Source: Basidiobolus meristosporus CBS 931.73
Lineage: Eukaryota; Fungi; Basidiobolomycota
Reading direction: 5' to 3'
NCBI GenBank assembly: GCA_002104905.1
Contig: MCFE01000219.1
Span: forward strand, 60,252 to 124,251
Length of the DNA: 64,000 bases
Shown here in pieces: positions 1 to 64,000 of the stretch. The notes beneath the pieces are model-generated. The model was not told the origin of the DNA and made no database searches. It worked only from the letters and a program-made list of their open reading frames with translations. Numbering within the stretch: the stretch's first letter is position 1; each line of letters opens with the position of its first letter. The translations under genes and the position numbers were made by a program.

Positions 1-2584
1 TGGTGGTATTTATACATCTTACCAAATTAGATAAAAGTATAATAAACCTGGAAAACAAGCTCATATTACGCATCTGCCATTTTGTTCAAGCTTGGCCATC
101 ATTGGGAAATGTAATGAAATTTGGCATATATATTGGAGGAATGTAAGGGCTTCACTGAGAGTAGGGGCACCATTTCGAAAAACTAGCTATACACATACTG
201 AGGATAGCTCACCTTCAGCCCGATTATAGGAAGATAAGCTGGCTTTGCTCAACTTACAATCAATTCACAGCGTAATCCATACTTGTCTTATGGTTTGGAT
301 TGTTACTTCTGAATGACTTCAAGAAGGGTCAGTTCCGCAACTGTCATTGGATCATTCTTCATAATGGTAACGAGAATAATTCTACTTCTCAAGCATTAAC
401 AGGCCTCATCTACCAACGGTATATCCAGCTGTACACCAGAGATTGCATGAATGACCTCTCCTTGTGGCTTAGCATTCCCTGAACCAGATTGCCGTTATAG
501 TTTCTAAAGTAACTCAATCGAATGACAAATCGCCCATAACTCCTGAGCAAAATCGCCGCTTTATGGAAGCATGAGTATGAATACAGTAAACACTGGCTTG
601 TTTCTTCTGATCAATACAACTGAAACGAGTGAGTCTAGAACAGGTAACTTGTATTGGAGATGATCAATCGTAGTGGTTCAGTTCCTTCACCACTGTGACA
701 ATAATGAGTCAAACATTCGGATTCAATCCAAGTCAAGCCATTGTTTGCATAAAAAGAATATCAGACCATTTCTTATCCAATCTAGAGGACTTGCAGAATT
801 CCTGCAGGATATCACATGCTGGCTGTCCTTGGAACATACTTGCGAAGCTAACCACCAACGATGTTCTTTGCGGTCCTGGACACATCGGATTGACAGCATA
901 TGACTGGTATATGTCCCAATGAGCCAGTTTACGCCTAAAACAAACGCATAGATGGTGTGAAGTCAGCTCTGTATGAAAAGGGAAACAGATGGGGGAGGCA
1001 AGTTGTAGCTAGTCGAAATCAAGGATGGTGAGCAAACGGGGCTATTTGGCAATTAGATCAGCCATCACCCAAAATATTACAAGTCCTGTTGACCGTAGAT
1101 GCCTCTTTGAGAGGGCATGATGTGCAGAATGGCAATATGCTTAACCCAAATTCTGATATCCTGCATCAAGTCACACTGCATATCGCCACTCCACAAATGA
1201 AACAAGTGCTAATATGTATTTCAAATATATTAAAGAGCAACCGTCTTATCAGAGTCACCCGTTTCTCTCGGCTGGTCTCATATCAATAAGCTAGAACAGT
1301 TTAGTACTCATGCTTATAACATAAGTGATTTACTCATCAGTTTCGCTCTGGCAATTTACCTGATTGATTGGCCAAGTTGCTCTTGACTCGAGTGAAACAC
1401 GAATTGCAAGTCGACCGAAAGTCTAAGATACAAACTGGTTTCTGGAATATATTCCGTAGCAGTAGCTCTTTACCGTCGCAAAAGAGACAGCCAATTACAG
1501 CGACCTAGAGAGCATTCACCTACTGAACTGGATAAGGCAGTTTGGTGAATCAATGGCATTCACTGAACGTCTATCTATTTGCCTCTTTCTGCAATTCTTG
1601 CATTGTTCTCGAACTTGTGTTATATCGTTTCACCCGAAAATCTTCAAACGGATAAAAGCATCATTACATCTCGGATATGCTGATTCTGTACCTCATGTGT
1701 TTCGTGCAAGTAGTGAGCGGTCATAAGCTGGGGGTGCAGTGATGACAGGACTGCTCTGAATTAGGGAACTATACGTTCTTACAAGATAGGAAGCAATCCA
1801 GAAGGAGCGACGTCACTTCATTCCAGCACTATTCGACCTTGTATCTTCCAGATTTAGGCATGGAGGAAACATTATTATTTTCAGAATTGTAGAGTCAGCG
1901 TAACGCTTATTCATTCGTTGCAGCTGCAGTCGACGATCAGTAAAATATCACAATATTGTGGTGCTTCCACAAATTACAGCGCTGATGGGACAGTCCGGGC
2001 GCTATTATTTGCATAGAGTGTAATACTCCTTTAAACTCAGCTCAACATCCTTCAAAGAGTAATGAGTTGACTGTACCCGCTTGTGCTCTCGGACTGTCAG
2101 CATCAAGATTAATAAGGCAACCATAGAAAAGAGCTAGTATATTGGTAATGTCTCTGAACACTCTAAAATGATTCCAAAAGGAGGTTACTTTTGCATGAAC
2201 ATATGTTGAGCCTATTGAAATGATTGTACTCTTGACCACACATTCAATGGAACTCCAAAAATATCTGCCAACCATGTTTACGTACGAGAATCCTTCCCCA
2301 GCGTTATGAATGTCAAGACCATCGAAAGTCAACTTGTATATACTAACCTATCGAACTACTGCTCTGAATAGCAACACAGTTTTCAGTTACTAAAACCTTT
2401 CATCAAGCAAGTGAAGTAGCCAACTATATTGTTACCATAGTTGGAAGAAACCTGGCACAGAATTGGGACATATATGATTGCTAGCGAATCATTATACCTA
2501 AATCATCAATTAAGGTGAAGGAGGTAGGTTTTGATCATCAAAATGAATAAAAAGAGGTAATTTCCTGCATCTCAAATACATAAA

Positions 2585-2598
2585 TATAAACGCCCGCC
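2585..2598 (+). promoter_or_regulatory. TATA box followed by GC box (TATAAA-CGCCCGCC) upstream of zinc-finger gene 1
   Basis: The motif ends about 65 bp upstream of the ATG at 2664. An equivalent arrangement precedes the paralogue at 7055-7070. Confidence 0.5.
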
Positions 2599-2663
2599 TT
2601 CCAAGTAACTCAAGCCAACTCTCTTAACCACTCTATTAGATTGATACTTTAGTGCTATAAACC

Positions 2664-4046
2664 ATGCTTGATCAAACAATATCACAATCAAATGGTTATC
2701 TTTACGACTCAAATTACTTGCCAGTCTTGGAACGCCTGAATATGGAATCACTGGACCAAGAGGAATCAGAGTTTACTAGTTTCATCAGCAACGCTTTACT
2801 TGAAGTCCCCCGGTTGACCATGATTACAGGCGGCTCTACTCCTGACTTCGAGTTCTGCCCAGCTACTCCCTTGGATGAAGTTTCAGACAACCAATTTATC
2901 TCCAGCTACACCTATCCTAGAGACAATCAATTCTCCCAACAACCTCAAAACCATCTTGGGCCTAGAGTCACTCATCGGACTAGAAGTGCAAGTATATCCA
3001 GTCTTTCTAGCATTACCTCTAGTACTTCAAGTATTGAGGAAAATTGGGATGCAGAGCCAGAGAACAGTTTTTTAGGCATGAATATGGGCGATATCGGAAT
3101 CAATATGGATCACTTCAGCCTGAATTCATCCCAGTCTATCAGCAATTCACCTAATATGAGTTCTTCACAAGAACAAGCATTTCCTGGCACGTACTCACCA
3201 AGCCAAAATCAATATGCACTGGACCACAGCGGCTACTTATCACCAAACACCCAGCTCAGCCCAAGCTCTAGCCTTTGCAGCACTGATAGTAGAAACATTC
3301 ATGTGGGCTCAGCACCAGAAGCGCACACTCAAGAAAACTATTTCCAGGAACTTCTATCATCCCAGCTCTTCTCAAGTCGACGTTCTAGTTTATGCAGTAT
3401 TGGAACTTCATCCTCACTTGTCGATCATGACCTTAGTAGGCCAGAAGATCTGATAAGCCTCCAGAATAATCAAGCCCACAACTGTAGCTTATCTACAATT
3501 GGCATGCCAGCCTTAAATGATAATCTCCCGTATCAATCGTTTGAGGAAAAGCCACCAGATACAGAAACTAGCTATCCAAAATTAGATCTCTCCCAAGAGA
3601 TGTATCCCGCAATGAGTGACCAATCTTTCCACCTTTCCCAAGAAAATCTCCAGTTTATTCCATTTAATTCAGGCCTGGATAACGCAAACGAATCAACATT
3701 GTGCAATCGGACCGCAAGGAGTCCACAATCATGCTCCATCAATCATACCCAAACAGAGTTCATCTGTCAAATATCTGGGTGCTCGAAAACGTTCCGTAGG
3801 AAGCACAGTCTTTTATCACATCAACGTACACATTCTGACGACAAGCCGTTCTCTTGTGAGTTCTGCAGTCGACCATTCGCTCGTAAGCACGATATGCTTC
3901 GCCATCGTAGGATGCATACCGGCCACAAACCATATCCGTGTGAAGCTTGTGGTGCCGGCTTCTATCGTACGGATGCCCGACAGCGTCATTACCAGGCTGA
4001 GCCTAAATGTTGGGAAGTTGTGATAAAGGGCAAGTTTGGCGTATAA
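2664..4046 (+). CDS. C2H2 zinc-finger transcription factor (460 aa; two C2H2 fingers plus a C2HC-like finger at the C-terminus)
   Basis: Intronless ORF with a Ser-rich low-complexity N-terminus. The C-terminus reads CQISGCSKTFRRKHSLLSHQRTH-SDDKPF-SCEFCSRPFARKHDMLRHRRMH-TGHKPY-PCEACGAGFYRTDARQRHYQAEPKC, with canonical TGxKPY linkers. Confidence 0.92.
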   Translation: MLDQTISQSNGYLYDSNYLPVLERLNMESLDQEESEFTSFISNALLEVPRLTMITGGSTPDFEFCPATPLDEVSDNQFISSYTYPRDNQFSQQPQNHLGPRVTHRTRSASISSLSSITSSTSSIEENWDAEPENSFLGMNMGDIGINMDHFSLNSSQSISNSPNMSSSQEQAFPGTYSPSQNQYALDHSGYLSPNTQLSPSSSLCSTDSRNIHVGSAPEAHTQENYFQELLSSQLFSSRRSSLCSIGTSSSLVDHDLSRPEDLISLQNNQAHNCSLSTIGMPALNDNLPYQSFEEKPPDTETSYPKLDLSQEMYPAMSDQSFHLSQENLQFIPFNSGLDNANESTLCNRTARSPQSCSINHTQTEFICQISGCSKTFRRKHSLLSHQRTHSDDKPFSCEFCSRPFARKHDMLRHRRMHTGHKPYPCEACGAGFYRTDARQRHYQAEPKCWEVVIKGKFGV

Positions 4047-5923
4047 AGGCTGGCTCTACCTGAACTTGCTGAATCAGAAAGCAATCTAGATGAGATGCAT
4101 ACTATAGTAACAAATGGGTATTTTTGTAATATCACTGGTGCCACCCTATTATATGATCCTGCTTAGTTGCCAAGTATTTCTCCTATTGCGTTTAGGTTCC
4201 AATGTATTTACTAATCTTCAGTCATCTCAACATCCATGTTCTTTAGCCATGCTGCTCATAGAATGACCAAAGACTTCAAGAGAACAATCAATAAAGAGTA
4301 ATAATAGGCTTCTTATGAAATACACTCTTAACGCAGTTAGTTCAATTCCAGCTGCGCTATATCAGCATGAGGTTAGTTCACATAGACATGAACTAGATTC
4401 GTCCGGCAACTGACTATGGCAATTAGCAGACACTGCGCCTCACATCTACATTTTACCAGGGATTCTTGAAACCATGAAGTTCGTGAAACCATTTGTATCT
4501 TTTCTTTGAGTATGTTTCACGCTTTGTCTGGGAGACAGTCCACAAATCGGATGACTTTGATCTATGAACTAAACGGAACTCGTACAACAACGCATCAAAG
4601 CCCCTGTTACCCTGGAGTAACCGGCTATTCAAATGGTATCTTTAGGATCCCTCCCATTGCCCGTGGCCCTATGGAGCCGATAAAGTATCTGGAATGTGTG
4701 ATATAATCGATTAGCTCACCGGTATATTCCAACGCCGATTCATCCCACCTGTGTTGAGGATGGGGAGGTAGTGATGTTCATTCCGAGTAAAACAGGTATC
4801 ACTTACCTAGGTTTCTCGTATTTGGGGTTTCGAAATTATTTCCTAATGTGGAAGATTGTCACACTCACGATAGCCCTGATATCGATTGGGTTTAGTTTGG
4901 ATGGCTGTGAGTTGGTTCCCTAAGTTTAGGACGTTCTTGATCGACTTGTGATTGTGCCATAGCGGGCAAGGGAACGTCTAATGAATGGTTGACTGTCAGA
5001 TGACCAACTGCATAGAGGTTTATCAATCTAGTTGTGTATGCAGAGGGATATTAGTTGTAAATTAGGACAATAGGCGTACGAGCCTGTTATCTATCCATCC
5101 TCTCAGGGTTGCCCAAACGGAATTTGGGTGGTCAGCTTGTGAATTCCCTGAAGCCCAAATTCTCTGATAGATAATTGCAACCCCATCGGTTTGCTAGGCT
5201 AATGTCTCATTAAACGTACATCACCGTAGTAGCACACTAATATTCATACTAACCAAATGTGGTAAGCCGATTGGGGATTCCTGCATGTAATTTAAGTACT
5301 GCGTGATCAACAATATCTTCCTCCAGCAGCCGAGATGTAAGATTGCTACTGGCTCGCTATTGAAGTGATGCGAAGGTGCAGACCTCTATAGCATCTAGAA
5401 ACTATCATTAATACAATGCTGAGCCCAAGAAGTGGCATCTCGTTAGGCATTATTATGACCAGGAGTCAATGGCCGTATTCAGTCTCTCAGTGTGAGAAGA
5501 AACCACTTCGGTTTCTATGAAGGAGTATATTGATATGAATATGATTTTTAATAAGATTATGTAAACCAGAAGGCGGAGCCTTATCCTGTCTGATTCATAT
5601 GCTAGTCATTGAATGCAGTCACTTGATCCACAAATAGAAGATCACAAAAGGAGACCAGAAATAACATCTATTTACACATGATTAAACCAACAATAGTGAT
5701 GGATACAGTAATGTAGAATTTACATAACTTTCAGGCGGCAGCCTAGCATATCTCAAATACGAAGTAGTCAAATTAAAATTAGTGGGATAGTAGCTAATAT
5801 GTATGACTGAACTGCTGGTAGAAGCTGGCGAGGATTTGGTGACCAATTGTTTCCTTGAACACAATCACGTCTTTTGCTGCAGAGGAATCCCTCTCCCTCC
5901 AATGGGTGCTTGAGCTGATGCAA

Positions 5924-6997
5924 CTAGTAGTGGTACACCAAATTTTTGGCCCTCATCATCTCAGCCCAACATTTGGGTTCGTTCTGGTAGTGACGCTGTC
6001 GTACATCCGTTCGGTAGAAGCTTTCCCCACAGGATTCGCACGGATATGGCTTTTGCCCTGTATGCTTTCGGCGATGACGAAGCATGTCATGCTTTCGAGC
6101 AAAGCAGTGGCCACAGTATTCACAGGTGTAGGGTCGCTCATTCGATGACGTGCACTGTTGTACAGTGGAGGGTCTTTTGCACTTGGTCTTTTTGGCGGAG
6201 GCGCCTCCGTATACATCGTGTTTGGCTGGCTTCTGTAAGCGGGGGTTTTTTTTCGGACGAGTCGGAATCGATGTAGTCGGGCTGGAGAGATTGGGGATTG
6301 TGCTGTTTAGGAGAAAGTGGCTCTTGACCAGCTTAGGGCTTGGGATCTGTGAGGGAAGCAACGTCTCCATGGAGGGAGGAATTGTCTCAGACTCCACATA
6401 GGTATCTGTGGATAGCACATCAGGGCATTCAAAGTAGTCCCCAAGATCCAAGAAACCTGGACTAGAGTTGTCGCTGCTTGCTTGATCATCAAAATGCCGA
6501 GCCATACTCGAAACCGAGGGAGTCACGGTGTAGTAACTCTCGAAAGCAATTGACTCTGGCACCTGGAAATCCTGACTCGGGACAGAGAAGCCCACATCAC
6601 TTTGCTCTACACTACCCAACGTCCCTCCCCTTTCCCTGCAGGAATCTATAGGACAAGCACTGGACAAGCGACGCACATTTAAATATGGGGTTTGGGATTC
6701 TTCAGTGAATTCAACCAAGCTCGAGTCTAGTTCGTCTAACATATGGATACTTGAGGAGCTAGCTATACTTTGACGACGTGAGCATGATTCGTACACGGAC
6801 ACTCCATTCCTGAGGTCTCTTTGTGTACACAGAGTGGTATAACTTAAGGGATCAGGGTAGTTCGAGCTGAGAGGATACGAAGGGCTTGAGAAAATAGGTT
6901 CGGGGAAGGAGGTGGGGACTAAGTCGAACTCGGGACCGGTAACATAGTGAAATTTCTGGACGGCTGGGTTTCCAATTGTAAGAAGTGAATTGGACAT
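5924..6997 (-). CDS. C2H2 zinc-finger transcription factor, paralogue of 2664-4046 (about 357 aa from the ATG at 6997)
   Basis: C-terminus CEYCGHCFARKHDMLRHRRKHTGQKPYPCESCGESFYRTDVRQRHYQNEPKCW is near-identical to fingers 2-3 of gene 1. The first ATG in the ORF is at 6997; the ORF track begins at a TTG at 7012. Confidence 0.9.
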   Translation of the reverse strand: MSNSLLTIGNPAVQKFHYVTGPEFDLVPTSFPEPIFSSPSYPLSSNYPDPLSYTTLCTQRDLRNGVSVYESCSRRQSIASSSSIHMLDELDSSLVEFTEESQTPYLNVRRLSSACPIDSCRERGGTLGSVEQSDVGFSVPSQDFQVPESIAFESYYTVTPSVSSMARHFDDQASSDNSSPGFLDLGDYFECPDVLSTDTYVESETIPPSMETLLPSQIPSPKLVKSHFLLNSTIPNLSSPTTSIPTRPKKNPRLQKPAKHDVYGGASAKKTKCKRPSTVQQCTSSNERPYTCEYCGHCFARKHDMLRHRRKHTGQKPYPCESCGESFYRTDVRQRHYQNEPKCWAEMMRAKNLVYHY

Positions 6998-7054
6998 GAC
7001 TAGGATGGTCAATGATTCCCTTTGAAGGTGGGTTGTCTGAATCTTGGAGGGAGC

Positions 7055-7070
7055 GGTGGGCGCTATTTAT
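7055..7070 (-). promoter_or_regulatory. TATA-like box followed by GC box (ATAAATA-G-CGCCCACC on the minus strand) upstream of zinc-finger gene 2
   Basis: The plus strand reads GGTGGGCGCTATTTAT, ending about 58 bp from the ATG at 6997, mirroring the gene 1 promoter. Confidence 0.45.
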
Positions 7071-10000
7071 TGGAAAACACTGATTAGCCTAATGCAGTTA
7101 GGGATTGTCGAATCGATTTCGATTCCATGGGATTATGTGCAAAGTCCAAGACCTCATAGTCGAGTGCATAGTTTAATAATCTGGTTGAGCCCGCCTAGCC
7201 GTTGACTCAGTGGGCCTTGAATTTGAGGTGCATCGTCGACTTGGGGCACAATAAATTGAGTAATTATCGGAATTGATTGGGTTTCCCAAGAAGGCAATAC
7301 TCCAGGGGATTGTGTAGACCAGTGCCGGATTAACCTCACTCGACAGGAGAATACAATAGCCTCAGGGCAATTTAGAGGCTCATCAATTAGCACTAGAATA
7401 GTACAGATTCGGCATTTCTGATTGAGGCCATTTCAATTAGTTGACAGTATAATGTAAGCAGCGATGGGCTCTTGTTGCATCCCGAGCACTTGCATATGGG
7501 CTGGCTGAGATGGAGTCGAACAATCAGCAGGATATCATTGCCGCGTAAATGGTCGCTTCATTCCCCAGAAGCTTGGCATTGTCATTCATTAGGTCTTATC
7601 GATGATTGTTAAGCTCTTACGAAGTCTAGTAGATCATCAATTAGGATAAGGTAATAGGAGTCAACGATCCATGCAGGATTCAATATAAATCAAGAGGTAA
7701 AACAGAGAGTTTAGCTAATCTAATACAACGGGTTTTGGTGAGATCAGGCTCTGTATAAGGATCCATTATGTATATACTGATCGGATTCGATAAACGAGCT
7801 GTTTTACGAAGGTCCCGGCTACTTGTGAGGGCAAACCCAGGTTAGTTAGCTGTGCTCTCATCATATGTATCAACAGTAACTGGCTCAACACAATTGTACA
7901 ACATGACCAAGCAGTACACGATCCCAAAGAGATATGCACACACGGCAGTGCCTTGCATCAAGAGACTGATCTAGAATCGACCAAAATGCTAGTTACTAGC
8001 GGGTAGTCCAGTGGATGAACTCAGGATCGATTTTGCCCAATAGAATGTCATGCCCAATGTCCAATTAATCGTGATGTATTGGGTTGTAAAACGAAGCATA
8101 GCCGTCGACGGCGAGATAAGCCGGATCGAATCGGTCTGAGCCAAACAGAGACAGATGTACCAGGCTTCAGATGATGGCAGTAATCCCGAGAGTCCGGTGA
8201 CTGAAGCCTGCGAGATGGGAGGTGGCGTATGTCGAGCCTGAGGTGTCAACACCACAGTGCACTGGGAATGGTAATTCGAAGAGATTACGAGAATCTTTGT
8301 CATCAATTTCAAGACCTGGGGTGGAGTTCTGCGGGATGAAACCGCCCATTACAAATGCAGCCAGGCTCGTCCGTTACTACTGGTTACACTTGGATTTTGG
8401 CAACTTCATCACACCTCCCAGCATTCAATATCTATTTGCACAGGAGGCCGGCTGTCAGCTTATTATTCTGATGGTGGGACACGGCGACTCTGCCTCCTTT
8501 TAGGAGTGACTGGTTTGGTTGGGATTTAAAGCCTTTCGATCTATATTCATAGCCTCTAAACCAGATTAGGCCTGTTTTGTTTCACAAACAAGCACCACAA
8601 AGCAGGGTTAACCTCTGGGTAATACTCCTTTGGGCCGGCCTATTTAGGATCCTCAGTCATAAACGTTACCCCACAGTTATGTGTAATTATGCAGTATGTC
8701 CGCGATTACTATTTGTGAGTTCGGAATGGCGATCCATTGGATTCCTTTCTTCTCCAAACTCGCCCATCGTACCATGCATCGATACCCAATCATTAGTACT
8801 AATATGGCTAGCTGGTGGCAGTTAGAGGGGATGCACATTATTACAGTAACACCTCGAGCCCGTTGATGCAAATGTGACTGGAGAGACTTGCGAATGGAAT
8901 AGACGCTACTACTAAAATGGTTTGGTCTCAAACGAGAAAACCCCACTGCCCAATATCATGTGAGCGGCGACTGAGTAATGAAACGCCCAAAGCCCCCGTG
9001 ATCTCAGGTCATCGCTGCGACGTATCACCTGAGAGGCTATGTATGGCGAGCTTGACTTTGTTTTGGTGATCCGTCCCTCTCCGATCACTTTCATCTCGCG
9101 CAGGACACAGGAATTCAATGGGATGAAGCCAGGTGACCTTTCTGTGAGACTGAGAGGGATTGCGGAGGACAGGATGGAGCTACCTACTGTCTCGGAATAG
9201 TAAGCCATCAAGAGTAGCCTGGTTTTTGTGCCAACCAGATTGTGTAAAGGATCAGTATCAGTGCTCCCATCTACCAGTTCACATTACTAGTTTGGTTAAT
9301 CATAATGAACAATCATTTGTTTCTGCGATAACACCGACTGCATCGTGCGGAAATTGGATCGTCAGATTTTGATAATCAGGTTGGTTACCACACCACTGCC
9401 GAGTTTTTCAAAGGTAGACAAGGCGCTTGTGGCGGATTTGTATTGCACAGAAGGAGAGATACTGGCCATAGCCAGAGAGTTCACCAATTTACCGAAATGA
9501 AGCGCTGGGAATACAATGGCTCAAAGGCTTTGTTGTTTGTGTGTTCTCAACTCAAACTGCAAGGACCAGGCGAGTCTCCCAAGGCAGGTGGTATGGAAAG
9601 TCGGTGTTACTGCTTATTGTAATTTAATCAGTTCGTTTGCTGGCTAAAATTAGGTTTCAAACTGTGTGTTTACTGTAGGCACTAGCATATGGTCAGAGTG
9701 ATCACGGGATATCAAGATCGCAGATTTGGCTTTTTATATATTGCTTGGTAGTATAGCCGATATATTGAGACTCGGCTACGCATGTACAGTATGGAAATCC
9801 CTGGAGGTCTGTATGGGAGACTTCACAATGCTCTAAGCCCATTCCAACTCCAAAGAGATTCTCAAGAATGTTATTCAGGTACACTCGTTCCTGTACTATT
9901 GGATAGGGACTATTCCACTCACCATGCTAATATTCAGCATTGTCTTACTGTGGTATCTATCTTGATTCCATTTCAGAGGCAATTAGCACCAGTAATACTA

Positions 10001-10744
10001 CAGTCCAAATGCACCACTGTGCTGGACATATGACAGAACCTACAGCATTGTAGAAATATGGTCTACTATATAAAGCAAATGGAAGCTTATTCTTGAAGCG
10101 GAGCGTGAACAGTGATTATAGATTAAATTATATTAGGAAGCGGCAAGTATCTTTCATGGTATATAGACTATAAATGGTGCTGTTCCACTTTGGGGAACCT
10201 TCATAATGCTACTAATTGGTTTCGCGCCGAATTGCTCATTTATCTTGATTTAGCATTTAGTCAACCGGTTGAAATTAATATGAGCTAGACAGTTCATTTC
10301 GTAATATGATCTTGACATTTTTTCCAGATTGCGGAGGTGTTAAAAGCATAGAGATTTTCAAGGTCATCCAGATGGCCTTTAACCTGTCACGCCCACATCC
10401 CTTAGCACCCCCCTCAAAGTGAATTGAACTTAGCTCTACGAATAGTATTAGTGCTTTGCTTACGGTCAATTAAGTAACATGTGAATATCACACTTCCAGA
10501 TTCCCAATTCCACTTACTTCATATAAATGCATGTGTATCATTGACAACTAGTGATAAATCAGATAGAGTGTATAGCCCAAAGAGCATCGTGCTGAATAAT
10601 TGGTTTTATATCTATGTATCCATATAAATGTGCTTCCTATGCAGTCGGGTAATTTGCAATCAATTTTGCTTCATGCTGAAGTGATTCGGGGTGTTTCGAT
10701 GAAAGGTTGCATTCGTTGAAGTAAAAGCAAACCAAAACTTCGTA

Positions 10745-10860
10745 AATACAACGTCGAAAGCTCAAGGAGCTAGCTATACTTTGACGATGTGAGCATGTCC
10801 CGTACACGGATGCTCCATACCTGAGGCCTCCCTCTGTACGCAGAGTTGAATGAGTAGAAG
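10745..10860 (-). pseudogene. Fragment of a third zinc-finger paralogue (N-terminal region only)
   Basis: DNA aligns with about 6755-6835 (gagctagctatactttgacga..tgagcatg...cgtacacgga...ctccat.cctgagg). The peptide LRYGASVYGTCSHRQSIASS matches LRNGVSVYESCSRRQSIASS. No finger-coding part is seen nearby. Confidence 0.6.
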
Positions 10861-10994
10861 TGCATATGCCCAATACTCCTGGGAATTGACATCTTGTGCT
10901 ATTTAATAACTATTGTTTACTTTCATCAGTGCTATATGTAAAGCCTAGCTTTGCAGTAATATACATATACAGATAGGCCGAAGAGCAATCTGTG

Positions 10995-11340
10995 TGGTAT
11001 TTTCAAAATATCCCGAAGAAAAAAATGAAGCAAAGGCCAGCAGAATATCATCAAAACATCTGCTGAATTCCAAGTTTCTCAAAAGTGACGATTCTCAATA
11101 TCTCAGGTACTAGCTTCACAGCAGACTAGCAGACATCCTTTCCATAGAGTTTCAAAAAGAATCCGCGGTTGTCAGGTAATTTGGGAATTTTTTCATTGAG
11201 ATTTGTTATCTTGACACCTGATGACTACATGTTCATATCAGACCCCCATAAAAAATAGTAAATCTGGACTTCATATGGTATTCTGCAAGTGTCTTGCTGG
11301 TATTTTTCTGATATTCTGCTGGTATCTTTCATTCAATTTT
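10995..11340. repeat. Degenerate inverted-repeat (MITE-like) remnant with CCAGCAGAATA motifs
   Basis: GCCAGCAGAATATCA at about 11037 has inverted counterparts TGATATTCTGCTGG at about 11310. A related copy lies at about 20820-20885. AT-rich and CpG-poor. Confidence 0.35.
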
Positions 11341-11500
11341 AGTTATAAATATTCTTGGCTGAAACCATATTTAGAATGAGGATTACTCTGGCATGACACT
11401 TGTTTAGTCATATGCTTACGGGTCTCCAAGAAGGCCAGAACTTCTATTATTCAAGTTTATAGCTTCAAGGAAACTTAGATTTTTGCTGGTCTTATGTGAG

Positions 11501-11558
11501 ACCACATAATCTGCTTATTCTCCCAATAACATCCAATATCTCCAAAACTGCTACAACA
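11501..11558 (+). mobile_element. Copia LTR 3' fragment
   Basis: accacataatctgcttattctcccaataacatccaatatctccaaaactgctacaaca matches the last ~58 bp of the LTR at 32894-33242. Confidence 0.65.
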
Positions 11559-12058
11559 GAAGTTAATGCTATTCTAACTTGAACTTACAATGGCAATGTA
11601 CCACAAAACAGTCAAAGAATCAAGCTGCTTACAATCTTTCAGTCCCATACTTAGTCTAGGAATACCTAAATATAATGCTCAGGTAGGGCTCCTAATCTTC
11701 ATTTCTTGACAAGTAGAAATTAGCCCTATTGGACCAGATGGTCCCATTGTATTTAGCTATTTTGACTTTATAGCAAGGATATATGAAGTCCAAATGAAGT
11801 TATTGAAATCTCTCTGGTATGCACTTTGTGATAGTGTTTTGTTTCTTTCAAAATGGTTGCAAATACCTTGTCTTACATTGCCTTTACTGAAGCAATTTTG
11901 GCAATTTTTAATTGAACCTAATGGCCTAACACTTCATCAATAAATGATGGTACGGCTTTCAACAATCATATTTCAAACATTTAAAAGCCAACCCTACTAA
12001 CTGCGAAGAATTATTGAGCATTATTTGCTTTTTCTTATACCACCTTCAAGTACTTGGT

Positions 12059-12700
12059 TTAGCAGCCTTTACACATTGGGTGACCAAGGTTGCGACTGCG
12101 TGAAAACTCAACCTTGGTGTCTGTAACATGAGCGGCAGTACAAGTTTTGCAAGCTAATCTACGGCTCTTTGAGCCATAACCTTTACTCATCGACAGGTAA
12201 GTGTGGTTTTCAACACTTCCGAGTTGCCTCTGACTACCTGGGGACCCTTGATGTCTGAACCGGCCAAATTCTTACAATATTGCAAGTAATTGTATAATAA
12301 AACATCCTTGAAAGAGGAATGAGATACGCCACGCTTTTGATAAGAAAATGTACGATAAGATCTATAGGCATTGGCTTCACGGATACCCAGGATGAAACCG
12401 TAGAAACGCATCTCCTATCTTTCTGTAGATATATCATCATGGTAAGATGTCAAATTATCTCGAAGATTATTAGCAGCACCAACCGAACCTACAAATATAG
12501 TAAATGGAGCACATGTTGTTTCTTCAAGACAGGATTCTACTTACTTTTATGGGCCTCATATTCTTCAACCACTTCAGGCCGCTGAATGGTTATCACTTCA
12601 CCATTATCCCCTACAAAAGCTCTCCATCCAGCAAGCCTTGTTGTGCTGCATGAAGAAACAAATGACCTTGGTAAATTAAGCATGCAGAATATGCTCAGTA
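12059..12700 (-). mobile_element. Decayed piggyBac-like transposase, C-terminal part, with one intron (12489-12544)
   Basis: Spliced translation: RSFVSSCSTTRLAG...TIQRPEVVEEYEAHKS|SVGAANNLRDNLTSYHD...R*EMRFYGFILGIREANAYR, followed after a frame disruption by the Cys-rich tail RRLACKTC...PMCKGC*. This resembles the piggyBac P-x-V-x-x-Y...VD segment and C-terminal cysteine-rich domain. The intron is GTAAGT...TTGTAG, 56 nt. Confidence 0.7.
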
Positions 12701-13469
12701 AGGCTCCAAGAGCACGTGAGCGAAGTTAAGGGGGGTTGTTGGTAATTGACATTTTGGGGAAGATATTCCAAGTCGGTCCCAACAGTGAACTTGGCCAGGG
12801 AATAATAAAGCTTATAGACTGGGTCAGTAATATTAGTATCAGTATCTCTACAAAGCCTGCGGATGCTTATTTTATGAAACAAACCTTAGTTCAATAGTCG
12901 ATATTCCAGCTCTTAGTTTAAAGTGCAAACGAGATAATTTCAACACATGATTCCTTAATATACTTGTAAACAAACTTGGCTATTACTATAACCAAGCTAG
13001 TTAGCATCTATGGAAGGATAACTTCAAACACAGTCTATAGCACAAACAATGAAAACTTTTATTAATATTAGCAGGGGACTCATCAGGTGTTCTCTAAACC
13101 AAGTTATGGAAAAGATCAAATGCCTCTACTCCCTTAACAACATATTTATCTTGATTGAGGGAACTTATGTGACCCAAAACATCCAATACTGAGTGACTAT
13201 TTTTCAAATTAATCCCATGATTTATGAGTTCCCCGAGAAGATTGGAGGGCCAAGTCTCCGATCTCCAATAGACTGGGCCATATTGAGGATCAATCAGAAT
13301 TGATAAAGTGTGCGAAGTTCGATCATCAGTTACGATATCAATCTGTTTGACTATTTAATGGCTTCTACTTACTGGCTATTGCAGTAGCAATTCTGGACTC
13401 TGAGATCACCGAATCGTTATCCAACATCAAATATACAGCAATATGCCTGAAGTGCCAATCCAACGCACC

Positions 13470-13850
13470 CAAATCACTCGGCCATATTGAATTACATTCA
13501 GGAAATGGCTACACGCAATTCTGGTGTAATATTGTTGTGATAGTGTATTAGAGCTTAGGCAATGGTGATCACTTGGTTTCAACTTGGGACCTTTTTCCCA
13601 CATGTTTTCCCACATTCCACCTTGGCACTATACACAGGATCTGCTACTTACAGGCGAGAAAGATCGCTTGTCGTGGGTAGTGTGAGAGAGTCTTAGAAAA
13701 TCACATTTCGTGGGGAAATCGGAGATTTCGGCGTCTGCCATGCACCAGACCGTGCGAATGGAGGCTGGCTGATGTCCTACCGAAATCTGCACTCTACAAG
13801 GTCACTCTCCGGTTACACACCTTTGATGCTCTCCTAGGCATTGAAGAGTC
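13470..13850 (+). pseudogene. Possible heavily decayed Ser/Thr protein kinase fragment
   Basis: Successive degenerate kinase-like segments across frameshifts: IVY*SLGNGDHL, ICYLQARKIACRG (cf. YLH..KIAHRD), ITFRGEIGDFGVC (DFG), WLMS/PTEIC, L*.SLGI (cf. DxWSLGI). Confidence 0.35.
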
Positions 13851-14579
13851 GCTGGATATATTGCTGTCGAATATCACTTGTATTTTAATACATCTACCAC
13901 ATGCTCCGGGGCTTGCCAGAGTTCCATATGTGGATCGTCCAATACCCAAATGTTAATCTCCAATCAACTATTTGTAGTACTAGGACCAGACTTGCACTCT
14001 ATTCTGATCACACCTCGCTATTGGTGGAAAAATCATGAATCATGCGACTCGCTAAATCTATCACAGGCGTTTGGGGCCTCGTAATGTTTAGTCAGCCTCA
14101 TGGGCTTTTCTTCATATTGCTATATATATATATTGGTCATAGATTTCTTTGGGGCCTTTTTGCTGTTGATAATGGATTCACCCTAATAAGTAAGCGTGCG
14201 TAGTTTCGGTCAGGTGAAAGTATCCCAGAATGTGATCATTCACCCAATGATCAGTGTATAATGATGACAAAATAGAGTTTGAGCAGCTGCTGTAACTTCA
14301 CCCAAAATCCTTGGCTTGAGGAGAGTGCGTCTGAACGGAATAAGTAATGCCGAATAGGTTGCTTCAATCATAATTATATCACCAAGTGCCACCCGCGTCT
14401 AAGCTATAAATTCCCCATGCTGCCGTTCAGGATCCTACAATTATCCGTGGCTTGTCTATTTTCCTTGGTTTTCTTAAAAAATTCTTTCATCAGCGTTTTG
14501 AAACATCTCCACTCTTGTTTCCCTACATTTCTGAATCCACAAAGCCAACCGTAGATTCGCTCTACATTGCAAGAAAATC

Positions 14580-15881
14580 ATGTCGAAAACTGACGAGAAA
14601 ACCGTTTCCTACGAGGACCCAGAGATAGCCTACGGTCCCAATGAAGAAACCGAGAGCGGAAGAACGAGCTCTTCGTTTGGAGCGTACTTTAATATTGTGT
14701 GTGTAATTGCTGGAATGGGTGTCCTTCAAATGGCCTATGCGTTCAACCAGGCTGGATGGTTTGGAGTCATTATTACCGTGTTTAGCTGCCTGCTTTGTAT
14801 CTACACCGGCCACCTTCTTATCAAATGCTTGTATTACGACGGAAAAACCAGACTGCAAGGCTACTCTGCCGTAGGCGAAGCGGCATTTGGAAAGTTCGGA
14901 CGATACATGGTGGAATTTTTCCTCCTGTGTTTCTATTTTGGCGTTGCCTGTATTTTCATCATATTGATTAGTCAAAATCTACAGGAGCTATTTGACCTTG
15001 TCAATGTGAATATCAACCTGAAAATTTGGACGATCATCGCAGCAGTGGTTATTTGGATACCTTTTGTAACCTTCAAGGCCATGAAGGAGGTAGAAATCCT
15101 CGCCTTGTTCGGTACTCTGGCGACCGTGTTCACCGTCATCGTGATCATCATCGTTGGCGTTGCAGACATGAGCAAGGTCGAGAACAAAGCCCAAACACAT
15201 ACCTTTATTAAGGCCTCCGGCCTCCCCATCGCATTGGCATCGATCAGTTTGTCTTTTGGTGGTAGCCCGGTGTTCCCGGCTGTAGAGAAGACTATGAAAC
15301 ATCCGAAATCCTGGACCAAGGTTCTTGCCTGTGCAATGGGCACAGCCTTGATCTTGTACACTCTCGCTGGCGTATTTGGCTACTTAGTCTATGGAGATTC
15401 GGTACAATCACCTATCTTCAAAAGTCTTCTCACCAAGGATACAGTGGGATTCACTGTTGGAGTCACCGTGGCGGCAATGATTGCCATGACATTCCATATT
15501 ATGTTTGCTGCACCCATTCTGTTGATCAGTTTCTCACTTGAAGTAGAGAAATGGCTCCGAATCAATGACAACTATATGACCAAGGCCAAGCAAATAGCCA
15601 GCAGGACTATCCTACGTACAGCACTGATGGTTGTCTTCTGCTTGGTATCCATGTTTGTGCCTGCTTTCGGAGATTTTATGTCCTTGGTTGGTGCGCTAAC
15701 AAACACCCAAATCATCTTCGTATTCCCTGCCATTTTCTTTATCAAGCTATATGGATGGAGAAACATCCGCTGGTACGAGATGATCTTGTGTATAATCATC
15801 ATAATTGTTGGAATGGTAAGTTGTGTCTTGGGTACGATAGATGCCATCAAAAACTTGAAATTGGCACTTGAAAAGATATAA
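14580..15881 (+). CDS. Transmembrane amino-acid transporter (Aa_trans / AAAP family, Avt-like), 433 aa
   Basis: Intronless ORF with about 11 hydrophobic helices. Motifs include SSFGAYFNIVCVIAGMGVLQMAYAFNQAGW, ISLSFGGSPVFPAVEKTMKHPKSW, GYLVYGDSV and PAFGDFMSLVGA. Confidence 0.95.
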   Translation: MSKTDEKTVSYEDPEIAYGPNEETESGRTSSSFGAYFNIVCVIAGMGVLQMAYAFNQAGWFGVIITVFSCLLCIYTGHLLIKCLYYDGKTRLQGYSAVGEAAFGKFGRYMVEFFLLCFYFGVACIFIILISQNLQELFDLVNVNINLKIWTIIAAVVIWIPFVTFKAMKEVEILALFGTLATVFTVIVIIIVGVADMSKVENKAQTHTFIKASGLPIALASISLSFGGSPVFPAVEKTMKHPKSWTKVLACAMGTALILYTLAGVFGYLVYGDSVQSPIFKSLLTKDTVGFTVGVTVAAMIAMTFHIMFAAPILLISFSLEVEKWLRINDNYMTKAKQIASRTILRTALMVVFCLVSMFVPAFGDFMSLVGALTNTQIIFVFPAIFFIKLYGWRNIRWYEMILCIIIIIVGMVSCVLGTIDAIKNLKLALEKI

Positions 15882-18769
15882 AGAGATTTTCCCTTTTTGT
15901 CGGCCCTCCACATCCACATCCACACTCCATTCAAATCCGCTACTTGTAACCACGGTAATAGTTTACCCACCTTCAATTCGTTTTATGCACCATTTTGACA
16001 TCTGTATAGTACTATGCCTATTAAAACCAGTTCTGCACTCTATAAACAACAATTGATTTGACCCGCGAACTTTGAGGTTTCATCGGATACTTGCTAGGAT
16101 TCGACGCAGCTAATCGGAGTTTATCTGATATTACAAGTTCCGTGGAGCCTTTTATTAGCATTAACTGGCCAAAGATGGAATTGGTGTGGTCACACACTGA
16201 CATTTCGAATCAGCCGCGTGCGTCCCGGAAGTGGTGGTGTTTTGGCCATAATCACCTATGCTACGTCCCACTGTAGCTACCAGGGAATAAACTATCCCGC
16301 TAGACTAAGTGGGCATTTGCCTTCTCTTAACCAATATGTGCAATTGGAGATCTATTGCTGAACTCGTAGATGTCTGTTGCAACCAAGAACGATGCCGATG
16401 CACACTTGCCGGCAGAATACAAAATCACAAGTCACGGATTTGTACTTCTCAAGTCGCATGATCTGTAACGAAAAGATTTCTAAATTCGGCATATCGACTG
16501 GCCATATATCTCGGAGGAGCAAGTGGAACTGAACAGCCCTTCCGAATAAGGAATATTTTCTAGGGTTCAAGATCAGAACGATCTAGTATCTATGCATGTT
16601 AATCATTACTTGTAATGCTGGGTATCCCAACAAATAGAATCGCCGCTCGGTTGGTTGAATGACATGGCATGAGCCATGCTTTCTCCCTCCTTCGGATAAG
16701 AGTCGATCATCCACGCATCCCTTCCGGTTTGCTGGTGAAATAGGCATTTCATCGGTTGAGCTTGGCTCAGTATGTTAGTTGCTGTAGCCATCACTACAGC
16801 TCACATGGCACATGATGTGTCAGAGAGAATCGCATTTTGTATATCCATCATGTAGAGTTGGGAACTCCAACGTATTTGTGATGATGCTGATTATTTCATA
16901 TCTTCACATCTTACCGAAAACGGTATTCTCTCAGTTACATATACTCTGCTATTTTAAACGCAACGCTCGCAGAGCCAGCCCATGATGACCCCTAGATTAT
17001 GTCACCAACGTTAAACTGCGTTAGCATTCATTGTTGGCCATTGGCGATATCAGAAAAGCGCTCTGGGCACATATGACGGTATGTTTGTAGCATTGTTTTA
17101 GATTACGTGAGGCCCTGATATACCTGCTCCTAAACATGGTTTCTGGGTTTGACATGCGTTGGATCCAGAACAACATGAATGAGAGGGTTTATGTCACGTT
17201 GTTAGAGATGCGAGAGGAAATATGTATGTGAGATATACCACTCCTCAGTGGCGGTTGGTTTTGTATTGATGAAACTCGAAAGTATGGGGTTGTGAGAATT
17301 TGGATGGTAATGGAAAATATTCGCTTTATGATATGCTGCATGAAAACGCCATGATTTTGTATGTGGTACCACTGTATGGACTATTGGTCAGGTGGATCTG
17401 TAGCACACACTGGATGCATTTCTGCCTCAGCCCATTGCCCAGTGCTAATAGTCACGGGATGCATAGACGTTTCGAATCTACTCCATTGCATGGTTGGTAG
17501 TTGCCAAGGTGAAATGTAAATGATCTATTGCTTTTTTCATACTGCCCCAATTTCGAAGTATTATGGTATTTCCACAACCACGAAATGTAATGTTTGATCG
17601 ATTGTTTCGATCATTGTCACTCTAACGTTTGGAAAGCACTACAAGATGGGGTGCAAGATCTATTGGTACTGCTTGAGCATTTTGGAGATTTGTTAGTACG
17701 GTTACATTATGGGACTCCAGCAACTACTCTTGATCAACACACCTATCTATTTTACACTTGAATTCGAGCTGTAAATGGGTATAGATGATTTATGATTAAA
17801 TATCGATTGAAATAAAACAAATAACAGCAATAACCCTTAACACTTTTCAGAGACCTTTCATACCATAGCTGTGAAACCGGTATTTTCAATATCCACCAAA
17901 CGAGCAGATACCTTTTTCTCGTTAGGCAAAAAACCTTTCTCTAAATATTGCAAGCTGCCAGGTTCTCTCACCTATTTATTTCAGAATACACCCCTCTCTG
18001 CTATTGATCCAAATGGCTCCCAGATTTCAATTTCATTGGTAACATATAGCAGCAACATCAGCCAGCTTACAAGAATACTACTTGATTTACTATTTTATTT
18101 CCAGAGCTGGCATAAAAATGTTGCACCAAATATGAAATCAAGACAGAAACAATTGGTGCTAGCAAATATCCTCCGAACCCTTCAATAACGCTATTCATAT
18201 TTAGCATATCGAAGTGCACCTAAGGTTGTCCATCTTGCCTTTAGTCACTAACAATGTTCTCAACTGTCGCTTATGTCTATTTATCCACGTTTATGGAAGT
18301 ACTGTGATGTCAAGATTCGGTAGTACGTGTGACGCGTGCAAAAACCATATATTTCTGAAAAATATCGATTAGCTTTAAATAAATCATACATTCCGCATTC
18401 ACGTAACAGTACGTGATATAGCAAGTTTTACTGGAGTTTGGGCAATGAATCAGATTAGCGGAATACGTACCAGATGAAGCTACATTATCCTCCATACTAA
18501 ATGGTGCAAAATACACATCCACTGTTTCTGATGGCTATTTATTGAATGTTGGACAAACACTATTTGGTGGCTTAGATAAGAAAGTACCGAACACAAATAT
18601 TAAGCCTGATTTTGAGGAATGCCATCAAATTTTCACGGAGTCCTCCAAGAAAGGATTAGGAAGTAACGATGTGCTAGTTGAGCAATTGAAATTGATTCTC
18701 GAATTGGGACTAACAGTGCTGAAACTCAATTCCTATACCTTTCATTGAACCGCTCCCACCCATATTACT

Positions 18770-19887
18770 ATGGAGAGATTAAAGGAAGTAAGTCTGAAAT
18801 TGACAATGCTGGGAGACGGAGAGATATAACTACTCTTCTTTGAATTTTGTTTCCCTATTGCTATCCACTCCTCACATCCAGTCATTAAATACTGCTCTCT
18901 CATTAGAGAATCAATACTCTTCGTGATGAGGTGCACACAGCCACTGCCCGTGCGGAAGAGGCCGAAATCCAACTCAAAAGACTAAAGGAGATGCAGATTG
19001 ATCGAGAGCAGGAAACAACTAGCTTTAATAAGAAGATCCAGCTACTGGAGGAACAGCTAGAGAAAGCCCAACAAAGATTGGTCGAGTCCAAAGCCTCTCA
19101 TGAGGAAACTAAGGACCATCGTAACTTGAACGATACTCTTGAAAAAAGGCTCAAAATGATGGAAACAACCTTGGAGAAAACCGAAAACGAGCTTAAAGAG
19201 ACGACTGAAAAGTGGGCAATTGTTCTACCAAATTTCAACATGGCCTCATTGACCAATTGAAATCTGTAGGATTCGCGATATTGATTTGAGGACTGAGCAA
19301 GCTGAACGCAGGGTGCAACAGCTTGGGGGTGAGAAGTCGATCCTAGAAGCAAAGTGTGCACTCTATTTCCATTACTGGCAGATGGATTCTAATCACCTGA
19401 AATCAAATAGACTTCTAGAGTTGCCTCACACCAATGTGGGTGCTCGCGAGCGTGATCAGGAACTTATCGATCTACAAGACATGCTGGATATGTTGCAAGG
19501 TGAGCTCAACGACGCCGAGGAAAAACTGGAAAACGCGAAATCCTCGAGAGCAGATGAGGACCAGAATAAATCCGAGATTGAGTCCCGGGAAAAAAAGATC
19601 GGGTTGCTTCAGATTGAACTAGAACAGTCCAAAAATAAGCTGTATGAAGCCGAGGAAAAGTAAGTAATCAAACCGACGGGACTCCTTGCCTAACCCCTCA
19701 AATAACCTGGCATATATCCTCCAGAGCTCATTCCCTCGAAGCCAGATGTGAACAGCTAGAGTGTAGTATCATGCAGTTGGAAGGTGAGCGAGAGTCCGTA
19801 GAAAAGATATTGGAGGGCGCACGTGAGAAATACTCTAGAGTTCGCACAGAGCTAGACGAAACTCTGAGGATAATTGAGGAGTTGTAG
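18770..19887 (+). CDS. Tropomyosin-like coiled-coil protein with internal duplication (272 aa if all 5 exons are used)
   Basis: Exons 18770-18787, 18907-19211, 19270-19353, 19411-19659 and 19725-19887, all GT-AG, total 819 nt. The N-terminus MERLKERINTLRDEVHTATARAEEAE and C-terminus KYSRVRTELDETLRIIEEL resemble fungal tropomyosin (Cdc8/Tpm2 type). Confidence 0.85.
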
Positions 19888-21029
19888 AAGTAGCCGCTAT
19901 GTAATGCTCATGATAACAACTTAATGTAATTCAACCCCCTGCTCTGGGTATCATATGATGTATTTGATCGTGGTCGTATAGAACACACAGGTTAGTCCAT
20001 GGCGACTATTGTTTGATACGGCCAGATATGCTCCACCCGCATGGTCAAGTGTAGAAGACTAAATTAAAGCCATCTGTATCCAAATCTTTGTTATGGTGTA
20101 TTATCGCGTTAGTACCCGTTCAACAGGCGGCACACCTTGCGTTTGCTGTAGATGTTTACACCCAAATCATTTATATACCTAAAGACTTGAATTAGCTTAT
20201 CGCCAAATTAACAGCTATTTACCTGAGATCTAGTTCGTAAGATTTCAGATAATTCTTAAAATTAGTTAAGTACTTCATTTGAACTCGATAAAGATAAATC
20301 AACAAGAGAATACCATGCAATTCTTCTAGTTCCCCAAATCACCTCCAATACTCCCTAGAATCTTGCAACATATATCAGAGTAAACGCGTGCTTCAAGCCT
20401 GCACAGTACTGTTAGGATGTTATTACATGCCTAAGAAACACCCCCAGATATCCTCACAGCTCAGGTCATATTTTTTGGTTTACATAGATTTGCAGGATAT
20501 CATCTTAGTATCTTATATGGAAGCCAGCCCCTTAATTTGGCTGTTAGGATTTTACTCAATATATAGCTTATCAAATGTTATATTTGATATTCAGGCTCCA
20601 TAACTAGCTTCCTCAGTACCTCTTTACTACTACTACCCTAAGAGAAATAATAACCAAAAGTCAGAACAATGCCTGCAAAACTTCAGCAGAAAGCCAAGTC
20701 TCCTTGGAGTTGCAACTCTCAATCTCAGAGGTTTTCAGCCTTCCTGAGGACAAGTTGTCATATTTCCTTGAGGGTGTTGGTAGCAACCAGCTCACTTACT
20801 CTAGTGATATTTATACCAAAAAAAAATGATTGAAAAATGCCAGCAGAATGCCATATAAATCCAAGTTTGATATTCTTGATAGGGTGCTACCTATACTACA
20901 GCTGGCCTAAGTTGTAATTAGAGACAACATAGTGTGCCTAAAAGAAAATACGTTTTCACCACTAGGTCTATGACATAGCACATCATTTCTATACTTCATG
21001 TGGTGCTCAAAACTTAGTACAGGTATGTG

Positions 21030-21352
21030 TGCTGTAAGAGTCCCAGAGATGTTGGAAGTGATTAAGAGAATAACTAGATTATGTGATTTCACTTGACAAT
21101 TTATTGAATGTAAAAGTGGCATTTATACTGTTATATGATTTTGGTAAAGTGGACACATACAATATACTCAGAAATGTCCCAGGAGCATGTGGGCAAGGTT
21201 TGAGGCTTTTGACAACCCTGAGAGTTTTCATGTCTTGGGTACCTATCAATTTGATAAAATATTCCAAGAAAATCGCAACAGATACCAAGATTCATAAGCT
21301 ATAACCCAAGTGACCAAGTTAAGGTGAATGCCAATTTGAGGCTCTTTCTACA
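21030..21352 (-). mobile_element. Diverged solo LTR of the copia family
   Basis: Starts tgctgtaagagtc and aligns along its length with the reverse complement of the 349-bp family LTR. Confidence 0.8.
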
Positions 21353-21731
21353 ATATAATTCTCAGTGATAAGGATAATATAAGTATCAATTGACCAAGTA
21401 CAAGATCACAATATACGAGTCATTAGAATAAATAATACCTATTTACAAATCATATCGAAAATATATATTGCGGAAGGGCTATCAAAAGAGTGGATTCGCC
21501 ACAAGGTCAAATATGCTTGGCTAATGTGGGATATGCTTTGAAATCTGTATGCGCGCCACTGGTACGCAAGTGAGGTTTTTGATCCAATCATATCAATGGC
21601 TTTGAAGTTAATCACGTAAACAATAACTACATTTACATGCTATTCGTTCAGCCAGCTCTATTCTATTAAATTTAGGTGGTTCACATTGTCCATGACTGCT
21701 ATTCCCTCATCAAATTTCCTACAGTCTACCA

Positions 21732-22130
21732 ATGTCAGGCAAAGCTGGTGGTAAAAGTGGTAAGGCAGTGAGTGGCGGCTCTAAATCGCGCTCCTCAAAG
21801 GCAGGCCTTCAGTTCCCTGTGGGACGTATCCATAGACATCTACGTAAGGGAAACTATTCCCAGCGTATTGCTGCCGGAGCCCCAGTTTATTTGGCCGCTG
21901 TGCTGGAGTATCTTGCGGCGGAGATCTTGGAACTGGCTGGCAACGCAGCTCGTGATAACAAGAAAACCAGAATCATACCGCGTCATCTTCAGCTGGCCAT
22001 CAGAAATGATGAGGAATTGAACAAACTATTATCAAACGTTACCATTGCGCAGGGCGGTGTACTGCCTAACATCCATGGCTCTTTGCTGCCCAAAAAAACC
22101 AAAAAAGAAGGAGAATCTCAGGAGCTTTAG
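21732..22130 (+). CDS. H2A: Histone H2A with C-terminal SQEL (H2A.X-type phospho-motif), 132 aa
   Basis: [17 protein letters not shown]...[51 protein letters not shown]...[12 protein letters not shown]...ESQEL; intronless. Confidence 0.97.
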
Positions 22131-23594
22131 AGACCTAATTGGTAGCTTCTCGCTTTTGGGGGCGTATATATGCACACAAGCTTGTGTGTCGGAAACCCAT
22201 TCGAGCACAACGTTAAACGAGTCCTGTATTGCAAAACAATTTTATTCTACATTAAATCCCGAAGGTTACACTCAACACTGACGTTTACATGTATAGCAAG
22301 TGTGTAAAAGTGCCTCTAGCTACCCACGGCAAAAATGACCTATTGTTGGAATATAACAACCTCGGCTTTCACACAGAATATCTTAAGGCGCACCATCTTC
22401 GATGGCTAACTGAACTACAATCCCATCATGCTTTATACAAATGTGATGATAAAGCTGGAATAGTAGAGTCAAGCCCACTCCGCAGAATAACAGCAACGTG
22501 TCCATCCTTTCGTTCTAGATATGGGATTTTTCTATTCTTGAATCTGTGCAAAAATAAACGTTGTATTGGGTCTTTGAATCGATCCACTGGACCGTTATAG
22601 AAACACAAACATTGGCCAACGGACCTCACCATGTGTCCACAGCAGAGTGCTCTAGTATGGAGTCGTGCCGATTGGCCAGTTGGCAAGGACCTACTTGCTT
22701 GATGCATGCCGAATCCATATATGACAATCTGAGCACTCTTGCGTGTCCATAAGCTGTGGTGGAGCTAATATGCGGCTGAATAAACGAAGAGAATCAATCA
22801 TGTAATCATGATTTTCCCAATTTTGGAAAAGGTGTGTCGATGACGCCTCACCCAAATTGCTATCTCGACAGTTAATTTCCCTAAACCACTGCTTGGTGCT
22901 GATTTGGGTAATCAACAACTCCTCCAAAAATCGTTGCCAAGAACAGCAGGTAATAGCCAAGAACAACAGGTAATGTGTCCGAGAGGGTCGGACTAAAGCC
23001 CGAATCAACGGCGCTGTTTCCCAAGCAATCGGTGCACCCCACTCATGGGTCACCTCAAGCTCGAGGAACATCTCTGAGCACATGTGCACCTGCTATCCCT
23101 GACCTGGTGATACTTTTCGTGAGTAAAATCAAGATAATTTCTTGGCAGTAAAGCAGGAGCAGGTATTTGATAGTTAGAAGCAATAGCAATGCTAAATCCA
23201 GCAGCCATCCCAAATCAGGTAATTGATGTCTGAATTTTGTAGTGAAAAACTCACAACAGCATGCGAGGGGAATTTGTCGTAGTAGAAGAATTATTACGGT
23301 CGGTCGCTCAAATTCGAATATTGCTAAAAACAGCATCATCATTCTTGGCATCTCATATGGGATTCACTAGTATCATCAATCCGAATTCCATTTTTGGGCG
23401 CATTTTGGGCCGATTGATGTGTGTTCCAGCAATTCGTATTGGCCATTCGCTTCCATGTTCACCAGTGAGGTTGGAGAAGATCGGGGAGGCCTGCAAGGCG
23501 CTTCAAATCTTATATAAGCGATGTTGGTCGACGGGAAAACTGCAATATCCGTCTGGATCTACTACACCTTTGAGGAGCTGAAGCCCTGATAATC

Positions 23595-24194
23595 ATGCCC
23601 CTTGAGAAACCCAGTAGATCTGTTTCACGAGTGGTGCCCAACGACACAACCGAGACGTTTCGGGTCATGTACCTTCATAAAGCGTCGAAGACAAGGCCGA
23701 GCTGCAACAGTCAATATTTAGTTAGTAGAAGCAAACAATGGTGGAGCGATACATTCACCATCCACGATTCCGCCTTCAGTCCCGAGGTCCTGTTTAGCGC
23801 AAGATGTATAAAAGGGACCAAAAAAATGAACATATGGAGTGTCCCATACGAGTTCCATACACAGATCGCTAAACCAACCAACAAGCGAGGCATGTACAGT
23901 TTCGATCTTCAGGGGAATAAATTCTGTTGGGACTACGAACCAAACCAACATCTCCGTTGCTTCGACGCTCGAGAAATGACCCTAGTAGCCCAGGTTTTCT
24001 GGGGAGAATCGTTGAGCTTTTCCGAGTCTAAGTCGTCGAAATCGTCCAAGTCGTCGACTTCCAGTTGCATTTCTCTGGAAGCAGACGAATATGTTTTTGA
24101 TGTGGTGGTCGTCTCAGGCCTCAAAGGCACGCAGTGTCTTTACCCAATGCTTACACTGACTAGTCTGATGATTTTGAAACCTTGGAAGAATTAG
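23595..24194 (+). CDS. Hypothetical protein, 199 aa (beta-rich; possibly tubby C-terminal-like / LURP-one-like fold)
   Basis: ATG-initiated ORF in CpG-normal DNA. The segment YSFDLQGNKFCWDYEPNQHLRCFDAREMTLVAQVFW resembles beta-barrel tubby-like families. The fold assignment is from memory only. Confidence 0.55.
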   Translation: MPLEKPSRSVSRVVPNDTTETFRVMYLHKASKTRPSCNSQYLVSRSKQWWSDTFTIHDSAFSPEVLFSARCIKGTKKMNIWSVPYEFHTQIAKPTNKRGMYSFDLQGNKFCWDYEPNQHLRCFDAREMTLVAQVFWGESLSFSESKSSKSSKSSTSSCISLEADEYVFDVVVVSGLKGTQCLYPMLTLTSLMILKPWKN

Positions 24195-27100
24195 CCGTCG
24201 ATCGAATGGCTAGAGCCCAGGTCACCAAGTGGCTTGCACAGGAATACTAGAATTCCTGCGTTGGACTGCACTTTAATGTTGATACTTGTTCACTATACCA
24301 TAACCATGTACTATACTCCTCGTTTACACAACCCGAAACAACCAACAAACTAACGAACTAACCCATACGCCGCTTTGTAGAATAAACCAAAGGGTCAACA
24401 TGTAACTCATCCTCGTACGTAATCTACATCGACAGTGGCCGGTATGTTCGCGATGGTAGTACGTTAGGAGCTGTTCATGACAATCACTGTGGAGCATTTC
24501 CACGCTTACGCTCGTGTCACAGCTGGCACCAGATATTAATGTTGAGATTTGATGCATCTTGGGGATCTCACACCATAGGGGTTCCGGTTAAACCCAATGT
24601 CATGTGTGTTAGGGATTGGGGACAAGAGATGTACATTACCGTAGGGCATTTCAGGGATCACGGATAATCGGCGAGTTACCGTAGCCATCAAATGACGAAT
24701 GTATATCCTCCTCTCACCGCTTATGTGCCAAACCAATTGTATTCGTAAGGTTAGGTAATTAAATAGATGTGATGTGCGCTATTGACCCTCATAGGTGTGA
24801 TGTGTCTGGATTTGGCCTAGCCTGAAGGCTTCTATATATATAAGGTGTGTTATAGGCTAGTACGTATTCAATGTAAAGCTTTTTCGAAGTAAGCTTCGTT
24901 GGATCATTCAAGAGAAATCCTACTGTTCGCCTGAAAGTCCAGTGAATCAAGGATATATTCACTGGACAGACTCTGCAAAGCCAATGAAGTAATCTTATTG
25001 TGAAGGGCCATCAAGACATGTGTTTCTGGGCGAATAAGAGAATCATTGCGATCTTCGGCTAGCTATTTAAATTAGAATTAAATAAACCCACGATATGCAG
25101 GCGGTTAGACGCTGAACAAATCAGCTATATGGCCTCCGCTTGCCTAGAAAAATGTAATTGGAAATCCTCACCTATTTCCTAAATACATTTTCTTTGGGTA
25201 TGAATGCGATAAGACCGACAGTCGCTTGTTTGGTTGGGCCGTGGGAGCTGCACACACATCCCTTATTTCTTGGCATAAAACATCTCTTTATCATGCTCCT
25301 TTTTTGCACACCTATATTTCTGGATGTAGCATATTGTGGATTAAACGTTTGTCTACATATCATGGAAGCTATAAATACGAAGCACTTCTTACTCGACACT
25401 GATATCTGACGCAATCAGAAGGCGAGAGGATTTTTTGCTAACTATATGGTATCCACACTATTGGTGGGAGATTATAGATATAACAGTGGCAGAGTGTTGT
25501 GAAAGATCGCGCCAAGACATGTGGAAAGCTTGGGGTCTCGCTATCTGTTCACAATGGAGCGTTCCAGAAATCATTGAATTATTGACTTTACCAGTACGTT
25601 GAAAACTAACTGAAGAAAACTCTACTAATAACTCAGAGTAAATTCTGAAAGTGAACCCCATGGAAGGGCTAGGCCACCATATGAGCCTGCCAGGAGCATA
25701 ACCCCTACCTCCTTTTGTTGGAGAGTTTACATTTTTTGGCATAAATATCACTGTAGTAAGTGAGCTGGCTATTACTAGCACCCTCAGGGAAATATGCCAT
25801 CTTGTCCTCAAGGAGGGTGAAAACCCCCAAAATTTGTTGTAAGAGTTTTGAAGATATTGGAAGTAATCAGTAAGACAAGTACATTATTAGGTTTTCACTC
25901 AATGATTTATGAATTGCCTCTTTTACAGTCTAGGGCTCATCAATATGGACTTAATAGGCACTGGCTAAATTTGTACTCTTATTGACATAGTAATGTGGGC
26001 TATATCTATTCTGCTTAGATCTTCTGCCTTGTGATACTGGAACAATCTCTTCTGAAATATTCCTAGGCACTGATTCAGGCTGGACCACAATTGTAGAATT
26101 CTAAGGTGTGAAATAATTTTCATTGTTTTGTTTTGATTCAATCAGGAATATTGGTGGACTTCAGATTGGATTTTGTCATGCTCTGATGTCATTTATTGTG
26201 ATAGTTTTAAGTTCTCATCAAACATCATATCCCTGAACTTGACCAGCTACTTTGCTTTGGTATTGTGGTGTCTGTTTGCCTGACTCTCATTGTAGTTGCC
26301 CAAAAATATGCATTTTACACTTTCTGGTTGAAATTTTGACTGATTTCCAGGCAGTTTTTTTGCATATGCTATACAACCAAGCAATCTTAGGTGCTCTGTG
26401 CTTGGTCTATATTCATATCATGCCTCATATGAAGTAGAATCACAAAGTATTCTGCCATCATTGCTATTTCAAAGATACACTGCCATAGCAACCAATTCCA
26501 CCCTAAAATTGTATGATATTTTTTGATCATAGATCATATAATGTGCCATATTGGTTATTGATCTGTTTGAACATTCTGGAGCTCCATTTTGTTGTGGGGA
26601 GTATGGTACATTAGTCTCTTACTTTATCTCATGAATTTTGCAGAAGTGGATGAAGAATCTTGATGCAAATATTTCACCATTGTCAGTGCATATTTTCCTA
26701 ATATGTTCACCAGTTTATCTCTCCACTATAACTTCAAGCTCCCTGAGCTCAGGTAGAGCTTTTTACTCTCTTTCCATGGAGTAGACCCATGTGTATGTTG
26801 TATAATTATTGATACCTGTGATTAAACACTTCATTTTGCTAAAGTATAGCTTCTGCACAAGTCTACACAGATCTATGTGGGTTAGATCCAGCTTTTTCTT
26901 AGCTTTGGCTGACTTAGAGTTCTGGAATGGTTGTTTTGCTTGTTTCCCATATATGCTGGCTTCACAGTGCTCCAAATTTGCTGGGGGAGCAATTTTAATC
27001 TGGAAATTGGCTGATGTTTTATCATTTTGCTAATATAGTCAAAACTGATGTCCAGATTACCTATGCCAAAGATTAATATATCTTCATTTAAGCTACTTTT

Positions 27101-27651
27101 GTTCACTTCTAGAGTTCATAGAATATAATCTAACTTCTTAAGACTCTGATCTCTGATACCCAAAGCAATATTAGCACCATTTTGATCTGTAATCCTGCAT
27201 CCAGAATTGTCAAACACTGAAACTGAGTGCTTCTGTTGTGGCCTTGCTTATGGATAATGGGTTCTTGGCTATTTCTGGTACAAAGGGTACTTCTTTGATG
27301 CTAGGTTTGTGTTTTCCTTCACTACTTCTGAGGTCTACTTGTATAGTTCCCTGTCCAACTGCCTCAAGTATTCAATTATCACCCTTGAAAACCCTCTTAT
27401 TTGCAATATTGGCTCAAAGCTCTTTTTTGTGTATGTAGTGTTGACATGATCCATAATTAATTTAACATCTCTGAGAGTCCTTGCTTGTGGTTATACTTAG
27501 TGCATAAATAAATAGTGAATCTTCAGTTGTAACATTTTCATATCAAGACTCTTTCTGCTTATTATCTCACTTTTTGAAGTAACACTCTGAAGTATGTCCT
27601 TTCCTTTTGCTGTAGCTGCAAGAAAGGTTGCTGCTGCACTCAAGGGGTCAT

Positions 27652-27998
27652 TGTTGTAAGAGTCTTGTGACTATTGGAAGTGAAATGCAGAACAAGTAGA
27701 TTATGTTGTTTTCACTTAGTGATTTATTAAATGTAAAAGTGGAATTTACTCTTTACATAGTCTTGACTAGACATACTCATAGAATATAATTGGTAAGGTT
27801 CCAAGAGCATGTGTGCAAAGTTTAGGGCTGTTTTAACAACTTTGAGAATTATCATATTCTAGATACCCTAAGTTTTTGTGCAGATATTTCAAGTAAATCC
27901 CAACAAGGAATTTGGTGAGTATTCTCTGTGACTTGGTAGTAGTAATCTAAGTGACCAAGTTAGGTGAATATTAAGTGGAATTACACATTCTTACAACA
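27652..27998 (-). mobile_element. Solo LTR inserted in gag of element A
   Basis: 347 bp, TG...CA. Flanks GTCAT/GTCTT form a 5-bp TSD with 1 mismatch; intact gag has GTCTT at this site. Confidence 0.9.
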
Positions 27999-28384
27999 GT
28001 CTTGAGTACCTTCTTTGGTGGTTATCATTGCTTATTGAAGCAATTTCTTGGCTATTCATGAGGGTAACTAACTCATCCTTATGAGTAGTTTTACCCCCAC
28101 AGATTCCATATCACCAACAAACAGGGTAGTTCTGTCAATCTGATTGTATATTTCTTCTCCTGAGAGCATCTTTGAAATAAGGATTTTCTGTCTCAGATAC
28201 ATTTTGTTAGCAGCTGAACATGACTGGAAGGTGACTTTTGATGCCTTCTAGGCAACCTTTATGGTTTTTGCTCTTGAGCATTGGATTAGCAATTTGTCTT
28301 TGACATTGAGGCAAATGCAGGTAATGGCACCTGTTTAATTCATGTGATAGTTTAAAGCTTCTTCTCCTATAACAATATCCCCTA

Positions 28385-28731
28385 TGCTGTAAGAGTCTTA
28401 GGGATGCCAGAAGCAATAGGGAGAAAAAGCAGATTATGTGACTTTCACAAAATGATTTATTGAATGTAAAGTGGTATATATACTTTTACATGGTCTTGGC
28501 ATAGCAGGAATGTTGAATTTGTTAAGAAAGGTCCCAAGAGCATGAATGCAAAGTTTGGGCTGTTTTGTCAACTTTGGGAATTTTCATGTTCTGGGTACCT
28601 GATGTTTTGCAGAAAATATTCCAAGTAGGTTCTACCAAGGAATTTGGTAGGTACTCCCTAAGATTTGCAGGTAATGCTCTAAGTGACCAAATTTGGTGGG
28701 CATTTAGATGGAATTACAAATTTTCACAACA
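28385..28731 (-). mobile_element. Solo LTR inserted in gag of element A
   Basis: 347 bp, TG...CA. It interrupts the gag sequence acaatatcc/ccaaagg, with decayed TSD CCCTA/CCAAA. Confidence 0.85.
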
Positions 28732-28918
28732 CCAAAGGCTCCTTTCTATAGTGGCATCTTTATCTTCACCTTCCAACTTAGTAATTAAATTTGGCCAGCT
28801 TTTCAGCAGAGGAGAAAACTCCAGCAACAGCTGTTGTAGAGATTACAGATGTTGTAAGAGTCCACATAATCTACTTGTTCTCCCAATCACTTCCAATATC
28901 TCCAAGACTCTTACAACA

Positions 28919-28930
28919 GGTTATGAGCCC
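28919..28930 (+). other. Primer-binding site GGTTATGAGCCC (copia/Ty5-type, internal tRNAi-Met)
   Basis: Directly abuts the LTR end. Sister copies read GGCTATGGGCCC (44067-44078, minus) and GGCTGTGAGCAC (44443-44454, minus). It does not begin with TGG. Confidence 0.75.
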
Positions 28931-28949
28931 CAAGCTGTCACTCTCTGCA

Positions 28950-31900
28950 ATGTCTACTACTGCTATTACTGGAATTTTTACCTCTGCTGAAAAGTTGGAT
29001 GGCTCTAACTACCAAGTGTGGAAGGTGAAAATGAAGATGCTGCTGCAAGAAAGAGGCCTTTGGGATATTGTCATGGGAGAAGAATGCCCTCCTAAAAATG
29101 TGGGAGAGGAAGCCTTAAAGTACCAGAAGAAAGAACAAAGTGCCTTTAACTGCATTTGCCTTAATGTCAAGGACAAATTGCTAATTCAATGCTCAAGAGC
29201 AAAAACGGCAAAGAATGCCTGGAAAGCATTAGAAGACACCTACCAGTCATGTTCAGCTGCCAAGAAGATGTATCTGAGACAAAAATTCTATACTACAAAG
29301 ATGCTGCCAGGAGAAGAAATGAAAAATCTAATTAACAGAATTACCCTGCTGGTAGATGAGATGGAATCTGTGGGCATACCAGCTACTGATGAGGATGTTA
29401 TAGTTACCATCCTGAATAGCCTGACAGACAAGTTTCAGGGCCTTGTATCAGCCCTAGAGTCCAGAACTGAAGATTTGACCTTAAATTATGTATATGGAAG
29501 GCTCCTGGATGAAGAATTAAGAAAATCAAGCACCAATAAGAAGGAAGAAGAAAATGCTTTAATAAGCAATGATAACCAACAAAGGAGGTACCCAAGACCC
29601 TACAAAGGCAACAGCAACCTATTTTGCAACTACTGCAAAAGGAAAGGAAACACATCAGACCGGTGTCTCAAAAAGAGAGATTATCAGCAAAAGAAGCCTG
29701 AATATGGAAATGCTGCAACAACGGAAGATAGACTATTCATATCTGCACTATATATGACCACAAACAAGGATTCTCAGATGTGGTATATTGACTCTGGAGC
29801 TTCTCAACACTTTACACACCAAAAAGAACTTTTTACCCAATATCATGAAATTCCAATTAAGTAGGTTTTCATGGGTGACAATAGAACACTTGATGCAGTG
29901 GGAGAAGGAACTATCCAAGTAAACCTTAGAAGCAGTGAAGGAAGCCATACACTGACCTTTAAAGAAGTACTCTATGTACCAGGGATAGCCAAGAACCTAC
30001 TCTCTGTAAGCAAGGCCACAGCAGAAGGACTCAGTTTCAGTTTTGACAATTCTGGATGCAGGATCACTGATCAAAATGGTGCCCATATTGCTTTGGGCAT
30101 CAGAGATCAGAATCTATACAAGTTGACTTATATTCCATCATATCTGGAAGCCAATATAAGTAACTTAAATGAAGAAACACCAATGCTATGGCACAGGAGA
30201 TTTGGGCACATCAATTTTGATTATTTGCATAAAATGATCAAAGATCAGCTAATTTCTGGAGTGAAAATTGATCCCCCAGCTAATTTGGAGCACTGTGAAG
30301 CCTGCATATATGGGAAACAAGCCAGACAACCATTCAAGAGCTCTGGGTTAATCAAAACTAAGAAAAAATTAGATCTAATTCACTCAGATCTGTGTGGACC
30401 TATGCAAAATTTATCCTTAGGCGGGATGAAGTATTTAATCACTTTTATTGATGATTATACAAGATACACATTGGTCTACTTCATGGAGAGAAAGGAAGAA
30501 GCTCTGTCTAAGCTCAGGGAGTTTAAAGCCATGGTGGAGAGAGAAACTGGTGAAAAAATCAAGAAAATACGCTCTGACAATGGTGGAGAATATACCTCAA
30601 AACTCTTCATCCACTTCTGCAAAATTCATGGGATAAAGCAAGTAACTACTGTACCATACTCCCCACAGTAAAATGTGCAAACAGATCAATAATTGATATG
30701 GCAAGATCTATGATCCATGATCAAAAATTATCCTATGATTTTTGGGCGGAATCAGTTGCCACTGCTGTATATCTTAGAAATAGGAGTTATAACAGAATAC
30801 TTTGTAATTCTACTCCATTTGAAGCATGGTATGGATACAGACCAAGTGCAGAACATCTAAAAATATTTGGGTGTACAGCATATGCCAAAAAAACTGGCCG
30901 GAAATCAGTCAAAATCTGAACCAAAAAGTGTAAAATGCATATTTTTGGGCTACTGCAATGAGAGTAAGGCATACAGACTCTACAATCCTGAAGCAAAGAA
31001 GCTGATCAAGTCCAGGGATGTGTTGTTTGATGAAAATTCAAAATATTCACAAAAAATGACATCAGATGATGACAAAAATTTGATCTCAAGTCCACCAATT
31101 GTCAGGATTGAATCAGAGCAAAACAATGAAACTTTTTTCACTCCAGAGGACTCTACAACCGTGGTTCAGCCAGAATCAGTGCCCAGGAATATCCCAGAAG
31201 TGATCATTCCAGTATCAAATGCCCGGAGATCCAATTGGACAAGAAATAGCCCAAATTACTATATCAATGAGGATACAAACTTAGCCTATGCCTATTCAGT
31301 CCATATTGATGAGTCCCAGACTGTAAAAGAGGCCCTAAATAGCCCTCAGATGAAGTTTTGGAGATCTGCAATGACTGAGGAATATCAGGCCCTGATGGAA
31401 AATCAAACTTGGGACCTAGTCAAATTACCAATCAACCAAAAGTCAATTGGATGCAGATGGGTCTTCAAGACAAAATACAAGGCTGATGGTACAATTGAAA
31501 GATGCAAAGCAAGACTTGTAGCCAAAGGATACTCTCAAGCCAAAGGACTTGACTATACTGAGACCTTTGCACCGGTAGCCAAGTTTAATTCCATTAGATT
31601 AATTTTGGCTATTGCAGCAAAATATAAGTTTTTTATTCATCAAATGGATGTAAAAGCTGCATGTTTGAATGGAGAACTTGATGAGGACGTGTATATGGAC
31701 AAGCCTGATGGGCTTGTTGACCAAGATAACCCCCATTTGGTCTGCAAGCTTAAAAAGTCACTATATGGTCTCAAACAATCACCAAGAGCCTGGAATTGCA
31801 AGATAGATTCTTATTTGGAATCTTTGAGTTTCAAGAGAAGTAATGCTGACTATAGTATATACTATAAGCCAGATAGAGCAAATCCAGTTCTATTAGCTCT

Positions 31901-32882
31901 ATATGTGTATGATCTTATTATAGCCACCAATAACCTAGAAACATTGGAAGAAACTAAATCCAGCCTATCTAAGGAGTTCAAGATGTCCAATCTAGGAGAA
32001 CTTAGTTACTACTTAGGGATTGAGTTCTCCATAGACAGAAGTACTCAGACTATCACCCTAAGTCAATCCAAGTATATTCAAGATATACTAAAGAAGTACC
32101 AAATGGAAGACTGTAAACCTGCAGCTACCCCAATGGAGACAAACCTTAACTTGGTCAAAACTCAACCAAATCAAGAGAGCTTAGTGCCATCTGAAAGCCC
32201 TGACTTTCCTTATCAATCTATAGTCGGCAGTCTGATGTATATCATGCTTGGAACACGTCCAGATATCTCATATTCAGTGGGAGTTGTCAGCCAACATAAT
32301 CAGAACTATGGATCTGATCATATTGCAGCAGTTAAGCAGATTCTTAGATACCTAAAAGGAACTGCTGATATCTGCTTAAGACACACTTATAAGGATTCAG
32401 AACAGGATCCTGTGGGATACTCTGATGCTGATTGGGGACAAAATTTGGAAGACAGAAGATCCACCACAGGATACACCTTTCTTTACTGTAAAGGAGCAAT
32501 TTCATGGAATTCAAGAAAGCAACCAACCGTAGCACTTTCTACCACAGAGGCAGAGTACATGGCAGCCTGTGAAGCTACAGAAGAAGTAATGTGGCTAAGA
32601 AAGCTTCTTACAGATTTAGGCCTATGTCAAAAAACGCCTATTACTTTATTTCAAGATAATCAAGGATGTATACAATTAGGTAGAAATCCAACTTTTCATG
32701 CTAGAACCAAGCATATAGATATTAGACATCATTTCATATGTGAAGCTATAGGGAATAACTTAGTTAGCTTAGTTTACTGTCCTACAGATGAAATGATTGC
32801 AGACATATTTATCTAACCATTAGCTAGAGACAAGTTTGAATATTTTAGGTCAAAGTTAGGACTAGTCAGTATGAACATTTAG
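28950..32882 (+). pseudogene. gag-pol polyprotein of copia element P (disrupted)
   Basis: UBN2-type gag (KLDGSNYQVWKVKMKMLL), zinc knuckle CNYCKRKGNTSDRC, protease WYIDSGASQH, GAG-pre-integrase WHRRFGH, integrase HSDLCGP...[21 protein letters not shown]...YVYD (YVDD mutated), RNaseH YSDADWG...EAEYMA. Stops at 29862, 30669 and 32814; frameshifts near 30675 and 30890. Confidence 0.92.
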
Positions 32883-32893
32883 CTGAGTGGGAG
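32883..32893 (+). other. Polypurine tract of element P
   Basis: CTGAGTGGGAG immediately precedes the TG of the 3' LTR. A matching reverse copy CTCCCACTCT lies at 61874-61883. Confidence 0.8.
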
Positions 32894-34805
32894 TGTTGTA
32901 AAAATTTGTATTTCCACCTAAATATTCACCTAACTTAGTCACTTAGATCATTACCTTCAAATCTTAGAGAATACTGACCAGATTCCTTGTTGGGATTTAC
33001 CTAGAATATTTTCACCAAAATACCAGGTACCCAGAACATGAGAATTCTCTAAGTTGTCCAAACAGCCCCAAACTTTGCACACATGTTCTTGGGACCTTCC
33101 TTAACCTATTCTACGTGTTTGTAATGCCAAGACCAGGTAAAAGTATAAATACTACTTTTACATTCAATAAATCATTAAGTGAAAACCACATAATCTACTT
33201 GTTCTCCCAATCACTTCCAATATCTCCAAGACTCTTACAACACATTCTGACTAGTCCTAATTTTGACCTAAGATATTCATACTTGTCTCTAGCTAATTGT
33301 TAGGTAAATATGTCTGCAATCATTTCATCTGAAGGACAGTAAACTAAGCCAAGTTAGTGTCTATAGCTTCACATATGAAATGATGTCTAATATCTATGTG
33401 CTTAATTCTAGTATGAAAAATTAGATTTCTACCTAATTATATACATCCTTGGTTATCTTGAAATAAAATAATAGGTGTTCCTGACATAGGTCTAAATCTG
33501 TAAAAAGCTTTCTTAACCACATTGCTTCTTTTATAGCTTCACAGGCTGCCATATACTCTGCCTCTGTGGTGGAAAGTGCTATGTTTGGTTGCTTTCTTGA
33601 ATTCCATGCAATTGCTCCTTTACAGTAAAGAAAGGTGTATCCAGTGGTGGATCTTCTGTCTTCCAAATTTTTCCCTCAATCAGCATCAGAGTATCCCACA
33701 AGATCCTGTTCTGAATCCTTACAAGTGTATCATAAGCAGATACCAGCAGTTCCCTTTAGGTATCTAAAAATCCACTTAACTGTTGCAATATGAACAGATG
33801 CATAGCTCAGATTATGCTGGCTGACAGCTCCCACTGAGTAGGAGATATCTGGACATGTTCTAAGCATGATATACATCAGACTGCCAACCATAGATTGATA
33901 AGGGAAGTCAGGGATTTCAGATGGCACCAAGCTTGCTTGATTTGGTTGAGTTTTGGCTGAGTTAAGGTTTGTCTCCATTTGGGTAGCTGCTGGTTTACAA
34001 TCTTCCATGTGGTACTTCTTTATTATATCTTGAATGTACATGGATTGGCTTAGGGTGATAGTCTGGGTACTACTGTCTATGGAGAACTTAATCCCTAAGC
34101 AGTAACTGAGTTCTCCTAGATCAGACATTTTGCACTCTTTAGATAGGCTGAATTTAGTCTGTTCCAATGCCTGGAAGTTATTGGCAGCTATAATAAGATC
34201 ATTCACATATAGAGCTAATAGAACTGAACTTGCCCTATCTAGCTTATAGTATGTACTATAGTCAGCATTACTCCTTTTGAAACTCAAGTATTCCAAATAA
34301 GAATTCCCTATGAAAAATAATTTGGTCCTCTGGGTGTATCCAATCTGGATCGGTCATCAAGATCCCATTTAGAGACTGTCATAATACCAGCAGCTTGGAA
34401 TTAGTGACCCTCCTAACTATCCTATGACAGGATCATGATAGTGTTTTGCTAATTTTACAACCAAATAAAGGGATAAAATTTGACAATATTCTATTGGTGC
34501 TGTGATAATATTTGCATGGTATTGTTGTGGTCTTTTAGCGCTCTATAACTATTTCAAGTGGATCCAGTTAGCCAGGACATCCATTTGCCTTATATGGCAA
34601 GAAACTTGAAGGTAGTTCAATGGCCTTACAGCAAGACTCTGATGGCATTATATTGGCTGTATGACAGCTCTCTGCTGTTTCTGTATAGTGCTACCATATC
34701 AATTTACCAACTGGTATATCCTTTCTCTACCTCCCCTTGTGCAATTCATATATTCCACTGTAGAATCACCCCTCTTTATTTGCTTACCCACTGCTACCTT
34801 GGGTA

Positions 34806-35153
34806 TGCTGCAAGAATTTGTAATTCCACCTAAATATTCACCTAACTTAGTCACTTAGATCATTACCTTCAAATCATAGAGAATACTGACCAAATTCCTT
34901 GTTGGGATTTACTCAGAATATTTTCACCAAAATACCAGGTACCCAGAACATGAAAATTCTCAAAGTTGTCCAAACAGTCCCAAAGTTTGCACACATGCTC
35001 TTGGGACCTTCCTTAACCTATTCAATGTGTTTGTAATGCCAAGACCATGTAAAGGTATAAATACTACTTTTACATCCAATAAATCATTAAGTGAAACCAC
35101 ATAATCTACTTGTCCTCCCAATCACTTCCAATATCTTCAGAACTCTTACAACA
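34806..35153 (+). mobile_element. Solo LTR inserted into the CACTA element
   Basis: 348 bp, TG...CA, with perfect 5-bp TSD GGGTA (34801-34805, 35154-35158). Confidence 0.95.
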
Positions 35154-35159
35154 GGGTAT

Positions 35160-37826
35160 TCCACAAATAGTTTGAGTAATAAAAAACTATGGCCTCCTGC
35201 TTACTAACCTCCACAAACATGGGCACCTGCTGCAATTGACATACTTCTAACACATTAACTTTATGGCTTTTTAGTGTGATACTTGTAAAGTTACCATATA
35301 CCTTGTACTACTGGTAATGTATACATCTTGCAAATATATGCTTGGTTGTCACCACTTCTGCCATGAATACCTCCTGAATATCTGCAAAGTACTTCTTGGT
35401 AATTAGCCAATATATTCCTTCCCCCTGCTAGATATTGTTCCCCCTGATAGGTGCGCTCTGACTTTTGTTTGTGTGAATTCCGTATTGAATGGTGTAGAAG
35501 TTGGGTTGTGACCATGAGAAATCCGGCATATCTTAGTATAGCTTTCTTGATAAAAATTAGTTGCTTGTTGCACCCAATGCAACTTTGCATTACTCAACTG
35601 ATTACCCACACATTAGGGCTGCTTAGCTTCTTAATGCCATGGGTATAGGTGTCTCCATATGCACATTTGTCCTCAATATTTTCCAACTCTTTCTGGCTGT
35701 CCACCATGTGCCAACTCATCACATCCATGACAGACTTGAAGGTAATATTCTTGATGAGATTGGGATATAATGGTACCTGCAACTTGACTTGTCTTCCTAT
35801 CTCCTCACACATTTGCTCCATAGGAAACTCCCAAATGGTGAAGCAAGCCCAATATTCTCAACACACTACGCAAGATGGAGTAGAGAATGGATACAGTAGC
35901 GGCAGAGATCTATGTGCTCAGCTTTATGCTTGTAGTATAACCAATCAAATCCTGTCACAAACTCCTCACACAACAGCTGTAGATGTGTCAAGTTGGCGTT
36001 GGTTATCCGCTTCTGGATAAATATTCCTACAATGTCCACATATGACTCCCAATGCTTCCAATGTACTCTTGGTAGGAATAGCTTCAGAACACCACTTGAA
36101 TAAATACATATCCAGTTCATCCAGTCTTTGCATTTGTATTGTTGCATATGCATATGAATACTAATAGGAGCCCATGAGAAATACTTGGGGTAGCAGAAAC
36201 TCTGTAATATATTGCCAATTCTTTCAAATTTCTCCGGTATCTTGAAGGACTCATTTAGCTTGAAATGCTCCATGTGCAACTTGGTCATGAGTATAGGGAT
36301 ATTGTTGAAATGCAAATGCATTGCTCCCAGTGGAAAGCTTTTGCTCCAACAGATACCCTCTATCTTAAGTATCTCTGGTTTCCAATTGATTCCCTATTCT
36401 GGCCAATGACTTATAGCTTGCCCACTTTGCTGCAATTGCATGCTTACTTCTGTACATTCTCTCTGTGGAAAGATGATATTCTTAGTGCTGGTGTTTGGGT
36501 AACAATAATGTGTGTGAGTTATGGAGTAAATCACCTGGATCTTACACATTCAACAGCAATACCGTCCATTATGCCCAGAAAAACCTGCTATCTTGCTGAT
36601 GGCTGGGGTATCTCCAATGTAGATAATAATTTGTGCTTTTACATGATGGCCATTTACCATTATCCTGCTGGAAAGCATACAAAATTCATCCAGTAATGGA
36701 TACAGGTAGCTATCCAGGTTGGACAGTGATTTAGGCCCAGATACCAGTGAGACTACCATCAGATTATTGCTCTGATACCATAAGATGGGCGGCAGATTCA
36801 GATCAATGAGAATCAGTGGCCAGCAGGATTTGCTGGTAGAGTACTTGCTTAATGAGAATCCATCAAGTGCTAAAGCAAAGGCATGGTCATACATACCTTC
36901 AAAGTAGCCCTTGCTTCTAGGCTGTTTGTAATGTTTGCCATCAAATATATTGGATATGTTTTTGCTTGATTGATACTGAGTGTGGTACTGTATAGCTTTG
37001 CAATATTTGTTGGACTGCATCAGCTTCCTCAGATGGGGCATGACTGGAATATATCCAGAGTGTGAACAGCGTTTTCCCTCAATGGTGGTAGAATCCTGCC
37101 AATTTGTACACATTGCAGTGGTAGTATTTTTGGATGTGAGTGCCATGCAACTGTTAACACATGCTGGAATCAGGACAGTCTCTGTTTCATATGTTGCCAG
37201 CCACATGACAGTTGTCCACTTGTACCATGTACAGGGTAAGTTGCATCCTGGTATGATTTTGCAAAGAAGTAGTAATAAATCCTCAAAGCCCCCATTACTG
37301 ATATTAGTGGAAACACACCACTTCTCTAGCCACAATATTACATCATTCACTAATAGATGGATTAATGTGCTCACTTGGCTCCATAAAGTATCCTTGGCAT
37401 TTGTTTCAACAGGTGTTGACTCATTGCCTATAGGGATTTGACCAGGCTCATATGTGGTTCTGTTGTTAGGGGAGATAGGCTCAAAATCCCTCAGTGAACC
37501 TTTTTTGTCAGAGCTATCACTATGTGTGCCATATTCAAAGGCTGAGGTGTGCCTAAAGGTGTCACAAGCTCACCTGACTCAGTTTGCACAAGGTGACAAA
37601 GACAGCCAGGTGCTAATATAGAAGTATCAACTGGCTAGCAAGATAATGTTGGCACAGTAGTGACCAATGAATGGTCATATATGACTTGGGTGGCAAAATA
37701 CTGGCCATGATCCTTGTAATACTTCCTATGCTGTCTGTGTGCTTCATGGCTGAGAGGCTTGCCACAATAGATACATGGTCTTTTTTCTCTTCTCTTATGG
37801 CATTGAGTCAAAGTAGTCTTGTCCAT
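35160..37826 (-). pseudogene. CACTA transposase (tnp2/TnpD-like), disrupted
   Basis: N-terminal CIYCGKPLSHEAHRQH; core NIFDGKHY...ALALDGF...CWPLILIDLNLPP...GPKSLSNLDSYLYPLLDEF...GDTPAISKIAGFSGHNGRYCC; MHLHFNN; DWMNWICIYS...HWKHW; HSLLHLA; FPMEQMC. The 3' limit is approximate. Confidence 0.85.
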
Positions 37827-38048
37827 GAGGCAAACAGTTTGACCTTGTACAACATAATGCTATTATATCACTTTTTGGTCAATACTCATGTGAACTTAAG
37901 ACAGTCTTGTATTTGAGACATTGTACCTACATAAATGTAAGATTCAATGATGACCCACCATAGTAAGCATTATAAATAAAGTTGTGGCACCACATACACA
38001 CGTATATGTAACACTACTTCCCATTTGGTTTGACTCACTTCCATATAT

Positions 38049-40109
38049 ATGCCACCAAAAAATAAAGCAAAGTTGTCTGGTTCTCAACCAATCCCCACCA
38101 CTGATGGCAACAGAAGAACAGTTGGACAACAGCTTGCTCTGACATTCAGTGTAACAAGTGGGGCTACATCCAAAAAAGGCCCTGTGGACAGTGAGCCCAT
38201 TGAAGGTAATAATGTGGACTCCTCAGGCTCTCAGTCAAGTAGACAATTGAGAATCACTGCAGAGCCACAAGCTGACCATTATGCTCAGGTAGATAAGAAT
38301 GTAGCAAATGCAGCACCCTCAATTGAAGACCAGCAAGTGGCCATAATAACATCACTACCACCCATATTAGCAAGTATGTTGTCAGCTCATACCAAAGCAT
38401 TAATGAAGCAATTAGGTGCAGTGACTGATAGGATAGATGCAATGGCCCACAGAAATCAGAAAATAGTACAGAAACAGGATGAGCAGATAACACATGTAGA
38501 GCAATCAATATCTCAGGTAGAGAAAGCAGTATCTTTACTGCAAAGAAGGAACTCAAGTAGCTCAATGTCACAGCCAAGAATTGAGCCATTTCCCAATGTA
38601 ACAGCAGAGGAACACTGTACAGTCTTTGAAGCACAACAACAGTGCCCAAAGATAAAGCCCACAGAAAAACCTATCACAGCATGGGAGGGAGACAATGTGG
38701 TGTTTATACCAAAGCCTAAAAGTCAAAAGACATTGAAGATCCATGAAGCTGTTGAGTACAATAATGAGGAGTGGGCTAATATACAAGAGGCCTTCAGAAG
38801 TCTAGCATGCCATCACCTTAAGGCCAGCATACCATGGGACTATTGGGAGCTCAAGGCCAAGCAGAATGCACTTGACTTGTTCTATGAGCATTATCCTGGA
38901 TTCAAACAGGCAAACAGATTTTGAGCCAGCATTGGTATGCTAAGAGAGTATCTTAAGAATAGCAGAAACTATCAAAGGCAGAAGAACAAGGGTGCCATGG
39001 CTAAAAACCAGCAGCTTCCTCAAGAGCCTGTTACAAGCAGGGCCAAAAGCTGCAGACAAGTGTCAAAGAGATGTCAGGTAGCTGGAAGAGTGCCAATTAG
39101 GGACAAGCAGGCAGACACATATGCACCAGCACAACATTTATCAAGGAAAAAGCATAGTACCACTCAAGAGGCACCCAGTCAAAGTATCAGTGAAGGACCT
39201 GGCAGTGATAAAAACCAGCAGCTTTTACAGGAGCCTGTCACAACTATGATTGAGAGCTCAAAACAAGCAGAAAAGATATGTCAGGTTGCCACAAGAATGC
39301 CAGCAAGGGACAAGCAGGCCAAAACAGATGCATCAGAGCAGAATTTATCTAGAAGAAAATGTAGTTCTTTACAAGAAGCACTCAAACAAAGTAGCAGTGT
39401 AAGACCTGGCAGTGATAAAGGAAAAGGTAAAGGGAGATGTTTCTACCCTAGCCTGAGACAGGGAGGCATGCAAAAAAAATTGCAGTTCTTGCCAATTAAT
39501 GCCACAAGCCAGGAACAGACTGAATCCCATCATAACCAAGAAGAATTACCAACAAGAAAACAGCTGTTTTCACAAGAGTTGGAAGCGCAGCCAGTTGAGC
39601 TACACTCCAGCAAGGCAGATGAGCTTGCTGAAAAAGGCTATTTGTATACCACAGCCTCCTCATCCTCCATTGTTGACAGAGTGGAGATCCCACTGACAGG
39701 CAAGGCTACAATGTCAAGAGCTCAAAAGACTATCACAATGCCTTCAGTGGAGTTTTGGATCATTAATAGGCACACCAAGAGGTTGCAGCACTTCTTCAAG
39801 AGCAGTGCTCAAGAAAACACACTGGAATATTGCAAGAATTTATTGCAAAGACTGACAGATGAGGAGCTACACCTTGCAGTGCAGGCTGAAGACCAGGACA
39901 TGTGGGAACCAGTGAATGAACAGTGGCATAAAGCTGTTGGGTTCCTGCCAATGTTGTGGAACCGGAGCATTATAGCAGAAATACTTATTGAGTGGTGGAT
40001 TTTAATGGAGTTACTTGTTGAGTGTGGGGTTGGGCTTAAAGTTAGTGTAGGGTATAGAGACTTGTATAGGTCAATGCAATTGGCAATTGAGGTACCACTG
40101 AAGTTTTAA
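38049..40109 (+). pseudogene. Second, divergently transcribed ORF of the CACTA element (about 686 codons, one internal TGA at 38922-38924)
   Basis: ORFs 38049-38924 and 38937-40109 are in the same frame, joined by ANRF*ASIGMLREYLKN (probably W to stop). Predicted coiled coil KQDEQITHVEQSISQVEKAV; lies within the TIRs. Confidence 0.7.
39003..39416 (+). repeat. 207-bp (69-aa) tandem duplication within CACTA ORF2
   Basis: KNQQLPQEPVT...CQVAGRVPIRDKQA...EGPGSD followed by KNQQLLQEPVT...CQVATRMPARDKQA...VRPGSD. Confidence 0.85.
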
Positions 40110-41811
40110 TGGAAATAAATCAATTTATACACATGAAAAGTAAGAGAAACAGTTGACTCAGGAAGTAAGGAGTGTGAAAAAGAGGCAATAGCCAACCAAT
40201 TCACACAAACATAGGAGACAATAGAGTGTCTGGGATCAGAAAGTGAGCAAATTGGCAGGGAACCAATCAAAAGCCACTTATACACTGTTGTGATGAAAAA
40301 TTTTGACTAAGTATTTTGTGAAATCTGGGGTGCAATTATTTTTGAACAGTCTCTGGATGGCATCCCATTGGGATCAGTACCTCTTAGTCACAGGACTTTA
40401 GCTTTGTGACTACCATTTGACTGGATTATCTTAATAATTTTTCATAGGGAATTCTTGCAATTCTAGGCTCTTGGTGATTGCTTGAGTCCATAGAGAGACT
40501 TTTTAAGCTTGCAGACTAAATAGGGATTATCTTGGTCAACAAACCCATCAGGCTGGTTGATATACATGTCCTCATCAAGTTCTCCATTCAGAAGTACAGT
40601 TTTTCATTCATTTGATGCATAAAAAACTTATATTTGGCTGCAGTAGCTAATATCTATCTGATGAAATTAAACTTGGCTACCAGTGCAAAGGTCTCAGTAT
40701 GGTCAAGTCCTTTTGTTTGAGAGTATCCTTTGGCCACAAGTCTTGCTTTGTATCTTTCAATTGTATCATCAGCCTTGTATTTTGTCTTAAAGACCCATCT
40801 GCATCCAATTGATTTTCAGTTGATTGGTAATTTGATTAAGTCCCAAGTTTGATTTTCCATTTGGGCCTGATATTCCTCAGTCATTGCAGATCTCCAAAAC
40901 TTTTCCTGAGGGCTATTTAGGACTTCTTTTACAGTCTGGGGCTCATCAATATGAACTGAATAGGCATAGGCACAGTTTGTACCCTCATTGATATAGTAAT
41001 TTGGGCTATTTCTTGTCCAGTTGGATCTCTGGGCATTTGATACTGGAATAATCATTTCTGGGATATTCTGGGCCCTGATTCATGCAGAACCATGGTTGAT
41101 GAGTCCTCTGGAATGACAAAGTTCTCATTGTCTTGCTCTGTTTCAATGCTGACTATTGGTGGACTTGAGACCAGATTTTTATCATCACCTGAAGTCATTT
41201 TTTGTGAGAATATTGCATTTTCATCAAACAACACATCCCTGTACTTGATTAGCTTCTTTGATTTGGTATTGTAGAGTCTGTATGCTTTACTATAATTGCA
41301 GTAGCCAAAAAATATGCATTTTGCACTTTTTAGTTCAAATTCTGACTGATTTCCAGGCAGTGTCTTGGCATATGCTGTACACCCAAATATTCTTGGATAT
41401 TCTGCACTTGGTCTGTATCCATACCATGCTTCAGATAGAGTAGAATCACAAAGTATTCTGTTTTAACTCCTATTTTTAAGGTATACAGCTGTTGCAATGG
41501 TTCAGCCCAAAAGTCAGAGGATAATTTTTGATCATGGATCATAGATCTTGCCATATCAATTATTGATCTGTTTGCACATTTTGCTGTGGGGAGTATGGTA
41601 CAGTAGTTACTTGCTTTATCCCATGAGTTTTGAGAAGTGGATGAAGAGTTTTGAAGTATATTCTCCACCATTATCAGTGCATATTTTCTTGATTTTTTCA
41701 CCAGTTTCTCTCTCCATCATGGCAATAAACTCCCTGAGCTTTGACAGGGCTTCTTCCTTTCTCTCCATTAAGTGGATCAATGTGTATCTTGCATAATTGT
41801 CAACAAAAGTG

Positions 41812-42415
41812 TAAGAAAAGTATATAAGGGAGGCTATCCCTCAGCAATAAGTCACCATCCCTTTTATCAATATTCCAACTTGTTGATTAGTGTGGTCACT
41901 GCTACCTGCTGCTACCTGAACTTCAAACCCCAGATTACAGGACACTCCCAGGAAACCATGCTGACAGCCAACGGACCTTGGAGGCACTACTTGTGAGGAA
42001 TACTCAGAGTAGGTATCTTTTATTATACTTGATTCTTTCCCAAGTTTGCTCTTGTACAGGCAAAGATACTTTTCTGTCTTTGTAACTATTGACCGCAGCT
42101 GCATTCTGATCAAGTCCCTACTGGTGGAGTTTACAGTGGCTTTGACTTTGGAAGCTTTAGTACATTGTCATCTCAAAGGATGCTGAACCCAGCACATACT
42201 TTTGTTAAGATGCCAACTAAGTTGGGGATTGTAGCTCAATAGTTTTCCCTTGACAATCTTATGGCTTTATTCCCCATCACATTAGATTAGAGACAGAACC
42301 CAAGTACTTGTAGCAAGCTTTTGCCAGAGGTTATTGCACCCAGTGAGCAACCCACACACAAGACACTTGAGAAGTGTTGGACATATCTCTCCCTTGGACT
42401 TATACACCACCACAG
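41812..42415. other. About 600 bp of non-copia sequence replacing about 210 bp of element B's integrase N-terminus
   Basis: Copia homology stops after the ITFVD-coding segment at 41811 and resumes at the FGHIKFDYLH-coding segment at 42416. The insert begins with a TATATAA box at 41821. Confidence 0.7.
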
Positions 42416-43417
42416 TGCAAATAATCAAATTTGATATGCCCAAATCTCTAGTGCCAAAGCATTGATGTTTCCTCATTTAAGTTACTTATATTGGCTTCCA
42501 GATATGATGGAATATAAGTCAACCTGTATAGATTCTGATCTCTGATACCTAAAGCAATACAAGCACCATTTTGATCAGTGATCCTGTATCCAGAACTGCA
42601 AAAGCTGACACTGAGTCCTTCTGCAGTGGCCTGGCTTACAGATAGTAGGTTCTTGGCTATTCCTGGTACAAAGAGTACTTCCTTAAAGGTCAGTGTATTG
42701 CTTCCTTCACTGCTTTTGAGGTTTACTTGGATAGTTCCTTCTCCCACTGCATCAAGTGTTCTATTGTCACCCATGAAAACCTTCTTGATTGGAATTTCTT
42801 GGTATTAGATAAAAAGTTCTTATTGGTGTGTTAAATGTTGAGATGCTCCAATGTCAATGTACCATGTCTGAGAATCCTTGTTTGTGGTCATATATAGTGC
42901 GGATATGAATAGTCTATTGTCAGTTGTTGCAGCATTTCCATATTCAAGCTTCTTTTGCTAATTATCTCTCTATTTGAGACACCAGTCTGATGTGTGTCCT
43001 TTCCTTTTGCAGTAGTTGCAAAGCAGGTTGCTGGTGCCTTTGTAGGGTCTTGGGTACCTCCTTTGTTAGTTATCATTGCTTATTAAAGCATTTTCTTCTT
43101 CCTTCTCATTTGCACTTGATTTTCTTAATTCTTCATCCAGGAACCTTCCATATACATAATTTAAGGTCAAATCTTCTGTTCTGGACTCTAGGGCTGATAC
43201 AAGGCCCTGAAACTTGTCTGCCAGACTCTTCAGGATAGTAACTATCACATCCTCATCAGTAGTTGGTACACCCACAGATTCCATCTAATCCACCAGCAGG
43301 GTAATTCTGTTAATTAGATTTTTCATTTCTTCTCCTGGCTGCATCTTTGTAGTAAAGAATTTTTGTCTCAGATACATTCTCTTAGCAGCTGAACATGACT
43401 GGTAGGTGTCTTCTAAT

Positions 43418-43766
43418 TGTTGTAAGAGTCTTGGAGATATTGGAAGTGATTGGGAGGACAAGTAGATTATGTGGTTTTCACTTAATGATTTATTGAATGT
43501 AAAAGTAGTATTTATACTTTTACCTGGTCTTGGCATTACAAACACATAGAATAGGTTAAAGAAGGTCCCAAGAACATGTGTGCAAAGTTTGGGGCTGTTT
43601 GGACAACTTTGAGAATTCTCATGTTCTGGGTACCTGGTATTTTGGTGAAAATATTCTAAGTAAATCCCAACAAGGAGTTTGGTCAGTATTCTCTAGGATT
43701 TGAAGGTAATGATCTAAGTGACTAAGTTAGGTGAATATTTAGGTGGAAATACGAATTTTTACAACA
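43418..43766 (-). mobile_element. Young solo LTR inserted in gag of element B
   Basis: 349 bp with perfect TSD CTAAT (43413-43417, 43767-43771). Only a handful of differences from the 3' LTR of element P. Confidence 0.95.
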
Positions 43767-44424
43767 CTAATGCCTTCCAGGCATTCTTTGCTGTTTTTGC
43801 TCTTGAGCATTGAATCAGCAATTTGTCTTTAATATTAAGGCAAATGCAGTTAAAGGCACTTTGTTCTTTCTTCTGATACTCCAAGTCTTCCTCTCCCATG
43901 CTTTTAGGAGGGCATTCTTCTCCCATAACAATATCCCAAAGGCCTCTTTCTTGTAGAAGCCTCTTCATCCTCACCTTCCACACTTGGTAGTTAGATCCAT
44001 CCAACTTTCAGCAGAGGGGAAATTCCAGTAATAGCAGTAGTAGCCAGTGCAGAGAGTGACAGCTTGGGGCCCATAGCCTGTTGTAAGAGTCTTGGAGATA
44101 TTGGAAGTGATTTGGGAGAACAAATATTTATGTAGTTTTCACTTGATGATTTATTGAGTGTAAAAGTACTATTTATACTTTTACATGGCCTTGGCATAAC
44201 AAACACATAGAGTAGGTTAAGGAAGGTCTCAAGAGCATGTGTGCAAAGCTGGGACTGTTTGGACAACTTTGAGAATTCTCATGTTCTGGGTACCTGGTAT
44301 TTTGGTGAAAATATTCTGAGTAAGTCCCAACAAGGAATTTGGTCAGCATTCTCTAGGATTTGAAGGTAATGATCTGTGACTAAGCTAGGTGAGCATTTAG
44401 GTGGAATTACAACTTTTTACAACA

Positions 44425-45318
44425 ACAGAGAGTGCCAGCTTGGTGCTCACAGCCTGTTGTAAGAGATTTGGAGATTTTAGATATAATTGGGGAACTAGTA
44501 GATTACTTAGTTATCACACAATGATTTATTGAATACCAAAGTAGTTTTTATACCTTAACATGGTCATGACAGAGCAAACTTGTAGGTTATGCTTAGAAAG
44601 ATGTAAAGAGCATGTGTGCAATGCTAGGGGCTGTTTAGCCAACATATTGAAATCCATGTTTTTGGTAACTGACAATTTGGTGAAAATACACCTGGAAAAT
44701 CCCAACAAGGAACTTGGTCAGGATTCTCTTGTTGTAAGAGTCTTGGTGATATTGGAAGTGACCTGGGAGGACAAGTAGATTGGTCCCAAGAACATGTGTG
44801 CAAGGTTTGGGGCTGTTTGGACAATTTATCTAATTTTCATGTTCTGGGTAAATATTCCAAGTAAATCCCAACAAGGAACTTGGTCAGTATTCTCTAGGAT
44901 TTGAAGATATTGATAAAAGTGACTAAGTTAGGTGAATATTGAGATGGAATTACAAGTTTTTACAATAACTCTAAGACATGTGGGTAATAAGCCAGGTGAC
45001 TAAGTTAGGGGAATACTTATGTGCAATTAAAAGCTTTTACTACAATTGGGTGAACAAGTAAATATTGTAATTCTCACTAGATGTTATATTGCATGCAAAA
45101 GTAGCAATTATACTTTTACATGGCTTTGGCAGAATAAACATGTAGAATATGCTCAGGTCTCAAGAGCATGTGTGCAAAGTTTGGGGGTGTTTAAACAGTT
45201 TTGAAACATTTCATATTCTGGGTACCTGATGTGTTGGCAAAAATATTCAAAGTAAATCCCAATAAGGCTTTTTGCCAGAATTCTTGAAGAATTGTCAACT
45301 ATGATCCAAGTGACTAAT
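44425..45318 (-). mobile_element. 5' end of element A (leader, PBS, 5' LTR 44455-45044), with nested LTR 44730-44967 and a further LTR fragment 45045-45318
   Basis: Leader acagagagtgccagcttggtgctcacagcc precedes the LTR. The nested LTR is flanked by TCTCT/ACTCT and is internally deleted. All copies are in minus orientation. Confidence 0.8.
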
Positions 45319-46052
45319 AGACTTGTTCCGTTGGATAGTGCCACATTGAGCCATGAGTGCCAAATGATGCCATAGTGTGCCAGGGAGGCTAAGTGAGCCT
45401 ATACTTGGCCACAGAGTGTGAAACATAGATCTGCATCTTCATGCAAAGCAGCCCCTGTGTTTCACCAATTGTGTTGGAGGAAATCCATTTTTTGACCTTT
45501 TTTTTTAGGTCAATGTTGTGCAGGATGTGTAAGAGCACAAATAGATTGAAAATATGCATTTGGTACTCAATACCCATGGCACTCTGAATCTAGCTCCTGT
45601 GGCTTGTAACATGTCACAACAATGCATGGCACTATCTTGGTCCACTGGTACTATATGGCACTATAAGTGCTTTGTATAGATCTTACTTTAGGGCTAATAA
45701 TTAAATATAGTGCCAGATAGTACCAGTGGACCAAGATAGTGCCATGCATTGTTGTGACATGTTACAAGCCACAGGAGCTAGATTCAGAGTGCCATGGGTA
45801 TTGAGAATCTGATGCATGTCTTCAGTTCTTCTGTGCTCTTACACATCCTGCATAACATTGATCCACAAAAAAATGTCAAAAAATGAATTTTCTCCTGCAT
45901 CATAGGTGAAACACTGGGGCTGCTTTGCATGAAGATGCAGATCCATGTTTCACACTCTGTGGCCAAGTATAGGCTCACTTGGCCTCTCTGGCACACTATG
46001 GCATCATTTGGCACTCATGGCTCAATGTGGCACTATCCAACAGAACAAGTCT
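45319..46052. mobile_element. Foldback / long-TIR MITE-like palindrome (two 347-bp arms, 40-bp spacer at 45666-45705)
   Basis: AGACTTGTTCCGTTGGATAGTGCCACATTGAGCC... pairs with ...GGCTCAATGTGGCACTATCCAACAGAACAAGTCT. The inner ~100 bp of the arms differ at about one position. Repeated TGGCAC/GTGCCA motifs. Flanks are compatible with a TA or AAT duplication. Confidence 0.85.
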
Positions 46053-48513
46053 AATGTATATACTTGTTGCCAACCATCTCTCACAAAATCACATGCCAAT
46101 GGCTGGCTGATATTTCTTCAGGACACTTTTTTTGCCTCAAAGCCTATGCATAGGTACCATGCAAAGACCGATGTACACATCATACTGCCCTGAATAGAAA
46201 AGAGTCAAAGGCACGATTTTAAATGGATTTGTACCAAAATCATGGTTATATTTCACAAAATCAATAACAAGGAAAACATTTGTCTAGACTTGATTGTTTC
46301 CCGTGATTTTCCGATCCATAGTGACATACTATGTTATTTACCATTGGTAGAATACATGATTTACCGCAATTATCAAATATGAAACACGAAGGTCAAATAA
46401 CTGACTGTACTTGAAAATTAGCAACGCGGCCATACCAGACTGCATTCCAAGTATAATTATAAGACGAAATGGTGCACCAAGTCCTCTACATACCTCACAT
46501 CCACCACACGTTCTAGCTTGCAAATCAAAGACTAGTCCCTCAGTAGTTCGAGTTTGCGTGAAACATCCGGTTCAGGAACATTGCCAAGAATAGTATGATT
46601 TGCGAGTGGTATGTAACACAGTGATTTTCAACATCAAACACAACTCTGAAACCCACGAAAACTCATGAATGCAACAGCGAGGATGGAGGTTACTGGTGAG
46701 AAATGGGGATGGGAATCTCTGCAGCCAGAGCGCGTGTAGAAGAACGAGCTTGCGATGTTCTCCTTGAGCCAAGATAAGATGGATTGGAAGCTGATGCGCT
46801 TACAAAATTCGTGGAGACGGCAGCCTCCAAAATTACCCACATGGTCATCAGATTATGCAAGTAATTTGAGTTTACCTCTAAGCAATTCTATGGTTTTGAT
46901 TCATGGATTCAGGTGATGCAACCAAAAAAAAAGCCATTTGGATTTTGATGACCGCATTAGGTTACACGATCCCTTGCATGCATTCCATGGCCTGATGGCC
47001 CACAACAATGTGGCATGGATCGCGCGCTTCTACCCTCGTATCTACGACTGGGAGGTAAAAGTCAGTCATGTCGTCAATCTGAACTGCCTCCGCCATCGCA
47101 CGTATAATATTGTTGAGGCAATCAACCAACCCAGTGAAGGGCAGGCGGCTTCAATTTTGGATATATTGCTGACTAACCGGCTGGCTGATCGACCCCTATC
47201 ACCTGACGTGCGCTAACCAGTGATCTGGATAATCGCAACCCGTAAGCATTAAAGTCTAACGTGTATCGACGCATCGAAAATTTTTGATTAAGATTTCCCA
47301 CCGCAAATCAAAAGTCTCGACCATTCAAAGTCAAAGATATAACAAATAGGAAATTTTCTGGCTTCGGTTTTGAGCGTAGGAATGGAATATGAAATTTGAA
47401 AAAGGCCTTCCATTTTTGTCCCAACACGTACCTTGAATGGGCCAGATGACCTCATTATCAGGGTGAGAATGGTAGGTGATTTTATTTGCAGATATAGAGA
47501 GATTGAGATGGAGGATTTAGAGATCCTGTTAAAATGCGCGAAGCGAGATGGATGCGCACTGCGCAATGAGTTTTGCGGCCACACATCTTTGGGTTTTAAT
47601 TGGGCATATTGATCCAACGCTCCCGCAATCTATACTAGAACGAACGGCGCTTTCTGGCGAACGTGTGAATTTGATAAGGATAGTGGTCTAGAAGGCCTAA
47701 CCTAATGGCACGTAGGCTCGAATGAAATGCCGGCAAAGGCTGTTATTTCAGGTTTTTTTCGCACCGTCCCGGTGGTAATAGGGTCTTCCAAGTGGCACTA
47801 TCCATACTACTTGACCATATCGTTCTCAGGAATGCATGTGGTGTTTCTCGCCAGGAACCTAATACAGCCATGTTATTGGCTTTCCTTGTATATCCAATCG
47901 GCACTCGGCTGTGGTTACAGATTCACGATTGTTCATCTATCGTTCGGAATATGATGTAATGGTCGACCTCTGCATTCACTAAATGAACCTGCCATGCCTC
48001 ATTAGACACCATTGCCATATTTGCAAGTACAAATAAATTACATCCAGAGGGAATTCATCTGCTCTCTGGGCGAACTGATTCTTAAATATTCTATATACTT
48101 GATTGGCTTTCGGCCAAATGTTCTTCAGAATATTCCAGGATACATGCCAAATACAGTCCCTGAAAGTATATCTGAAAGGGTCTTTGGTCGAAAATGGCCA
48201 TAGTAGGACATTGAACCCAGGTTGACGTCAAAATTGTGACATTAAAAATATGGTTTGTGCTTGATAAGGAAAACAGAGTGGCAACGCTCTGTTGATGGAG
48301 ATGGCCTCAATAGCTACCCACTTAGTTTTCTCGAAGCATACGATTACGGCGCGACATCTATATAAGCAGCCTTCTGCCTCGGGGACTCAAGCATCTGGCA
48401 ACTCCGGTCAACATCCTCGACTCTTTGGAATCAAACATCCTACAAGGCCTTGAGCAATATTCTATACATCACTGATTTGAAAGAGTGTCAAGAGATTCAA
48501 AGACCAATTCACC

Positions 48514-51500
48514 ATGAGAAGCCTGTTGTCACGCATCGTAGTGGTAACCTCCATTCTACTATGCTTATCTTTGGTTGTAGCGGTCCCCTTTACACCAAGT
48601 GAGTAGCTCTTTAATGCATCATTGATTCCATGAATACATAGCTCATCATCCTCTTTTAGTTAATTCTCATAATGCCGAAGGACAGGCATGTCCTCTGAAA
48701 ACTAAATACGATGCTCAGTGCCCCAAGCTCTGTGTTGCCGATATCAGCCAATGTCCATCTGATATAACTCCTACATGCCCTACCGGGCAAAGCTACTGTG
48801 GTGATGGGAAATGCCACGACTCTTGTGATCGAGTTGTCAGTGTTTGCAGCTGTGATGGCTCGAGTTCAAGCATGGTACCATGCCTTGATACAAAAACCGT
48901 GAACGTCCCGAAATACAATCCCAAGGAGGGTGACAAGCAAGTTGCTGAAACTTGTACCCGTGAGCTGGGATTGCTCGATGTCCCCATGTGGTCCGCTGGA
49001 TTTAAAGGAAATATGGTTTGGATGAGCTGCCCTAAAACTGCCGTCAAAGGCCACTTTACCTATAAAGAGCCGATGTGGATTGTTGCTTGGGTAATCATTG
49101 CAACAGAAGCTGGTATTCTGGGCTTGTGGACTCTGTACAAGAACATCCGTGAAAGAGGGGTCGGTCATATCTCGCAGGCTGAGTCATTCAGAAGCACCAA
49201 GGAGCTCAGCGAGAAAGCAGATAAGGAGAAGGAGAAGGTCACTGAAGTCGAGGATTCATCCGACGCCGACGACTTCACACTAACAGGATACTCTAACGAT
49301 ATACTTGGTTTCCTCGGCTTCTATTCGGTGATCTTCATGGCTTTAGCATGGTTGGTCTGGTTAGCCGTCATTACCGCCGATTATTATGGCACTGTCACCG
49401 GTCTCGCTTATGGTCTATTCTATGGTGACTCAGACCTTTCGATGTACGTGTTCATGATCGTGTGGTACCTGGCGGCCTTCTGGTTCCTCATGATGAACGC
49501 CACCAGGGCTCGTATGAGAAACTTCTTCCGCCTCAAATCTCAGGCCACTAAGTGCCAATTCATCCAGATTGAGAAGCCACTAGCTACTACGATTTTACTC
49601 AACGATAACAGCAAAATGCTTAACATGGTCACCCTTGTCGAAAACAAAATCAAGTCTCTCTTCAAGTGGAACTTCCATGTAACCACCTCACCAGTTAAGG
49701 CCACTACCTTGGGTCGCCGGTACTTCGAATTCCAATGTACCCGTTATGTCTATGACGATCAGCTGGCAGTATACAAGCCATTCAACGTAGAAGTCGGAGA
49801 AAAGAATTATGAATTGGTCAGCCAAAGTGAAGGTCTCACAAATGAGACCGTATTACATCGCCGTGAGCTTATCGGAGAGAACTTTATTCAAGTCTACGTT
49901 CCCTCGTTCCCCGTTGCTCTTCTGCAGGAATTTGCCTCCTTGTTCTACCTTTACCAAATCATGATCCTGTGGCTTTTCTACTACTTCAACTATTACTATA
50001 TCGGTCTTGTGGACACTGGTGTCATTCTCATTTCCGCCTTGATTCGAGTGTTTACCAGACTGAACTCTGAGCATAGAGTGAAAAAGATGGCTGAGCACCA
50101 AAGTGAATGTGTTATTCTTCGTGAAGGCGAATGGATCACTTTGTCTACTTCAGATCTCGTTCCAGGGGATGTCTTTGAAGTTAAGAAGGGAATCACCGTT
50201 CCATGCGATGCGGTCGTGCTCGGTGGTAACATTGTTGCTGACGAAAGTTCCTTGACTGGCGAGCCTCTCCCCATCCGTAAATTCCCAATCAAGGACGACG
50301 ACCAAGATTATGATCCCCAAGGAGCCGGCAAAATCAGCACTCTCTATGCTGGTACTACCATTTCTCAAGCTAGTCGCACTGGTGATATGAAGGGCGATAG
50401 AGTCTCCGCACTTGTGACCCGTACCGGTACCTCTACCGACAAGGGTCAATTAGTTCGTAGAATTCTGTTCCCAAATCCCATCTCCTTCATTTTCGATCAA
50501 CAACTCAAAATCGTGATGCTTATCCTTCTTCTCTGGGGCTTGGTATGCTTCGCTTGCTCTATTTGGCTCGGTCGCAACGGTGGAATTGCCTCCTGGTTCT
50601 ACGGAATGTTTGCCATCTCTCAGATTATTAGTCCTTTGCTGCCAGCTGCTCTCGTAGTAGGCCAATCTGTTGCAGCGAAACGCCTCCGTGATAAAAAGAT
50701 CTTCTGTGTCGACTTGCCTAGAATCATCATTGCCGGTAAAGTCCAAATGTTCTGCTTTGACAAAACCGGTACTCTGACAAAGGAAGGTCTCGAGTTCTAT
50801 GGTGTTCAGCCGGTGGACGGCTATGAAGACAGAATTGGCCAAGATTTAAGCCAAACCAAACTCAAATTTGGTCCGCATACCGAAGCTTTCTCTGATATTA
50901 CCAGTCTATTTAAGGTTGGACTTGCCACTTGCCACTCGGTTACTCAAGTGGAAGATCAATTGATTGGTAATCCTGTTGATATTGAAATGTTCCGCTCTAC
51001 AAAATGGCAACTCCAAGATCAACCTGAGAAAGGATTCGTCGACTCCATCAAGTCAACAGACGACCCTACTGGACATCTTGTTCATGTAGTCAAACGTTTC
51101 GAGTTCATCCACGCTAGAGCCTCTATGTCAGTCGCAGTTTTGGATCCAGTAACTCAGCATGTCCATATCTTCGTGAAGGGCTCCTTCGAGAAAGTGAAGG
51201 AGCTGTCAAACCCTGCCTCCATTCCCCTCGAGTATGATGACATGGCCAACAAATTGGCCATGGAAGGCTGCTATGTGTTGGCCATGGCTCACTGTGATCT
51301 CGGAAAAATTGATCCCGAAACCGTTCGTACCTTGAGCCGTGAACAATTGGAATCCAATATTGATTTCATGGGCCTTGTCCTTTTCAAAAATATGCTTAAG
51401 CCCGATACCAAGGAGGCCATTGCCGAGCTCAAGGAAGGTGATACCCGCACTATAATGATTACTGGCGACACCGCATTGACCGGTATCTACATTGCCCGTG

Positions 51501-52756
51501 CTTGCGAAATGCTTCCACCAAATAACCGAGTTCTTCTCGGAGACATTAACCGTGACGGAGAGGTTGTATGGTCAGATGTTGATACTGGAGCAGTTGCAGA
51601 TGTAGAGCAGGCGCTCAGTGAAAAGGCTACCCACCCTGTAGAGCTAGCTGTAACTGCCAAGGCATTCAACGCTCTTTGCGATTCCAATCAAATCCGAAGA
51701 TTACTACTGGATATTCGGGTCTTTGCCCGTATGAAGCCTCACGATAAAGTAGAATGCGTTCAATTGCACATGGAACGTGGTGTTACTGCTATGTGCGGTG
51801 ATGGTGGTAATGATTGCGGTGCACTTAGAGCTTCCCATGTTGGTATTGCCCTTAGTGATGCAGAAGCCTCCATTGTTTCGCCTTTCAGTTCCAGCTTCCG
51901 TTCTATCATGTCTTGTGTTGAGTTGTTGAAGCAAGGTAGAGCCGCTTTGGCAACCTCCTTCGCTGGATACAAGTATCTTATCATGTATGGGCAAACCATG
52001 TCTTGGATGAAGATCTTTACGTTCTATTTCTCCATGACGCCATCCCAATACGTTTGGATTCTTATTGACGCCTTTATCACTGTGGGTCTGTCGTGGACTA
52101 TTTCTCAATCCAAGCCTGCTAAGAGACTCGCCGACAGCCGTCCTACCGCCCGTATTCTTGGACCTGAAACCATGGCATCTGTGCTTGGCCTCGTTGTCAT
52201 CAACCATCTCTTTGTCATTGGTGCCTACTGTTTCCTTCGCAAGCAACCCTTCTACTTGTGTAATGAATTCGATTCTTCCACCGTTGACTATGCTAAGTGG
52301 TGGTTGCTTGGTGACAACTACGAGGCAGAGCTCAGTGCCCTTGTCGCACTTTTCCAGTTTGTCAACTCTGCTTTCATCTTCAATATCGGATACAAATTCC
52401 GCGCAAGATGGTATCGCAACTACCCATTAATTTTCCTTTGGGCTGTGTTTGTTGCAATTGTTTCGTACGTCGAACTTGCCGATCCTAATCGATTTGGTTG
52501 TATTTTCCGGTTCAACTGTGGTGACCCCGACAGACTAGTTGCTCTTGGATATAAGCGCCCCGATTGGTATATTGAGCCTTATAACTTGCCACAAGGACAT
52601 AACGTAATGCCAAGATACTTCCGCTGGAAGCTTTGGGGCTTGAGTCTTTCCAACATGGCTCTCGGAGTTATCTGGCAAACATTCTTTGTACTTGGGCCTG
52701 TTCGTGAATACTTGAGAAAAAGATATCCTCTCCAGCGCCTCAAGGTTAAATTGTAA
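48514..52756 (+). CDS. P5-type (P5B-like, ATP13A/Ypk9-related) P-type ATPase with N-terminal signal peptide and Cys-rich ectodomain, about 1393 aa
   Basis: Exon 1 48514-48598, a 61-nt GTGAGT...TTTTAG intron, then exon 2 48660-52756 in frame with the 1294-aa ORF. Motifs: DESSLTGEPLP, SPLLPAAL, CFDKTGTLTKEGL, VKGSFE, MITGD, VFARMKPHDK, MCGDGGNDCGAL. Confidence 0.93.
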
Positions 52757-55444
52757 TCGCATATCCTAGAGTAGTCTTCTTTAGAACCCGCCGTTGCTCA
52801 TAGCAACCGAAGTTGAGTAATTCGCCTTTCGCATAATACTAGAGACATCCTCATCAAAAATCACTGTAAATTAGAGAAAATTTCGTCAATGCCAACACAA
52901 TAAAGAATCAAACCTTCTAAACAGAATAAGTATATGTTGATAATTATTTGGCCTTCCGCCAATCGACTGCTTGGCGAGCAATTGAAAATCACATTTGTAA
53001 CTTTATCCACCACAATATGGTAACCCCAAAATAGGAAAAGAGAAAATCTCTGTTACTCTAGTTACCAATAAGAAAAATGCGGGATCAAATGGGATCAGGT
53101 AGAGTTACAGTAATATAAAGTCGCTGATATTTGGCGGGAATTTGTGCTGAAGTTAAAATATCATGTCGATCAATGAGCGTATGACCGAGACCTGCCATCC
53201 AGTGGTAATCGTAGTGTAACTGTTAAAACCAACTGGTTGAGACACGTTCCCATTGTAAGTACTGAGCTTCTGTACAGAAATCTAGACGACAACGCATGGA
53301 TTAACTTACGTACAAATCTTATGGAGATTGCATAGCCAATGGTCTATCTGAATTTGTGTTGTATACTTAAATAAGATTAAATTTGGTGTATAGATTGAAT
53401 CGAAATACTGACGATTATTGAAAGATATACTCAGGCCTCATTGGTTCTCCATCGAAGGTGAGTATTCCATATCAAAAGAAAAATCACTACCTGCTCGGAT
53501 TTTTGATCCATAGATCGAATGGGTATAGAGTTCATAGGGTACCAACCAATGGGGGTTGTCCCATTATCAAGAATAAAATAGAGTATTTGGTTAATCGCAA
53601 CCCTGTATACCATATGCACGGCTCCTTTCTGGAATACTCACGGCCTCTGTTCATAAGCTTCAACCATGACATCATACATGTAACGTCTACATTGACAAGA
53701 AGATCTTCAGGGTGCCCATATATAGAAGGTACCGGATAACCCGGTGCCAACAGTGGCTCTTTGGTACCTCCGAAACAAACATCGCACTGAGGCAGATGGT
53801 TTCATTCCTCTTGTGTGAAGTATCTATCCAAAACTCCATTGATTCATATTTTGTACCTGGCGACAGCCAACATTCCTCGAAATGCGTCTATTACGGGAAA
53901 AAGTTGTGCCTGATCAGAATTTACGCTTTATGCTAAATAGTGCATAGACTTCAGTTTAATTGATGCGCTGAAATGGTAATTCTACATCTCAGTGTACATA
54001 GCATTATCGAGTTAGATAAGCTCATTATATATCTATGAATCTAGATTGTAAAGTGGGAAGTTCCTAAGTGATCGGGATAAGTTAATGTTATTTCTAGGCC
54101 TACTGATGTCCTATACACTACTCCCTTTTCTGTAAATCTTAACAGCCTATTATAGAAGTACATATGCTCTTAAATGATCCACTCTAGATAGTGGAAGCTA
54201 AACTTGAGTATAGTGAAAGAGCGTCCATTTTATATTTGATTTGTCATTTGACCTTTTAGTTTGATTCAAGAATAGTGGATGACAGAAAGTATCTACAACA
54301 CATATGCCATCTTTTTGTATCAATATTCCACATAGGCGTCTCATATCGAATCGGGAACTTCAAGATGCACTTATGATTTCAACTGTACGCGATATCTCCT
54401 GAGGTGCATATTTGCGCTCACGTATCCATACTTTGATATTCAAGTTGAAAACACCACACATTGTATATTGCTAATTGCTTTCAAAGCTAGCTTGTGATGA
54501 TGAATAGATAAACTTGCACAATCATTTTCGAGGGAGCGTGCTTTGATTCTATAGCCCAACTCATAGGGCTTACATGAATAATGTATCGCACAGTTATTCT
54601 ACTGCTCATAGATCACCACATATCAGCAAGCGTATAACTATCACCAAACAAGAAAATACCAACAGTATATGTATGTGGGGGGTCTGGGTTTATTCTAGTT
54701 GATGATACTTTCAAAACCATATCATTATACACATTGGCATCTAAACAAGCCCCATTGTTGTCATAGACTTGTGAATTGATAATCCAAATATTGTAGCCTG
54801 TTGCAATTATTTAGCTGAACGCCTATATACTTGTTTACAGCTTGTTTGTAGTTGGCCAGCCTTTACGATAATGAAAATGGGCATAAGATATAGCTGATTA
54901 AATAATAAACTATTGAAAGTTTCCTAACACACAAACTCTTTGCGTCGCTTCCTAGCTCTTGCCTAGGTATACTATGCTGGCGCATCTAACTCTCAAAAAG
55001 CAAACATGCTTTATTTGGCACTTCAATGAATAATAGGAAAACATTGATATATGCATAGAGTTCTCTAACCAATATCTTACACTCCGCACAATTGTGTGAT
55101 CTTTAAATTTTTGATCATCTGGATATATAATATGTGGGAGAAGCTATTCCATATAAATCCCAGCCAGAACTTGGATAGGAAATACTAAAGCCCCTATCAT
55201 GATATCTTGGTGACCAAGTTGATGAATGTATAAAATAGCAAAACTGCTCAAATGCCTCTGCATATTGGAATAAGACTCTTAGAATCATCTCTAGTGCAAT
55301 AAATATGTATACTAAATCAATACTTATAAGAAACATAACTACTGCCTGTCTACTTCATTAACAGCAAAGTGAAAGCCATAAAATCTGCCAAGCTTTCCCT
55401 AATACTTTCGATATCTCTGAAGATCTGACAGAAGTAGTAGAGCT

Positions 55445-55789
55445 TGTTGTAAGTTTTGTAATTACGCCAAATACTCACTTAACTTAGTCACTTAGATTTC
55501 AACCTACGAATCTTAGAGAATCATAATCAAATTCCCTGTTGGGATTCACTTGAAATACTTCAACCAAAATATCTGGTACCCAGAACATGAAATCTCTCAA
55601 AGTTGTCCAGAGAGCTTCAAACTTTGCACAAATGCTCTGGGGGCCTTCCTAAACATACATTACGTGTGTGTTTTGCCAATACCATGTAAAAGTATAAATA
55701 CCACTAAAATATTCAATAAATCTTTGGGTGAGGACTACAGTTTACTTAGTCTCCCAATCACTTACAATATCTTCAAAACTCTTACAGTA
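55445..55789 (+). mobile_element. Diverged solo LTR of the copia family
   Basis: Starts tgttgtaag, ends ctcttacagta, and aligns along the family LTR. No clear TSD. Confidence 0.8.
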
Positions 55790-58700
55790 ATAGGTGCTAT
55801 TATATTAGGGGGGCTAGCACAACTGTGTGTAGCCACCACTATTCATAGTAGTCAGCTTCTTATACATGATATAACCCATATCTTGCATGTGTAGCATACA
55901 GATTCAAGAACTAAAATATAGCTACTAATCTGAAGTGCTAAAATGTATGTAAAGCAATGCCTGAGAGTTTTAAAGTGGGTGCTCTACTTATTGAATGTAT
56001 GCCAAGTAATTGGAGCTTGAAAGCTTATTTCAGTCTAAGTCTGGTGGTGATAAATTCGAGCTACCTGGTAAAACTAAAAGTACTCTATATTGTAAATAGC
56101 AATAGAACTCAGCACTGAGTTCAAGAAAGCTTTTCAAGGGCAATAAAATTGCACATTTTAAGGCACCTCATCAATGATAACTCTATCCAGTATTTGCTGT
56201 GCGAGTTGAGGAAATAATGGAAATAATGAGGAGAGCAAGTAGTTTGAACTTGTTTCATTCGGCATTTGATCATATTGCTAGATAGTACTGTGTATCTAGT
56301 TATTGATTTGATTGATTAGGCTCAAACGCAGGTTACCCATTGGGTCCAGTTGTATTCAAGTTATTCTGACCTCACAGAGAAGATATGTGTAGTTCAATTG
56401 AAGTGGATGAAATCAGTCGAGTATGTACTTCATGAAAGTATCCTGCTATTTTCAAAACGGTTGCAAAAACCCTACCTTATATTGCATTCACTATAGCGCA
56501 TCTCACATGTTTCTATAGATATAACATTACGGTAACATGTCGAATTATCTCAAAAATTATTTGTGGCATCAACCGAACATAAGAATCACATAAATGTAAC
56601 GAATTGTCTATGATATGATATTGAAATGCATTAGGAAAAGTCCTGGAATAGTACGTGCAAGACTTGGGGGCATCTCTGGCATATTAATGATCAACGATTT
56701 TGAGTTTGATACATGGGGTTGGAATGTCTATCAGCCACAATTCAATTATTGTCCTTCCTTCTATTGATATCCTAAATGATGGCTATTGCTGTGCGCAATT
56801 ATATTTATTACGAAAGTGCACAATATACTGCTAATGGTATCTCACGGCGGTGAAACCAGAAAATATATGCTGGGTGCATGGAAGCATCACTACCCCACAT
56901 ATTGGCTGCTTGACTATGCAGCCATCGTCTAGCTACTTAATCCATCAACCTATCTCATGTACAAGCTCGCTCGAACTAAATTTCTTATACATTGGTATAA
57001 AAATTGGTGATAATATTTCGGTCAAGTCAAAACAAATGATGGTTTAAAATACTTTGATGGTCACAAACACAACATCGACCCCTCCAGTCCTGGCTAACGG
57101 TGATTCTTAGTCCCGCTGATTCAATCAATTTGTGGTGCGGTGGATACATCTAAGTACTTTGGATTGGTCGGCATACATAAAGGTACCCATTGGTACATAC
57201 TTGTGCTGGCTTTGAGCATAGTTAAGTAGAGGGGTCAAATACTGTGTCACACAAAAATTCGCGGTACTGTATGAAGCTGTAAAGTAGCACGCAAGGAACA
57301 TTAACAATCAGAGACCACTGCTTGGAGCTGTCAAACATATCCTAAATGGGAAAATGTTTAGGAGCGTTGGGTTTTCATTATCACATATGCGGGTATTATC
57401 AGCTCATCTGCTGTATGCGTCACTTGGGAAACCCAAGCCTTGCTGGAGTGTGTACGTATGTATGAGTTTCCACATTATTATTTACAACACATGATGGGCG
57501 GAAGTGGGTGGCTTAAGCTAGCGGTTCACAGAAAACGGTGGCTTTGACTTCTAACGAGCATTCTATATGGGAAACAGCTAATCTATCCTTGAAGTGGTTC
57601 ATTTGAATCAGCATGTTGTGGAATAAATTGGTTTACAAATCTCTAGGTAATTGGCACAGCCAAATTGATGGAAGATTATGGGCCAAGTTCGAAGCACCAA
57701 ACGTGGTGTAGAGGTCTGCACCCCGGCTGGATATTACACTGAGGAGCGCAGTGTATTGCAAGAAGCACTCACCATTGAGTAACTTTACGGATGCACCTAA
57801 TCCCTACCTCCACAGGCTCGGTAGGCACAGCATAGAATGACAATGTTCTCCACTGATCCTGTGAACAGGGTCTTTCGGATTCTATGCATATCGATCGCAT
57901 TGATAGTGAATACATCATGCTGACTATCCAAACCATTTCCATCGCATTGGGGTCGTAAGCGAGTGTCCAGTGCAATTTCGCTTAGATATCAGATCCTATA
58001 AAGACAGCTGAGGGCATAATGTCTGCCAATCATCAGTGATCACCCTGGAGAGAATGCTTGGCTGAAAAGTGCTGTTCCAATTGGAAAAATGTAATAACTC
58101 ATAGCGAAAACATTTAGTAACAATCTGCATATGCTCCGCCCCACACAGTGCATTAACGGCAAAGGCTTTATATGCAATGTAACAGGGAAAGCGATAAAAC
58201 AAACAATCATAAAGACTGAACTTAGTATGACAATCTGCCCAGAAACGATAGAGATGCACACTTTCATTCTTGACAATTTCAAACTGGGCAAGGATCACCT
58301 CAGATCAGATTGAGCTGACTATAGGATGATCCATATCAAGGGCAGCAAACTCCATTCTGGAGAGCGATGTGCGATCTCAATGTTTGATGAGCGGTGTACA
58401 AACATAGGCATCAAACATATGTGAGTGGATTGTCGAGCAAGACCAATCAGCGCCCGCTATCTTGTTCAAACCATAGATCTATCGCATTCTGGCGACTATA
58501 TACGGAATGTTAAAGTGATTGATAATTATGAGAACTGATACCATGAGAAGATGATCGCATACAGGTATTGACTTTGGTGCTCAAAGTATGTTTCAGAGCC
58601 ACCAACCACAAACCGACGGTTTCCGTTTACTCGTTGCGTCATGTACTCACTCGATAAAGCTCTCTAACAGTCCTATAAGTCAAATTGCTTGCTTATCTCC

Positions 58701-59287
58701 CGCATCAAGAACGTGTCTCCAGATCATCAGATCAGTTTAAGTATAAAGCTCATTAGGTTGGAGCCTGTGTCCATAGTAGATATAATAAATTGTGGCTTTT
58801 CCCCTACAGTATCCCATTCGTGCGTCAGGTACAGATATATATAGCCATGATTACCTAAAACCCTAACACCTAGGGGTCTCATTTCCCAAATAGTCAATAT
58901 CCATGCGCCAACCCCGATAGAACTTAGTCCCGTTTCTACTGCAAAAAACTAGATGATCTGAATCGTCGATTAAATATATATATATTATACTAGGAATCCA
59001 GAATGTGGTGGAAACCTGTCAAGTGTAACTTTCTTGTGCTTGAAGCAACTGATATTACTTCTCTACTGCGGAATAAATCATTGATTGGTGAGGAGCCGTC
59101 GCTGAGTAATATAGTATACATCTAGTTGATCACTATGTGAACAGAAGAATCTCACATCCAACAATAAATACTCTTTGTCCAGTATCCGGACGCATAATAG
59201 ATGTCTTTCCTTTCGGTTCTTTGAATTTACCTTGTTAAATATTCTCCGTATAAGCCCACTGTCATTCTACTTCGAGCATATAGAAAT

Positions 59288-60973
59288 ATGAGCGAGTTCA
59301 TAGAGAGGTTCAAAAGATTTCGTGAATCTAAAACTGCAGTCTTAATTGTTGTAACAATGGCTATTTTCACGTATGTTTCGCGTTTGTAATTTGGTTAGTA
59401 GGCCGAACTTCTCTAACCTACAATTTATTTCCAGTGATATGCTCATTTACGGGATTGTGGTAAGAAATTGTACGGTATAGGTCATTTTTCCGGAATTTAT
59501 TAAAAGGGTTCTCTCTGGTAACCTTGTAGATTCCGATCCTTCCCACTATTGTAGAGGAAAAAATACAAGGTGATTCTACCACAATTGGTCTGCTAATGGG
59601 ATTTTTCGGTATGTACTCATTTATTGTATTCACAGTATTTCATTCATACCAACGATATTATAGCTGCCGGTTTGCTAGTGGCTACTCCATTCTTTGCGCT
59701 TTTAAGTGATCGCTATCGCAAGCGCAAAATCCCTATGCTTCTCAGTTTACTAAGCCTCTGTGTTGCATGTGCACTCTTCCCACTAGCTAATAAATTCTGG
59801 GAATTCTTGCTGATACGTATCATTCAAGGAGTTTCTGGAGCAGCTTCATGGGTAATTGGCATCGCAATGCTTGCTGATACCTTTCCCCCTCATCAGTTTG
59901 GAATTGCCGTAGGAACTGCAATGAGTGGTCATGGTGTCGGGTTCGCAATTGGCCCTACAATCGGCGGTCTGCTTTTTGAGCATTCCAGCTACGCCTCTCC
60001 ATTCATTCTTTGTGCTGCTATCGCCTTTCTCGATTTCCTAATACGGCTCATCCTTGCACCTAGCGATGCTCGAATGAAGGAGATGTCAGATGCCATCGAA
60101 GAGGAGACCAGGAATATGCAGGAAAATGCAAAGAAAACCAAAGTAGATACCGAAGCCGGAAACGAAATTGAACTTGAAAAAGAAGTGGGAATCGAGAAGA
60201 AGCCACTGAACATGATTACTATGTTAAAGCATTGGTCAATTGTCAAGTGTTGCTTGATAACGTTAATATCAACTGCTGCGTATGCCTGTAAGAGTTTTGT
60301 TGATTCTCTCATTTTGTTACTCTACATTTTCTAATCTAGGTTTCTCATAATTTCACTCAGGCGTAGAACCAACTCTGACAATATACCTCGGAACGGAGTT
60401 TAAATATAGTACTGGTGCAATTGGGTTAATATATATTGCACTTGTGGTTCCAAATGTCTTCATTGCCCCTGTTTCCGGCTGGCTGAGTGACCGTTACGGG
60501 CGTATGTTTGTATGTGGTATAGGCGTGACAATATTTGCTCTAGTCATCACATTCTTGGCGGTACCCAAGGACATATGGGGTGTTATACTTGTGATGATTT
60601 TTTGTGGTGGTGCCCAGTCAATGGTAAGTGAAAAATCTTATTCAATTTTAGGGCTTGTGGCTTACACTAATATTCGGCAGGCATTGACACCTGTACAGCC
60701 AGAACTTGGTGACTGTATTCGAAGCCTCGGAGGAGGTGCGTACGCGCAAGCTTTTGGACTATTCAACATGGCTTTTAGTGGAGGTACGGTTGTTCTCTCT
60801 CTATGGTTGAGCAGTAATAGTAATACTTGAATATTGCAGGGATGTTTATTGGACCCATTGTTGGGGGTGTTGCTTATGACAAAATCGGATTCATGTACAC
60901 GCTTCTCATTTTTGCCTTGGCAAACGCGGCTTTGATACCATTCGTTGTGGCCAAGCCACAAAGACAGTTCTAA
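59288..60973 (+). CDS. MFS transporter, SLC18/VMAT-like (DHA1-related), 7 exons, about 436 aa
   Basis: Exons 59288-59370, 59435-59459, 59530-59608, 59664-60287, 60361-60623, 60681-60783 and 60840-60973 (1311 nt, all GT-AG). Motifs: IFTDMLIYGIVIPILP, LLSDRYRKRK (MFS motif A), RIIQGVSGA, GPTIGGLL, VEPTL, GWLSDRYGR. Confidence 0.88.
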
Positions 60974-61275
60974 AATTTCAAGTCTATTGATACTACGATT
61001 CTAATACGCTCTGTTCAACCCACTCTTCAATGATTCATTATAGCAGCTTTTATTTCCAACATCCATCCAAACTCAACAGTTGATTCATTAGAAATATCAA
61101 ATAGACTCTGAGTAATACTCGAAATGTTATATTGTATAATATTTATAACTATCAGTGATAAATAATTATTTTCCACAAACATATATAAATATAAAGCAGT
61201 ATACTATGCTAGATAAGCATGTTACCTCTAATGCAAGAGAAAGCATATTTGTTCAGCCTATTTACACTACATTTT

Positions 61276-61450
61276 TGTTGTGAGAGTCTTGGAGATATTG
61301 GATACAATAAGTAGAACATGTAGGTTATGTGGTTTTTGTTAGAAGAGTTTTGGAGATTTTGTATGGAATTGGTAAAACAAGTACAATATGTGGCATTTGT
61401 TGCATATTCTGTAATTAAACCAAAATATCCACATAGCTTTGCCACATAGA
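61276..61450 (-). mobile_element. Two nested or degraded LTR fragments
   Basis: LTR-end motifs tgttgtgagagtcttggagatattgg (61276) and tgttagaagagttttggagatt (61337). Confidence 0.6.
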
Positions 61451-61524
61451 TCATAGTCTACAAATCTTAGAAAATTCTACCCAAGTTCCTTGATGATATT
61501 AACTTAGGGTGTAGGCATTGTAGC

Positions 61525-62481
61525 TGTGGTGAGAGTTTTGGAGATATTGGAAATGATTGAGTGAACAAGTAGACTTTGTGATTATCACTTAGTGATTTCT
61601 TGAATGCAAAGGTAGTTTTCATACTTCTACATGGTATTGGTAAACTAAGTATTTTGAATACACCAAGGAAGGTTTCAGCCACAAATGTGCAAAGTCAGGG
61701 GCTGTTTGGACAACTTGGAGATGTTTCCTGTTTTGGGTACCTGAAATATTTGGTGAAAACATTCTGAATATATCCTGATAAGATAGTTGTTCAGAACTCT
61801 GTAAGATCTATAGGTAATAATCCAAGTGACTAAGCTAGGGAAATATATAAATGTAAATACAAAATTTACAACACTCCCACTCTACTAAATAATCATATCA
61901 GCCAATGCCAATTGTGGTCTAGGATATTCAGTTTTGTATCCAGCAAATGGTTTGGTAAATATGTCTGCATTCATTTCTCCAGGGAGGCATGAACATTGTT
62001 TAGAGGTGAAATCTTTATCTAGTTATGAGAAATATCTGGAGAAGCCAAGTTAATCCATATAATTCCTAGAAAGCTAGGTCTGAGAGAAATTTTTGTTATA
62101 AGAGTCTTGAAAATATTGGAAGTGACTTGGAGAGCAAGTAGATTATGTGGTTTTCACTTAATGATTAATTGAATGTAAAAGTAGTGTTTATACTTTTACA
62201 TGGTCTTGGCATTACAAACATGTAGAATAGGTTAAGGAAGGTCCCAAAAGCATGTGTGCAAAGTTTGGGGCTGCTTGTACAACTTATCATACTTTCATCT
62301 TCTGGGTACCTGGTACTTTGGTGAAAATATTCCAAGTAAATTCCAACAAGGAATTTGGTCAGTATTCCCTAGGATTGGAAGGTAATGATCTAAGTGACTA
62401 AGATAGGTGAATATTTAGGTGGAATTACAAATATTTACAACAATTTCCAGGTATGCTATGCTTGAGAGTTAAGAAGCTCAG
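61525..62481 (-). mobile_element. 3' end of a copia element (3' LTR 61525-61873, PPT 61874-61883, RNaseH remnant); everything further 5' is missing
   Basis: The LTR is followed by CTCCCACTCT (reverse PPT) and a GEMNADIFTKP-coding segment. Homology stops at the non-LTR element. Confidence 0.8.
62094..62442 (-). mobile_element. Solo LTR inserted in the RNaseH remnant
   Basis: 349 bp, TG...CA, with TSD ATTTT/ATTTC. Confidence 0.9.
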
Positions 62482-63772
62482 TTAGGGGAGGGGGAACCAC
62501 CATTATATGTGATCTTTGTTGTCAATCATTTAGGGGGGGGGGAGACAGTCATCAACAGGTGAAATCTTTATTTCAGTTGAAACAAAGAAGCCAGTGCTAC
62601 TGATGTAGCTTTGATACAAGAGTGTGTAGCTGAGGGGAGTTTGTAGGTAAGTTTACCAGATGTGATGATAGTTCTTCAGTGCTCAACACACTGTTCAGTG
62701 GGAAGGAGGGTAGCAAGAGGGGTAAGAATGACTTGTGAACAACATTAATGAGGGGAATATGATATGGATTGATATTCATCATGAAGGGAGTATGCTGCTT
62801 CAGATATTGCTGCCAAAGGTCTGTCAAGTACTTCAGGTAGGCCAGCTTGGGTTTTTCTGACTGCAGAATATGGTAAGCAAACTTCTTGACTTCAGGATCT
62901 CCAAGTATAGTTCTCCAGCAGGAGTCAGGTGTAGTGTGGTGTGTTCTCTTCCAGGCCTTAATCAATGGGTTGTTGCAGTGGTGAAGTCTGAGATATAATC
63001 TGGTTCAAAGGTAGAGAAGTCTGATCTTATAGGGCATAAGCCCAAAAACACCAAGAATAGCATGTCTGTAGGGGCATTCAGGCAGATCAGGCACCAGGGA
63101 TGTAATGCACCATACTGCAAACCTGTCAGGCTTAGTGCAGTCTCTAGAAGTAAGAGAAAGAAGTGGTAAGCCAAATTCCAGGACAGGGAAGACAAACTGC
63201 CTGAGTAGAAGGAGGCAGCTGGGAGCTGAAGTTGTAGGAGAAGTTACAGCCAGTAGCTTGTGGAGTGCTTGTCTTGCCAGGATAATTCTCTTCTTAAGGT
63301 GTGCTCTAAAGTCTAGTCCAGTAGGAAGCAAAGGAAAGCCAAGATATGAAGCAGAAACTTGAGCAGTTAGAGTGCAGCTTTCTAAGTTGATAGGACAACC
63401 CAAAGGTACTGTCTTTGCAATGGAAAGCTGGAGATTATTCTTCTGCAGATACTAGTGGATGGTCTGGGAGTCTTGTTGCACATTGGAGGAGGATATTCTG
63501 ATGTCATCAGCAAAGAGAGTAACCAGGCAGTCAGCTGAGAGTCTTGGGAAATCATTCAGGAAGATGGCAAACAGGATAGGACCAAGCACAGAGCCTTGAA
63601 CCACTCCATTAGGAACTGAGAACACAGCTGATTGCTCACTTGGGTGCAGAATTCTTGCTTGTGGATCCAGAAACAGAGACCTGACAAGGAGGGTGAGAGA
63701 GGTACTGGAGGAGCATTGCAACTTGGACCAAAGCAGATTTCTGTCAATTGAATCAAAGGCCTTAGTAATATC
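62482..63772 (-). mobile_element. 5'-truncated non-LTR (LINE-like) retrotransposon abutting the telomere
   Basis: One reading frame 63772 to 62597 (392 codons) with two premature stops (63452, 63005): DITKAFDSIDRNLLWSKL (RT3), GVVQGSVLGPILFAIFLND (RT4), LFADD (RT5), KT (RT6), YLGFPL (RT7), PVLEFG. A ~115-bp 3' UTR ends in CCCCTAA. Confidence 0.9.
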
Positions 63773-64000
63773 TTAGGGTTAGGGTTAGGGTTAGGGTTAG
63801 GGTTAGGGTTAGGGTTAGGGTTAGGGTTAGGGTTAGGGTTAGGGTTAGGGTTAGGGTTAGGGTTAGGGTTAGGGTTAGGGTTAGGGTTAGGGTTAGGGTT
63901 AGGGTTAGGGTTAGGGTTAGGGTTAGGGTTAGGGTTAGGGTTAGGGTTAGGGTTAGGGTTAGGGTTAGGGTTAGGGTTAGGGTTAGGGTTAGGGTTAGGG
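63773..64000 (+). repeat. Telomere (TTAGGG)38
   Basis: 228 bp of perfect TTAGGG running to the end of the window, G-rich strand 5'->3' outward. Confidence 0.99.

What the first reader, a model, noticed from the sequence alone, without database searches (positions are those of the whole stretch)
48514..49140. P5-ATPase with a cleavable signal peptide and a disulfide-rich luminal/extracellular domain
Seen: a spliced first exon missed by the ORF track adds MRSLLSRIVVVTSILLCLSLVVA-VPFTP, then about 140 aa with 13 Cys (CPLKTKYDAQCPKLCVADISQCPSDITPTCPTGQSYCGDGKCHDSCDRVVSVCSC...C...C...C), a transmembrane helix, an acidic/basic loop, and only then the usual P5 N-terminal membrane segments and core. 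Established: characterised P5A (Spf1/ATP13A1) and P5B (Ypk9/ATP13A2-5) pumps have no signal peptide or N-terminal ectodomain. Inference: a receptor-like pump in which an external Cys-rich module binds a ligand or substrate or gates transport. Similar architectures may exist unannotated in other early-diverging eukaryotes.
Basis: partly seen in the sequence, partly recalled or inferred. Interest (0 to 1): 0.7.

Follow-up and report, generated by a model that had tools for sequence, protein, structure and literature searches.

The report
P5 pump with built-in ectodomain
This Basidiobolus gene encodes a P5-type ATP-driven pump that starts with a secretion signal, a disulfide-rich outside-facing domain of unknown fold and an extra membrane helix; the layout is shared by hundreds of unnamed pumps in early-diverging fungi, an ichthyosporean and diatoms, and no paper I could search describes it.

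Summary
A gene runs from 48514 to 52756 on the + strand. It has an 85-nt first exon, a 61-nt GT..AG intron and one 4097-nt ORF.

Its parts, in order:
- a signal peptide
- a roughly 140-aa domain with 13 cysteines
- an extra helix (TM0)
- a charged linker
- a complete P5 ATPase (TIGR01657, 684 bits; best solved relative ATP13A2)

The genome is Basidiobolus meristosporus. The public protein K493DRAFT_374524 already contains the "missed" exon.

The N-terminal module is a conserved family trait, not a one-off. A profile of it finds 144 cluster representatives. These include Mucorales, Kickxello-, Zoopago- and Entomophthoromycotina, chytrids, Blastocladiomycota and Amoebidium. Diatom pumps carry a divergent version.

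- **Phylogeny:** these pumps form a strongly supported clade apart from canonical P5B (Ypk9/ATP13A2-5) and P5A.
- **Sequence traits:** M4 reads SPLLPA rather than PPALP. Two of the acidic spermine-coordinating residues are replaced. The luminal loops hold three extra invariant cysteines.
- **Ectodomain structure:** AlphaFold models it at pLDDT 93, and it matches no solved structure.

My best reading is that this is a fused module analogous to a beta-subunit or CDC50. That function is inferred, not shown. I could obtain no RNA evidence for this locus.

The parts
48359..48366 (+). TATATAAG, a TATA-like box 148 nt upstream of the ATG
   Evidence: Read directly from the sequence. This is weak support for a transcription start upstream of exon 1.
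48514..48582 (+). Start codon and predicted signal peptide (23 aa)
   Evidence: Translation. Homologues have an equivalent hydrophobic leader. The cleavage site is predicted by rule only; no SignalP was available.
48583..48598 (+). End of exon 1: the first five mature residues (VPFTP) plus the first base of a split codon
   Evidence: The family motif continues across the junction.
48599..48659 (+). Intron, 61 nt, GTGAGT...TTTTAG
   Evidence: The same junction appears in the public JGI protein P0001 and in the B. ranarum orthologue P0003. No RNA run was listed.
48660..49066 (+). Cys-rich ectodomain (exon-2 aa 1-135, 13 Cys)
   Evidence: AlphaFold gives pLDDT 92.8. The Cys are invariant in the family. 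There is no Pfam hit and no structural match.
49070..49153 (+). TM0, the extra membrane helix that returns the chain to the cytosol
   Evidence: Kyte-Doolittle score 1.88. It is modelled as a helix at aa 137-164 with pLDDT 89-98. G, W156 and K160 are conserved.
49154..49276 (+). Charged (acidic/basic) cytosolic linker
   Evidence: Translation. It is variable in length and has low pLDDT (aa 183-201 below 50).
49301..49501 (+). Two hydrophobic helices (aa 214-241 and 257-280) at the position of the P5 N-terminal Ma/Mb membrane segment
   Evidence: pLDDT is about 91. ATP13A2 and P5A structures align to the model from residue 200-204 onward.
49502..52753 (+). P5 N-terminal beta domain and the ten-helix pump core with A, P and N domains
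   Evidence: TIGR01657 scores 684 bits against a cut-off of 618. ATP13A2 matches at 2e-117. The structural alignment gives Z up to 29.6.
50252..50266 (+). A-domain dephosphorylation motif LTGEP (TGE conserved)
50630..50650 (+). M4 motif SPLLPAA, where canonical P5B has PPALPA
   Evidence: The canonical motif is taken from PMC10654040 and PMC5837089.
50759..50773 (+). DKTGT phosphorylation motif
51797..51814 (+). GDGGND hinge motif
52259..52261 (+). Invariant Cys 1200 in the luminal M7-M8 loop
   Evidence: It is 100% conserved in 137 family rows. It is present in all diatom-like rows, is a gap in 18 of 20 canonical P5B rows and is absent from P5A.
52499..52519 (+). Invariant Cys pair 1280 and 1286 in the luminal M9-M10 loop (GCxFRxNCG)
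52754..52756 (+). Stop codon

Best explanation
The gene encodes an active P5-type ATPase of a deep, previously undescribed branch of the P5B group.

Shown from sequence, homologues and models:
- One mRNA-sized unit encodes, in order, a signal peptide, a compact 13-Cys domain, TM0, a charged linker, the P5 Ma/Mb-type membrane segment and a complete pump with intact TGE, DKTGT and GDGGND motifs.
- The same layout is kept in early-diverging fungi, in Amoebidium and, in a divergent form, in diatoms.

Inferred topology: the signal peptide takes the N-terminus into the ER lumen. The Cys-rich domain therefore sits on the luminal or extracellular face and is oxidised and usually N-glycosylated. TM0 brings the chain back to the cytosol, so the rest of the pump has the normal orientation.

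Inferred mechanism: the ectodomain plus TM0 acts as a covalently fused accessory subunit. It is analogous, not homologous, to the Na,K-ATPase beta subunit, CDC50 of P4 flippases or neuroplastin/basigin of PMCA. TM0 would pack against the pump's helices. The ectodomain would cap the luminal loops, possibly tied to the M7-M8 loop by a disulfide between its odd 13th Cys and the invariant Cys 1200. There it would support folding, ER exit and stability, and shape the luminal mouth through which P5B pumps take up substrate.

The substrate is probably an organic cation, but the pocket differs from the spermine site of ATP13A2.
For: Gene model. The junction is reproduced in the public proteins P0001 and P0003.

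P5 identity:
- TIGR01657 scores 684 bits against a cut-off of 618.
- ATP13A2 matches at 2e-117, CtYpk9 at 5e-103 and P5A at 4e-82.

Family distribution:
- The N-terminal profile finds 144 representatives, 42 of them at E<=1e-30.
- All 120 best core hits are early-diverging fungi.
- 137 of 138 long proteins carry the ectodomain, and 86 also have a clear leader.
- Transcript-derived full-length ORFs with the fused layout exist (Amoebidium P0056, and P0137).

Structure:
- The ectodomain models at pLDDT 92.8.
- The 1200-aa model has pLDDT 83.7.
- Known P5 structures cover only model residues 200-204 onward.

Luminal placement:
- 95% of family ectodomains carry NxS/T sequons.
- There are 16 invariant luminal Cys: 13 + 1 + 2.
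- The L7/8 Cys co-occurs with the ectodomain and is missing from canonical P5B and P5A.

Catalytic motifs are intact.

Pocket:
- D967 is kept.
- D254 becomes F/Y/L.
- D960 becomes Q (sometimes E).
- F963 becomes W.
- M4 reads SPLLPA.
Against: - There is no RNA evidence for this locus; no run was listed.
- Signal-peptide cleavage and topology are predicted by rule and hydropathy only.
TM0 packing, the disulfide map and any ectodomain-loop contact are therefore untested.
- The beta-subunit analogy rests on architecture and Cys parity. No structural similarity to beta subunits, CDC50 or Ig-type partners was found.
- The window's own ectodomain has no N-glycosylation sequon.
- The alignment to ATP13A2 in M1-M2 is uncertain.
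- The D463 column is not acidic even in other canonical P5B, so it says nothing.
Confidence: 0.55

Rival explanations
1. Receptor-like pump: the Cys-rich domain binds a specific external ligand or the transported substrate and hands it to, or gates, the transport pathway.
For: - The domain lies on the side from which P5B pumps take up substrate (PMC8564547).
- The fold is well defined.
- A CxDGxC motif with conserved D48-G49 is kept throughout the family.
Against: - Outside the Cys scaffold only four residues are conserved.
- Net charge varies from -13 to +8.
- Identity in this domain is only 26-44% for all homologues but the B. ranarum orthologue (73%), against 53-71% in the core.
- No similarity to any known binding domain was found.
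Confidence: 0.2
2. The hydrophobic leader is an uncleaved signal anchor. The pump would then have two extra N-terminal TM helices, and the Cys-rich domain would be a luminal loop between them.
For: - The h-region is long: 15 residues here and often longer in homologues.
- The placement of the Cys-rich domain and of the pump is the same in this topology.
Against: - The leader has a short basic n-region and a small-x-small site (V-x-A).
- A conserved motif begins immediately after that site in nearly all homologues, which is typical of cleaved signals.
- The leader sequences themselves are not conserved.
Confidence: 0.12
3. Gene-model artefact: the pump is translated from Met71 of exon 2 (48872), and the upstream Cys-rich coding region is untranslated or belongs to another product.
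For: - No RNA data could be obtained for this locus.
- Many database homologues start inside or after the ectodomain.
Against: - The Cys-rich region, TM0 and the pump share one uninterrupted frame.
- All 13 Cys and TM0 are conserved at the protein level across phyla.
- Transcriptome-derived ORFs encode the whole fusion.
- A start at Met71 would fall inside the folded domain and leave an odd number of TM helices with no signal to orient them.
- The truncated homologues lack a short first exon or sit at contig ends.
Confidence: 0.04
4. It is an ordinary polyamine-importing P5B like Ypk9/ATP13A2, and the N-terminal module is only a sorting or quality-control appendage with no effect on transport.
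For: - ATP13A2 is the best solved relative.
- D967 and the aromatic pocket residues are retained.
- TIGR01657 names the family as polyamine exporters.
Against: - D254 and D960 are replaced family-wide.
- M4 differs from PPALP.
- The clade is separate from canonical P5B.
- A chytrid protein (P0370) shows that canonical P5B occurs in early-diverging fungi as well. This suggests the two types are not redundant.
Confidence: 0.25

Closest known systems
P5B ATPases: human ATP13A2-5, yeast and Chaetomium Ypk9
   Same: - Best sequence and structure match (2e-117; Z up to 29.6 over model residues 204-1200).
- Passes the TIGR01657 cut-off.
- Has a hydrophobic N-terminal membrane segment before M1.
- Keeps D967 and the aromatic pocket residues.
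- In my trees it lies on the P5B side of the P5A/P5B split.
   Different: - About 230 extra N-terminal residues: signal peptide, 13-Cys ectodomain, TM0 and linker. This gives a luminal N-terminus, whereas ATP13A2-4 have both termini in the cytosol (PMC5837089).
- M4 reads SPLLPA, not PPALP.
- No PF12409 hit.
- D254 and D960 are replaced.
- Three extra invariant luminal Cys.
- A separate, strongly supported clade.
P5A ATPases: Spf1 / ATP13A1 (ER transmembrane-helix dislocase)
   Same: - Two N-terminal helices precede the core, at the place where Spf1 and ATP13A1 have the Ma/Mb hairpin. Structures align from model residue about 200.
- The catalytic core is the same.
   Different: - The sequence match is weaker (4e-82).
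- M4 lacks the acidic PP(D/E)xPx(D/E) motif.
- No PF23143.
- P5A forms its own clade (100).
- P5A has no signal peptide or ectodomain.
Accessory subunits of other P-type ATPases: Na,K/H,K-ATPase beta, CDC50 (P4), neuroplastin/basigin (PMCA)
   Same: - One membrane helix plus a disulfide-bonded, glycosylated ectodomain on the exoplasmic face of a P-type pump.
- From general knowledge, the beta subunit docks on the M7-M8 loop. That is where this family has an extra invariant Cys.
   Different: - Here the module is fused to the pump's N-terminus rather than being a separate protein.
- There is no sequence or fold similarity.
- No accessory subunit is known for any P5 pump.
- The resemblance is in architecture only and has not been tested.
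Apicomplexan P5B-like pumps (Plasmodium ATPase1/ATPase3, Cryptosporidium 'ATPase3, 13 transmembrane regions')
   Same: - They fall in the same large clade in the 71-row tree (SH-aLRT 100).
- They share the M9-M10 Cys pair.
- The literature already suspects that they are not polyamine pumps (PMC12655044).
   Different: - The sequences seen have no signal peptide and no Cys-rich ectodomain.
- Their long branches make the placement uncertain.

Membership tests
P-type ATPase superfamily | DKTGT phosphorylation motif, TGE dephosphorylation motif and GDGxND hinge | tested here: met
   DKTGT lies at 50759-50773, LTGEP at 50252-50266 and GDGGND at 51797-51814. Pfam E1-E2_ATPase hits at 1.7e-26.
P5 (type V) ATPases, TIGR01657 | Score above the curated whole-protein cut-off | tested here: met
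   684 bits against a cut-off of 618.25, with profile positions 23-1041 on exon-2 aa 268-1284.
Canonical P5B (Ypk9/ATP13A2-5) | M4 motif PP(A/V)xP(A/V), i.e. PPALP | tested here: not met
   The motif is S-P-L-L-P-A-A. S is found in 124 of 138 family rows and L in 126 of 138. P-P-A is found in 18-20 of 20 canonical rows.
Canonical P5B (Ypk9/ATP13A2-5) | PF12409 P5-ATPase N-terminal domain | tested here: not met
   No Pfam hit at E<=10 on aa 160-420 or on the whole protein, and none in the precomputed lists for the family. All canonical P5B carry it. The region does still superpose on the ATP13A2 N-terminal domain.
Canonical P5B (Ypk9/ATP13A2-5) | Both termini cytosolic, with the N-terminal hydrophobic segment not crossing the membrane | tested here: not met
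   A signal peptide plus one extra TM before the Ma region predicts a luminal N-terminus. This is a prediction only; the experimental reference is PMC5837089.
Canonical P5B (Ypk9/ATP13A2-5) | Acidic and aromatic spermine-coordinating residues (W251, D254, D960, F963, D967 of ATP13A2) | tested here: inconclusive
   D967 is kept and W251/F963 stay aromatic. D254 becomes F/Y/L and D960 becomes Q/E. The M1-M2 alignment is uncertain.
Canonical P5B (Ypk9/ATP13A2-5) | Placement inside the canonical P5B clade | tested here: not met
   It falls in a separate clade with SH-aLRT 100 in both quick trees, under LG+G4 and under LG+C20+F+G4 PMSF. The backbone is unresolved and the careful search did not finish.
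P5A (Spf1/ATP13A1) | M4 motif PP(D/E)xPx(D/E), PF23143 and clade membership | tested here: not met
   M4 has L where P5A has E. There is no PF23143. P5A is a separate clade with support 100.
Beta-subunit / CDC50-type accessory modules | Homology or shared fold with a known accessory subunit | tested here: not met
   The best Foldseek hit in the PDB has E 3.5. The best VIA wide hit has Z 2.1. The ESM Atlas gives TM <=0.30. Only the architecture is alike.
Beta-subunit / CDC50-type accessory modules | Physical contact of the TM helix and ectodomain with the pump's luminal loops | not testable with these tools
The only hint is the co-occurring invariant Cys in L7/8.

The most novel reading that the evidence does not exclude
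This is a third ancient P5 lineage, present before opisthokonts and stramenopiles diverged and later lost in Dikarya and animals. In it the pump carries its own beta-subunit-like module of a new disulfide-rich fold, tied to the M7-M8 loop by a disulfide. It transports something other than spermine. It would be the first P-type ATPase with a cleaved signal peptide and a luminal N-terminus.
Probability: 0.3. Interest if true: 0.8.

Novelty: new variant of a known kind. Interest (0 to 1): 0.64.

Why it matters
As far as I know, P-type ATPases are described as having cytosolic N-termini, and P5 pumps as working without accessory subunits. A conserved P5 branch with a signal peptide, a luminal domain of unmatched fold and an extra helix breaks both rules. 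It also offers a natural fusion in which to study how exoplasmic modules support or gate a pump.

The finding shows that opisthokonts had a second, non-canonical P5B-type pump. Reviews count one P5B in fungi, assigned to polyamine transport. This bears on the open question of what P5B pumps carry besides polyamines.

The family has several copies in Mucorales, including Rhizopus, Mucor, Lichtheimia and Apophysomyces. None turned up among the animal or Dikarya proteins listed. Its exposed domain could therefore be a lineage-specific marker or a handle for study.

Tried and rejected
- **RNA evidence:** The look-up of sequencing runs listed no run, so read laying was not used and the junction is not confirmed by reads.
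- **Domain searches on the ectodomain and the linker/Ma region:** Pfam at E<=10 gave nothing. The ESM Atlas gave nothing by features and only TM <=0.30 by shape. Foldseek against the PDB and the VIA wide search gave no credible match. Weak local rows to LDL-receptor class A modules (E 7-9) were not taken as evidence.
- **Promoter and terminator scan:** the tool is bacterial-type and uninformative here.
- **D463 of ATP13A2 as a marker:** rejected, because the column is not acidic in other canonical P5B.
- **Careful IQ-TREE search with bootstraps:** it did not finish in three runs, 618 s in total. Only quick trees with SH-aLRT support are cited.
- **Disulfide map and TM0/ectodomain contacts:** not possible, because model coordinates are not exposed to scripts.
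- **Separate-gene idea for the Cys domain:** rejected, because it shares one uninterrupted ORF with the pump.
- **Joined exon 1 + exon 2 protein:** I did not build or search it. Exons were handled separately by reference, and the public protein P0001, which already contains the join, was used as returned.
- **Earlier findings of this scan:** they held only the same note on this stretch.
Full report
**The observation.** On the + strand an ATG at 48514 opens 28 codons that read as a signal peptide: basic start, 15-residue hydrophobic core, V-x-A. A GTGAGT donor at 48599 and a TTTTAG acceptor ending at 48659 define a 61-nt intron. Exon 2 (48660-52756) is one open frame to the stop, and the two exons total 1393 codons. 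The exon-2 frame is open from 48626 but has no start codon before 48872, so the Cys-rich stretch needs an upstream exon. If the intron is retained, the frame stops at 48604. A TATATAAG lies 148 nt upstream of the ATG. I handled the two exons separately by reference and did not build or search a joined sequence. The only joined form I used is the public protein that a search returned.

**Source and public annotation.** The window is from Basidiobolus meristosporus CBS 931.73. Protein K493DRAFT_374524 (P0001, 1348 aa) is 100% identical over the N-terminal query and begins with exactly this first exon and junction. The exon was therefore not missed by public annotation. The B. ranarum orthologue (P0003) has the same junction sequence. 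P0001 differs from the uninterrupted ORF by five deletions of 24-36 nt. These deletions remove family-conserved residues, including the ARMxPxxK motif and the invariant NCG cysteine.

**It is a P5 pump.** Exon 2 scores 684 bits on TIGR01657 against a cut-off of 618, over residues 268-1284. The best solved relatives are:
- human ATP13A2, 2e-117
- Chaetomium Ypk9, 5e-103
- P5A pumps, 4e-82 and weaker

TGE, DKTGT and GDGGND are intact. Pfam finds no PF12409.

**The N-terminal module is a family trait.** Conidiobolus coronatus has a homologue with its own leader, the same 13 Cys, TM0, the linker and two helices, at 37-40% identity. A two-sequence profile of this region, searched against 1.84 billion cluster representatives, found 144 proteins at E<=1e-3, 92 at <=1e-10 and 42 at <=1e-30. 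About twenty of them are full-length pumps of 1300-1500 aa in which the match starts at residue 20-45. Named members come from:
- Mucorales
- Kickxellomycotina
- Zoopagomycotina
- Entomophthoromycotina
- Chytridiomycota
- Blastocladiomycota
- Olpidium
- the ichthyosporean Amoebidium parasiticum

A search with the pump core gave 2102 hits at E<=1e-30. The best 120 are all early-diverging fungi at 53-71% identity, apart from the window's own protein (99%) and a B. ranarum fragment (92%), and four are paralogues in this genome. Of 138 long proteins, 137 match an ectodomain HMM, and 86 also show a clear hydrophobic leader. Most of the rest are N-truncated models. Two members come from transcript assemblies that encode the whole fusion in one ORF.

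**Structure.** AlphaFold models the ectodomain plus TM0, using a 65-row alignment, at mean pLDDT 92.8 and pTM 0.75. No match was found:
- Foldseek against the PDB, best E 3.5.
- The independent wide search, best Z 2.1.
- The ESM Atlas, TM 0.30 or less.
- The language-model search, nothing.

A 1200-residue model has pLDDT 83.7 and pTM 0.76. It superposes on ATP13A2 over model residues 204-1200 against chain residues 34-1031 (Z 26-29.6), on P5A pumps from residue about 200, and on P2 pumps only from about 373. The helices at 214-241 and 257-280 therefore sit where P5 pumps have their Ma/Mb segment. What is new is everything before residue 204: leader, ectodomain, TM0 and linker. With one extra membrane crossing after a signal peptide, the rest of the pump keeps its normal orientation.

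**Signs of a luminal life and of a link to the pump.** Of 64 family ectodomains, 95% carry at least one NxS/T sequon, although this copy has none. The family has 16 invariant Cys on the luminal side: 13 in the ectodomain, one in the M7-M8 loop (Cys1200) and two in the M9-M10 loop. Cys1200 is present in all fungal, Amoebidium and diatom-like rows. It is a gap in 18 of 20 canonical P5B rows and is absent from P5A. An odd ectodomain count plus one loop Cys suggests an inter-domain disulfide.

**Transport site.** ATP13A2 coordinates spermine through D254, D463, D960 and D967, with W251 and F963 (PMC8564547). The family compares as follows:
- D967 is kept (136 of 138).
- F963 becomes W (132).
- D960 becomes Q (103) or E (16).
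- D254 becomes F, Y or L.
- M4 reads SPLLPA instead of PPALP.

The D463 column is not acidic in other canonical P5B either, so I do not use it. The pocket resembles that of P5B but is less acidic.

**Phylogeny.** A metagenomic outlier with a leader and a Cys-rich start (P0123) has diatoms as its nearest named relatives: Seminavis, Stephanocyclus and Cyclotella. The ranking after them is the fungal family (about 590 bits), an oomycete, canonical P5B carrying PF12409 (about 340 bits), then P5A. The diatom-like proteins have leaders, 10-17 Cys in the first 200 residues (14-17 where the model starts at the leader), and partial ectodomain-HMM hits, most at domain E 1e-5 to 1e-9.

In a 71-row LG+G4 quick tree and a 39-row LG+C20+F+G4 quick tree, the fungal, Amoebidium, oomycete and diatom-like pumps form one clade with SH-aLRT 100. 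This clade stands apart from two canonical P5B groups, one of which contains a chytrid protein, and from P5A. The backbone is unresolved and the bootstrap search did not finish. Amoebidium nests among the fungi, which could reflect weak signal or gene transfer.

**Literature.** Open-access searches found no description of a P5 pump with a signal peptide or ectodomain. What the papers say:
- PMC5837089 shows that ATP13A2-4 have both termini cytosolic, and counts one P5B in fungi.
- PMC10654040 defines P5B by PPALP.
- PMC12655044 argues that P5B diverged in function outside opisthokonts.

Subscription papers were not searchable.

**Reading.** Architecture and conservation are shown. Topology is predicted. 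I read the ectodomain plus TM0 as a fused accessory module analogous to beta subunits, CDC50 or neuroplastin. It would support folding and trafficking and shape the luminal entrance. This remains an inference, and I give it about even odds. A ligand-binding receptor role is less likely, because little beyond the Cys scaffold is conserved and the charge varies widely. An uncleaved anchor, an ordinary polyamine pump with a passive appendage, and a model artefact are listed as rivals. The artefact reading is close to excluded.

No RNA run was listed for this locus, so the junction rests on sequence signals, independent annotations and conservation.

Noticed in passing
window 49484-49507, 51728-51754, 52511-52534, 52604-52630, 52700-52735: The public JGI model K493DRAFT_374524 drops five stretches of 24-36 nt from an uninterrupted ORF. 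These micro-introns remove conserved residues, including the ARMxPxxK motif and the invariant NCG cysteine, and look like gene-model artefacts.
   Followed up: yes
P0056 (Amoebidium parasiticum transcript ORF, 1427 aa): An ichthyosporean carries the full architecture and nests among chytrid and blastoclad sequences in both trees. It could be an ancestral opisthokont gene, or a transfer between gut-dwelling Amoebidium and fungi.
   Followed up: partly
P0002 and P0004 (Conidiobolus coronatus CONCODRAFT_2786 and 2788, same 314,678-bp contig): Two near-identical N-terminal fragments of this pump family lie two locus tags apart on one contig. This suggests a recent tandem duplication or a split model.
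   Followed up: no
P0321, P0324 (Cryptosporidium 'P-type ATPase3, 13 transmembrane regions'): Apicomplexan P5B-like pumps join the same large clade and share the M9-M10 Cys pair, but they have no leader or Cys-rich start. Their branches are long, so the placement is unsure.
   Followed up: partly
P0312 (Lagenidium giganteum, 1546 aa): An oomycete member of the clade has a clear signal peptide and a longer N-terminal region with 7 Cys in its first 200 residues. It gives no hit to the ectodomain HMM, and its M4 reads SPLIPIVM.
   Followed up: no
window 62001-64000: GC skew jumps to +0.36 in the last 2 kb of the window. This is the stretch another first-stage note calls a healed chromosome end with telomere repeats.
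   Followed up: no
P0174, P0175, P0230 (B. meristosporus): This genome holds at least three further paralogues of the ectodomain-bearing pump, at 58-71% identity in the core.
   Followed up: partly
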